Shown: positions 1 through 40,000 of the stretch, piece by piece
Layout of the letters: each line of letters starts with the position of its first letter
How positions within the stretch are numbered: the stretch's first letter is position 1
Assembly (NCBI RefSeq): GCF_014904695.1
Contig: NZ_JACXXN010000003.1
Span: forward strand, 237,405-277,404
Length of the DNA: 40,000 bases
Source of the DNA: Nostoc sp. MG11
Lineage (GTDB): Bacteria; Cyanobacteriota; Cyanobacteriia; Cyanobacteriales; Nostocaceae
Direction: 5' to 3'
Made by a program: the position numbers and the translations under genes
Notes under the pieces: generated by a model
Told to the model about the DNA's origin: nothing
Databases searched by the model: none
The model's input: only the letters and a program-made list of their open reading frames with translations

Positions 1-2
1 CT

Positions 3-302
3 TTAGACGAGATAAGGTTCTTGATGTGTCTTAATCGTGCAATTAGAACGAGGATAAGTAACGCAAAGTAGAGCGAATCCTTTCGACATTTGCTCGTCAT
101 CTAGGAAAATTTGATCAGATTGATCAACTTCACCATCAACGACTTTACCAACACAACTAGAACAAGAACCTGCGTGACAAGAGAAAGGTAACTCAATACC
201 ATTTTCTTCTGCTGCTGCCAAAATGGTAGTATCTTCGTCAACTTCAATTGTGGTGTCGAAGTTTTCTTTTTTGCTGATCAATCTAACTTGGTAGCTGGCC
301 AT
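3..302 (-). CDS. fdxH: Plant-type [2Fe-2S] ferredoxin, heterocyst type
   Basis: 99-aa ORF with the plant-type ferredoxin Cys pattern '[10 protein letters not shown]...LLC'. It is the terminal gene after hesA-hesB, as in Anabaena/Nostoc nif clusters. Confidence 0.9.
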
Positions 303-467
303 TTTGTGATTCTCCTCAAAGGTTATACGATTAGATTTAATTCCCGAAGCTTTTGAGTTTACCTATCCTACTCTTTGGGCATTTACGAGAAGCCGCCACA
401 GTGAGATTTGATGCTAACGGAACTGAGGAAAACTTTGATACTTGGTCTTCCCAAGCCCGAAATAGTA

Positions 468-842
468 TTAGCTACAGGGTATTCCAGTAGGCGTACAGTC
501 ACCAGCTTTAAAAGACTTTCCACAACCGCAGGTATCTGTTGCATTGGGATTGACGAACTTAAAGCCGCTCTCCATCACTCCCTCAACAAAGTCAACTACA
601 ACACCTTCTAATAAAGGCGCACTTTTGGCCTCAACGTAGACGAGTACCTTACCTTGCTGAAGTACTAAATCATCGGGTTGTGGTTTGCTGGTGATATCCA
701 TCGCATACTCATAGCCACTGCAACCACCATCTTTCACAGAGATACGAACACCTTTAGTTGCGCCATCGGCGTCGGGAGCTGAGCCTCGCAGGAATGCTCG
801 CAGATGAAATTCTGCTTTTTCTGACAAAGTAACGGTCATCAA
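468..842 (-). CDS. hesB: HesB/IscA-family Fe-S cluster assembly protein
   Basis: 124 aa. Carries the IscA signature 'DGGCSGYEY' and a C-terminal 'CGCGKSF'. Lies directly downstream of hesA. Confidence 0.9.
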   Translation of the reverse strand: MMTVTLSEKAEFHLRAFLRGSAPDADGATKGVRISVKDGGCSGYEYAMDITSKPQPDDLVLQQGKVLVYVEAKSAPLLEGVVVDFVEGVMESGFKFVNPNATDTCGCGKSFKAGDCTPTGIPCS

Positions 843-892
843 ATCTCCTGAATTGTAGCGATTGGTTGTTTTGATTACAGGTATGGGTCAAA

Positions 893-1696
893 TTAACTAT
901 TTTGTGCAATACTGCTGGGTTCCATCGATTTGGATTGCGCTTGTCTCCAAGGTGCGTTATTACCGCATACTGGACAAGAGCGATCGCGATAAGAACGACG
1001 CTTGGCAAACTCCATCCGACTCAGGTCAATTGTCAGCAATTGCGACAATAGAGGTTGACTAAACCCGGTGATCAGCTTAATAGCCTCCAGCGCTGCTAGA
1101 CAAGCCAATGTCCCAGAAACAGCACCTAGAACCGAAAAGCCGCGCCGATCCCAATCAGGCTTCTCTGGAAATAAACAGGATAAACAAGGAGTCACACCAG
1201 GAATAATCGTAGTTAGGTAAGCTTCCATCCCGTCCATTGCAGCCTCTACCATTGGCTTACGCCAGCGCACACAAGCTTCGTTCAGCAAATTGCGCTCCGT
1301 AAAATTGTGGGCGCAGTCAAGAGCCATATCAGCAGATTGCACCAACGAATCTACATTTTCCGGGGTGATGTAATCATGAACAGTTTCCACTTGGACATCA
1401 GGATTAATAGCGTCCAGAGTTTCTTTAGCTTTAAATACCCTTGGCTTACCTACCCAATCGTCCGTCATAAGAACCTGACGATTCATATCATCTAGCCGCA
1501 AGTCACCACCCCGGACTAAGATTAGTCTTCCAACGCCCGCTACTGCTAAGTAAAGCGCCGCCGTACCGCCTAATCCCCCCACACCTGTAACCAGAACAGT
1601 CGCCGACTTCAAACGCTTCTGTGCTACTTCGCCAAAATTCGGGAGCATAATTTGACGACGATAGCGTTCTAATTCGGTAGGCGTCAGGTTTACCAA
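893..1696 (-). CDS. hesA: HesA (ThiF/MoeB-family adenylyltransferase)
   Basis: 267 aa. Has the nucleotide-binding loop 'VTGVGGLGG' and two CxxC pairs ('CLSC', 'CPVC'). TTG start preceded by GGAGG. Confidence 0.9.
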   Translation of the reverse strand: MVNLTPTELERYRRQIMLPNFGEVAQKRLKSATVLVTGVGGLGGTAALYLAVAGVGRLILVRGGDLRLDDMNRQVLMTDDWVGKPRVFKAKETLDAINPDVQVETVHDYITPENVDSLVQSADMALDCAHNFTERNLLNEACVRWRKPMVEAAMDGMEAYLTTIIPGVTPCLSCLFPEKPDWDRRGFSVLGAVSGTLACLAALEAIKLITGFSQPLLSQLLTIDLSRMEFAKRRSYRDRSCPVCGNNAPWRQAQSKSMEPSSIAQNS

Positions 1697-1706
1697 TTTT
1701 TACCTC

Positions 1707-2024
1707 CTAATCAGAAGTGATTTCTGTCAGTGTGACTACATTTTTCGGCTTGTCATTAAACACTTTGAACAGCTTTTGTTCATGCGGTGTTGATTCGAGA
1801 AATACTTGATAAGCTTTTTGCAAAGCTAGAGAATATTGATTTAGTCTCTCTTCTGAACTTAAATCAGGAGAATTCTCATCAATTTCCTTGATGTATTGAG
1901 AAAACTTTTTCAAAATATGTAAACGATTTACGTTCACAAATTTTTGGTCATAAGGCAGGTTAAAAAACTTAAGAAATTCCTCTGTATCTACGAGCTGCTT
2001 GAATTCATCAATAGTTCCAGTCAT
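1707..2024 (-). CDS. nifW: Nitrogenase-stabilizing/protective protein NifW
   Basis: 105 aa. N-terminal 'EEFLKFFNLPYDQKFVNVNRLHILKKF' is typical of NifW. The 4-nt ATGA overlap with the upstream ORF indicates translational coupling. Confidence 0.85.
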   Translation of the reverse strand: MTGTIDEFKQLVDTEEFLKFFNLPYDQKFVNVNRLHILKKFSQYIKEIDENSPDLSSEERLNQYSLALQKAYQVFLESTPHEQKLFKVFNDKPKNVVTLTEITSD

Positions 2025-2242
2025 TTAGCATTCTCCAATTTTTTCAGCTGTTGCTTAAGCTCATCTAACTGTCGATAGATTTCATAAGTTGCAGCTGCAA
2101 CATCCATAAGTTGCTGGTAATCTGTTGGCAGCCCTTCTGCTAAATCATGCAGATCCATTTTCATTTGACCTGCTTTGCTATTGAGGCGTCTAATCTGACC
2201 TTTTAATTCCTCAATACTTGTTTCTTTTGCCTGCACCATCAA
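2021..2242 (-). CDS. Small nif-cluster protein (DUF683 / CCE_0567-like family)
   Basis: 73-aa helical ORF in the conserved position between the nifX-associated gene and nifW in cyanobacterial nif clusters. Family assignment is from memory. Confidence 0.7.
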   Translation of the reverse strand: MMVQAKETSIEELKGQIRRLNSKAGQMKMDLHDLAEGLPTDYQQLMDVAAATYEIYRQLDELKQQLKKLENAK

Positions 2243-2271
2243 CCACTCCTAAATCTTGGCATTTTCTCTTC

Positions 2272-2329
2272 GTGTCTTAGTGCCTTTGTATTTCAAGAGT
2301 TATTTTTTACTACAAAGGCACTAAGACAC
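2272..2329 (-). repeat. Perfect 19-bp inverted repeat (stem-loop) inside the nif operon
   Basis: 'gtgtcttagtgcctttgta' (2272-2290) is the exact reverse complement of 'tacaaaggcactaagacac' (2311-2329), with a 20-nt loop. No U-tract follows on the transcribed (minus) strand. Confidence 0.8.
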
Positions 2330-2363
2330 AAATAAATTAACTTTCACTTATTACTTAGAACTC

Positions 2364-2840
2364 TTATAGTTTGCCGACTTCTGGGAAGCGCTTCGCCAAA
2401 TTAATCCCTTTTTGGACAAAATTTTCTCCCTCTTCTGCTAGTTTTTCTAGCGAGTCAAAGCCAAAGCGATGAGCATCTCGCAAAGTTTTTACAGCTAGCA
2501 AAAGACGCCCAGAAAAGACCAGCGCCCAGCCAAATCCTTCATGGCTCAAATCAACCACAACCTGGGATATCAAACCTGTTTCTTGTTCAATACCAGCGGC
2601 TACAGCTCGAAAAAATGCCATAATTCGAGCTTGAGTTATCGGATCAACTTCACCTTCAACAGATATTTCGCGTTTCTTTTGTTTGCTAACAACAAAAGGT
2701 TTGAGAATTAACTCATCCGACCAACTACGATAAACTCCATAGCTGTCTTGACCACGGATTTGTTTGATTAATACCTTGAGAAAAGGCGAGTTCAAGACTT
2801 CGGTTGTAGCAGTTCCGTTAACACTATTATTTGTGGTCAT
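2364..2840 (-). CDS. NifX-associated nitrogen fixation protein (DUF269)
   Basis: 158 aa. The start overlaps the nifX stop by 4 nt. Corresponds to the conserved orf2 position after nifX. Confidence 0.8.
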   Translation of the reverse strand: MTTNNSVNGTATTEVLNSPFLKVLIKQIRGQDSYGVYRSWSDELILKPFVVSKQKKREISVEGEVDPITQARIMAFFRAVAAGIEQETGLISQVVVDLSHEGFGWALVFSGRLLLAVKTLRDAHRFGFDSLEKLAEEGENFVQKGINLAKRFPEVGKL

Positions 2841-3250
2841 ACTGTTGCTTCATCTTCAACTTCATCGGCAAAATTTGAGGGTTTTTGCTGTAAAGCTTTA
2901 CGCAGCCAAGGCGGAGGGTTGCCTTTGAGGGTTTGCACTAGCTTATTTAGGACTTCGCTAATTTCTTCCTCTTCCGATCGCGCCTTCACTGGGGTGACAC
3001 CTTTCTTGATTAAACGAGCCGCTGCACTCCCACCAATTGCTGTTACGTAAACAATCGTACAGTCAACTATTGCATCAAGTTTTGGTGTGATTTTGTCCTC
3101 GTTACCATCTTCTTTCAGGTCGCCTTCAAAATTGAGGGTTTCTAAGAAGTGATATCCCTCATCGGAAATTTCATAGACATCAATCATTCTTGCCCATCCG
3201 AAGTGAGCATTAATATGAACTCGGTCACTTGTCGTGAAGGCAATTTTCAT
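2837..3250 (-). CDS. nifX: FeMo-cofactor biosynthesis protein NifX
   Basis: 137 aa. Has the NifX/NifB-C-terminal dinitrogenase FeMo-cofactor-binding fold signature 'KIAFTT...HFGWA...F.IYE'. Follows nifN. Confidence 0.85.
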   Translation of the reverse strand: MKIAFTTSDRVHINAHFGWARMIDVYEISDEGYHFLETLNFEGDLKEDGNEDKITPKLDAIVDCTIVYVTAIGGSAAARLIKKGVTPVKARSEEEEISEVLNKLVQTLKGNPPPWLRKALQQKPSNFADEVEDEATV

Positions 3251-3317
3251 CCTAATTTATCCTTTGTCTACCGCTTTGCGAAATCCAGGGTCAAAAGTCC
3301 AAAGTAATTAACTTTAA

Positions 3318-4646
3318 TTAATGACTCTTGACTAATGACTCTTGACTCTTAACTAACGACTCTTCTTGTTCTAAAAATAGATTGCCAATACCAAACAAAA
3401 GCTCCATTGTGCCTCGGTAGCCTACTTTGGTAAATTGACCATTACCTAAGCGGTCATAAATGGGCAAGCCTAGACGATATAAAGGAACCGAAAGACGTTT
3501 AGCGATCGCTCTGACATTTGAGTTACCAATCAACAAATCAGATCCGGCCGCTAAATTCTCAAAGTCTTCCAAGTCGCCGATGGTGACGCTTTTAACTGGG
3601 AGTTTTTCTAGCAATGGCGATCGCGTGGTTGTCACCGCAGCATGAATTTGACTTCCCATCGATTGCAGGAAACACACTGTTGACCACAACAAGTCTGGTT
3701 CTAAGGCTAGGGAAACTCGTTTAGCACCAAAGTAAAAGTGAGTGTCTAGCATTGCATCTTGCAACTGACGGCGTTGGCGACGGTATTTTTCCGGGACGCT
3801 ATTACCACTAAGAATTGCCAATGCTTGCAAGAACTCGTCCACTGGTTCTAATCCAGTCAGTTCGCCAAACACCTCGTAGGGTGTGCCAAAACGTTCTTCC
3901 AGAATTTTGGCTGCACCTCGCATACTCTCACCTAATGCCAAGGTGAAAGCAGAACTACCTACTTGCCGCAGTTGTGCTAGGGTCGTACCGCTGACTGTGA
4001 CAGCACTATAGGCATCCTCTAGGTGTCCATCTAGAGAAGCACCAAGGTCAGGGACAAAGATGGGAACTAGTCCAAAGGCAGTCACCATCTCTTTGACTTC
4101 CTGTACATCACCTGGTGTGAAGGCAGAACCAGCCAAAATCGTTACTTGCTCGGTTCTGATTCCACCTGGTCGAGGAATTTCCTGGACTATGCTCTCGACA
4201 GCAACAGCAAAACCATCCTGCAACGCACCTTTAAAATCTGGGGTAGGGGCAAAAACGATCGCCAAATCATTCAGTTCGGGATGGCGATCGCGAATCTCTT
4301 TAAGAAAGCCCTCGATGTCATCCCCTCTGGTTTCAGTCAACCCCGTGGTGCATAGACCAATAATTTCTGGGTTGGCCTTCTCTACCAGGGTGAGAATTGC
4401 CTGTTCTACATTCTCTTCGCCACCCAAGATGGTAGTGACTTCCGTCATCGCGGTTGTAGCCAGAGGAATCGCTTCCCGAAAATGCCGCACCAAGACAACT
4501 TTGGCGAAAGCAGTACAACCTTGAGAACCGTGGAATAAGGGCATCGTCCCTTTTAATCCCAAAAAGGCTAAGGTTGCACCCAAAGCTTGACTTTGCTTGA
4601 GGGGATTAACTGTCAGTGCTTTGTTAGGAACATTAACGATCGCCAT
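3318..4646 (-). CDS. nifN: Nitrogenase FeMo-cofactor scaffold subunit NifN
   Basis: Shows NifK/NifN-family homology ('LFHGSQGCTAF'). I prefer the ATG at 4646, which overlaps the nifE stop as TAATG. The 449-aa track ORF starts 21 nt further upstream. Confidence 0.9.
   Translation of the reverse strand: MAIVNVPNKALTVNPLKQSQALGATLAFLGLKGTMPLFHGSQGCTAFAKVVLVRHFREAIPLATTAMTEVTTILGGEENVEQAILTLVEKANPEIIGLCTTGLTETRGDDIEGFLKEIRDRHPELNDLAIVFAPTPDFKGALQDGFAVAVESIVQEIPRPGGIRTEQVTILAGSAFTPGDVQEVKEMVTAFGLVPIFVPDLGASLDGHLEDAYSAVTVSGTTLAQLRQVGSSAFTLALGESMRGAAKILEERFGTPYEVFGELTGLEPVDEFLQALAILSGNSVPEKYRRQRRQLQDAMLDTHFYFGAKRVSLALEPDLLWSTVCFLQSMGSQIHAAVTTTRSPLLEKLPVKSVTIGDLEDFENLAAGSDLLIGNSNVRAIAKRLSVPLYRLGLPIYDRLGNGQFTKVGYRGTMELLFGIGNLFLEQEESLVKSQESLVKSH
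3321..3362. repeat. STRR heptamer tract (6 units of the ttgactc family) forming the last 14 codons of nifN
   Basis: atgactc ttgacta atgactc ttgactc ttaacta acgactc. On the minus strand it translates to 'EESLVKSQESLVKSH'. Confidence 0.85.
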
Positions 4647-6025
4647 TAAACTACCTCCTCGTCCCAAGGAGCAGGCTTACGTATTTGCTCCCAAATGGGG
4701 CTATAAAGAGCTTCGTACAGTTCCCGTGCCATCTCGATCATCCCCACATAACCTGCATAGGGATGGTGGCGTTCTTGGTTAATATCAAGGAAAGGAATCC
4801 GAGCTTTTAGAGCAGTGTATTGGTTGCGTCCACCAGCAATCAGCATATCTGCGCGAGTATCTTTAACCAGCTGTAGCAATTCTTGAGCGTTGCCCTTCTC
4901 TAACATGATGCCATCGTTGCCGATTAACTTCTTGATTTTGGCTTTATCTTCTTCAGTGCTTTTTCTAGTACTGGTAGCAACAACTTCTATCCCTAAGTCC
5001 TTAGCAGCCGAGATAATCGACCAACTCTTGACACCTCCGGTATACAGAACAACCCGCTTACCTTTGAGTCGAGCACGATAGGGAGCCAATGCCAAATCTA
5101 GAGCCGCAGTTTCTTCTGCAATCAGCTTTTCTGTCCGCTCTTGCAAATCAGCGTCGCCTAATTTGGCAGCGATGTTTCGCAGACAGCGATTCATATCATC
5201 GATACCGTAGAAAGACTCTTCAATGTAGGGAATGTTGTAACGCTCCTCCATCTTTCTCGCCATATTGACCAGCGCTCGTGAGCAGATCATCACGTTGAGT
5301 TTGGCACGGTGGGCGTAGCGAATTTCATCGTAGCGAGCATCGCCCGTAATTTTGGACAGAACGCGGATGCCTAATTTTTCCAACAGTGGTGTTACTCCCC
5401 ACATTTCCCCGGCGATGTTGTATTCACCGATTAAATTAATATCATAGGGCGTAGTAAATTCTGGTTCTGCCGTACCAACAACATATTCCAGCAAAGCTTC
5501 ACCACCAAAACGGTTCCCCAGATTTTTGCTACCAATGAATCCTGGAGCAATTACTGGGATAACAGGAGTACCGATTTTCTCAGCAGCAGCTTTACAGACA
5601 GCATCAATATCATCGCCAATCAGGGCTGTAACGCAGGTAGCGTAGACAAACACCGCCGCCGGTTGGTAGCGCTCTTGGATTTCCAGAATCGCTTTATAGA
5701 GCTTTTTTTCGCCACCGAAGATAACATCGTTTTCACCCAAGTCAGTCGTAAAGCCCATCTTGTAGAGTTGGGGCCCAGAGGAGAGACTACCACGACTGCC
5801 CCAGGAGTTACCAGCACAAGCGATCGGCCCGTGGACTAAATGAGCGGCATCTGCGATCGGTACAAGGGCAATCATTGCACCATCAAAAGCACAGCCCCCT
5901 TGAGCCGCGCCAGGTTGTGCTTGTTGTGTGCAAGACTTGTTTTTCTTTTCCGTTTGTTTGTGCTGATTATGCTCGCATCCTGACTCACTGAGCAGCTCGT
6001 TAATTTTGCCTTGGGTGATTTTCAT
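4646..6025 (-). CDS. nifE: Nitrogenase FeMo-cofactor scaffold subunit NifE
   Basis: 459 aa. NifD-like, with 'GCAFDGA...HGPIACAG'. Lies upstream of nifN. Confidence 0.95.
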
Positions 6026-6104
6026 CTCTCTTCTCGTGCTGAATGGCAGTTGTTCTTTGTCATTTGTCCACTGCTTAAAAGTCCAAAGTCCAAACTAATT
6101 AATT

Positions 6105-6146
6105 TTGACTCTTAACTCTTGACTTTTGACTCTTGACTTTTGACTA
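6105..6146. repeat. STRR heptamer tract (6 units: ttgactc/ttaactc/ttgactt)
   Basis: Tandem 7-bp periodicity read directly in the spacer downstream of the nifE-upstream gene. Confidence 0.85.
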
Positions 6147-6150
6147 ATAA

Positions 6151-6489
6151 CTAGCAAATGTATTTTGTGACATCTTCGCCACATTCATCGGCGAGATAAG
6201 ATAAAGCACGGAAACGCAATCCGACAAATTCGTTATATAAAGGATTGAGTTTACACAGTGCTGGAATATCGAAGATTCGCCCAAATAAGTTAATTTTTCG
6301 CTCAAAGGGACAACAACAAGGAATTGTTTGGCAAATTAGATGAGCGATGCGATTATGTTTAACCTGAATTCCATCTACCACGCGACGCAAAGGATTTAGG
6401 ATATCGAATGAGCCAGATTTTTTCTGGTTAGGTGGATGATAATTAGGGTGCGGGTGAGAGTGAGTATGAGTGTGATTTATAGATTCCAT
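6151..6489 (-). CDS. Mo-dependent nitrogenase C-terminal domain family protein with a His-rich N-terminus
   Basis: Conserved small ORF between nifK and nifE in Nostocales. Contains a Cys cluster 'QTIPCCCPF'. I prefer the ATG at 6489 ('MESINHTHTHSHPHP...'), because the upstream extension runs through a heptamer repeat. Confidence 0.7.
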   Translation of the reverse strand: MESINHTHTHSHPHPNYHPPNQKKSGSFDILNPLRRVVDGIQVKHNRIAHLICQTIPCCCPFERKINLFGRIFDIPALCKLNPLYNEFVGLRFRALSYLADECGEDVTKYIC

Positions 6490-6540
6490 AATCAATACCT
6501 TCAGGTAAATGCTAGAAAGAAAAAGGTGGAAATAATTCAT

Positions 6541-6568
6541 AATTATGAATTATGAATTATGAATTATT
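6541..6568. repeat. Heptamer tandem repeat: aattatg x3 plus a degenerate unit
   Basis: Read directly: 'aattatgaattatgaattatgaattatt'. Confidence 0.85.
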
Positions 6569-6607
6569 CCCCGCCCTTTATTGGCACGCTGCGAGTGAAT
6601 TCAATTC

Positions 6608-8143
6608 CTAACGAATCAAGTCGTAGGAAATATCAGTTTTGGATGGGATATTGGTGTTGCGATCGATTTCCTCAAACAGGGTATTTACAGTCCAGTTGAG
6701 CAGGTTGATCACACCTTGATAGCCGATAGTAGCGTAGCGGTGCAGGTGGTGACGATCCATGATGGGATAGCCGATTCTCACCAGAGGAGTCTTGGTATCG
6801 CGCCACAGGTACTTACCGTAGGTATTGCCGACAAGGAAGTCTACGGGTTCGGTGAACATCAATGAACGCATATGCCACAAGTCTTTACCAGGCCAAACAG
6901 TTGCATTCTTACCAAAGGGGCTAGAAGCAAGCAGTTCTTTCATTTCTGCTTCAAATACTTCGTTGCTGTTGTGAACCAAGATATGCACAGGTTCAGCACC
7001 CATTTCCAGCATGAAGCCTACTACGCTGTAAACTAAATCTGGTTCACCGTAGATAGCAAAACGCTTGCCGTGAATCCATGAGTGGGAGTCAGTCATGGCA
7101 TCAACTGCCTGACCGCGTTCAATTTCCAATTGTTCGGGAATGGGGATACCACTCAGTTCGCTGAGTTTCATCAAGAACTCATCAGTACCCTTAATACCCC
7201 AAGGACGGGAAACTGAGGTTGGTTGCTTCCACTCTTTTTCAATGTACTCGCGGGTTTTGGGAGTAGAGTGTGCTTGCAGAGCGATCGTTGCTTTAGCATT
7301 AATTGAATCTGCTGCATCTTCTAGCTTTGTACCACCTGGATACATATCGAATTCACCTGTGTTTGGTGAATCCAGGTAGTCGCTGTTGTCAGCGAGAATG
7401 GTGTAGTCAAAGCCGAACAAGGAAGCAATCCGCTTGATTTCCCGGTTATTGCCTACGTAGGTGTCAAAACCTGGGATGAAGTTGATCTTACCATTGCTGG
7501 TTTCTTTCTTATGACCTGCTGTCAGGTTAGAAAGAATTCCCTTCATCATGTTGTCGTAACCAGTGATGTGGGAACCAACAAAGCTAGGGGTGTGAGCGTA
7601 GGGTACTGGGAAATCTTGAGGAACTGAACCAGCTTGCTTAGAGTTATTGATGAAGGCTTGTAAGTCATCACCAATTACTTCTGCCATACAGGTGGTGCAG
7701 ACAGCAATCATCTTCGGCTTGTAGAGTTGGTAAGAGTTCGCCAACCCGTCAATCATGTTTTGTAAACCACCAAACACGGCTGCATCTTCAGTCATCGAAG
7801 AAGATACACCAGAGAATGGTTCTTTGTAGTGACGGGTTAAGTGGGTGCGGAAATAAGCAACGCAACCTTGAGAACCTTGAACAAAAGGTAGAGTGCCTTC
7901 AAAACCAACAGCAGCAAAGATTGCTCCTAAAGGTTGGCAACCTTTAGCAGGGTTAACCGTTAAAGCTTCACGAGCGAAGTTCTTTTCACGATACTCCCAA
8001 CCCTTCGTCCATTCTGCAACCCGTTTTACTTCTTCGGGGTCGTGACCGTTTTCAAATTGCTTTTTGTTTTCAAATAGTTGTTGGTACTCCGGCTGGTGGA
8101 ATAGCTCAACGTGGTCTTGAATTTTTTCTGGATTCTGAGGCAT
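6608..8143 (-). CDS. nifK: Nitrogenase MoFe protein beta chain NifK
   Basis: Full-length NifK. The 'MPQNPEKIQDHVELF...' start is preferred, as in Anabaena NifK; the track ORF begins 15 nt further upstream. Confidence 0.95.
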   Translation of the reverse strand: MPQNPEKIQDHVELFHQPEYQQLFENKKQFENGHDPEEVKRVAEWTKGWEYREKNFAREALTVNPAKGCQPLGAIFAAVGFEGTLPFVQGSQGCVAYFRTHLTRHYKEPFSGVSSSMTEDAAVFGGLQNMIDGLANSYQLYKPKMIAVCTTCMAEVIGDDLQAFINNSKQAGSVPQDFPVPYAHTPSFVGSHITGYDNMMKGILSNLTAGHKKETSNGKINFIPGFDTYVGNNREIKRIASLFGFDYTILADNSDYLDSPNTGEFDMYPGGTKLEDAADSINAKATIALQAHSTPKTREYIEKEWKQPTSVSRPWGIKGTDEFLMKLSELSGIPIPEQLEIERGQAVDAMTDSHSWIHGKRFAIYGEPDLVYSVVGFMLEMGAEPVHILVHNSNEVFEAEMKELLASSPFGKNATVWPGKDLWHMRSLMFTEPVDFLVGNTYGKYLWRDTKTPLVRIGYPIMDRHHLHRYATIGYQGVINLLNWTVNTLFEEIDRNTNIPSKTDISYDLIR

Positions 8144-8317
8144 TTGGTGGATCTCCAAGCTTGCTGTATTTTCTAGTCGAGGAATGAGGATTTGAGGTGG
8201 GAGTCGGTAACAAGAGCTGGGGATGGGGAGTGGGAAGTGGTGAATACTAATTCCCTACTTTCTACTCCCCCCTGGGGCTAAAACCCCAGGCTATCCTTAC
8301 TTCTCTCTCCCTTTTAC

Positions 8318-9820
8318 CTAAACGGTAGCTTTAGCTTTAGCGTCAGCTTTAACCTTCTGATTCCAAGGAGCGCCGATTAGTCCCCAGGTTGGGCTGTTGA
8401 GTGCCAAATCCATGTCACGAGCGAAGATGGCAAAGCCGTCATAACCGTGATAAGGGCCGGAGTAATCCCAAGAGTGCATTTGACGGAAAGGTAGACCCAT
8501 CTTTTGGAAGACGTACTTCTCTTTCACACCAGAAGCTACAAGGTCAGGCTTCAGCGCCTTGATAAATTCCTCGAATTCGTAAGCGGTAACGTCGTCATAA
8601 ACGATGGTGCCGTTTTCGATGTAGTGAGTGGTACGTTTGTAGTCATCGTTATGAGCGAACTCATAACCTGTACCAATCATCTTCATGCCCAAGTCTTGGA
8701 AAGCTGGGACAACGTGGCGAGGACGTAGACCACCAACCATGATGGCTACAGTCTTACCTTCCAAGCGGGGGCGATACTTAGCAACTACCGCATCCATTGT
8801 TGGCTGATACTTGGCGATGACCTTCTCAGCGTTTGCTTGGATTGTCTCGTCAAATTTAGAAGCGATTTCCCGTAAAGATTCAGCAATCTTGGTGGGGCCG
8901 AAGAAGTTGTATTCCAACCAGGGTATACCGTAAGCTTCTTCCATGTGACGGCTGATGTAGTTCATCGACCGATAGCAGTGGATGAGGTTCATCTTCACAT
9001 TAGGGGTCATCAACATTTCGTTGATGGTGCCATCACCTGACCACTGAGCGACTACGCGCAAGCCGATTTCTTCTAGGAGGATGCGGCTAGCCCAAGCATC
9101 ACCACCAATGTTGTAATCACCAATGATGGCTACGTCATAGGGAGTGCCTTCAAACTGTAGTGTGCCGTCTTTTTTAGCTTGGTCAGATCTTGTGAATACC
9201 CAGTCGCGAACCATATCGTTAGCAATGTGGTGTCCCAAAGACTGAGAAACACCGCGGAAGCCTTCGCAACGTACAGGAACAACTGGCTTGCCAATTTCTT
9301 TGGATGTCTTCCGAGCAACAGCTTCGATATCATCCCCAATTAGACCGATGGGACATTCAGATTGAATGGAAACACCACGGTTGAGGGGGAAAAGTACATC
9401 TAGTTCTTGGATCAGCTTGACAAGTTTCTTGTCACCACCGAAAACGATATCTCTTTCTTGGAAGTCGGAGGTGAAGTGCATGGTACCAAAGGTGTCAATA
9501 CCTGTGGTGCCAATATAGTAGTTACGACGACCAGACCAAGACCAGTAACCGCAACCTACAGGCCCGTGGCTGATGTGGATCATGTCCTTAATAGGGCCCC
9601 AAACCACACCCTTAGAACCGGCGTAAGCACAACCACGAGCGGTCATTACACCAGGAAGGGATTTGATGTTAGACTTAACGCCGCAATCGGACTTACCTTC
9701 TTCGTATACACTTAAGTGCTTTTCCCGTTTTTTCTTAGCTTTATCGGGATAAGCGTCTAGAACTTCTTTAATTAGTTCTTTTCTTTCTTCGATGATGTTT
9801 TGGTTTTCTGGAGGTGTCAT
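8318..9820 (-). CDS. nifD: Nitrogenase MoFe protein alpha chain NifD, uninterrupted
   Basis: 500-aa continuous ORF with conserved '[16 protein letters not shown]...[10 protein letters not shown]' and the C-terminal '[15 protein letters not shown]'. Confidence 0.97.
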
Positions 9821-9983
9821 ACTTAGCCTCTGTGACTCGTAAGGATCGGGGCATAGGGGGACTAGGAGTCCCCTCTAAAGTTAGGGGGGAGATTAGAGGG
9901 AAAGGTAAAAGGTCAAAGGTAAAATATGAGATTCTTCCTTTTTCCTTTTTCCTTGTGCTAAAGCGTTATTTATTAGTAGCGAC

Positions 9984-10934
<951 letters not shown>

Positions 10935-11163
10935 TCACGCCAGTTGAGCGACAGTAGTGAGCGCGTGTAGAGCATCGTTGGTAGCGTTGGCATAAATGCC
11001 TGCTGGGGGCGATCGCTCCACAGCTAAAATTATCGAAAGCAAGTACATTTATTTCCTGGTTAAATTTCTTTTCTTTTTGTCCCTGAAGTTCTGTTCGCCC
11101 TTGGCGTTCGCGCAGCGTCTCGTAGAGAAGCCATCGCCTCTATCCGGCGAACAGACTTCTCTG

Positions 11164-11198
11164 TTTGTTCTTTGTCATTTGTTCTGACAAAGAACAAA
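11164..11198 (-). promoter_or_regulatory. Perfect 14-bp stem / 7-nt loop hairpin about 290-320 nt upstream of nifH
   Basis: 'tttgttctttgtca' (11164-11177) is the exact reverse complement of 'tgacaaagaacaaa' (11185-11198). Confidence 0.6.
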
Positions 11199-11249
11199 GA
11201 AAATTACGCAATTTACAAATACGTCATAATGTGTGTTAGCCGGAATCAA

Positions 11250-11263
11250 GTAGGACTTAACGT
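11250..11263. repeat. Inverted-repeat arm 'gtaggacttaacgt' on the nifH-proximal side of glbN
   Basis: Exact reverse complement of 11915-11928. It also pairs with the near-copy 'cgtaagtcctat' (11286-11297), which overlaps the glbN stop. Confidence 0.8.
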
Positions 11264-11296
11264 TGTTATTTGTCAACAATCAATGCGTAAGTCCTA

Positions 11297-11653
11297 TTAC
11301 TTGTTTAAAATGGCGCCTTTCAGATTTGAGACCCGCTCTAGTGCAGCGGTTGTGTCTTCTGATGACTCTCCACGCACAGCCATTGCTTCACTCAGGTGCT
11401 TGGCGATCGCATCGAAGTGTTGCTGCTGTAGATTCATTCCTGCGTGGGTTTTGTCCATTGGACGACCCGCGTATTGCTTTGGCCCCTCAAAAATCTGAGA
11501 TAAGAAAGCAACTAGATGATTACGCTGCTTAGCCATATCTGTACCAGCAAAAATGGGATTGAGGAGGCTGTCTGTTGCAATGCGTTTGTGGAGTTCATCT
11601 ACTATTTGTTCAATAGCTGGTTGTCCGCCAAGTTTGTCGTACAATGTGCTCAT
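11297..11653 (-). CDS. glbN: Group I truncated hemoglobin (cyanoglobin)
   Basis: 118 aa counted from 'MSTLYDKLGGQPAIEQIVDELHKRIATDSLL...'. By recollection this is near-identical in pattern to Nostoc commune GlbN and occupies the same nifU-nifH location. Confidence 0.9.
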   Translation of the reverse strand: MSTLYDKLGGQPAIEQIVDELHKRIATDSLLNPIFAGTDMAKQRNHLVAFLSQIFEGPKQYAGRPMDKTHAGMNLQQQHFDAIAKHLSEAMAVRGESSEDTTAALERVSNLKGAILNK

Positions 11654-11744
11654 ATCCTGTTCCTTTGAAGCGAGTTGGATGATGAAATTCGCAAGTAGGC
11701 ACTTAATGTTTTGCCTATATGCTGTTAGCCGTAGGACAGATACC

Positions 11745-11783
11745 AATTCGTAATTCGTAATTCGTAATTCGTAATTCGTAATT
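11745..11783. repeat. Heptamer tandem repeat: aattcgt x5 plus a partial unit
   Basis: Read directly upstream of glbN. Confidence 0.9.
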
Positions 11784-11914
11784 AAGAAAGTCAGATTTTA
11801 ATCTGTAGCTTTCTTTTAGCGAATTGGTATGAAGCATTGATGAGAAGACAATTATCCGGTTCAAATCCTACTTTCTGTTCTTGGCTGATGCATATTAGGG
11901 CGTATTTGTAGAGT

Positions 11915-11928
11915 ACGTTAAGTCCTAC
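11915..11928. repeat. Inverted-repeat arm 'acgttaagtcctac' on the nifU-proximal side of glbN
   Basis: Exact reverse complement of 11250-11263. Confidence 0.8.
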
Positions 11929-11936
11929 AGCAATTC

Positions 11937-12845
11937 CTAAACTGCTTCGACTACAAGATTCTTGCTGACACGATCTTGTAATCTCGCTTCGATCGCAATC
12001 TTCAGAGTTGCTGTACTACTAGAACAAGAACCGCAAGCACCTTGCAACAAAACTTTCACCCGATCGCCTTCCACATCATACAATTCCACATCTCCACCAT
12101 CGGCGATGAGAACAGGTCTGACTTCTTCATCCAGAACTTTTTGAATTAGAGCAATTTTTTGGACGTTGGTTAGCGATAGTTGCGATTGCTGTTGAGATGT
12201 AGCAATATCTGTAGCAACTTTCAGAGCATAATTGTTAAGCGCAGGTGCAGCAGATTCCTGTTGTACTGCTTTGATAATATCATCGATATTGGCTAGACAA
12301 GAACCGCATCCGCCACCAGCTTTGACGTAGTTTGTTACCTGTTCAGCATCAGTGAGATTATTTTCTAGAATCACGCGGCGAATCTTAGACTCGCTGATAC
12401 CAAAACAACTGCAAACTAGCGCTCCTTCATCATCGTCATCATGAGAAGTTAGAGGAATGCCACGATAATTATAAATCGCCGCTTCTAGCGCTTCTTGCCC
12501 CATGACAGAGCAGTGCATCTTTGCTTCTGGTAATCCACCAAGGTAATTTGCAATGTCTTTGTTGGAGACTTTCAAGGCTTCATCGAGAGTTAAACCCTTA
12601 ATCATCTCGGTTAATGCACTAGAAGAAGCGATCGCACTGGTGCAACCAAAGGTTTGAAAGCGAGCATCTAGAATCTTATCAGATTCTACTTCCACTTTCA
12701 GGTGCAATCTCAAAGCATCGCCGCAAGCAATGCTACCGATTTCTCCAGTTGCAACTTTAACTCCAAGTTCATCCGTTTCTTCGATAGCTCCCTGATTCTT
12801 GGGATCGTAAAATAGCTCTAATACTTTATCTGTGTAGTCCCACAT
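11937..12845 (-). CDS. nifU: Fe-S cluster scaffold NifU
   Basis: 302 aa. Has an N-terminal IscU-like domain, a central Cys-rich [2Fe-2S] module and a C-terminal 'GACGSCSSS' NifU domain. Confidence 0.95.
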   Translation of the reverse strand: MWDYTDKVLELFYDPKNQGAIEETDELGVKVATGEIGSIACGDALRLHLKVEVESDKILDARFQTFGCTSAIASSSALTEMIKGLTLDEALKVSNKDIANYLGGLPEAKMHCSVMGQEALEAAIYNYRGIPLTSHDDDDEGALVCSCFGISESKIRRVILENNLTDAEQVTNYVKAGGGCGSCLANIDDIIKAVQQESAAPALNNYALKVATDIATSQQQSQLSLTNVQKIALIQKVLDEEVRPVLIADGGDVELYDVEGDRVKVLLQGACGSCSSSTATLKIAIEARLQDRVSKNLVVEAV

Positions 12846-12953
12846 ATTAAGTTCCGAGTGCTGAGTGCTGAGTTCCGTTAGCGGTAGCGGGGCTTTAGCC
12901 CGTGATCAGTCGGGAGTAGTGAATATTGAAATTGTCTATTCCCTATTCCCTAA

Positions 12954-14165
12954 TTAGTGATGCGCCGCCAGTGCTTGCTCCTGTTCTTGTAACCAGCCAG
13001 CATCATCATTTTTGAAGGGTGAGAGGGCGCGTAAACGTTCTACAATACCGGGCATGACTGCGATAACTTGATCGATTTCGGCTTCTGTGGTGTAGCGACA
13101 AAGGCTGAAGCGAATGGAACCATGCAAAGTGGTGTAGGGTAAGCCCATAGCCCGGAGAACGTGAGAAGGTTCCAAAGATCCAGAGGTGCAAGCAGAGCCA
13201 GATGAGGCACAGATACCGTATTTATTCAAGGACAGTAAGATAGCTTCACCTTCGATGTACTTGAAGCCAATATTGGTGGTGTTTGGCAATCTCTGCGTAG
13301 AGTCACCATTCACGACACAATCGGGAATTGTAGCGAGTAAAGTTTGTTCTAGGCGATCGCGCAGCCTTCTTTCTCTCTTGGTTGCTTCTTCTAAATGTAA
13401 CAGTTCCAGTTCAGCTGCTTTGCCTAAGGCAATAATTCCTGGAACATTCTCTGTTCCCGCCCGACGTCCGCGTTCTTGGTGTCCCCCAATTAACAAAGGA
13501 CGGAACCTGACGCCACGCCGCACATACAAAGCACCAATTCCTTTAGGTGCATGAATCTTATGACCAGATAGGGTTAACATATCTATGGTACTGGTCTTCA
13601 TATTCAAAGAAAGTTTTCCCACTGCTTGCACCGCATCTACGTGGAAAATAGCACCGTACTCTTTAACTCGCAAGCCAATCTGTTCAATCGGGAAAATCGT
13701 GCCAGTTTCGTTGTTGGCGTACATAATTGTCACCAAGGCGGTGTTACCTGTCAAGGATGCTTCTAGTTCATCTAGATCCAGCTGCCCTTGATGATTTACT
13801 GAAAGATAGGTAACACTGTAACCTTGGGTTTCTAATTGTTTGCAGACATTCAACACCGCTGGGTGTTCAACTTGCGTGGTGATGATGTGTCGTCTATCTG
13901 GGTGCGCCAATAATGCAGCGCGAATCGCAGCGTTATCTCCTTCAGTACCACAACTGGTGTAGACAATTTCTGACTCATCTGCTCCCAGAAGGGCTGCAAG
14001 TTGTTCTCTTGCTGTTTTCACTCCTTTACCAAGTTGCCCACCAAAGGTATGCATACTAGAGGGATTACCGTAATAGTCAGTTAGGTAAGGCAGCATCGCC
14101 TCTACAACTTCCGGGTCTACCTTGGTGGTGGCATTATTATCGAGATAGATGCAGTTCTTTTGCAT
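12954..14165 (-). CDS. nifS: Cysteine desulfurase NifS
   Basis: Class V aminotransferase with PLP lysine context 'LSGHKIHAPKG' and active-site 'SSGSACTSG'. I prefer the ATG at 14165; the track uses a TTG 12 nt further upstream. Confidence 0.95.
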   Translation of the reverse strand: MQKNCIYLDNNATTKVDPEVVEAMLPYLTDYYGNPSSMHTFGGQLGKGVKTAREQLAALLGADESEIVYTSCGTEGDNAAIRAALLAHPDRRHIITTQVEHPAVLNVCKQLETQGYSVTYLSVNHQGQLDLDELEASLTGNTALVTIMYANNETGTIFPIEQIGLRVKEYGAIFHVDAVQAVGKLSLNMKTSTIDMLTLSGHKIHAPKGIGALYVRRGVRFRPLLIGGHQERGRRAGTENVPGIIALGKAAELELLHLEEATKRERRLRDRLEQTLLATIPDCVVNGDSTQRLPNTTNIGFKYIEGEAILLSLNKYGICASSGSACTSGSLEPSHVLRAMGLPYTTLHGSIRFSLCRYTTEAEIDQVIAVMPGIVERLRALSPFKNDDAGWLQEQEQALAAHH

Positions 14166-14192
14166 TGTTGTCTTCAATTACGAATTATTTAA

Positions 14193-14549
14193 TTAGGCTT
14201 CTGCTGCTACTGCTTGGTGTTGACGCTTTTGCAACTGCTCGGAATATTTCTGGGAATAACATTGAAACCAACGCTCCCAGTAATCTTGTTTATTTGTTAA
14301 CTTTGCAACTACACGGTTGTAATTGGCAAACCAGCCTTCCCAGTAATCACTGGGCTGATTGACGCAACCATTGCAGGTGGGACAGCCAGCTTTACACTGA
14401 GGCACAGTATGAATACTACCAACGCAGTTTGTGCAAAGTTCGGGGTCAATCCAGTGCTGTCCATCAACTACCTTAACTGCATTAGTGGGACAGACAGACA
14501 AACAGAGATTGCAGGAAATACATTGGCTAGTAAGTATTTTGTAAGCCAT
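14193..14549 (-). CDS. fdxN: Bacterial-type 2x[4Fe-4S] ferredoxin FdxN, uninterrupted
   Basis: 118 aa. Motifs 'CISCNLCLSVCP' and 'CTNCVG...CKAGCP'. Lies between nifB and nifS. Confidence 0.9.
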   Translation of the reverse strand: MAYKILTSQCISCNLCLSVCPTNAVKVVDGQHWIDPELCTNCVGSIHTVPQCKAGCPTCNGCVNQPSDYWEGWFANYNRVVAKLTNKQDYWERWFQCYSQKYSEQLQKRQHQAVAAEA

Positions 14550-14566
14550 GATTATTCTCCTTTTTT

Positions 14567-14636
14567 GGGTATTGAGGATTGAGGATTGGGTACTGGGTAC
14601 TGGGTATTGGATACTGGGGATTGAGTATTGGGTAAG
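14567..14636. repeat. STRR heptamer tract (10 units: gggtatt/gaggatt/gggtact)
   Basis: 7-bp periodicity read directly in the nifB-fdxN spacer. Confidence 0.85.
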
Positions 14637-14685
14637 GAGAAAAGGTAAAAATGATTCCTTTTCCCTTTAACCTTTTCCCCTCTTA

Positions 14686-14713
14686 CCTAGTCCCTAGTCC
14701 CCAGTCCCTAGCC
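14686..14713. repeat. STRR heptamer tract (cctagtc x2, cccagtc, cctagcc) overlapping the nifB stop
   Basis: Read directly. Resembles the classic CCCCAGT-type STRR. Confidence 0.8.
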
Positions 14714-16198
14714 TTTATTCCCTAGTCCTTCTACGTATTGCTCGTAAAACTCCAAAGCAACCTTCTCAATCACGTCGTAAGCTTCAATAGTCTGTATGCC
14801 AGCTTCTTGCAATTTTTCTTGAGGACAGTTGCCAATCTTGGAAACCAAAACTGCTTTGCAATCTGCGATCGCTTTCATAATATGCTCAAAAGTGGCTTCC
14901 TCACCGTATCCACCTTGACAATACTGGTCAATCTTGCGATGACTGACAAAGCGAACTTCGTTGCCCTCTACTTCGTAAATTTGGAATTCTTTGGCATGAC
15001 CGAAGTGCTGGTTAACCAATCCGCCGCCTTTGGTTGCTACTGCAACTAGGACTTTAGGATTGTTAGCAAATTTCTTGCCGACTAGCGCCTTTTCTTTGGC
15101 TACTTTAAGTTCTTCTTTAAACTTCTCAATACCTTCGTGTACTTCTTGACGCTTTTCGAGGTCATATTCTGGGGACATTTCCAAGAATTTATCTTTGCTA
15201 AATTCCTGGCTGCGGTCTTCTCCCAATAACCCGACTGCATCGGCTCGACACTGACGGCAATGGCGCATCATTTTCATATTGCCGGAGCAATTATCTTGAA
15301 CTTCTTTGAGTTCCTTGTTTGAAGGGCCGCGCTGACCGCTTAAGCCGAAGTGTGTGCCATGTTCCGGTGCAGAAATCAGCGGCATGATGTTGTGCAAAAA
15401 TGCCCCATTCTCACGAATGAATTTATTCACTTCCACCAAATGCTGGTCGTTAATTCCGGGAATCATCACCGAGTTGACTTTGCACAAGATGTCAGCTTCT
15501 TTTAAGGCTTGCAATCCTTCCATCTGCTTTTCGAGCAGAATCTTGGCTCCTTCCACACCTCTGTAACGCTTGCGTTTGTAGTGAACCCAGGAATAAATCT
15601 GTGCGCCGATTTCTGGGTCGATGGTGTTTAGGGTAATCGTAACGTGATCTATATTTAATTGTTTAATGCGATCAATGTGTTCGGTCAGCATTAAACCGTT
15701 GGTTGATAAACAAAGCTTGATATCCGGTGCTTTGTCTGCAATCAACTCAAATGTGCGGAAAGTCTTTTCTGGATTTGCCAATGGGTCGCCAGGGCCGGCA
15801 ATTCCCACAACTGTCATTTGGGGAATCTTACCTGCAATCACCAAAGCTTTGTGTGCTGCTTCTTCTGGTGTTAATAACTCGCTAACCACTCCCGGACGAC
15901 TTTCGTTAGCGCAGTCATATTTACGATTGCAATAGTTGCATTGAATGTTACAAGCTGGAGCAACTGCAACGTGCATCCTGGCGTAATGGTGATGGGCGTC
16001 TTCGCTGTAGCAGGGATGTTTAGCAATGCGTTCTTGGAGTTTTTCATCCCTTTCCACGGTGGCGCTGCTGGTGCTGTCGCAGCCGCAACCACCTGATTTT
16101 GCTGGGGTTGTCGTCGATTCCGTAGCGGGGGAGGTGAGGAGTCGTGTAGACGGTGATGTCATTGAATTTCGCAAAAGGTCGGTGGACTTGGCTGCCAC
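14708..16198 (-). CDS. nifB: Radical-SAM FeMo-cofactor biosynthesis protein NifB with a C-terminal NifX-like domain
   Basis: Radical SAM motif '[14 protein letters not shown]'. The C-terminal '[27 protein letters not shown]' is NifX-like. GTG start at 16198, with an alternative ATG at 16162. Confidence 0.95.
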
Positions 16199-16536
16199 TG
16201 TGGGAGATGCCGTTGCTCTTGTCTGTGCCTAGGAATTGAAGCCGCGTCTTATACCCACGCTGCCTACTAGAGCAAAGATGCCTGATGAGGGCGGCTGATT
16301 ACGTAGTAGGGCAGGCGATAAAATCATTGAGGTTCTGCTGGTGTGTGTCAACGGTTGGGTCTTGGGTAGAACTTATGTGTACAGCCGCGACTTCCATTCA
16401 CTTCAGGCATGGTGCTATCTCATCTCTCCACTCACTTTTAGCTGCTGGTGTTTGCCAGAGCGTTAAGTGATTGGCGATATAAGATTTATATCAGCCGTCC
16501 CCAAGGTCAGTGATATGTCTATCTAGGATAGAATTT

Positions 16537-16562
16537 ATTGGATTTATTAAGTTTGTACTCAA
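16537..16562 (-). promoter_or_regulatory. nifB-proximal copy of an extended box shared with the cysE/nifP upstream region
   Basis: Reads TTGAGTACAAACTTAATAAATCCAAT on the minus strand. Compare TTGAGTACAACCTTAAT(+9 nt)AAATCCAAT at 26275-26309 on the plus strand. Confidence 0.45.
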
Positions 16563-16680
16563 AATCCACAACCCTGATTGTGAAGGCATTAGATGAGTTG
16601 AAAAACTTTTTTTCGGGTGTGGGTTCTAGTGTTTTCTGGTTGGGGTTCGAGTATTTAGGGAGAGGGGTTCAGGATTTCTT

Positions 16681-16689
16681 TGTACTCAA
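16681..16689 (-). promoter_or_regulatory. Second TTGAGTACA copy upstream of nifB
   Basis: Exact 9-mer 'tgtactcaa' on the plus strand. Confidence 0.35.
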
Positions 16690-16751
16690 TTTAAACTCAA
16701 TATCAGCAGGGATTTCAGCCTACATTTAACTGTTCTGAGAGCATTCTAGTA

Positions 16752-16760
16752 TGTACTCAA
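16752..16760 (-). promoter_or_regulatory. Third TTGAGTACA copy upstream of nifB
   Basis: Exact 9-mer 'tgtactcaa' on the plus strand. Confidence 0.35.
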
Positions 16761-16765
16761 ATCAT

Positions 16766-16808
16766 CCTTAAATCCCGTTCAAAGCGACAACCGTCAAGGG
16801 ATTTAAGG
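16766..16808. repeat. Perfect 11-bp inverted repeat (ccttaaatccc / gggatttaagg) with a 21-nt spacer
   Basis: Read directly in the nifB upstream region. Confidence 0.7.
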
Positions 16809-16815
16809 GGAAAAA

Positions 16816-16844
16816 CTGGAGTAGGCTACGTCGTGCTACTCCAG
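16816..16844. repeat. Perfect 9-bp inverted repeat (ctggagtag / ctactccag) with an 11-nt loop
   Basis: Read directly, 8 nt from the previous hairpin. Confidence 0.7.
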
Positions 16845-17286
16845 ACACGTGCGAAATTCAATTCTGTATCTAACATATCATTTTTTTGCGAGGAAAAATG
16901 CAATTCATATTTTCTTAATTTTTGTCTTGATAATGACATTAAATTGCGCTTAGAAGCCTTGTCTGATAAGGCATATAAACTCCTTCAAAGAAATGCTTAA
17001 TGCATAATATTTGCAACTAATCTAATTTTAAACCTTTTTCTTCTCTTTGTTTTCTGCTAGCAAAGAGTGAAAGAATCCATCGCTCATAACATATAGATTA
17101 GGAAATTTTGAAAGCGTGAATGTCGGGTACAGCAAGACTTTTACCTCCTGCCTCCTGCCTCTTGCTATAACTGTGGAATTGAATACGCTCAGGCACAACT
17201 TATCATTGCATCAAGCTTTTGCCTGAACAGCAAAGGAGTATTTAGGCGTTCTGCTGCGGTAAATGCTTCTTAGAAAACGGAAGTTT

Positions 17287-17574
17287 TTAAATTGTGTCTG
17301 CTTCAAAAGGTTTAAGCAGGCGAAGCTGAGTGAAATAACGAAAATCTTCTGTATTTCGTGTTACCAAAGTTAAGTTATGCACTATGGCAGTTCCACTAAT
17401 AATGGCATCACCTAACGTTATTCTTCGCATGTGTCTTAGTAAAACTGCTTGCTCAAGAACTATTTGAGAAATTGGCACAACTTGAGTAACCTGAAAAAAC
17501 TGCTCAAAGTAAAGACGATCTGTTTGAGTTCGTCGATGATGTAGCAGGGAATAGGGAATATTTTGGAATCCAAC
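17287..17574 (-). pseudogene. N-terminally truncated PIN-domain (VapC-like) toxin remnant
   Basis: The C-terminal 'GDAIISGTAIVHNLTLVTRNTEDF' is a typical VapC C-terminus. The frame is open only back to an in-frame stop at 17575-17577. About 35-40 N-terminal residues, including the first acidic PIN residue, are missing, and there is no antitoxin gene. Confidence 0.6.
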
Positions 17575-17595
17575 TTACCAAATCGCCTCTTAAGC

Positions 17596-17937
17596 TTAAG
17601 CAACTGCGTAGCCCGTGTAGGGCCTTACTTCCGGTGAACGAAACCCAAGTACAATGTGGTTTTTAGGGATTCCAGCCCGTTCTAAATCGGCGGCAATGCC
17701 TTCTTCAGTCCCATCCCGTTGAATCCAGATTTTGCCATCAATCAGGTCAACATGAACCAGACAGCCATGAATACGGCGATCGCCATCCCAACCCACATCC
17801 ATCCACAAATAGCGATCGCGGGTTCGATCAAACACTACCTCCGACTGAATATCGGCATAGGAATAGGTAATTGAAGCATATTCACTCAGGATATTTTCAA
17901 TTACTTGGCGATAGTTGTCTAATTGGGTGTGATCCAT
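17596..17937 (-). CDS. xisI: XisI family protein (fdxN-element excision controlling factor-like)
   Basis: 113 aa. 'YLWMDVGWDGDRRIHGCLVHVDLIDGKIWIQRDGTEEGIA' matches the XisI family. Overlaps xisH by 19 nt. Confidence 0.85.
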   Translation of the reverse strand: MDHTQLDNYRQVIENILSEYASITYSYADIQSEVVFDRTRDRYLWMDVGWDGDRRIHGCLVHVDLIDGKIWIQRDGTEEGIAADLERAGIPKNHIVLGFRSPEVRPYTGYAVA

Positions 17938-18341
17938 TGTTTGATAACCTCCTGTTTTGAATCAAAGGTAATCAGCTTTAAACGTCGATTTTTCAGCAAA
18001 AGTTTGCCAATGGGTTCTTCAAACAAATCATCGAAGACGTTGCTAGGTATTGCAAGATATAACGCCCGCTCTGGCTCCAACTCAGTCAATATATCTTGAT
18101 ATAAAACATACTGACCCAACGCTTTCTCTAAATCATCAACATCCGATCTTCCAGTAAAACTTTTAATCTCAACTGCAATCTTACATTCTGCTTTCTCTGC
18201 CGCTAATAACTGTCTAGCACCTAGATCAACGTACAAGTCTTTTTTACCAAACTTAAGAGTTAGTGGGTCATGAGTAATTGTCCATTTGTCCTTAATCAAA
18301 GCATTTTTGACATTATTGTGATAAATGTCTCTAGCTGGCAT
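17919..18341 (-). CDS. xisH: XisH family protein (endonuclease-like fold)
   Basis: 140 aa. 'MPARDIYHNNVKNALIKDKWTITHDP' is the typical XisH N-terminus. A D...E-x-K arrangement is present ('LYVDLGA ... AVEIKSF'). Confidence 0.85.
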   Translation of the reverse strand: MPARDIYHNNVKNALIKDKWTITHDPLTLKFGKKDLYVDLGARQLLAAEKAECKIAVEIKSFTGRSDVDDLEKALGQYVLYQDILTELEPERALYLAIPSNVFDDLFEEPIGKLLLKNRRLKLITFDSKQEVIKQWITPN

Positions 18342-18541
18342 ACAGGTGCAGTGTTAGATTCATATCCTCATTTTAGAAAGTTTCTACCTACTTTCAACGG
18401 TTTCAGAAATTTTGCTAGTTAACCAAGCTACTAAATCCAATGCTGCATCTACACCCGCCGTAGACATCGCTAAACTAAAGTCATAAGCAATAACAAGCTT
18501 TCTGAGTTCCGTAAACAAAACAGGGTAGCAGGAGGAATACG

Positions 18542-19486
18542 ATGAAAGCAGTCGTTATCCGGCGATATGGCTCGCCTGAAGTGTTGCAGTACGAAGACGT
18601 AGAGCAGCCGAAAATTAAACCTGAGCAATTACTTGTAAAAGTTCATGCCAGTAGCGTTAATCCCATTGATTGGAAAATCCGCAAAGGAATGTTGAGCTTG
18701 CTTACAGGGAACAAATTCCCGATGATTCTGGGGTTTGATTTGGCGGGAGAAGTAATAGCGGTTGGTAGTCAAGTCACACGTTTTCAGCCAGGAGATTCCA
18801 TTTATGGCAGTACTGGCTTCCCTGGAGGAGCTTATGCTGAATTTGCAGCTGTTTCAGAAAATTTGGTTGCGCCCAAACCAACAAACCTGACTTATGAAGA
18901 AGCGGCTGTTGTGCCCTTAGCTGCGCTCACGGCATTGCAAGCCTTGCGAGATCAAGGTAATATTCAAGCTGGACAAGCTGTCTTGGTTAATGGGGCTGCG
19001 GGTGGTGTGGGGATTTTTGCGGTGCAAATTGCCAAAGCTTTAGGGACACAGGTAACGGGAGTTTGCAGTACTAAAAATTTGGATTTTGTGAAATCTCTGG
19101 GAGCAGATCACCTCATCGACTATACGCGACAAGATTTTACTGAAGGTATAGCGCAGTACGATATTGTCTTTGATGTGGTTGGAAAGCGATCGCTCTCTAC
19201 TAGCAAACGAGTCCTCAAACCTAACGGAATTTATATCACAACTCTGCCAACGCCCGAAATCTTTGTGCAAGGTATATTAACAGCTTTTATTCCTGGTCAA
19301 AAAGCTAAATTTATCATTGAGCGGCCCAACACTCAAGACTTGGTTTATCTCAAAGATTTGATTGAGGCAGGTAAAATCCAGGTGGTGATTGATCGCACAT
19401 ATCCCTTAGCAGAACTAGCGGCTGCTCATACTTGTAGCGAAACTGAGCGTGCTGTGGGGAAGATTGCGATCGCAGTTGCGAGTTGA
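18542..19486 (+). CDS. MDR-superfamily NADPH:quinone oxidoreductase / zinc-type alcohol dehydrogenase-like
   Basis: 314 aa. Cofactor loop 'NGAAGGVGIFAVQIAK' and a GroES-like N-terminal domain. Confidence 0.85.
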   Translation: MKAVVIRRYGSPEVLQYEDVEQPKIKPEQLLVKVHASSVNPIDWKIRKGMLSLLTGNKFPMILGFDLAGEVIAVGSQVTRFQPGDSIYGSTGFPGGAYAEFAAVSENLVAPKPTNLTYEEAAVVPLAALTALQALRDQGNIQAGQAVLVNGAAGGVGIFAVQIAKALGTQVTGVCSTKNLDFVKSLGADHLIDYTRQDFTEGIAQYDIVFDVVGKRSLSTSKRVLKPNGIYITTLPTPEIFVQGILTAFIPGQKAKFIIERPNTQDLVYLKDLIEAGKIQVVIDRTYPLAELAAAHTCSETERAVGKIAIAVAS

Positions 19487-19496
19487 TAGGTTTGTT

Positions 19497-19529
19497 AGAT
19501 CCCCGACTTTTCAAACAAGTCGGGGATCT
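19497..19529. repeat. Perfect 13-bp inverted repeat hairpin (agatccccgactt / aagtcggggatct) with a 7-nt loop
   Basis: Read directly, 10 nt after the oxidoreductase stop. There is no U-tract. It looks like the common Nostoc dispersed hairpin family. Confidence 0.7.
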
Positions 19530-19630
19530 GGACACCGTGCAAGATGTTTCTGCAATAACTCTGAAATTTGGAAACATTACTCAACCTAGTGTATATACTC
19601 GTAGTCAAAATCTCAACAGACACGAGTATT

Positions 19631-22600
19631 ATGCTGGACTGGTTAGCTATTTGGGGTGTAACTCAGGCCGCCGGGTTGATTTTTAAACCCATTCTTGAAG
19701 ACTTAGCCAAGGATGCTGCTAAAGATTGGGCTAAAGATTTATTAAAAGGCATCCCTGGCAAGATTTTCCAGAAACTTAAGAAGGAAGATACAGAAATTGC
19801 TGCTGGTAAAGCATTAAAGGAATTTTTGCAACTCATGCAGCAGCAGCTAAAGGTTCGTTGCAAGCTTGGTGAGGTTGAAATTAAAGAGTACACCAAAGAC
19901 ATCAAGAAATTTATCAGCGAGAAGTCGGTTACAGAAATTCTGGGTAAGGCTTTTGATATTAATTGTGAATCTCTAGACGCTAAAACCCTAGAAGATAGTT
20001 GGAATAGGCTGCAATTAAAACCTCTGCCATCTAAGTTTAACTGGCAATCACTTACAGAACAGTATTTTACACAAGTCCAAGAACTTCTTTTAGATTCAAA
20101 AGAATTACACCATATCCTAGAATTACAAAAATTATCTGATATTGAAATAAATACAAAAGAAATTGCTGGTGTTGTTCCAGAGTTTAATTTAATTAAATAT
20201 CAAGAAGGAATCCGCGAACGGTATGGCAATCTTAAGTTAGATAGCTTAGATACTAGCGGCTATGCCTATAACGAACTGAAATTATGGCGAATTTTTACTG
20301 CTCAAAATGTTCGGGAAGCTCATCAGGTTTTAGCACAAGTTCACGAACTGCCTAAAGAACATCTGAGACGGCTGCGAGAATGTAACCAAATAGAAGCAGA
20401 AATTGAATTAGAAGAATTAGAACGCCACAAACGGGTTTATTTTGAACAGCCGATCCGTTCAGTATTAGATGTTATCAATGAAAAGCAAAATTATAAATAC
20501 ATCGTGATTTTGGGGGATCCTGGTTCAGGTAAGTCTACATTGTTGCAATTTCTGGCTTTGAATTGGGCAGAGTCCCCACTGGATAATGTTATCTCATTAC
20601 CGATTCCGTTGCTAATTGAGTTACGCACTTATATGCGACGACGGGAAGATAAAGAATGCAATAATTTTCTAGAATTCTTCCATAAGTGCAGTGGAACGAT
20701 TCATCATCTCAATCAGCATCAACTAGATGAACAACTAAAGGCGGGTAATGCTTTAGTGATGTTTGATGGTTTAGATGAGGTATTTGACTCTGGTAAACGA
20801 GAGGATGTAATTACAGATATTCATCGCTTTACTAATCAATATCAGAATGTGCAGGTGATTGTCACTTCTCGCATTATTGGCTATAAACCGCAACGATTGC
20901 GTGATGCTGAGTTTCGCCACTTCATATTACAAGATTTAGACTCAGAACAAATTCAGGATTTTATCAACCGTTGGCATGAGTTAACTTTTACCGATGCAGT
21001 TGATAAAGTTAGAAAACGGGAACGCCTGCAAAGAGGGATTGACACTTCCAAATCTATTGCAGAATTGGCGGGAAATCCTCTGCTGTTGACGATGATGGCA
21101 ATTCTTAATCGTAATCAGGAGCTACCAAGAGATAGAGCTACACTTTATGAACAAGCATCGCGGGTGTTGCTGCATCAATGGGATGTGGAACGCGCTTTGA
21201 TAGAAGATAAGAGGTTAGATCCCAAGACTATTGATTATAAAGATAAGCAAGCGATTCTGCGTCAGGTTGCTTATCTTATGCAAACTGGTGAGAAAGGTTT
21301 GGCAGGTAATTTGATTAATGAAAATGATTTAGTCAAAGTTCTGACTGATTATCTCAAAACCATAGAATTTGATAAACCTAGAGAAGTTGCGAAGGTGATG
21401 ATTAATCAACTGCGGACTCGCAACTTTATGTTATGTTTCTTGGGTGCGGATTATTATGCTTTTGTGCATCGGACATTTTTAGAATATTTCTGTGCTTGGG
21501 AGTTTGTCTGGCAGTTTAAAGAAACGCAAACGCTGACTATTGAGAAACTTAAGAATGAAGTTTTTGGCAAGCACTGGCAGGATGAAAGTTGGCATGAGGT
21601 CTTGCTACTAATTGCAGGAATGATTGAGCCAAGATTTGTTGGGGAGATTCTTGATTATTTAATGGCGCAAGATGGCGAAGAGGAAAAGTTTGTCAATCTC
21701 TTTTTAGCGGCTAAGTGTCTTGTAGAGGTGAGAAATCGCTCGGCGATCGCGTCAACGGCTAATAAATTACTTAATAAGCTTAAAGACTTAACTAAATATG
21801 ACCTCTGGTACTATTACGTCCTGTATCACGATGAAGAAGAAACTAAGCTAGTTCAGGAAATTCGCACTCAAGCAGTCACAGCAATTGCAACGACTTGGCA
21901 AGAATCTCTTGATACCAAAACCTGGCTCAAAGAACGCGCTACTCAAGATGATAGTGCCAGTGTGCGACGTGCAGCAGTTCAAGAATTAGCCCAGAATTTC
22001 AAAGATGACCTCGACACCAAAACCTGGCTCAAACAACGTGCTACCCATGATAATAGCTGGTATGTGCGACGTGTAGTAGTCCAAGAATTAGCCCAGAATT
22101 TCAAAGATGACCCCGATACCAAATCTATCCTCAAAGAACGTGCTACCCAGGATGATAATGCGAGTGTGCGACGTACAGCAGTAGAAGAATTAGCCCAGAA
22201 CTTCAAAGATGACCCCAACACCAAATCCATCCTTAAAGAACGTGCTACCCAAGATGATAACGAAGATGTGCGAGGTGTAGCAGTTCAAGAATTAGCCAAG
22301 AACTTCAAAGATGACCCTGATACCAAATCCATCCTCAAAGAACGCGTTACCAAAGATGATAGTCCAAGCGTACAACTTCTAGCAGTCCAAGAATTAGCCC
22401 AAAACTTCAAAGATGACCCCGACTCCAAAAACTGGCTCAAAGAACGCGCTACCAAGGATGATAACTGGTATGTGCGACGTGCAGCAGTCCTAGAATTAGC
22501 CCAGAACTTCAAAGATGACCCCGATATCAAATCCATCCTTAAAGAACGTGCTACCAAGGATGATAACGAAGATGTCCGAGGTGTAGCAGTCCAAGAATTA

Positions 22601-23560
22601 GCCCAAAACTTCAAAGATGACCCCGACACCAAAACCTGGCTCAAAGAACGTGCTACCAAGGATGATAGCCCAAGCGTGCAACTTCTAGCAGTCCAAGAAT
22701 TAGCCCAGAACTTCAAAGATGACCCCAACACCAAAACCTGGCTCAAAGAACGCGCTACCAAGGATGATAACTGGTATGTTCGACGTGTAGCAGTAGAAGA
22801 ATTAGCCCAGAACTTCAAAGATGACCCCGACACCAAATCCATTCTTAAAGAACGCGCTACCCAAGATGATGACAACGATGTGCGACGTACAGCAGTCCAA
22901 AAATTAGCTCAGAACTTCAAAGATGACCCCGATACCAAATCCATCCTCAAAGAACGCACTACCCAAGATGATAACGAAGATGTCCGAGGTTTAGCAGTCC
23001 AAAAATTAGCTCAGAACTTCAAAGATGACCCCGACACCAAATCCATCCTCAAAGCACTCGCTACCCAGGATGATAACAACTATGTGCGAGGTGCAGCAGT
23101 AGAAGAATTAGCCCAGAATTTCAAAGATGATCCCGACACCAAATCCATTCTCAAAGAACGTGCTACCAAGGATGATGACTATGTGCGAGGTACAGCAATA
23201 GAAGAATTAGCTCAAAATTTCAAAGATGATCCCGACACCAAATCCATCCTCAAAGAACGCGCTACCCAGGATGATAACTGGTATGTGCGACGTGTAGCAG
23301 TCGAAGAATTAGCTAAACACTTTAAATATTACGCTGATTTGTTTGACATCTACTACCAGTGCGCTGTTAATGACCCCTTTAAGGATAGCCATAATCCTCC
23401 CTATAACCCCAACCCTCGGCGCATTGCACTAGAGATAATTATCAAGCAATTTCCTCAGCATCCCCAGACTTTACCACTGTTGCGCGATCGCGCCAAAAAT
23501 GACCCAGATGAGCAAGTGCGGGAATTTGCTCAGAAGAAGTTAAAGCAGTTGGAAGGGTAA
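19631..23560 (+). CDS. NACHT-domain STAND NTPase with an unassigned N-terminal module and 14 C-terminal HEAT-like repeats
   Basis: Walker A 'ILGDPGSGKSTLL', Walker B 'LVMFDGLDEV' and 'VIVTSRIIGY'. The C-terminus carries the repeat motif 'DDxxxVRRxAVxELAQNFKDDPDTKSILKERA'. I prefer the ATG at 19631; the track ORF starts at a TTG at 19568. Confidence 0.85.
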   Translation: MLDWLAIWGVTQAAGLIFKPILEDLAKDAAKDWAKDLLKGIPGKIFQKLKKEDTEIAAGKALKEFLQLMQQQLKVRCKLGEVEIKEYTKDIKKFISEKSVTEILGKAFDINCESLDAKTLEDSWNRLQLKPLPSKFNWQSLTEQYFTQVQELLLDSKELHHILELQKLSDIEINTKEIAGVVPEFNLIKYQEGIRERYGNLKLDSLDTSGYAYNELKLWRIFTAQNVREAHQVLAQVHELPKEHLRRLRECNQIEAEIELEELERHKRVYFEQPIRSVLDVINEKQNYKYIVILGDPGSGKSTLLQFLALNWAESPLDNVISLPIPLLIELRTYMRRREDKECNNFLEFFHKCSGTIHHLNQHQLDEQLKAGNALVMFDGLDEVFDSGKREDVITDIHRFTNQYQNVQVIVTSRIIGYKPQRLRDAEFRHFILQDLDSEQIQDFINRWHELTFTDAVDKVRKRERLQRGIDTSKSIAELAGNPLLLTMMAILNRNQELPRDRATLYEQASRVLLHQWDVERALIEDKRLDPKTIDYKDKQAILRQVAYLMQTGEKGLAGNLINENDLVKVLTDYLKTIEFDKPREVAKVMINQLRTRNFMLCFLGADYYAFVHRTFLEYFCAWEFVWQFKETQTLTIEKLKNEVFGKHWQDESWHEVLLLIAGMIEPRFVGEILDYLMAQDGEEEKFVNLFLAAKCLVEVRNRSAIASTANKLLNKLKDLTKYDLWYYYVLYHDEEETKLVQEIRTQAVTAIATTWQESLDTKTWLKERATQDDSASVRRAAVQELAQNFKDDLDTKTWLKQRATHDNSWYVRRVVVQELAQNFKDDPDTKSILKERATQDDNASVRRTAVEELAQNFKDDPNTKSILKERATQDDNEDVRGVAVQELAKNFKDDPDTKSILKERVTKDDSPSVQLLAVQELAQNFKDDPDSKNWLKERATKDDNWYVRRAAVLELAQNFKDDPDIKSILKERATKDDNEDVRGVAVQELAQNFKDDPDTKTWLKERATKDDSPSVQLLAVQELAQNFKDDPNTKTWLKERATKDDNWYVRRVAVEELAQNFKDDPDTKSILKERATQDDDNDVRRTAVQKLAQNFKDDPDTKSILKERTTQDDNEDVRGLAVQKLAQNFKDDPDTKSILKALATQDDNNYVRGAAVEELAQNFKDDPDTKSILKERATKDDDYVRGTAIEELAQNFKDDPDTKSILKERATQDDNWYVRRVAVEELAKHFKYYADLFDIYYQCAVNDPFKDSHNPPYNPNPRRIALEIIIKQFPQHPQTLPLLRDRAKNDPDEQVREFAQKKLKQLEG
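21911..23335 (+). repeat. 14 tandem 102-bp (34-codon) intragenic repeats; one unit is 99 bp
   Basis: Unit starts fall at 21911, 22013, 22115 and so on every 102 bp to 23135, then at 23234, each checked against the D/N-T-K codons. Units are near-identical at the DNA level. Confidence 0.9.
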
Positions 23561-23575
23561 ATGTAAGCTGAGTAT

Positions 23576-23803
23576 ATGCCCAAGAAAATCAGAGAACTCA
23601 AAAGTTTATTGCTGCAAGCAGGGTTTACCTACCGTCCTGGTAAAGGTAGCCACACTAATTGGTATCATCCCCTCCTACCTGGGAGAGTTACTATATCAGG
23701 TAAAGACGGAAATGATGCTAAAGCTTACCAAGAGAAAGACGTTAATAATGCACTTCAAAGGTTAGAAGAAATTAAAAATACTCAAGAGGAAGAAAAAGAA
23801 TGA
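23576..23803 (+). CDS. hicA: HicA-family mRNA interferase toxin
   Basis: 75 aa. 'IRELKSLLLQAGFTYRPGKGSHTNWYHP' shows the YcfA/HicA pattern. Starts 15 nt after the NACHT gene stop. Confidence 0.85.
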   Translation: MPKKIRELKSLLLQAGFTYRPGKGSHTNWYHPLLPGRVTISGKDGNDAKAYQEKDVNNALQRLEEIKNTQEEEKE

Positions 23804-24024
23804 ATTCTCACTACACAATAATTATTCAATGGTCTGATGAAGATGAGTGTTTTGTTGTCAGTCTTCCTGAATGGGGAGAATTTTGTCACACTCACGGAGA
23901 GACTTATGAAGAAGCTTTTAAAAATGCTCAAGAAGTTTTAGAAATGCTGATTGAATCATCTTTGGCTGACGGTGAAACTCTACCAGAGCCTAAGACGCTA
24001 GGAAAGTCTTTGGAAGTTGCATAA
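23800..24024 (+). CDS. hicB: HicB-family antitoxin (short form, no obvious DNA-binding domain)
   Basis: 74 aa. 'YTIIIQWSDEDECFVVSLPEWGEFCHTHGETYEEAFKNAQE' matches the HicB/UPF0150 fold. Overlaps hicA by ATGA. Confidence 0.85.
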   Translation: MNSHYTIIIQWSDEDECFVVSLPEWGEFCHTHGETYEEAFKNAQEVLEMLIESSLADGETLPEPKTLGKSLEVA

Positions 24025-24049
24025 AATTTATGAATTAAAAAGGTAGCTT

Positions 24050-24304
24050 ATGAACACATCTGTAAATACAGCCAAAGTATACGACGAAATTATAGAGTTT
24101 ATTGCTGCTGGAACCACTCCCCAAAGTGTTATCGATTTTAAACTCTCGGATGCAGCTAAAGAGCGCTTAGAGGATCTCGTTTACCGAGCAAAAACTGAAG
24201 GTCTGACAGGAAGTAACCAGCAAGAGTTAGATCATTTCCTCACACTAGAGCATATTATGACATTAGCAAAAGCAAAAGCTCGTAAGTACATTAACCCTAA
24301 ATAA
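24050..24304 (+). CDS. Small helical protein, antitoxin-like partner of the downstream HNH nuclease
   Basis: 84 aa. The C-terminal 'QQELDHFLTLEHIMTLAKAKARKY' resembles small cyanobacterial antitoxin-type proteins. Its stop lies 9 nt before the HNH gene start. Confidence 0.5.
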   Translation: MNTSVNTAKVYDEIIEFIAAGTTPQSVIDFKLSDAAKERLEDLVYRAKTEGLTGSNQQELDHFLTLEHIMTLAKAKARKYINPK

Positions 24305-24313
24305 GTATCCAAA

Positions 24314-24757
24314 GTGTCTCGCTCATATATTAATGCAGAACTGCGGCGTTTAGTTGCCGATCGCGCTGATCATATTTGTGAATACTGTCTCGTCTCTGAA
24401 GTAGATAGATCATCGGGTTGTCAAGTTGACCATATCATCAGCGTGAAACACGGCGGCACTACAGTAGCAGATAATCTCTGCTATGCCTGTATTTTCTGTA
24501 ACTTGCAAAAAGGCACGGATTTGGGGTCAATTAATTGGCAAACTGGCGAACTTGTGCGGTTTTTTAACCCACGCAGAGACTTTTGGGGCGATCATTTTCG
24601 ACTAGATGAGGCTGTAATTCAGCATCAAACAGATATCGGTGAAGTGACTGCACGTATCCTAGATTTTAACAGCGATGAAAGGCTTCTAGAGCGACAAGCT
24701 TTGATTACATCTGATCAGTATCCCTCAGCATCAGCACTAAAACAGATCAATAAATAG
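24314..24757 (+). CDS. HNH endonuclease
   Basis: 147 aa with a GTG start. 'CEYC...CQVDHIISVKHGGTTVADNLCYACIFCNLQKG' gives the HNH catalytic core with two CxxC zinc pairs. Confidence 0.85.
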   Translation: MSRSYINAELRRLVADRADHICEYCLVSEVDRSSGCQVDHIISVKHGGTTVADNLCYACIFCNLQKGTDLGSINWQTGELVRFFNPRRDFWGDHFRLDEAVIQHQTDIGEVTARILDFNSDERLLERQALITSDQYPSASALKQINK

Positions 24758-24974
24758 ATTATGATGTGCGTAGGCGTAGCCCGTCGTAGACATCGCCTGA
24801 AGAACTTGTTTGGGATTATTAATTAGCTAGTTGTATTGCGGGGCGTTACGCTGCGCTAACACACTTTACTAAACTAAAAATTATAAGAAAATGTGCGATC
24901 GCGTTTACCAATGGGAATTCTATACTTAGCAACTATTGCTACTTCACCATTAGAACTACCAAGGTAAATATACA

Positions 24975-25451
24975 ATGGCTTATCAAAATATTGCAGCCTC
25001 CCTTTCACCACAAGATATCAAAGAAATTAAAGCTGCGCTACAGACAGTCCAACAAAAGATGCCCTTTTTGATTACTCTCAGCACTGAAGAACGGCGCAAG
25101 TTGGTGAAAATGGGCGATAAAAGCCTAGCTTTTGTGAACAATAGCATCACCGCTGCTCAGTCTAACCGCGAAATTCTTCCATCCACCTTTGACGTTGAGG
25201 AACTTGTTCAAGATTATCAATTAGCCGCTACGCTTACCGAACTTTTAATCTCAATGCAGCAACTTACCGAACAGGTAGATGATACCCTAATGGCAGTCGG
25301 TAGTGAAGCTATGACTAGCAGTTTGACTGTTTATGATTACGTGAAGACTGCATCGAAAAAGACTCCAGGCTTAAAGACTGTCGCTGAACAGTTGGGCGAA
25401 CGCTTTAAAGCTATTGGTAAAGGTAAATCTGCAAAAACTCCCGTCTCTTGA
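24975..25451 (+). CDS. Hypothetical helical protein, function unknown
   Basis: 158-aa ORF with an ATG start and ordinary codon texture. I recognise no motif. Confidence 0.55.
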   Translation: MAYQNIAASLSPQDIKEIKAALQTVQQKMPFLITLSTEERRKLVKMGDKSLAFVNNSITAAQSNREILPSTFDVEELVQDYQLAATLTELLISMQQLTEQVDDTLMAVGSEAMTSSLTVYDYVKTASKKTPGLKTVAEQLGERFKAIGKGKSAKTPVS

Positions 25452-25553
25452 TAAATTAATACTCGTCGGCGAGTCTCATATCATTTTCAAAAATCTTTGC
25501 AATAAATAAATTGGCTGTAGGGGTGTACACATGTAGGCCCCTATTTTGTTCAT

Positions 25554-25727
25554 CCACCTTTGAACTCCGTCGGCGAGTATTTGAACTGGATGAATCCACC
25601 TTTGAACTCCGTCGGCGAGTATTTGAACTGGATGAATCCACCTTTGAACTCCGTTGACGAGTATTTGAACTGGATGAATCCACCTTTGAACTCCGTCGGC
25701 GAGTATTTGAACTGGATGAATCCACCT
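25554..25727. repeat. Tandem array: 4 x 42 bp plus a 6-bp partial copy, with TTTGAACT phased every 21 bp
   Basis: Unit 'ccacctttgaactccgtcggcgagtatttgaactggatgaat' starts at 25554, 25596, 25638 and 25680. Copy 3 has 2 substitutions. The octamer tttgaact sits at unit positions 6-13 and 27-34. Confidence 0.9.
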
Positions 25728-26274
25728 CGAAGATTGAAATGTTTAGCCCTGCCAAAGGTTATTCGGGGCTATACAGACAAAACCCATCTTCGTGGGTTTC
25801 AAATTCTTTGAGTCCGCGCAGGCGGACTTTGTTTGTGTAGCCGCGATTTCTAATCGCCAGGTATATTTGCAAAAGTGAGATGCTTCCCTTCCACACACCA
25901 ATAGAATAAAATATTTACTATGAGCTATAGCTATATTTAGAAACGTATGCATACATACAGACAGCAAATCCTAAAAGAAAATAAAGAAACTTGTTTTTTG
26001 CAGAGCTAAATAATAAGATAATAATAGTAATACGATATACAGAATATTGATTTTTAGCTTCATCTACCTCATATTTGAGTGCATCTGAGTACAGCTTAAT
26101 ATATTGCAAAATATCTTGCTTAAATGTTTTCAAAGTCTTACAGGTAAAGTTTCTTGTAGCGAGTACAGAAATTCTTAAACCCTATCCCAAAAATACTAGT
26201 ACCCCCATCATTAAACACTAGCACCCCTACCCCAAGACAAATTTTAAATTTATGTTAAGTCGGGGTTTGGGCGC

Positions 26275-26309
26275 TTGAGTACAACCTTAATCAATTCAAT
26301 AAATCCAAT
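26275..26309 (+). promoter_or_regulatory. cysE/nifP-proximal copy of the box shared with nifB
   Basis: TTGAGTACAACCTTAATCAATTCAATAAATCCAAT, ending 88 nt upstream of the cysE ATG. Confidence 0.45.
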
Positions 26310-26396
26310 CGACATTGGGTTTGCTGTCTAGTTGGAAGTCGCCTGCTATAAGCATAAAAATAGCACATGGCTCTTTTAACCAGATAGACAGTACCG

Positions 26397-27158
26397 ATGC
26401 AACAGTCCTTTGACAGTATCAGCGATCGCCAGACTATCAAAACGCAGGATTCTGCACATACATCCCTGCTGAAAAATCTCCTCTCTGGCGTTTTTTTTGA
26501 GCCATTATTGAGTGATTTTCGCATTATTTTTGAGCGCGATCCAGCAGCACGTAATTGGTTAGAAGTCGTGTTTTGCTACCCTGGATTCCACGCATTATGT
26601 TTGCATCGTCTCGCTCACTGGTTACACCGTCGAGGAGTGGGTTTCATCCCTCGCTTAATTTCTCATATCGGGCGGTTTTTGACAGGAATTGAAATTCACC
26701 CAGGTGCAGAGATTGGTAAAGGTGTGTTTATCGACCACGGGATGGGTGTTGTCATTGGTGAAACTGCGATCGTGGGAGACTATACACTGATTTACCAAGG
26801 CGTCACCCTTGGCGGGACTGGGAAAGAAAGCGGAAAGCGTCATCCCACCGTGGGTAAAAACGTTGTGATAGGCGCGGGTGCAAAGGTTTTAGGAAATATA
26901 CAAATTGGCGATCGCGTCCGTATTGGTGCTGGCTCAATTGTTTTACGCCAAGTCCCCAGCGATCGCACTGTTGTAGGGGTTCCGGGGCGGATTATTTCCC
27001 GCAATGACGCCAGTCTCAGTCCCCTAGAGCACGGAAAACTACCCGATTTAGAAGCAACTGTGATTAGCTCGTTGCTCTCGCGCATTGAGCAACTTGAACA
27101 ACAACTACAAACCTTAAGAGTCAAGAGTCAAGAGTCAAAAGTCAAAAGTCAAAATTAA
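26397..27158 (+). CDS. cysE: Serine O-acetyltransferase (nif-cluster CysE paralogue, NifP-like)
   Basis: 253 aa. Hexapeptide-repeat transferase with '[28 protein letters not shown]' and 'GKRHPTVG'. It heads the nifV-Z-T block, like alr1404 of PCC 7120 (from memory). Confidence 0.9.
27116..27150. repeat. STRR heptamer tract (aagagtc x3, aaaagtc x2) forming the cysE C-terminal codons
   Basis: Translates in the cysE frame to '[12 protein letters not shown]'. Confidence 0.85.
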
Positions 27159-27228
27159 TTACTCTGGACTTTTGACCCTGAACTTTACCAGGCGTGAACC
27201 AAGAATTTTTGACAAAGGACAAACGACT

Positions 27229-27486
27229 ATGTTATCACCTTGTAGTTCTGACGCATCAGGCGATCAAGTTTTGCAGATTCCTTTGAGCGATCGCTGGCGA
27301 ATATATCACCGTTTGCAAGAGTTAATGATTAAAAGTTCCTGTCACCCCGATGGTTCTTTGCGAGTGCAAGTAAATAATTTGCAAGAAGCAATTCTGATAC
27401 GCAGTACAGTTATGCAATTTATTGCCGCTCGCCACGAATTAGTGGACTGGCTAGAGCGGTGCTGGAATTACAGTAATGAGTATTGA
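27229..27486 (+). CDS. Small conserved nif-associated protein (Asr1405/Asl0597-like)
   Basis: About 85 aa counted from the ATG at 27229. Its position right after cysE mirrors the PCC 7120 arrangement (recollection). The track ORF starts at a TTG at 27172. Confidence 0.55.
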   Translation: MLSPCSSDASGDQVLQIPLSDRWRIYHRLQELMIKSSCHPDGSLRVQVNNLQEAILIRSTVMQFIAARHELVDWLERCWNYSNEY

Positions 27487-27900
27487 GTGCTGAATAGAAC
27501 AGGAAAGATATTTTCTTCAGTATTTGGTAATGGCTAATCCATACACTATTACTCCCTTCACGCTCTAAAATTACCTATCTTTTCTTTCTCTGCGCCTCTG
27601 CGTGAGATAAAAAATATTTCCTTATTCTTCTACCAGGAAAGGAGTAAGACTTAATTCATCACGCAAGTATTATTCGTTTTCTTTACACAGATGCATGAAC
27701 GCCTAATAGATTTAGAAGTTGAAGTTACTGTCCGCTAGCAAATTTTGTTGCAGACTGATAGAGGTTAACCTAATTTTGGATTTTGTCTAGTCTACGAAAT
27801 CTGAAATTATCCTGACATATCCCGACAATTAAAAAGGCGAAATTACCAAGCAACACTTGGAATTTAAAATTTTTAATTCTTACCTAGCTCAATAATTTGA

Positions 27901-28107
27901 ATGTCCGATATGGCAACTCGTAACAGCGATATAAAATTCATTACTTTTTTGCACAATGAACTCGAACTTACAAAAGCTGATATTGCTGTGGCGCTGCGAC
28001 ACCGTGAGTTGAACAATGGGCCGTTACCAATGCTTCTTTGGCAGTATGGCCTAGTTGACTTAGAGCAACTAGGACGAATTTTTGATTGGTTAGCCGAACA
28101 AGTTTAG
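27901..28107 (+). CDS. DUF2949-like small cyanobacterial protein
   Basis: 68 aa. 'LPMLLWQYGLVDLEQLGRIFDWL' matches my memory of the DUF2949 signature. Confidence 0.55.
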   Translation: MSDMATRNSDIKFITFLHNELELTKADIAVALRHRELNNGPLPMLLWQYGLVDLEQLGRIFDWLAEQV

Positions 28108-28189
28108 CTAATTTGCACCCTTTAACTTTGAAGTGCATTTTCCTGGTTAAACTACACACCAATTATCTAGAAACTATGAGGTTACAACA

Positions 28190-28309
28190 ATGATTTCCAC
28201 TTTAATTGCTGGATTTGGTCTTTTGCTTTGTTCAGGACTTATTAATAGCTATATCAGCTGCTTGCTACTCGAACAAATTTCAACTGACAACAGTAAAAAG
28301 AATTCGTAA
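28190..28309 (+). CDS. Possible 39-aa hydrophobic micro-protein (below the ORF-track cutoff)
   Basis: ATG preceded by 'gagg' with 7 nt between it and the ATG. Translates to MISTLIAGFGLLLCSGLINSYISCLLLEQISTDNSKKNS, i.e. one predicted TM helix followed by a polar tail. Confidence 0.3.
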   Translation: MISTLIAGFGLLLCSGLINSYISCLLLEQISTDNSKKNS

Positions 28310-28479
28310 ATTATACCAGGTTTTGGTTCTTTGTCATACAGATGTGGTGTTCCCAATTCGATAATAATTAAGAATGAAGAATACTGCATTATGAGTTGTG
28401 ATATTTTTAGCATTTACCATCATTAGGAATTGTAGAGAGAAAGGATATTAGGAAACATTCCGAGAGAGGGAAGTTTGCA

Positions 28480-29613
28480 ATGAATCAAATCATAATTAAT
28501 GACACTACATTACGTGATGGCGAACAAGCAGCAGGTGTTGCCTTTAACTTACAAGAGAAAGTAGCGATCGCTAAGTTTCTTGACGCCATTGGTATTCCCG
28601 AATTAGAAGTCGGTATTCCGGCGATGGGTGAGGAAGAAATCCGCGCGATCTGTGCAATTTCTGACTTGGGTTTACAAGCTAAACTCCTAGGCTGGAACCG
28701 CGCTGTCATATCAGATATTAAGGCTTCCGTAGCCTGCGGTCTGAACCGAGTGCATATTGCCATTCCCGTCTCTGGTATCCAAATCGCCGCAAAATTTCAC
28801 GGTCAGTGGCGAGTAAGTTTGCAAAAACTCAAAGATTGTATCAGCTTCGCCGTCGATAAAGGTCTTTGGGTAGCAGTAGGGGGAGAAGATTCTTCTAGAG
28901 CTGATGAAAACTTCCTCTTAGATGTAGCACTTTATGCCCAAGAATGGGGTGCGTCACGGTTTCGCTTCTGCGATACTGTAGGAGTTCTTGACCCTTTCAC
29001 CACCTACACAAAAGTCAAGCGACTTGTATCAGCTTTGTTGGTACCCCTAGAAATTCACACCCACAATGATTTTGGTCTAGCAACTGCTAATGCTTTGGCT
29101 GGTATTAAAGCTGGAGCTTCATCTGTCAATACCACAGTTAACGGCTTGGGCGAAAGAGCTGGCAATGCAGCCTTAGAAGAAGTTGTCATGGCGATCAAAC
29201 GCATCTATGGCGTCGATTTGGGTATTGACACTCCCAGTTTGCTGGAATTATCTCAACTCGTTGCTTCAGCATCCGGTGCTGACGTACCACCTTGGAAAGC
29301 GATTGTTGGTGAAAATACCTTTGCTCACGAGTCTGGTATTCACGCTCATGGCGTAATGCAAAACCCCATCACTTACGAACCATTTGCGCCCGAAGAAGTA
29401 GGTTGGGAACGGCGTTTAGTAGTAGGTAAACATTCTGGTCGGCATTTAGTATCTAGCCTGCTACAACAGCATGGTATTTTCTTGAACCCACAAGAAACCC
29501 AGTCTGTTTTAGACGCAGTGCGTCATCAATCGATACAGAAAAAACGCAGCTTGACTACAGAAGAACTTTTGAATTTGGTACGAGAACAGAGGTATTCTCA
29601 TGCAACGCGATGA
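28480..29613 (+). CDS. nifV: Homocitrate synthase NifV
   Basis: 377 aa. '[17 protein letters not shown]' and '[16 protein letters not shown]' are hallmarks of the HMGL-like family. Followed by nifZ-nifT. Confidence 0.92.
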
Positions 29614-29887
29614 ATTAGAGCTTAACTTACCACCCGCTTTTGAAATTGGTGAAAAAGTCAGAGTTCGCAAACTGCTAAAAAACGATGGTACGTTTCCTGG
29701 GAAAGAAGTCGGGCAAGTTTTAGCAAACAAGGGAGATATCGGCTACATAGCAAGTATTGGCACATATTTGCAGACTTCTTATATCTATGCCGTGCATTTT
29801 TTGGAAACAGGGTTCGTCGTCGGCTGCAAGAAAAAAGAACTAGAATCTGTTGAGGAATCTCATGAAAGTAATGTTACGGATGAATGA
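29600..29887 (+). CDS. nifZ: NifZ
   Basis: 95 aa. '[21 protein letters not shown]...GDIGYI' is the NifZ signature. Overlaps the nifV end. Confidence 0.85.
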
Positions 29888-30065
29888 TGCCGGCAATTTA
29901 GTTGTCTACGTTGCTAAAAAAGACTTAGAGGAAGAAGTAGTTAAACAAACAGAAGGAAATGAGGGAAAAATTCTTACCTTAGCAAATGGCTGGGAATTAG
30001 AATTTCGTGATTTGCCAGATGCAGCAAATTTACCTCAAACTGTAGAAGCTAAACGCCTGGCATAA
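29862..30065 (+). CDS. nifT: NifT/FixU
   Basis: 67 aa counted from '[27 protein letters not shown]'. The track ORF starts at a TTG 12 nt further upstream. Confidence 0.85.
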   Translation: MKVMLRMNDAGNLVVYVAKKDLEEEVVKQTEGNEGKILTLANGWELEFRDLPDAANLPQTVEAKRLA

Positions 30066-30143
30066 AATCCTAATTCGACAGTAAAGAGAGAAGGTAAAAG
30101 ATAAAAAATAGATTTTTCCTTCTTTCTTTGGATGAGTGAAATT

Positions 30144-30172
30144 ACCCCATCAGAATGGGGTTTATTATTTTA
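30144..30172 (+). terminator. Likely intrinsic terminator of the nifV-Z-T transcript
   Basis: 7-bp stem accccat/atggggt with a 4-nt loop, followed by the T-rich 'ttattattttatatttt'. Confidence 0.6.
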
Positions 30173-30190
30173 TATTTTGAGTGACTGAAA

Positions 30191-30727
30191 ATGGGTGACA
30201 AATATCTGACTTTATCGGAATTGAATGTTGAGGGACAGTTACTAGGTTTTGTTGGTGATGAACCAGGAAAATATAAATACTTACAATTAGCAGTTCCATC
30301 TGGAAGTGTGCAAGTTAAACTTCCTAAAGAGTTACGCCGTTCTTTGACATCGTTAGTACCTGGTGAGCAAATTCGCGTTTGTGGTCATAGTAAATTAAAT
30401 CCACACACAGGTAAAATTAAACTCAAAGCTTATCGGGTAACATCAATGGGTGTTTGTCCAGTTCCAGATCTGCCACCTCAACCCAAAGCCAGGATTATGG
30501 TATGTCAAAAGTCTGGTTGTATGAAGCGTGGTGGCAAAGGGTTATTATCAGAATTGGAAAAAACCTTGTGCGATCGCGGTTTGTTAGATAAAGTCAAAAT
30601 TGAACACACAGGCTGCCAAAAATGCTGCGGTAGCGCCCCTAATTGTGTTTTGCAGCTTGGTAAAAAGAAATACAAAAATATTCATCCAGACGCGATCGCA
30701 TCTTTGCTAGAAAAACACTTAACTTAA
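30191..30727 (+). CDS. Thioredoxin-like [2Fe-2S] ferredoxin-domain protein
   Basis: 178 aa. The C-terminal half, 'VCQKSGCMKRGG...HTGCQKCCGSAPNC', matches the thioredoxin-like ferredoxin Cys pattern. Confidence 0.75.
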   Translation: MGDKYLTLSELNVEGQLLGFVGDEPGKYKYLQLAVPSGSVQVKLPKELRRSLTSLVPGEQIRVCGHSKLNPHTGKIKLKAYRVTSMGVCPVPDLPPQPKARIMVCQKSGCMKRGGKGLLSELEKTLCDRGLLDKVKIEHTGCQKCCGSAPNCVLQLGKKKYKNIHPDAIASLLEKHLT

Positions 30728-30845
30728 GTTGCAAAGATATTTGTAAGTTAATTTTACAGGTGGAAAAGGTTAGCTCCTATTCCACCTATTTATTTTTAGT
30801 GTAAAACGTTAAGATGCAAATAACTCTGCATGTCCTGTATTTGTT

Positions 30846-31457
30846 ATGAGCCTAACCACTGCTAAACGCTTCACCATAGCTGAATATCACCGGATGGCAG
30901 AACTCGGCTTCTTTAAGGAGGATGATCGAGTTGAGCTAATTAAGGGTGAAATTTTCTACATGGCAGTAAAAGGTACACCACATTCAGTTTGTGAAACACG
31001 CCTAGAGCGAGAATTATATAAGTTAGTAGGCGATCGTGCAACCCTGCGAGGACAACAACCAATTACTTTGTCTAACTACAGTGAGCCTGAACCAGATAGA
31101 GTAATTGCAAAAAATAGAGATGATGACTATCTAACAAATCATCCCAGCCCATCTGACGTATTACTTTTAATAGAGATTGCTGATTCCTTCTTTAAATATG
31201 ACCAAGAGGTAAAATTACTGCTTTATGCAGAAGCGAATATTTCTAATTATTGGATATTTAATTTAGTAGATAATTCTTTGGGATGCTATAGCGAGCCTTA
31301 TCAATATTTGCAGGGTAAATTTGGTTATCGCCGCAAGTTAATTTATTTGCCAAATGAATCAGTTAATCTGCCATATTTTCCTGATTTAGTTCTCGATTTA
31401 TCTAAAGTTTTTCCAGGAGATGTCAGAGGCGATCGCTTAAGTAAACCTAGCACATAA
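30846..31457 (+). CDS. Uma2-family (DUF820) putative endonuclease
   Basis: 203 aa. 'FTIAEYHRMAELGFF...RVELIKGEI' and 'EPEPD...IEIADS' fit the Uma2 PD-(D/E)xK-like pattern. Confidence 0.8.
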   Translation: MSLTTAKRFTIAEYHRMAELGFFKEDDRVELIKGEIFYMAVKGTPHSVCETRLERELYKLVGDRATLRGQQPITLSNYSEPEPDRVIAKNRDDDYLTNHPSPSDVLLLIEIADSFFKYDQEVKLLLYAEANISNYWIFNLVDNSLGCYSEPYQYLQGKFGYRRKLIYLPNESVNLPYFPDLVLDLSKVFPGDVRGDRLSKPST

Positions 31458-31665
31458 TTCATCAAAAAATCAGGGTTTTTATTCTGTCGCTTACTTCCCC
31501 TAATATGTTACATACCCTGCGATAAACAAGCTATGTGCAGCGTCTCGCTCCACAAGAAAGAATCTCATAGATGTTTCGCTAACCTTTGGGAACGCTTTCA
31601 GCGATCGCTCAACATGAGATTTGAAATATTTAGGCAATAGTTCTAATGCTTAATTGCATTTACCT

Positions 31666-32571
31666 TTAGGATTTCTCTATCCAATTATCAATGAAATTTG
31701 TGAGTTCTGAACTTTCATCTTTAAACTTTCTTGCAAACAGCAATTCGCCACTTCCATAGATATTCTCTTCCTCAATTTTATCCATTTTATTCAAAGTCTC
31801 CAGCTGTTCCATGTTGATAAATTCTGGATGTTCAACACCTTGCCATTGAGTAAATGTCAAATTTTTCGCAACTTTTTCTCTAAATTTTGAATTACCTATA
31901 ATTGTCTGAAAAAATATTTCATCAGGTGTCAATGTGTTTTGGAAAAACTTCACTATTTTAGGATTTGTTTCGACGAACGATAAGATGTAGTGACATGCAT
32001 CTGCTGACAATGCCCACCATTGACTTCCTGCATATGGTTTTAGATTTCCTAGAGCTTTTTTGTAATCGCGTTTCCTAGGTATAATATTGTTGATTACAGC
32101 AGCAAAAATTCGCATTATTATACGGTAAAGGCTGTGATTGTATAGTGTCTGCGGTTGGTACTTATAAAGTCTATCTAGAAGCTTACTTACTTCTTGATTG
32201 GGCATCTCGACTAAATTGATAAACTCTGTTCCAACCTTTTGAGAAAAATAGTCGTTTATGTAGCTTGCACTTTTTAAAGGATAATCACTTCCACTAATTA
32301 AAATTAGGTAGTCAAATCTATGTTGACTGTTTAAGGCTTCTCGAATCAAATTTATAGTAGCTTCAATTGTAGAAAATTCACCCCAATAAACAGATACTCT
32401 GTCTCGAAGAAATGTAACATTTTGATGATTGATTTTTTCTTTAAAAAGCGATTCGTCACTCTTGCTATCTATATGTATAAAAAACTGAGTGTCAGTACTA
32501 TTAAGAGCATTAATCAATTTGCACAAATGATTAGGAGTATTATGTGCTAATACTAAATACGCTAAATTCAT
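31666..32571 (-). CDS. GT14 (core-2/I-branching type) beta-1,6-N-acetylglucosaminyltransferase-like glycosyltransferase
   Basis: 'MNLAYLVLAHNTPNHLCKLINAL...FFIHIDSKS...WGEFS...ISGSDYPLKS' is typical of the Branch family. Markedly AT-rich. I prefer the ATG at 32571. Confidence 0.75.
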   Translation of the reverse strand: MNLAYLVLAHNTPNHLCKLINALNSTDTQFFIHIDSKSDESLFKEKINHQNVTFLRDRVSVYWGEFSTIEATINLIREALNSQHRFDYLILISGSDYPLKSASYINDYFSQKVGTEFINLVEMPNQEVSKLLDRLYKYQPQTLYNHSLYRIIMRIFAAVINNIIPRKRDYKKALGNLKPYAGSQWWALSADACHYILSFVETNPKIVKFFQNTLTPDEIFFQTIIGNSKFREKVAKNLTFTQWQGVEHPEFINMEQLETLNKMDKIEEENIYGSGELLFARKFKDESSELTNFIDNWIEKS

Positions 32572-32749
32572 AATATTCCCTAATAATAAGATTCCTATTA
32601 AACCATTCACAAAAGCATAGCAATCATCCTTAAGAAATATATCCAAAGTGTGACTGCTATATAATCCTTATAGCTGTTAACTTGTCTATATTCTAATTAT
32701 GATTGCTGTACTAATATCACTACCATTATATTGTTTTATTTTCTCCCAC

Positions 32750-34138
32750 CTAAATCAAACTCTCCATTGTCTGTTGTAAATCATTCGTCAATTGGGCAAC
32801 AGCTTGCTTCGCACCCAAGCGATTTTCCTTATACACCGGGTAACGCTCAGAAACAGATATCGGCTCACCTACAGTTATCTTAACTTGCTGCTTACCCAAT
32901 TGCGGACGCCGTAAAGCTTTAGCACCCTTGATCCGAGTAATCATCTGCCATAATATTAAAGTTGTCTCAGCAAACCTTTCTACTGTCGGTTTTTCTCGGA
33001 TATAGTTACCGGAAACTGCGACAAAACTTTCTACTAAGCGCATGTGCCACATCCGCGCATTTGCTTCTTCAGCAACGCGATCGCCTAAAGCGCGTTCTAT
33101 AGAAGATAATGCTTTTATATCCTTAAATTCTTCTCTAAATATATAATTCCAACCAGCTTGCTCTACCCGCCGACAGCGGTCATTTAAATTGCCTCTTGGC
33201 TGCAAGTCAAAATACTGCTCTGATATTAGTAGCGCCGCATTCAACAAAGCTTGCAAACGATGTGCTAGTGCTTCATTTCTATCTTGAATTTCCCCAGTTA
33301 CAATCTTGGCATCTGGCAGTTTTTGATGATAAAACCGCGTGTAAAATTGTTCCATTAGCGAAAGTAAATGTTCTGCCAAAGTCAATAATCGGGGATAAAG
33401 CGACTCTATAGAAGCAACATTACCTTGTGCTGGTGGATTCACAGGTAAACCACTGGCCGCTTCCAATTCACTTAAAAGCTGAGCGATCGCTTCCCAAGGA
33501 GCATCAACGTAACTATACTTAATCCCAACTGGTACAATTAAAACCTGCTGGTCGCGTCCGGCTTTGTGCAAGTCTTCAGCACACCAAAAGCCTAATTGGG
33601 CGATACCAGGTTCCAAGGGGCTGATAATCTCCGATAGACCATTAGTAGCACCTTCTGGCGCAGCAGCCATCGGGAATTTCCCATTGGTAAACAAATCACG
33701 CGCCGAACGCAACCCCGTCCAGTCAGCCTTACCCCGCTGAATTGGCGTACCACCCAAACGAGAAGCAATCCAACCAACATGGGAACCTGCCCATAGAGGA
33801 ATGCCGCGATCGTAGATAAAATGAGCATGAATCGGAAGTTGTAGCGCTGTCCCCTGTCGTGCTACCTTTGGCACGAGTTGAGAAAGCAAGTAGCTCAAAC
33901 AAAATGGATCGTCAGTTTTGGGATGGCGAAATGCCAACATAAAACGGATCTTACCCTCCTGAAACTGGCGATAGAGATCAACTAAAACCTCTACATTGTC
34001 TGCTTCAATTTGGGTAATAGCTGTTTGCCAGTTTATCCAACTGGGTAGTAACAGATGGACTACTTTTAATACCCAGGGGTTAAACGCCGGAGGAATAAAT
34101 TCTAAGGGTGCTTGTGCTTGATAAATCACATCTGACAA
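32750..34138 (-). CDS. PlsC-superfamily acyltransferase (glycerolipid acyltransferase-like)
   Basis: 462 aa. HX4D block 'FRHPKTDDP' and 'APEGATNG' block. TTG start. Confidence 0.65.
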   Translation of the reverse strand: MSDVIYQAQAPLEFIPPAFNPWVLKVVHLLLPSWINWQTAITQIEADNVEVLVDLYRQFQEGKIRFMLAFRHPKTDDPFCLSYLLSQLVPKVARQGTALQLPIHAHFIYDRGIPLWAGSHVGWIASRLGGTPIQRGKADWTGLRSARDLFTNGKFPMAAAPEGATNGLSEIISPLEPGIAQLGFWCAEDLHKAGRDQQVLIVPVGIKYSYVDAPWEAIAQLLSELEAASGLPVNPPAQGNVASIESLYPRLLTLAEHLLSLMEQFYTRFYHQKLPDAKIVTGEIQDRNEALAHRLQALLNAALLISEQYFDLQPRGNLNDRCRRVEQAGWNYIFREEFKDIKALSSIERALGDRVAEEANARMWHMRLVESFVAVSGNYIREKPTVERFAETTLILWQMITRIKGAKALRRPQLGKQQVKITVGEPISVSERYPVYKENRLGAKQAVAQLTNDLQQTMESLI

Positions 34139-34220
34139 AGTAGTTTTCTCCTAAAGTTGCGATTAGAAATTTTAGACTAACCGATTTTAGAAATTAGCGA
34201 TTCTGGAAAGGGAATAAACG

Positions 34221-36029
34221 ATGCGACTGTCACAAATGTTATTCGTTACACTGCGGGATGATCCATCTGATGCTGAGATTCCCAGTCATAAATTATTACT
34301 CCGTGCAGGTTATATTCGTCGCATTGGTAGCGGTATTTATGCTTATTTACCATTGATGTGGCGGGTACTGCAAAAAGTTTCTCAGATTGTGCGGGAAGAA
34401 ATGAACGCTACAGGCGCACAAGAGTGTCTCCTACCGCAATTACAACCCGCTGACTTATGGAAAGAATCGGAACGCTGGGACACCTACACGAAAGCTGAGG
34501 GGATCATGTTTTCCCTGATTGATCGCCGTGAGCAACAATTAGGATTAGGCCCAACTCATGAGGAAGTGATCACAGCGATCGCTCGTGATATGATTCGCTC
34601 TTATCGTCAGCTACCATTGCATCTCTACCAAATTCAAACCAAATTCCGCGATGAAATTCGTCCCCGTTTTGGTTTGATGCGCGGCAGAGAATTTATCATG
34701 AAAGACGGCTACTCTTTTCATGTCGATGAAGCCAGCCTTAAAGAAACTTACCAAGATATGTACAAAGCCTATAGCAACATGCTACGGCGTTCTGGTTTAG
34801 CTTTTCGAGCGGTAGAAGCTGATTCTGGTGCAATTGGTGGTTCTGGTTCTACAGAATTTATGGTGTTGGCGGAAGCTGGAGAAGATGAGGTTTTATTCAC
34901 CGAAGATGGCAAATACGCCGCCAATGTGGAGAAAGCTGTTTCGTTACCAGTTAATGCCGAACCCTCACGGTTTACAACCTATGAAAAACGCGATACACCT
35001 AGATCAGAAACGATTGAAAAGGTGTGTCAATTCCTCAATTGTTCTCCCACCCAAATTGTGAAAAACGTCCTTTACCAGACAGTTTATGACAATGGTATGA
35101 CGGTGTTGGTTCTGGTGATTATCCGAGGCGATCAAGAAGTTAATGAGGTCAAATTACAGAATGAATTGACCAAACTAGCTTCTAATTACGGTGCTAAAAC
35201 TATCATTAGTTTGAATGTACCAAATGCGGAAGCGCAGCAAACATGGACAGCTAAATCTCTACCATTAGGCTATATCGCACCTGACATCGCAGATGATTAT
35301 ATAACTAAGAATAAACAAATCCATCCTCAGTTTGTGCGCTTGGTGGATCAAACAGCCGTTGATTTAAAAAATTTCGTCACAGGCGCGAATGAAACTGGCT
35401 ATCACGTCGTGGGTGCTAATTGGAATGAGCAATTTCAATTACCACATACTATCGTAGATATACGTAAAGCTAGACCAGGCGATCGCGCGATCCACAACCC
35501 AGAACAAACCTTACAAAGCGCTCGTGGGATCGAAGCAGGTCACATCTTCCAATTGGGTACTAAATATTCTCAAGCAATGGGTGCAACTTATACTAGTGAA
35601 CAGGGTGAAGAAAAGCTGCTATTTATGGGTTGTTTTGGTATAGGTGTGTCACGACTGGCACAAGCTGCTGTAGAGCAATCTTACGATAAAGATGGGATTA
35701 TTTGGCCGGTAGCGATCGCACCCTATCACGCAATAGTCACAATTCCTAACATTAATGATGCTCAACAAGTCGAAATTGCCCAAAAACTCTACGCAGAACT
35801 TAACCAAGCGGGAATTGAAACCCTGTTAGATGACCGGGATGAACGGGCTGGAGTGAAATTCAAAGATGCCGACTTAATTGGCATACCTTACAGGATTGTA
35901 ACTGGACGAGCGATCGCCAACGGCAAAGTCGAAGTTGTAGAAAGAGCAACTCGTAAATCTCAAGAAATTGCCATTGATGAAGTTACAACTACACTCAAAC
36001 ACTGGATTAAAGCTGCAATAGAGCAATAG
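34221..36029 (+). CDS. proS: Prolyl-tRNA synthetase
   Basis: 602 aa. Bacterial-type ProRS with an editing insertion, '[21 protein letters not shown]' and a C-terminal anticodon-binding domain. Confidence 0.97.
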
Positions 36030-36250
36030 GCGTTGGGGAACCACTTCGTTGCGGTAAGTCCAGTGCTGCGTACCTTGCGGAAAGCAAGCTACGCGGAGCG
36101 TCTCGAAGAGAAGAGAAGTCAGAGCGGCGGCTTCCGCCGCTCTGAACTTCGGGGAGCGTCACCCGAAGGGGGGTTCGCCCGGTTATTCGCTCTTAGCGTT
36201 ACCGTAGGGTAGCAAGTAGCGTGCAACTGGTGTCATGGGACAATAGTTCT
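36030..36250. repeat. GC-rich mosaic of small dispersed repeats (approximate bounds)
   Basis: Shares blocks with 37125-37600 and 39345-39475. One example is a 52-nt block at 36181-36232 versus 37532-37583, with 46/52 identity in the same orientation. Another is 'agcgtcacccgaaggg', present in both. Confidence 0.6.
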
Positions 36251-36508
36251 TTTCCTCCACTCTCCCAATCCCTAGTCCCCAATCCTCAGCCGTCGGCCCC
36301 CTAAATTTACATAATTGGGCAGGTGACGGACTATAAGTGTAAATTCTAAAATAGAGTAAGAAACCAGCAAAATTACGAATTATAAGATTTTGAAGCAGAG
36401 AGCTTCTCCTAGTAGATTTTGGGAAACTCTCCACTTGTAAGTATCGTCTTTAACCAGGCTGCTCCTCATACAAAGACTATTCAGCCCTCAGTCAGGAAGG
36501 TTTTGAAA

Positions 36509-37123
36509 ATGAAAGACCAACAAGGATCTAACCGTATAACTCCAGGTGTAATTGCAGTTGTCTCAGCAGCGGTTTTAGCGGTGGGTGGTGGTGTAGCTTG
36601 GGTTACTTCAAACTCTAATAATTCTCCTACACCGTCAAGCTCGTCTCAAAAAATAACCCAGCCAGGACAGCAACCATCTACCACCCAACTAGGTAATGAG
36701 AAAACCCCTAGCGTTTATTGGCTCAGACCAAAAGACAAAAATATTAATTTGGTTCCTCAACCAGTTAAAGTAGCTACTGCACAGCCTAATCAAGCTTTAG
36801 AAGCAGCTTTCCAAAGTTTGTTAGCAGGCCCGACAGAAGGGACAGATTCGACGACTATCCCCAAGGGAACCAAATTATTGGGGCTGAAAGCAGACAATAA
36901 TGAGGTTCACGTTAACTTATCTGAAGATTTTACCAGCGGTGGTGGTAGTTCCTCAATGATGGGTCGCGTGGGACAAGTTGTTTACACTGCGACAACTTTA
37001 AATCCAAAAGCTAAGGTGTACATTGATGTGAACGGCAAACCCTTGGATGTTTTGGGTGGTGAAGGTGTGGAGTTACAACAGCCACTAACTCGTGAAAGCT
37101 TTCAGAAAAATTATCCGCTTTAG
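36509..37123 (+). CDS. GerMN-domain protein with an N-terminal membrane anchor
   Basis: About 204 aa counted from 'MKDQQGSNRITPGVIAVVSAAVLAVGGG' (TM helix). The GerMN-like C-terminus includes 'LLAGPTEG...VHVNLSEDF...GRVGQVVYTAT'. Confidence 0.8.
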   Translation: MKDQQGSNRITPGVIAVVSAAVLAVGGGVAWVTSNSNNSPTPSSSSQKITQPGQQPSTTQLGNEKTPSVYWLRPKDKNINLVPQPVKVATAQPNQALEAAFQSLLAGPTEGTDSTTIPKGTKLLGLKADNNEVHVNLSEDFTSGGGSSSMMGRVGQVVYTATTLNPKAKVYIDVNGKPLDVLGGEGVELQQPLTRESFQKNYPL

Positions 37124-37124
37124 T

Positions 37125-37600
37125 TATGAGTCGAAGGTCAAGGGGAGCCAGTGCCGTGGTGTTAGTGCTAGCGGTAGCGACTGTGCGTAGCACCGACAGC
37201 GCGGTGAGTTCAGTCCTGTTCGCTTTTGGCGTTCCCGTGTCCGTGGGGTAGGCGGGTTTCCGCAACCTAGGGAACTAGCTGTTTTCGTAGCGTAAAGCCT
37301 TCTCTACGAGAGGCTGCGCCAACGGCATGGCTTTTCTACGAGACCAACGCGTAGCTTGCTTCCCCGTAGGGGTAAGCTTAAAGCGACGCTCTTAAGCGTC
37401 ACCCGAAGGGTCTTCTCTACGAGAGGCTGAGCCTTCGCGGAGCGTTTCGTAGAGAAGGCGGTTTCCTCCATGAACGACTGTCGTGCATGGTTTCTCGACT
37501 TGAGGAGCCACTGCGTTGCCTGGGTTTCCCTGGTTGTTCGCTCTTAGCGTTTCCATAGGGTAGCAAGTCGCGTGCGACTGGCGTTCAATAGTCAAGGTCG
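37125..37600. repeat. GC-rich mosaic of small dispersed repeats (approximate bounds)
   Basis: Contains repeated blocks 'cttctctacgagaggctg' (twice), 'agcgtcacccgaaggg' and the 52-nt block shared with 36181-36232. Confidence 0.6.
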
Positions 37601-37615
37601 AAAACATGTAGGATT

Positions 37616-37650
37616 TTAGACTTTGGACTCTGGACTTTGAACTTTGGACT
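37616..37650. repeat. STRR heptamer tract (5 units of the ttggact family)
   Basis: ttagact ttggact ctggact ttgaact ttggact, abutting the stop of the ArsR-family gene. Confidence 0.85.
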
Positions 37651-37994
37651 CACCGCTTGCCATTTAATACGCGAAAGTTACGGGCTTGTTGTTCTAACCT
37701 TGTGGCAAGGCGATCGCAAACCCGGTTGCATAAATCAAAAATCATTTGATCTTCTACCCGGTAGTAGGCGCAAGTTCCTTCACTACGGCGACTAAGAATT
37801 CCTGCTTGCCACATTACTTTCAGGTGCTTCGACACATTTGCCTGAGAAGTCTGTGTTGCCTCTACCAACTCTTGCACGCATTTTTCTTCATCCCGCAGCA
37901 AGTGTAGCAGCCGTAGACGCATCGGCTCACTTAACATGCTGAAGTATTCAGCTACTTGTTGCACCACTTCTGGTACAGGCAAAGCTTGTTTCAT
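37650..37994 (-). CDS. ArsR/SmtB-family transcriptional regulator
   Basis: 114 aa. Winged-helix 'EPMRLRLLHLLRDEEKCVQELVEATQTSQANVSKHLKVM'. Confidence 0.85.
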   Translation of the reverse strand: MKQALPVPEVVQQVAEYFSMLSEPMRLRLLHLLRDEEKCVQELVEATQTSQANVSKHLKVMWQAGILSRRSEGTCAYYRVEDQMIFDLCNRVCDRLATRLEQQARNFRVLNGKR

Positions 37995-38051
37995 CAGGAT
38001 TAACCCGCAAGGATTGAAAGTATATGACTCATTTCATATATAGATTAATAC

Positions 38052-38600
38052 TTAATCAGGGTTAATTCGCATTAAAGGCTGACCATATTCTACCGGTTCA
38101 CCATTTTGAACGAGAATTTCCATTACCTGTCCTGAGACTTCAGCTTCGATTTCATTCATCAGCTTCATGGCTTCAATTATACAGACTGTTTGACCGCTAC
38201 GGATGCGATCGCCAACTTCTACAAATGGCGCTTCCCCAGGTGCAGCAGCACGATAAAACGTTCCCACCATTGGAGAAGGTACTTCTACTAATCTTTGGTC
38301 AATTGCTGAGGGAGCTACTGACAACTGTAGTTGCGTTGCAGTGGCGGCATTGTCAAAAACGCGATTTGTTCCCACCTCCGGTACTGGAGTTGATGCTGCT
38401 TGGGGTGCGGGTGAAACCGATGTCAATCCCGAACTAACCACACCACCAGATGCTTGACCTACCGACAACATCTGAGTGCTAACGCTCACAGCTTTACGTA
38501 CCGTTAGTTCAAAATCATTGCTTTTAAGCGTTACTTCTGCAATATCTGTTTGTGCGATAGTTGCTAGGAGTTGGCGGATTTCATTAAAGTCCAATGGCAC
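38052..38600 (-). CDS. accB: Acetyl-CoA carboxylase biotin carboxyl carrier protein
   Basis: 182 aa. Biotinylation motif 'IIEAMKLMNEIEA'. GTG start. Downstream of efp, as is common in cyanobacteria. Confidence 0.95.
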   Translation of the reverse strand: MPLDFNEIRQLLATIAQTDIAEVTLKSNDFELTVRKAVSVSTQMLSVGQASGGVVSSGLTSVSPAPQAASTPVPEVGTNRVFDNAATATQLQLSVAPSAIDQRLVEVPSPMVGTFYRAAAPGEAPFVEVGDRIRSGQTVCIIEAMKLMNEIEAEVSGQVMEILVQNGEPVEYGQPLMRINPD

Positions 38601-38708
38601 AGTTTTTCTTACCTCGACCTATCAGTAAATTAGAATCTTAAGTGTGGCAGGGATTTAATCCTTTGTAGGGATTGAAATCGGAAGAAAGCACCTCAGTAGA
38701 GAACAGAG

Positions 38709-39266
38709 TTATTCTCTACCTTGGTATTTATCGTCACGAGTATCAATGCGGATACGTTCCCCCTGGGAAATAAACAAGGGAACCATTACACTTGCCCCAG
38801 TTTCTAGAATTGCTGGTTTTGTGCCGCCTGTAGCAGTATCACCTTTGACACCTGGGTCTGTTTGCACAACTTCTAAAACCACAGAGTTGGGCAGTTCTAC
38901 TTCTAGCACTTGCTCACCCCAACGTACAACGTTAACTTCCATACCTTCTTTAAGGTACTTGACGCGATCGCCAATTTGCGCAGCACTCAATCTACCCTCT
39001 TCATAAGTTTCCATATCCATAAAGACGAACTCATCGCCCTCTTTATAAGTATGCTGCATGGTGCTTTTTTCTAGAGTGGCTTGGGGTACTGTTTCCCCAG
39101 CCCGGAATGTTTTTTCTACCACGTTCCCATTCTGAGCATTTCTCAGTTTTGTCCGCACAAAAGCAGAACCTTTACCGGGCTTAACGTGGAGGAATTCTAT
39201 CACCCGCCATACAGACCCATCTAATACAATTGAAACACCGGGTCGAAAGTCGTTACTGGAGATCAT
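38709..39266 (-). CDS. efp: Elongation factor P
   Basis: 185 aa counted from '[17 protein letters not shown]...[13 protein letters not shown]'. The track ORF has a 16-aa upstream extension. Confidence 0.95.
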
Positions 39267-39344
39267 GAAGCTTTCAATTTTTGGAAGACAATCGGCATTT
39301 ATTGTACCCTTCAAGCGGAGTAATTAGTCAGTTGACATTTGTCA

Positions 39345-39475
39345 TTTGTTAAGAGTCAAGAGGAGCCAGTGTGTTGGGCGGCTCCGCCGACTTGTACCCC
39401 TGCGGGGAAGCAAGCTACGCGCAGCGTCTCCGCGAGGAGAAGCAACTGGCGTTCAAGAGTCAAGAGTTAAGAGTC
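39345..39475. repeat. Small dispersed repeat mosaic flanked by heptamers (approximate bounds)
   Basis: 'gcaagctacgcgcagcgtctccgcgaggagaag' parallels 'gcaagctacgcggagcgtctcgaagagaag' near 36095. 'aagagtcaagag' heptamers flank it on both sides. Confidence 0.55.
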
Positions 39476-39598
39476 ATTTGTCTTTATTTATTCTTCCCCT
39501 ACTCCCTCTGCTTCACCTGCTCCCTCAGCACGTAACGTGGGAAGATTATTGATGGGTTACGTCCAGTTAACAATTTGATGCTGCATTTGAGCCATGCC

Positions 39599-40000
39599 AT
39601 GTTTAACTTTTTAAAATCCTGGCTGAAGAACAGCCTCATCACAATACTGCTGGTAGCAATATTTTTAGGCATAACTACATCTGGGTGGACTCCCTCCAGT
39701 AACGCCGCTCTGCCAGCTGGAAATGCAATTACCGACGGCAAAGCTTTGTTGCGGTATGCACTTCCGATAGATAATAAACCTGTGCGGCAACTGCAAGCCA
39801 GCTTAGAAGACATATCTGCCCAGCTGCGGGCGAATCGGCGGTGGGGTGCTATCTCCAAAGACCTCAGCCAAGCATCGCGGATTCTCGATAAACCCTCCCA
39901 AATCTTAACAAGCGTTCCCGAAGAACGCCAACCCCAAGCCGAAGCTTGGATTGCAGAATTAAAATCTGGCGTGGGTAAATTGCAAGAATTAGCGAACGTC
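39599..40000 (+). CDS. N-terminal part of a thylakoid-lumen TLP40/CYP38-like peptidyl-prolyl isomerase (partial; runs off the window)
   Basis: Open frame from the ATG at 39599 (alternative 39578) to the window end. It has a signal/anchor 'LITILLVAIFLGITTSG' followed by 'ITDGKALLRYALPIDNKPVRQLQASLEDIS'. Absent from the ORF track because there is no stop in the window. Confidence 0.6.
   Translation, partial: MFNFLKSWLKNSLITILLVAIFLGITTSGWTPSSNAALPAGNAITDGKALLRYALPIDNKPVRQLQASLEDISAQLRANRRWGAISKDLSQASRILDKPSQILTSVPEERQPQAEAWIAELKSGVGKLQELANV

Follow-up and report, generated by a model that had tools for sequence, protein, structure and literature searches.

The window, by which we mean the whole 40-kb stretch of DNA analysed here, is a nif region of the heterocystous type. 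On the minus strand, nifB is found together with fdxN, nifS, nifU and nifH, with further ORFs downstream; on the plus strand, cysE/nifP is found together with an asr1405-family gene, nifV and nifZ. The two genes whose upstream regions concern us are:

14708 to 16198, minus strand: nifB (NCBIfam TIGR01290, E = 7.5e-201)
26397 to 27158, plus strand: cysE/nifP, encoding a cysE-type serine acetyltransferase

The genes xisH and xisI also lie just upstream within the window, near the nifB control region and the candidate RNA described below. Among the ORFs scanned in the 40-kb window, none encodes a protein of the ferredoxin-plus-XRE type (cnfR/patB). We assume that the source organism has the CnfR activator; in Nostoc 7120, patB is also located far from nifB.

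The longest nifB ORF begins with a GTG at 16198 and encodes 496 amino acids, with an alternative ATG at 16162. We consider the ATG the more likely start, because NifB homologues are annotated at 477-489 amino acids (covering 94-97% of the 496-residue ORF), nifB of Cylindrospermum PCC 7417 starts at the equivalent ATG, and between the GTG and the ATG the blocks of conserved nucleotides do not keep one reading frame from species to species.

Two promoter modules in the nif region

A preliminary description of this DNA had reported three sense-oriented copies of a short motif upstream of nifB and proposed that they are activator or promoter elements. All three copies of TTGAGTACA are confirmed, at 16554-16562, 16681-16689 and 16752-16760, on the minus strand, which is the nifB-sense strand. 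A fourth exact copy is located at 26275-26283 on the plus strand, upstream of cysE/nifP and in the nifP-sense orientation. The excess over chance holds as well: 0.36 copies are expected per 40 kb on both strands, and 4 copies were reached in none of 100 shuffles. By contrast, allowing one mismatch gives 13 matches in the window, which is the chance level; two of these (26075 and 26085) also fall in the nifP upstream region. Depending on the start codon chosen, the boxes lie 356-562 nt (GTG 16198; essentially the distance originally given) or 392-598 nt (ATG 16162) upstream of nifB. The nifB upstream region is organized as follows:

16752 to 16760, minus strand: box 1A, the distal box (TTGAGTACA), an exact match at about -281 from the predicted transcription start, with an orthologue in 52 loci
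16681 to 16689, minus strand: box 1B (TTGAGTACAAAGAAATCCTGAACCCC), 71 nt downstream of 1A, at about -210
16642 to 16657, minus strand: motif 2A (TAAATACTCGAACCCC), A/C-rich, 32 nt after the start of 1B, a conserved block in alignment A1 (28 sequences: the window and 27 relatives)
16615 to 16636, minus strand: motif 2B (GAAAACACTAGAACCCACACCC), 54 nt after the start of 1B, conserved
16601 to 16614, minus strand: A-tract/T-tract (GAAAAAAAGTTTTT) between 2B and 1C, conserved columns 190-207 of A1
16526 to 16563, minus strand: box 1C with its conserved extension (TTTGAGTACAAACTTAATAAATCCAATAAATTCTATCC), about -85 to -48, the proximal box first described as extended to 26 nt
16485 to 16493, minus strand: extended -10 element (TGATATAAA), TG at 16493-92 and hexamer at 16490-85, 71 nt after the start of 1C
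16163 to 16478, minus strand: predicted nifB transcription start (A16478, placed from the -10 element) and leader, which contains conserved blocks

Motifs 2A and 2B (AAATACTNGNACCCC) are 22 nt apart and occupy the interval between 1B and 1C, where they are followed by a conserved A7-G-T5 tract that may contribute to DNA bending. The extension of box 1C covers 30 nt and is AT-rich. There is no -35 element at the nifB promoter, and a sigma-70 scan returned no -35/-10 pair there; the scan missed extended -10 promoters because they lack a -35. The predicted leader would measure 280 nt to the GTG or 316 nt to the ATG, and mapped nifB 5' ends lie at -282 in PCC 7120, -296 in Nodularia and -328 in A. 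variabilis. RNAalifold folds the leader into nested long-range helices in which most pairs are invariant, giving little covariation support, and a scan of 16000-17700 against Rfam (E<=1) returned no family.

A complete second module, also sense-oriented and with spacings of 74, 116 and 71 nt, precedes nifP:

26086 to 26093, plus strand: box 1A (TGAGTACA), with a near-copy (TTGAGTGCA) at 26075-83
26160 to 26167, plus strand: box 1B (CGAGTACA), 74 nt after 1A
26189 to 26206, plus strand: motif 2A, collinear with the nifB module
26212 to 26233, plus strand: motif 2B, collinear with the nifB module
26275 to 26310, plus strand: box 1C and extension, 116 nt after 1B, with the core 8-mer starting at 26276
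26344 to 26352, plus strand: extended -10 element (TGCTATAAG), hexamer at 26347-52, 71 nt after the start of 1C

The transcription start predicted for nifP, at about 26359, precedes the ATG at 26397 by 38 nt, in agreement with the nifP start mapped at -33/-34 in A. variabilis. The two modules of the window align collinearly except for a 10-nt gap in the interval from 2B to 1C. Their proximal 1C regions share 31 of 36 positions without gaps (counted by eye), and in both the start of 1C is 71 nt from the -10. The 26-nt extension of the proximal nifB box noted in the preliminary description is thus real, but the 9-nt insertion by which it had been aligned to the cysE/nifP box is an artefact of an internal AATAAATYC repeat; the ungapped alignment is better and keeps the distance to the -10.

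Conservation and reading of the boxes

To place these boxes in a wider context, we collected 80 nifB loci, one genome per species (66 cyanobacterial and 14 non-cyanobacterial), and searched the sense strand for triplets of the 8-mer TGAGTACA, allowing one mismatch. A sense-oriented triplet lies upstream of nifB in 52 of the 66 cyanobacterial loci, including non-heterocystous strains, and in none of the 14 non-cyanobacterial ones. The 8-mer itself clusters upstream of nifB in the cyanobacteria, and none of the other 14 loci has a sense-strand copy. The geometry is strict. In all 52 triplet loci, 70-73 nt separate 1A from 1B, and an extended -10 (TGNTATAA) has its hexamer 68-72 nt downstream of where 1C begins; in nearly all of them, 2A and 2B sit at +31/+32 and +53/54 from 1B. 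The distance between 1B and 1C falls into two classes, 114-117 or 124-129 nt. With spacings of 71, 127 and 71 nt and 2A/2B at +32/+54, the nifB module of the window has the modal values. Within A1, the invariant columns comprise the three boxes, 2A/2B, the 1C extension, the CTGnTATAAA -10 and the first transcribed bases.

The two 1B-1C classes, of about 116 and about 127 nt, are roughly one helical turn (about 11 nt) apart and keep a coherent phase (with 10.5 bp per turn, the resultant is 0.80 and the mean phase 0.07 turn); the 1A-1B spacing is also near in phase. In addition, the reverse complements of 2A and 2B (cGAGTAt and cTAGTAt) share a GAGTA/TAGTA core with the boxes. A second triplet, in the opposite orientation and further upstream of nifB, occurs in 16 other loci, and we read these as modules for a putative divergent gene (nifP in L. 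boryana).

Across the 66 species, the 51 kb directly upstream of nifB contain 151 sense copies of TGAGTACA, and the 289 kb of nifB and downstream DNA contain 5, counted on two strands, an enrichment of about 340-fold per strand. The preliminary description had suggested phylogenetic footprinting and had held beforehand that its proposal would fail if the boxes were not conserved upstream of nifB in relatives or behaved as a dispersed repeat. They are conserved there in the same geometry, and in the DNA examined they are rare outside the upstream regions.

Such a region is already known. Repeats upstream of the nifB and nifP promoters have been tied to the activator CnfR/PatB, and the TGAGTACA(A) repeats 1A, 1B and 1C (CS1-3) have been described in Anabaena variabilis, Leptolyngbya boryana and Nostoc 7120. 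In A. variabilis, the interval from 1B to 1C contains two A/C-rich motifs, 2A and 2B, and the two nifB promoters carry an extended -10 but lack a -35. We are highly confident that the three nifB boxes of the window are motifs 1A, 1B and 1C of this conserved cyanobacterial upstream activating region. The set is an ordinary orthologue of the known, already described CnfR-type cis-regulatory module of nifB and nifP. The literature on orthologues and the footprint together support the original proposal that the boxes are elements of a nifB promoter that depends on CnfR and is followed by a long leader.

According to the literature on orthologues, CnfR acts through the upstream region, and transcription of nifB, and with it of the whole nif cluster, depends on this in micro-oxic heterocysts. 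Boxes at about -83, -210 and -281 are too far from the promoter for direct contact, so bending or wrapping would be needed. We propose that they lie roughly on one face of the helix and form part of a bent or wrapped nucleoprotein complex, by which the activator would reach RNA polymerase despite the missing -35. Given the common GAGTA/TAGTA core, the two motif types could be recognized by one DNA-binding domain, which would then read five sites in two orientations. The module is orientation-dependent, and the nifB and nifP promoters each have their own sense-oriented copy.

A protein other than CnfR may touch the boxes. When the L. boryana element was assayed in the heterologous host Synechocystis (Tsujimoto 2016, as cited in a later paper), 2A and 2B were essential for CnfR-dependent activation, whereas 1B was dispensable and its change had little effect. 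CnfR might therefore read 2A/2B while the boxes bind a second factor or serve as architectural sites for phasing or bending. Box effects that differ between nifB1 and nifP (at A. variabilis nifP, expression was lowered by 1A and by the DNA upstream of 1B) and the strictly kept spacing and phase, with 71, 116 or 127, and 71 nt, are in keeping with this division of labour. We nonetheless regard it as unlikely, if worth keeping in view: nifB1 transcription in A. variabilis drops to half when either 1A or 1B is lost (Vernon et al. 2017, as related in bioRxiv 10.1101/2025.04.01.646610 and PMC8510180), the Nostoc 7120 fragments that bind purified CnfR contained both motif types (Rachedi et al. 2023, as summarized in a citing paper), and the GAGTA core in the boxes and in the reverse complements of 2A/2B fits one reader. 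Even if CnfR reads them, the boxes may play an auxiliary or context-dependent part instead of forming its primary site.

Two further explanations would detach the boxes from CnfR altogether. Sites for NtcA or another known heterocyst regulator could be suspected from the indirect dependence of nif expression on NtcA and from the GTAC within TGAGTACA, but the boxes lie far upstream of the -41.5 position, the module is shared with non-heterocystous strains, and GTA-N8-TAC, the NtcA site, has no match between 16450 and 16800; we consider this explanation highly improbable. We give practically no credence to a dispersed short repeat or chance cluster with no regulatory link to nif. Cyanobacterial genomes are rich in short dispersed repeats and the one-mismatch 9-mer is at chance frequency in the window, but all four exact copies in the 40 kb fall within two nif promoter regions, 52 species have orthologous boxes at the same position, orientation and spacing, and the adjacent 289 kb hold only the five copies counted above. 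Separately, assignment to a dispersed-repeat family (STRR, HIP1 or MITE-like) was rejected: no longer repeat unit surrounds the boxes, and all four exact copies in the window are at nif promoters.

A candidate small RNA upstream of box 1A

A repeat search uncovered a perfect 13-nt inverted repeat that links the DNA beyond box 1A to the start of nifB: ATTGAATTTCGCA at 16862-16850, on the nifB-sense strand, complements TGCGAAATTCAAT(G) at 16173-16161, and these two arms are the only exact copies in the window. The distal arm is part of a promoter-like and terminator-like arrangement:

16811 to 16880, minus strand: candidate small RNA gene, outside the known module, with a promoter-like element, a seed and a terminator-like element
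16880 to 16872, minus strand: candidate extended -10 (TGATATGTT), with a predicted 5' end at about 16867-65
16862 to 16850, minus strand: candidate seed (AUUGAAUUUCGCA), exact complement of the nifB start region
16844 to 16836 pairing with 16824 to 16816, then U5 at 16815 to 16811, minus strand: terminator-like hairpin and U-run
16160 to 16173, minus strand: nifB translation-initiation region (UGCGAAAUUCAAUG), exact complement of the candidate seed

About 30 Nostocales loci have the unit at 110-113 nt upstream of box 1A, and several non-heterocystous strains also contain it. It comprises, in order, an A-run, TGATATGTT, seven bases, ACAGAATTGAATTTCGCA, a 9-bp hairpin and a T-run. Its promoter-like part is conserved in the pattern TGnTAnnnT, which is typical of an extended -10. 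In the hairpin, 96% of cells pair across 30 sequences, and changes on one side leave 20 G-U wobble cells when read on the nifB-sense strand, whereas on the other strand they are mismatches. Our terminator scan missed the hairpin (16844-16816) because its loop exceeds 8 nt. In Cylindrospermum PCC 7417, which has both the candidate element and the nifB leader, the upstream gene is divergent, so the putative terminator there serves no co-directional gene upstream. A second hairpin or palindrome, 16808-16798 with 16776-16766, pairs in only 53-67% of cells across species.

The complementarity to nifB was then assessed across species. In an unbiased scan of the 1.5 kb upstream, the longest complement to nifB positions -20 to +6 (12-15 nt) fell at the candidate element in 24 loci; in control regions it was 10 nt or less in all but one, which gave 13 nt. 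Compensatory changes between seed and target occur in at least 7 loci from at least 6 lineages, as in these pairs, where the seed and the start region differ in step:

AGCG with CGCU (loci L017 and L036)
CCG with CGG (L037)
ACCG with CGGU (L057)
ACCACGGAAUUUCA with UGAAAUUCCGUGGU (L038)
CACGGAAUUCAAU with AUUGAAUUCCGUG (L050)
UCCGGAAAUUCAUUC with GAAUGAAUUCCGGA (L034)

The cognate duplex has a median energy of -16.9 kcal/mol, against -5.1 +/- 2.2 for shuffled seeds. When seeds and targets were permuted among loci, the mean for cognate pairs (-14.1) compared with -11.7 +/- 0.34 for permuted ones, and the observed value was reached in none of 20000 permutations. The complementarity is weakened in one Nostoc subclade (L002-L005 and L010) and lost in a few other loci, and a weak 5' hairpin may partly cover the candidate seed.

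From this pattern we predict a candidate RNA of about 55 nt, consisting of a 5' seed and an intrinsic terminator, and we judge the chance that its pairing with the nifB start is functional to be about even. Its single-stranded 5' part would gate nifB translation and hence cofactor synthesis, and could, for example, silence leaky nifB transcripts outside heterocysts. The element might instead act as a fold-back within read-through transcripts, hiding the nifB start, or as inverted repeats for inversion of the promoter DNA. The composite proposal, in which nifB is controlled by the activator module together with an unreported RNA of about 55 nt that pairs with the start codon and the 10 nt before it, is one that we advance tentatively, as possible but somewhat doubtful. 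RNA-seq of PCC 7120 reported no reads upstream of the -282 end, from a library not made for 55-nt RNAs. A predicted but unnamed sRNA of the same strain, 1795979r (99 nt, 30 homologues, nif-like distribution; PMC4734099, Table S3), may be the candidate element or nifB's own start. A small RNA targeting cyanobacterial nifB was not found in the full-text literature searched. If it is real, the candidate RNA would place nifB, which comes first in the nitrogenase cluster, under an additional, post-transcriptional layer of control.

Relation to known control systems

A reading made from sequence only thus recovered an experimentally defined control motif of nifB and nifP, the geometry of which holds across more than 50 cyanobacterial species. 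This helps in the annotation of nif promoters and in the design of portable expression cassettes under CnfR control. Models of how CnfR acts from 80-280 bp upstream of a promoter that lacks a -35 may draw on the distance of about 71 nt common to the 1A-1B and the 1C to -10 intervals, on the two 1B-1C classes about one helical turn apart, and on the GAGTA core common to the boxes and the reverse complements of 2A/2B.

The closest comparison is with the nifB1, nifB2 and nifP motifs of A. variabilis ATCC 29413 (Vernon, Pratte, Thiel 2017; Pratte, Thiel 2021, PMC8510180; bioRxiv 10.1101/2025.04.01.646610). Both systems have three sense-oriented copies of TGAGTACA(A), 2A/2B between 1B and 1C, an extended -10 without a -35, a long leader (predicted here) and a second module at nifP, and they share the gene orders nifB-fdxN-nifS-nifU-nifH and nifP-asr1405-like-nifV-nifZ. 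They differ in that the window is known from its sequence alone and its NifB has its closest match, at 97%, in an aff. Roholtiella strain. In the window, nifP is on the strand opposite to nifB and about 10 kb upstream of it, whereas that of A. variabilis lies about 11 kb past the 3' end of the cluster, and nifD in the window has no interrupting excision element, unlike its A. variabilis counterpart.

The cis-acting element of L. boryana, with motifs I-IX in the nifB-nifP intergenic region (Tsujimoto, Kamiya, Fujita 2016, as cited in later papers), has the same motif types in the same order, and non-heterocystous relatives in our set likewise carry the triplet, 2A/2B and the extended -10. In non-heterocystous strains, unlike in the window, the two modules share one divergent intergenic region. 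Their nifB 1B-1C distance is mostly 114-117 nt, compared with 127 nt in the window, with exceptions at 126-129 nt in an Oscillatoriales MAG, Dapis and Trichodesmium.

More distant systems resemble the module in outline. NifA upstream activator sequences (TGT-N10-ACA) at sigma-54 promoters also place an oxygen-responsive activator 100-300 bp upstream of a nif promoter that is inert unaided. The sequence, sigma factor and promoter type differ, however, and an XRE-type HTH with a ferredoxin-like domain takes the place of an AAA+ enhancer-binding protein, and the element of the window does not belong to the NifA class. NtcA class II promoters, with GTA-N8-TAC at -41.5, are likewise nitrogen-regulated, cyanobacterial and without a -35, whereas the nifB promoter region has no NtcA box and its boxes are positioned much further upstream.

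A candidate small RNA with a seed complementary to the nifB start-codon region

Upstream of the three sense-oriented repeats that precede nifB (boxes 1A, 1B and 1C), we identified two features:

16811-16880, minus strand: conserved candidate small RNA unit of ~55 nt, with promoter, seed and terminator
16766-16808, minus strand: perfect 11-nt palindrome, CCTTAAATCCC-N21-GGGATTTAAGG, between the terminator of the candidate RNA and box 1A

The candidate unit lies ~110 nt upstream of box 1A, and the region around the nifB start codon (16160-16173) is the exact complement of its 13-nt seed. Compensatory changes between the seed and the nifB start were found in at least seven loci, representing at least six lineages, and the G–U wobbles in the terminator hairpin are strand-specific. 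Judged from sequence, the unit is a candidate for a small RNA that acts on nifB translation; nothing comparable was found in the literature searched. The neighbouring palindrome may form another hairpin or serve as a site for a protein. Its complementarity is kept with altered bases in some species, but only 53–67% of the cells in its arms pair overall across species.

The nifB start codon and 5′ leader

Although the longest nifB open reading frame begins at GTG 16198 (within 16160-16198), the true start is probably ATG 16162, because annotated homologues begin at the equivalent ATG and because the conserved bases upstream of it differ in frame among species. The predicted 5′ leader (16163-16478, minus strand) contains blocks that are near-invariant across Nostocales, and it matched no family in Rfam. 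Nested long-range helices are predicted within it, pairing GUGGAGGGAUG with CAUCUCCCAC, the latter just upstream of the nifB start, and GAAGUCGC with GCGRCUUC, and a predicted 5′ hairpin shows a few compensatory changes. Support for the leader helices is weak because most pairs are invariant; the single-sequence z score is −2.15.

Genes and repeats flanking the control regions

Other features of the region are as follows:

17596-18341, minus strand: xisI and xisH (Pfam XisI, E = 3e-44; XisH, E = 1e-54)
19568-23560 and 24314-24757, plus strand: a NACHT/HEAT-repeat STAND protein (1,330 aa) and a small HNH endonuclease
25945-25958 and 26027-26040, plus strand: two NtcA-like matches (GTA-N8-TAC), just upstream of the nifP module
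26075-26083, plus strand: an extra box, TTGAGTGCA, with one mismatch, abutting nifP box 1A

The xis genes share the strand of the nifB control region and are situated about 0.7 kb upstream of it. Even so, neither fdxN nor nifD appears to be interrupted in the window, and the window ORFs scanned included no xisF-type recombinase. Short CCTCCTGCC-type tandem repeats (about 17145-17165) sit within the long non-coding DNA that extends from xisI to the nifB control region. The STAND and HNH genes, which are unrelated to nif, occupy the interval that separates the nifB promoter from that of nifP. Across the whole window, the number of NtcA-like matches is at chance level.

Spacing of the boxes

Across 52 related loci and the two modules of the window (16554-16760 and 26086-26283), 1B–1C spacing falls into two classes, 114–117 nt and 124–129 nt, and ~71 nt separates both 1A from 1B and 1C from the extended −10 element. 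We found neither the two classes nor the shared ~71 nt stated in the literature examined. The classes differ by roughly one turn of the helix (~11 nt), and the window carries both, the long one at nifB and the short one at nifP.

Follow-up and report, generated by a model that had tools for sequence, protein, structure and literature searches.

A NACHT gene between nifB and cysE

The window, i.e. the whole stretch of 40,000 nucleotides from Nostoc sp. MG11 that was analysed, contains a single plus-strand open reading frame across 19568..23560, which had been predicted to encode an NLR-like NACHT-HEAT STAND NTPase. The frame is real but its proposed start was wrong: RefSeq protein WP_193195419.1 (Nostoc sp. 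MG11) is identical in 1309/1309 residues (100%) to the product that starts at ATG 19631, not at TTG 19568. Residues are numbered from this ATG unless stated otherwise. A terminator-like hairpin is located at ~19500-19530, ahead of the coding sequence.

Table 1. Features of the NNH2-NACHT-HEAT gene and of the genes downstream of it (window positions).
Feature	Position	Strand	Basis or remark
Complete NNH2-NACHT-HEAT CDS, 1309 aa + stop	19631..23560	+	ATG 63 nt downstream of ORF-finder TTG
Extreme N-terminal segment, aa 1-45	19631..19765	+	Family consensus, hydrophobicity, low dS
PF22734 NNH2 (NACHT N-terminal Helical domain 2), aa 25-208	19703..20254	+	Pfam
Polymorphic NNH2 core cassette, aa ~60-200, type A in window	19808..20230	+	Regional identities, breakpoints, dS
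Conserved pre-NACHT linker, aa 201-285 (…YGNLKLDSLDTSGYAYNELKLWRIF.AQNVRE…)	20231..20485	+	Near-invariant columns, low entropy
NACHT nucleotide-binding domain, aa 286-450	20486..20980	+	PF05729, motifs, AF2, fold matches
Walker A	20513-20539	+	Motif position
Walker B (FDGLDE)	within 20753-20782	+	Motif position
TSR	20864-20872	+	Motif position
Helical + putative winged-helix STAND region + helical spacer, aa 451-760	20981..21910	+	Family conservation
14 HEAT-like units, 34 aa (102 bp)	21911..23335	+	TRF, unit alignment, HEAT_2
C-terminal capping HEAT-like units, aa 1236-1309	23336..23557	+	Pfam HEAT + family consensus
HicA	23576-23803	+	Pfam
HicB	23800-24024	+	Pfam
orf84	24050-24304	+	Neighbour listing
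HNH protein	24314-24757	+	Pfam

The NACHT core was found as predicted: GDPGSGKST at aa 295 is Walker A, LVMFDGLDEV at aa 375 is Walker B, and TSR follows at aa 412. Pfam assigned it to NACHT (PF05729; E = 2.9e-11), Walker B conforms to the NACHT signature D[GAS]hDE, and the Walker A, Walker B and sensor-1 motifs of the P-loop NTPase are all intact. The AF2 model of this domain has a beta-alpha-beta topology (pLDDT 70-92), and a structure search with the model containing the nucleotide-binding domain returned NLRC4 (1.9e-7), NOD2 (9e-7) and NLRP3 (6e-5) as closest folds. Pfam, signature and fold matches agree on the predicted class, and the gene encodes a bacterial NLR-related STAND NTPase of the already catalogued NNH2-NACHT-HEAT type. 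PADLOC models do not recognise the protein (best match mad8, E = 1e-3), which counts against a defence role. The pre-NACHT linker was poorly modelled by AF2. Residues 451-760 are highly conserved in the family (e.g. GNPLLLTMMAILNRNQELPRDR and FVHRTFLEYFCA); the winged-helix domain (WHD) placed in this region is a putative assignment because AF2 confidence is low for residues 469-620.

The gene is embedded in the nif region, which comprises a minus-strand group, nifB-fdxN-nifS-nifU-nifH-nifD-nifK, and a plus-strand group, cysE-asr1405-nifV. An accessory island inside a nif cluster had been proposed; the location is correct, but the gene is not strain-specific, as about 60 Nostocales species have it in the same slot, flanked by nifB and cysE. 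This fixed position was not found described in the literature searched, nor was a paper that ties a NACHT gene to nifB. Stable nif synteny in ~60 species combined with purifying selection (dN/dS 0.13-0.25) is atypical of a mobile defence gene, speaks against a defence reading, and could signal a housekeeping or regulatory role.

The downstream block HicA-HicB-orf84-HNH (23576..24757, plus strand) was treated as context, its membership in a common system being putative. Around the NACHT gene the interval holds a variable collection of toxin-antitoxin (TA) and nuclease genes; in Anabaena sp. WFMT, orf84 and an HNH remnant follow the gene in a different context. Conservation of the hicAB and HNH neighbours was not observed among Nostocales loci: their presence varies, and they are absent beside the intact genes of L002, L009, L054 and L056. 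Judged by gene content, the HicAB and HNH neighbours are dispensable.

The N-terminal NNH2 module

The N-terminal module of ~290 aa, originally considered unassigned, contains a domain that has a name in Pfam and in the literature: residues 25-208 match the whole NNH2 model (PF22734; 1-181 of 181) with E = 1.9e-61. This profile match means that the module is not unrecognisable, but it does not identify NNH2 as a non-effector domain. The predicted lysine-rich, helical character was confirmed, with ~270 aa helical, 11.1% K and 11.5% E. In the AF2 model NNH2 is all-alpha (core pLDDT 88-96) while the N-terminal 50 residues were only moderately or poorly modelled, and conserved NNH2 columns are mostly hydrophobic. 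Likewise, no catalytic motif was apparent, in line with the original prediction: the module has no candidate catalytic residues and no match to an enzyme family at E ≤ 10. In Pfam, no relationship of NNH2 to death-fold, EAD, CC or HeLo families was detected. Foldseek searches with the NNH2 model gave no match in BFVD and none in the PDB (best E = 2.1), where structures of CC, HeLo and MLKL bundles are presumably present.

Among the proteins surveyed, NNH2 was neither fused to a recognised effector domain nor found on a separate partner protein. Of the 150 matches listed, almost every one has NNH2 beginning at residues 1-5. All 45 diverse representatives contain NNH2 (45/45), NACHT is present in 42/45 and HEAT in 36/45; judged from these sequences, NNH2+NACHT+HEAT is the prevailing architecture in what is a small family. 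A literature search found no experiment on any NNH2 protein.

The predicted hydrophobic opening segment (WLAIWGVTQAAGLIF) was confirmed and is conserved throughout the family. Because translation starts at ATG 19631, it corresponds to residues 4-18 and thus forms the extreme N-terminus. Residues 1-45 comprise a W/G-rich hydrophobic helix (aa 3-18), K19-P20 and a strongly amphipathic K/D helix (aa 22-39), with the family consensus MxDWLxxWGVxxAVGFxFKPILEDLAKDAAKDxAKDFFK. They are the most conserved stretch of the module, with 91-100% identity in most orthologues of types A and B (see below), and show unusually low synonymous divergence (dS 0.07). The muH value is 0.50. A classical transmembrane (TM) helix was ruled out for the hydrophobic segment, the maximum Kyte-Doolittle 19-residue mean of 1.32 being below TM grade. 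This value, together with an NNH2 model that has no analogue in PDB or BFVD, speaks against NNH2 as an output domain; a membrane-active helical bundle, as proposed originally, is a guess to which neither TM-grade hydrophobicity nor a PDB match lends weight.

The NNH2 core (aa ~60-200) occurs as two types, A and B, of one gene at one locus, with ~44% protein identity between them. Type A is present in the window and type B in about 13-15 other species. Nucleotide breakpoints of the cassette map to ~180 and ~600, and columns that discriminate A from B are confined to aa 44-186. Between the types dS is 1.5 (saturated) as compared with 0.07-0.37 in the flanks, the types are scattered over the NACHT tree, and the swap is accompanied by no compensatory change anywhere in aa 205-775. 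Sequence comparison indicates two ancient cassette types, both under purifying selection, whose distribution is independent of the ~90%-identical backbone. A dimorphic NNH2 core was not found described in the literature searched.

The HEAT repeat array

TRF detected a 102-bp period with 13.6 copies and 82% matches at 21926-23313, and Pfam a HEAT_2 match with E = 4e-79. The predicted number of 14 HEAT-like repeats was correct, but to call them near-identical exaggerates their similarity, the mean protein identity being 73% (range 56-91%). All units have 34 aa with a single exception of 33 aa. The conserved capping units that follow (family consensus NPR…LL..R…DPD…R..A) include a PF02985 HEAT match at aa 1281-1307 (residues 1302-1328 in the numbering of the TTG frame).

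Per-position entropy identified unit positions 4-5, 12, 15-17, 20-21 and 24 as hypervariable, and the same positions vary in 169 units pooled from orthologues. In the hypervariable codons dN/dS is 1.24 as opposed to 0.17 in scaffold codons, the former having been picked by amino-acid variability, so that their dN is inflated. Variation clusters at a few positions whose spacing (i, i+1, i+4, i+5, i+8) is compatible with a single helix face. In the family the repeat number ranges from 0 to 14 and the length of intact open reading frames from 865 to 1343 aa; truncation affects ~12/80 copies (about 15%), and an IS interrupts one copy.

Relation to known NLRs and possible function

Kibby et al. (10.1101/2022.07.19.500537; Cell 2023) showed that diverse bacterial NACHT (bNACHT) proteins are antiphage and depend on the Walker A lysine, and read repeats as sensors and N-terminal domains as outputs. 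Cyanobacterial NNH2+NACHT+HEAT entries in that catalogue include proteins of Westiellopsis prolifica (TBR56486.1, clade 2) and Okeania sp. (NET46618.1, clade 3); in the passages of its Table S1 that were covered, no NNH2 protein bears a bNACHT label. The Nostoc protein shares with the catalogued type the architecture, domain order, phylum, PF22734 and an "antigen-receptor type" HEAT array. Both are single-gene and come from multicellular cyanobacteria with many paralogues, whereas the fixed nif position and the dimorphic NNH2 core distinguish the Nostoc group.

The model containing the nucleotide-binding domain matches animal NACHT NLRs (NLRC4, NOD2, NLRP3, NAIP5) best in structure (E = 2e-7 to 6e-5, probability 1.0). 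Common to them and the Nostoc protein are Walker A, a Walker B of the form D[GAS]hDE, the order sensor-switch-output and a repeat sensor at the C-terminus. They are, however, no more than 12-17% identical in sequence, the Nostoc repeats are HEAT rather than LRR, the N-terminal output differs from CARD, PYD or BIR death-fold domains, and no adaptor or caspase partner was evident.

Plant CC-NLR resistosomes (ZAR1-type, MADA N-terminal helix) and the fungal HeLo and animal MLKL executioners resemble NNH2 by functional analogy, not by membership: they too reportedly have a non-enzymatic helical module with the extreme N-terminal helix most conserved and the rest variable, positioned for clustering by an NTPase oligomer. 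NNH2 differs from them as a multi-helix domain of ~180 aa instead of the four-helix bundle of HeLo/MLKL, in an N-terminal helix that lacks TM-grade hydrophobicity, and in having no Pfam relationship to Rx_N, HeLo, Helo_like_N or MLKL_NTD at E ≤ 10. Fungal HET-E/HET-D-type NLRs are likewise said to combine highly similar tandem repeats, few hypervariable positions and repeat-number polymorphism with ancient allelic classes that depart from the species or gene tree, although their repeats are WD40, ANK or TPR and their N-terminal domains differ. Cyanobacterial filaments are not known to undergo fusion, and allorecognition is therefore not an obvious selective agent.

On balance we lean towards a single-polypeptide NNH2-NACHT-HEAT switch for conflict or defence, anti-phage or by abortive infection, with a non-enzymatic N-terminal output. 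Such a role is plausible because of the homology to the antiphage NACHT proteins of Kibby et al. (10.1101/2022.07.19.500537), from which an antiphage function is extrapolated; hypervariable repeat positions and frequent pseudogenisation fit it as well, and the varying repeat number and the two old NNH2 core types also count in its favour. By analogy with NLRs and bNACHT proteins, the trigger bound by the HEAT surface would be a component of the phage or a guarded one of the host. Its binding would lift autoinhibition and allow NACHT to exchange nucleotide and oligomerise, and oligomerisation would cluster the NNH2 modules for delivery of the output. This output is probably stoichiometric since NNH2 has no candidate catalytic residues and, among the proteins surveyed, occurs neither with a recognised effector domain nor on a separate partner protein. 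The best candidate for the output element is the ultra-conserved N-terminal helix pair, which when clustered might act by disturbing a membrane or by binding a host factor, the polymorphic NNH2 core serving as its scaffold or cage.

Alternatively, though with lower probability, NNH2 might be a NACHT-accessory domain that is specific to this clade and serves in regulation, autoinhibition or oligomerisation, comparable in position to FISNA or NNH1/NNH3 linkers; the protein would then have no dedicated effector domain and would sequester or scaffold a HEAT-bound ligand or use an unlinked partner. In other NACHT clades, Table S1 of Kibby et al. (10.1101/2022.07.19.500537) places the sister domains NNH1 and NNH3 between NACHT and an effector or adaptor (calcineurin-like, EAD10), and NNH domains may therefore be accessory modules and not effectors. 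Confinement of NNH2 to one NACHT lineage, the missing catalytic residues and structural analogue, and purifying selection like that on the rest of the protein agree with this idea. However, NNH2 is itself nearly always terminal among the matches listed, its first 45 residues are the most conserved of the module, and exchange of a ~44%-identical core without compensation in aa 205-775 is hard to fit to a tight, co-evolving lid-NACHT interface.

It is improbable that the protein is a non-immune signalling NLR for nitrogen fixation or heterocyst physiology, similar to the regulatory STANDs MalT or AfsR. This role would explain the fixed slot between the nifB and cysE-nifV operons, is compatible with purifying selection and with the UniProt name of the N. 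punctiforme orthologue ACC79201.1 ("putative signal transduction protein with Nacht domain"), and has precedent in non-immune bacterial NLR-type regulators, as described in a recent report (10.64898/2026.09.02.748808). Against it, Pfam detected no DNA-binding or other signalling output domain, ~12/80 orthologues are truncated and their repeat number is highly variable, the surrounding genes are variable, and the literature searched offers no NACHT-nifB link. Moreover, close relatives reside outside nif: the neighbours in L061 are cox and Uma2 genes, and nifB is absent within 10 kb in L069-L078.

Least probable is a multi-gene NLR-HicAB-orf84-HNH system in which NNH2, as suggested in the original prediction, would act as adaptor by recruiting or activating the HicA RNase and/or the HNH nuclease. 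In its favour, the genes share a strand and lie close together (gaps of 16, -4, 26 and 10 nt), no terminator-like site separates hicA from the NLR stop, orf84 and HNH accompany the NLR in many loci, and Anabaena sp. WFMT and MAG L060 (a short 9.4-kb contig) keep orf84/HNH although HicAB is missing and the flanks fetched contain no nifB. Against it, intact NLRs (1206-1273 aa) occur without any of these neighbours, HicAB occurs in two allelic classes or not at all irrespective of NLR and NNH2 cassette type, the HNH gene of L061 is degraded beside an intact NLR, among the proteins surveyed NNH2 was found on no second protein as homotypic adaptor logic would demand, and HicAB is a self-contained toxin-antitoxin pair.

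For the conflict or defence switch that we favour, the NNH2 domain name and the NNH2+NACHT+HEAT architecture in cyanobacteria were already known. New for this family are the nifB-cysE synteny, the dispensability of the HicAB and HNH neighbours, the truncations, the variation in repeat number, the hypervariable HEAT positions and the dimorphic NNH2 core.

Gene model, NACHT core and HEAT array

Of the gene model originally predicted for the NLR gene, the reading frame stood but the mechanical TTG start, which is almost certainly wrong, did not. A terminator-like hairpin precedes the gene, and the first ATG is at position 19631. The product of 1309 aa starting there is identical in 1309 of 1309 residues to RefSeq WP_193195419.1 ("HEAT repeat domain-containing protein [Nostoc sp. 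MG11]"), which confirms this ATG as the start; residue numbers refer to it.

All motifs previously quoted for the NACHT core are present, namely GDPGSGKST (aa 295-303), LVMFDGLDEV (aa 375) and TSR (aa 412). The first fits the Walker A pattern GxxxxGK[ST] and is invariant in two family alignments. Within the second, D379-G-L-D-E383 fits the NACHT Walker B signature D[GAS]hDE as given in the catalogue of Kibby et al. (10.1101/2022.07.19.500537), and its columns are nearly invariant. Pfam assigns NACHT (PF05729) with E = 2.9e-11 and 43.9 bits (cutoff 26.7). A model of aa 1-760 contains a well-formed beta-alpha-beta nucleotide-binding domain (NBD; pLDDT 70-92), and the best Foldseek matches of this model are NLRC4 (1.9e-7), NOD2 (9e-7), NLRP3 (6e-5) and NAIP5, with E values of up to 9e-4. 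Motifs, profile and fold thus agree in classifying the protein as a NACHT/STAND NTPase. The alignments to NLRC4 and NOD2 are about 600 columns long with poor rmsd, and a single-sequence phmmer search found no solved relatives of the NACHT region at E <= 0.01. Residues 451-700 are helical and strongly conserved, and this conservation suggests a winged-helix (WHD) extension; aa 469-620 are poorly modelled (AF2 pLDDT < 50) because the alignment is shallow. PADLOC returned weak matches (mad8, E = 1e-3; VakA, E = 1e-2).

The C-terminal array was detected by Tandem Repeats Finder with a period of 102 bp (13.6 copies, 82% matches). At the protein level it comprises 14 units of 34 aa, one of them 33 aa long. 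The repeat number originally predicted was therefore correct, but the units are not near-identical, their pairwise identity averaging 73% (range 56-91%). Pfam matches to HEAT_2 (E = 4e-79, seven stretches) and HEAT (E = 5e-14) identify a HEAT/HEAT_2 (PBS-lyase-type) solenoid, defined as tandem two-helix units of ~31-40 aa matching HEAT profiles. Two antisense ORFs within the array are almost certainly repeat artefacts and not genes, because their periodic sequence mirrors the repeats.

The N-terminal NNH2 module and its family

The N-terminal module of ~290 aa had been regarded as unassigned. It matches a named domain, NNH2 (PF22734, "NACHT N-terminal Helical domain 2"), over the whole model (1-181 of 181) and N-terminal to NACHT, with E = 1.9e-61 and 207 bits against a gathering threshold of 27 bits. 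Its description as lysine-rich and helical was borne out, as the first ~270 residues contain 11% K and 11.5% E and are all-helical by prediction. Likewise, no catalytic motif is recognisable: the conserved columns of NNH2 proper are mainly hydrophobic core positions, plus K35, D36 and K39, and no candidate catalytic residues were found among them.

The hydrophobic segment WLAIWGVTQAAGLIF occupies residues 4-18 and thus the extreme N-terminus. It belongs to the best-conserved part of the module, aa 1-45 (family consensus MxDWLxxWGVxxAVGFxFKPILEDLAKDAAKDxAKDFFK), which consists of a W/G-rich hydrophobic helix and a strongly amphipathic helix (muH 0.50). No segment of transmembrane grade was found: the highest Kyte-Doolittle mean over 19 residues is 1.32 for the N-terminus and 1.38 for the protein as a whole. 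Both values are below the usual threshold of ~1.6 and argue against an integral-membrane or TM-anchored NACHT protein.

The AF2 model of NNH2, built with 75 homologues, is all-alpha with ~10 helices over ~180 aa. Confidence is high in the core (aa 55-150, pLDDT 88-96), moderate at aa 1-50 (63-75) and poor in the pre-NACHT linker. Foldseek gave no PDB match with E < 2, and no structural analogue was detectable in PDB or BFVD. When four versions of the module were scanned against Pfam, the only matches at E <= 10 besides NNH2 were RIN1, Lyase_8_N and DUF4300, all judged to be noise; none was to death-fold, EAD, TRADD-N, Rx_N/CC, HeLo or MLKL domains. On these grounds, and given its ~10 helices, membership in the four-helix-bundle executioners (CC/Rx_N-MADA, HeLo, MLKL) was rejected, although NNH2 may resemble them in function. 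Membership among death-fold, EAD or TRADD-N adaptors was rejected as well, NNH2 occurring only on NACHT proteins or their truncated remnants.

NNH domains were named by Kibby et al. ("Bacterial NLR-related proteins protect against phage", 10.1101/2022.07.19.500537). Entries in Table S1 of that work include NNH2+NACHT+HEAT_2 from Westiellopsis prolifica (clade 2), NNH2+NACHT+HEAT from Okeania (clade 3), NNH2+NACHT+FGE-sulfatase (clade 1) and NNH2+NACHT+TCAD10. An exhaustive phmmer search of 1.84 billion representatives with NNH2 alone retrieved 285 clusters at E <= 1e-3. Nearly every one of the 150 matches listed has the domain at its very N-terminus (start at residues 1-5), and 45 diverse long representatives carried NACHT (42/45), HEAT_2 (36/45), a few TPR and one GUN4. 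At E <= 1e-10, a search with aa 1-760 gave 2889 homologues. The top 120 come from Nostocales, bear no annotation beyond "HEAT repeat" or "NACHT domain-containing protein", and include a protein of the model strain N. punctiforme (ACC79201.1, UniProt B2J6Z3). Based on the published entries and both searches, NNH2-NACHT-HEAT is the standard architecture of a small, catalogued, cyanobacteria-centred family.

No NNH2 in this survey was fused to a recognised enzymatic domain, nor did one occur on a second protein; a homotypic adaptor role is accordingly disfavoured. The short and mid-length matches scanned as possible standalone adaptors were NACHT truncations or fragments. One example is P0017 on locus L081 (JGI metagenome 3300041964), where an NNH2-NACHT-HEAT paralogue is split by a Tn5-type transposase gene, so that the NNH2 part is called as a "standalone" protein of 320 aa, with a HEAT remnant and a ParE toxin gene downstream. 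Disrupted genes of this kind account for many short NNH2-only database entries.

Genomic setting and variation among orthologues

As originally predicted, nif genes lie on both sides of the interval holding the NLR gene. The interval also contains a PIN fragment, XisI, XisH, a zinc-type quinone oxidoreductase, HicA, HicB, the 84-aa orf84, an HNH protein and a 158-aa ORF.

Features of the NLR locus and of related loci (window coordinates unless another locus is named)
Feature	Position	Strand	Remarks
nifB, fdxN-like ferredoxin, nifS, nifU, nifH, nifD, nifK	below 16.2 kb	-	
XisI, XisH, PIN-domain fragment (63 aa)	17287-18341	-	just upstream of nifB; Pfam E = 3e-44 (XisI), 1e-54 (XisH)
Terminator-like hairpin	~19500-19530		
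ORF with TTG start	19568-23560	+	ORF finder
NLR gene, ATG start	19631-23560	+	
5' segment of low dS	19631-19810		first ~60 codons
5' segment of low dS, loci L058, L062, L064, L067	10001-10180		
Tandem repeat array of NLR gene	21926-23313		
Antisense ORF	21979-22230	-	83 aa
Antisense ORF	22285-22875	-	196 aa
HicA/HicB	23576-24024		
orf84 and HNH gene	24050-24757		84 aa, no family match; 147 aa
orf84 and HNH gene, L061 (Anabaena sp. WFMT)	13627-14331		non-nif context, HNH degraded
orf84 and HNH gene, L060 (MAG)	6782-7400		
158-aa ORF	24975-25451	+	downstream of HNH gene
ORF over 42-bp repeat	25456-25755	-	
ORF over 42-bp repeat	25560-25811	+	
42-bp tandem repeat	25552-25727		4.2 copies, 97% matches; 7-bp inverted repeat TCATCCA…TGGATGA per unit
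Two GC-rich hairpins	25780-25829		after 42-bp repeat
cysE, Asr1405-family gene, nifV	from 26.4 kb	+	
ORF pair upstream of NLR gene, L061	5720-7587		391 aa (ATPase-like) and 231 aa, 4-nt overlap
Split paralogue P0017, L081	6001-10591		

A scan of one genome per species yielded 189 relatives; 80 loci were fetched and searched with the window proteins by tblastn. In ~60 Nostocales species the NLR gene lies 3-7 kb from nifB on the opposite strand, with cysE downstream. Intact orthologues are 865-1343 aa long with 0-14 repeat units of the FKDD type, and about 12 of the 80 are truncated (< 600 aa). The flanking cargo varies, orf84, HNH and the 158-aa ORF being frequent. HicA/HicB occur in two allelic classes, about 92-99% or 59-81% identical to the window copy, or are absent; the class is independent of the type of NNH2 core. 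In the tblastn comparison the two classes stood at about 95% and about 65-78% identity. Loci L002, L009, L054 and L056 carry an intact NLR gene without HicAB, orf84 or HNH, which are therefore not obligate partners. In Anabaena sp. WFMT the gene resides in a different context, with cox, Uma2-like genes and an ATPase pair, yet orf84 and a degraded HNH gene come after it there too, so that a loose association of this pair with the NLR gene is possible.

Further features of the interval were recorded. The orf84-HNH pair follows the NLR gene in many loci and could be a small TA-like or nuclease module travelling with it. About half of the orthologous loci have XisHI; no XisF-type recombinase was found in the window, and fdxN and nifD are uninterrupted there. 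The two genes may be left over from an excision element or may form a nuclease pair of their own. The 158-aa ORF is 81-98% identical in most orthologous loci and has no Pfam or NCBIfam match. The 42-bp repeat has no exact copy in 81 fetched loci and no Rfam match, and the two ORFs over it look like repeat artefacts. In Anabaena sp. WFMT, the overlapping ORF pair upstream of the NLR gene adjoins two Uma2-like ORFs and looks like another small defence-type gene pair. No Rfam families were found in the window, and promoter and terminator scans gave matches at chance level.

Among syntenic orthologues, aa 1-45 are 91-100% identical to the window protein in most loci and aa 200-700 mostly ~85-95%. 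The core between them (aa ~60-200) exists in two main versions: type A, 77-94% identical to the window and found in ~55 species including it, and type B, only ~44% identical and found in 13-15 species, among them N. linckia NIES-25 with its complete genome. Further core types occur in L057 and L079. All are equally good members of NNH2 (Pfam E = 1e-58 to 1e-63). No published description of this dimorphism was found. Its DNA breakpoints are sharp, identity being 45-66% between CDS nt ~180 and ~600 and 85-100% on both sides. All 48 columns that discriminate A from B fall within aa 44-186 and none within aa 205-775. On a NACHT-based tree type-B carriers are scattered among type-A carriers, and core type was found to covary neither with other parts of the protein nor with the alleles of neighbouring genes.

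Between types dS is ~1.5 (saturated) versus 0.07-0.37 in the flanks, with dN/dS of 0.29; within type A dN/dS is 0.25, and positive selection there was rejected. Judged by these rates, A and B are functional alleles of ancient origin, combined by free recombination with a backbone that is far younger. Either a balanced polymorphism has persisted for a long time, or paralogues have repeatedly donated the core by conversion; paralogues do exist, Dendronalium CENA369 for instance having two loci (L070, L073). Synonymous divergence is unusually low at the start of the CDS (median dS 0.07 in the first 45 codons versus 0.19-0.37 further in), and several species with the other core show 100% identity over the first 60 nt despite ~10% divergence elsewhere. 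This suggests nucleotide-level constraint, such as an RNA or translation element, or else recent conversion of a tract bordering the cassette on its 5' side.

Variation in the window repeat array is gathered at unit positions 4-5, 12, 15-17, 20-21 and 24 on an invariant scaffold, and pooling 169 units of orthologues showed the greatest variability at the same positions. Comparison of units gives a dN/dS of 1.24 at hypervariable and 0.17 at scaffold codons; the hypervariable set was picked for its amino-acid variability, and its dN is inflated as a result. The spacing 16, 17, 20, 21, 24 matches one helix face. Such a pattern is as would be expected of a ligand-binding surface diversified by unit shuffling.

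Possible mode of action and significance

In this protein an intact NACHT switch is joined to a HEAT solenoid that bears a stripe of hypervariable positions and to a helical module that is non-enzymatic and always terminal. By analogy with characterised NLRs and bNACHT proteins, the HEAT surface would bind a ligand, NACHT would oligomerise in a nucleotide-dependent manner, and the clustered N-terminal modules would provide the output. Because neither catalytic residues nor partner proteins were found, the most likely output overall is a stoichiometric one, delivered by the conserved N-terminal helices while the polymorphic core serves as scaffold or cage. That this output is specifically membrane perturbation is unlikely. 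An elaborated version, which we consider unlikely, makes NNH2 a new, structurally unprecedented non-enzymatic executioner: oligomerisation would free the W/G-rich and amphipathic helices from the core to attack the cytoplasmic or thylakoid membrane, and cassettes A and B would be under balancing selection as phage inhibitors or a guarded partner bind the core. NNH2 would then be a bacterial functional analogue of the plant CC-NLR resistosome.

Alternatively, NNH2 might be a NACHT-accessory or regulatory module of a protein that acts by sequestration. Table S1 of Kibby et al. has entries in which an effector or adaptor (calcineurin-like, EAD10) is followed by a sister domain, NNH1 or NNH3, and then by NACHT, so that NNH domains in general may be accessory modules; for NNH2 we hold this to be possible but unlikely. 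A signalling role linked to nif or heterocysts, suggested by synteny, seems quite improbable. Least credible is that NNH2 serves as adaptor to the toxins encoded downstream, HicA or HNH: the NLR gene of Anabaena sp. WFMT does keep orf84 and a remnant of HNH behind it outside the nif context, but intact NLR genes persist in four loci without any of these neighbours, and in the proteins surveyed NNH2 was never found on a second protein.

Literature searches on NNH2, NACHT at nifB in Nostoc, bNACHT membrane effectors and NACHT/HEAT in heterocysts found nothing specific; a HetR ChIP paper names a different NACHT gene, alr2242. The proposal of a new effector class is unwarranted. Since Pfam and the published catalogue of NLR-related proteins from bacteria already contain the domain and the architecture, the gene itself is no discovery but an ordinary member of a catalogued family, with real sequence features. 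NNH2 is nevertheless of interest, as it lacks a detectable structural analogue and has an orthologue in the tractable N. punctiforme (ACC79201.1), and the gene offers a reasonable experimental entry into NNH2 function. Two ancient cores on a ~90%-identical backbone, together with hypervariable repeat arrays of varying length, constitute a natural experiment, and these variants could map which parts set trigger specificity and output. Situated stably between two nif operons, this NLR-type gene may protect heterocyst-forming filaments or be regulated in them.
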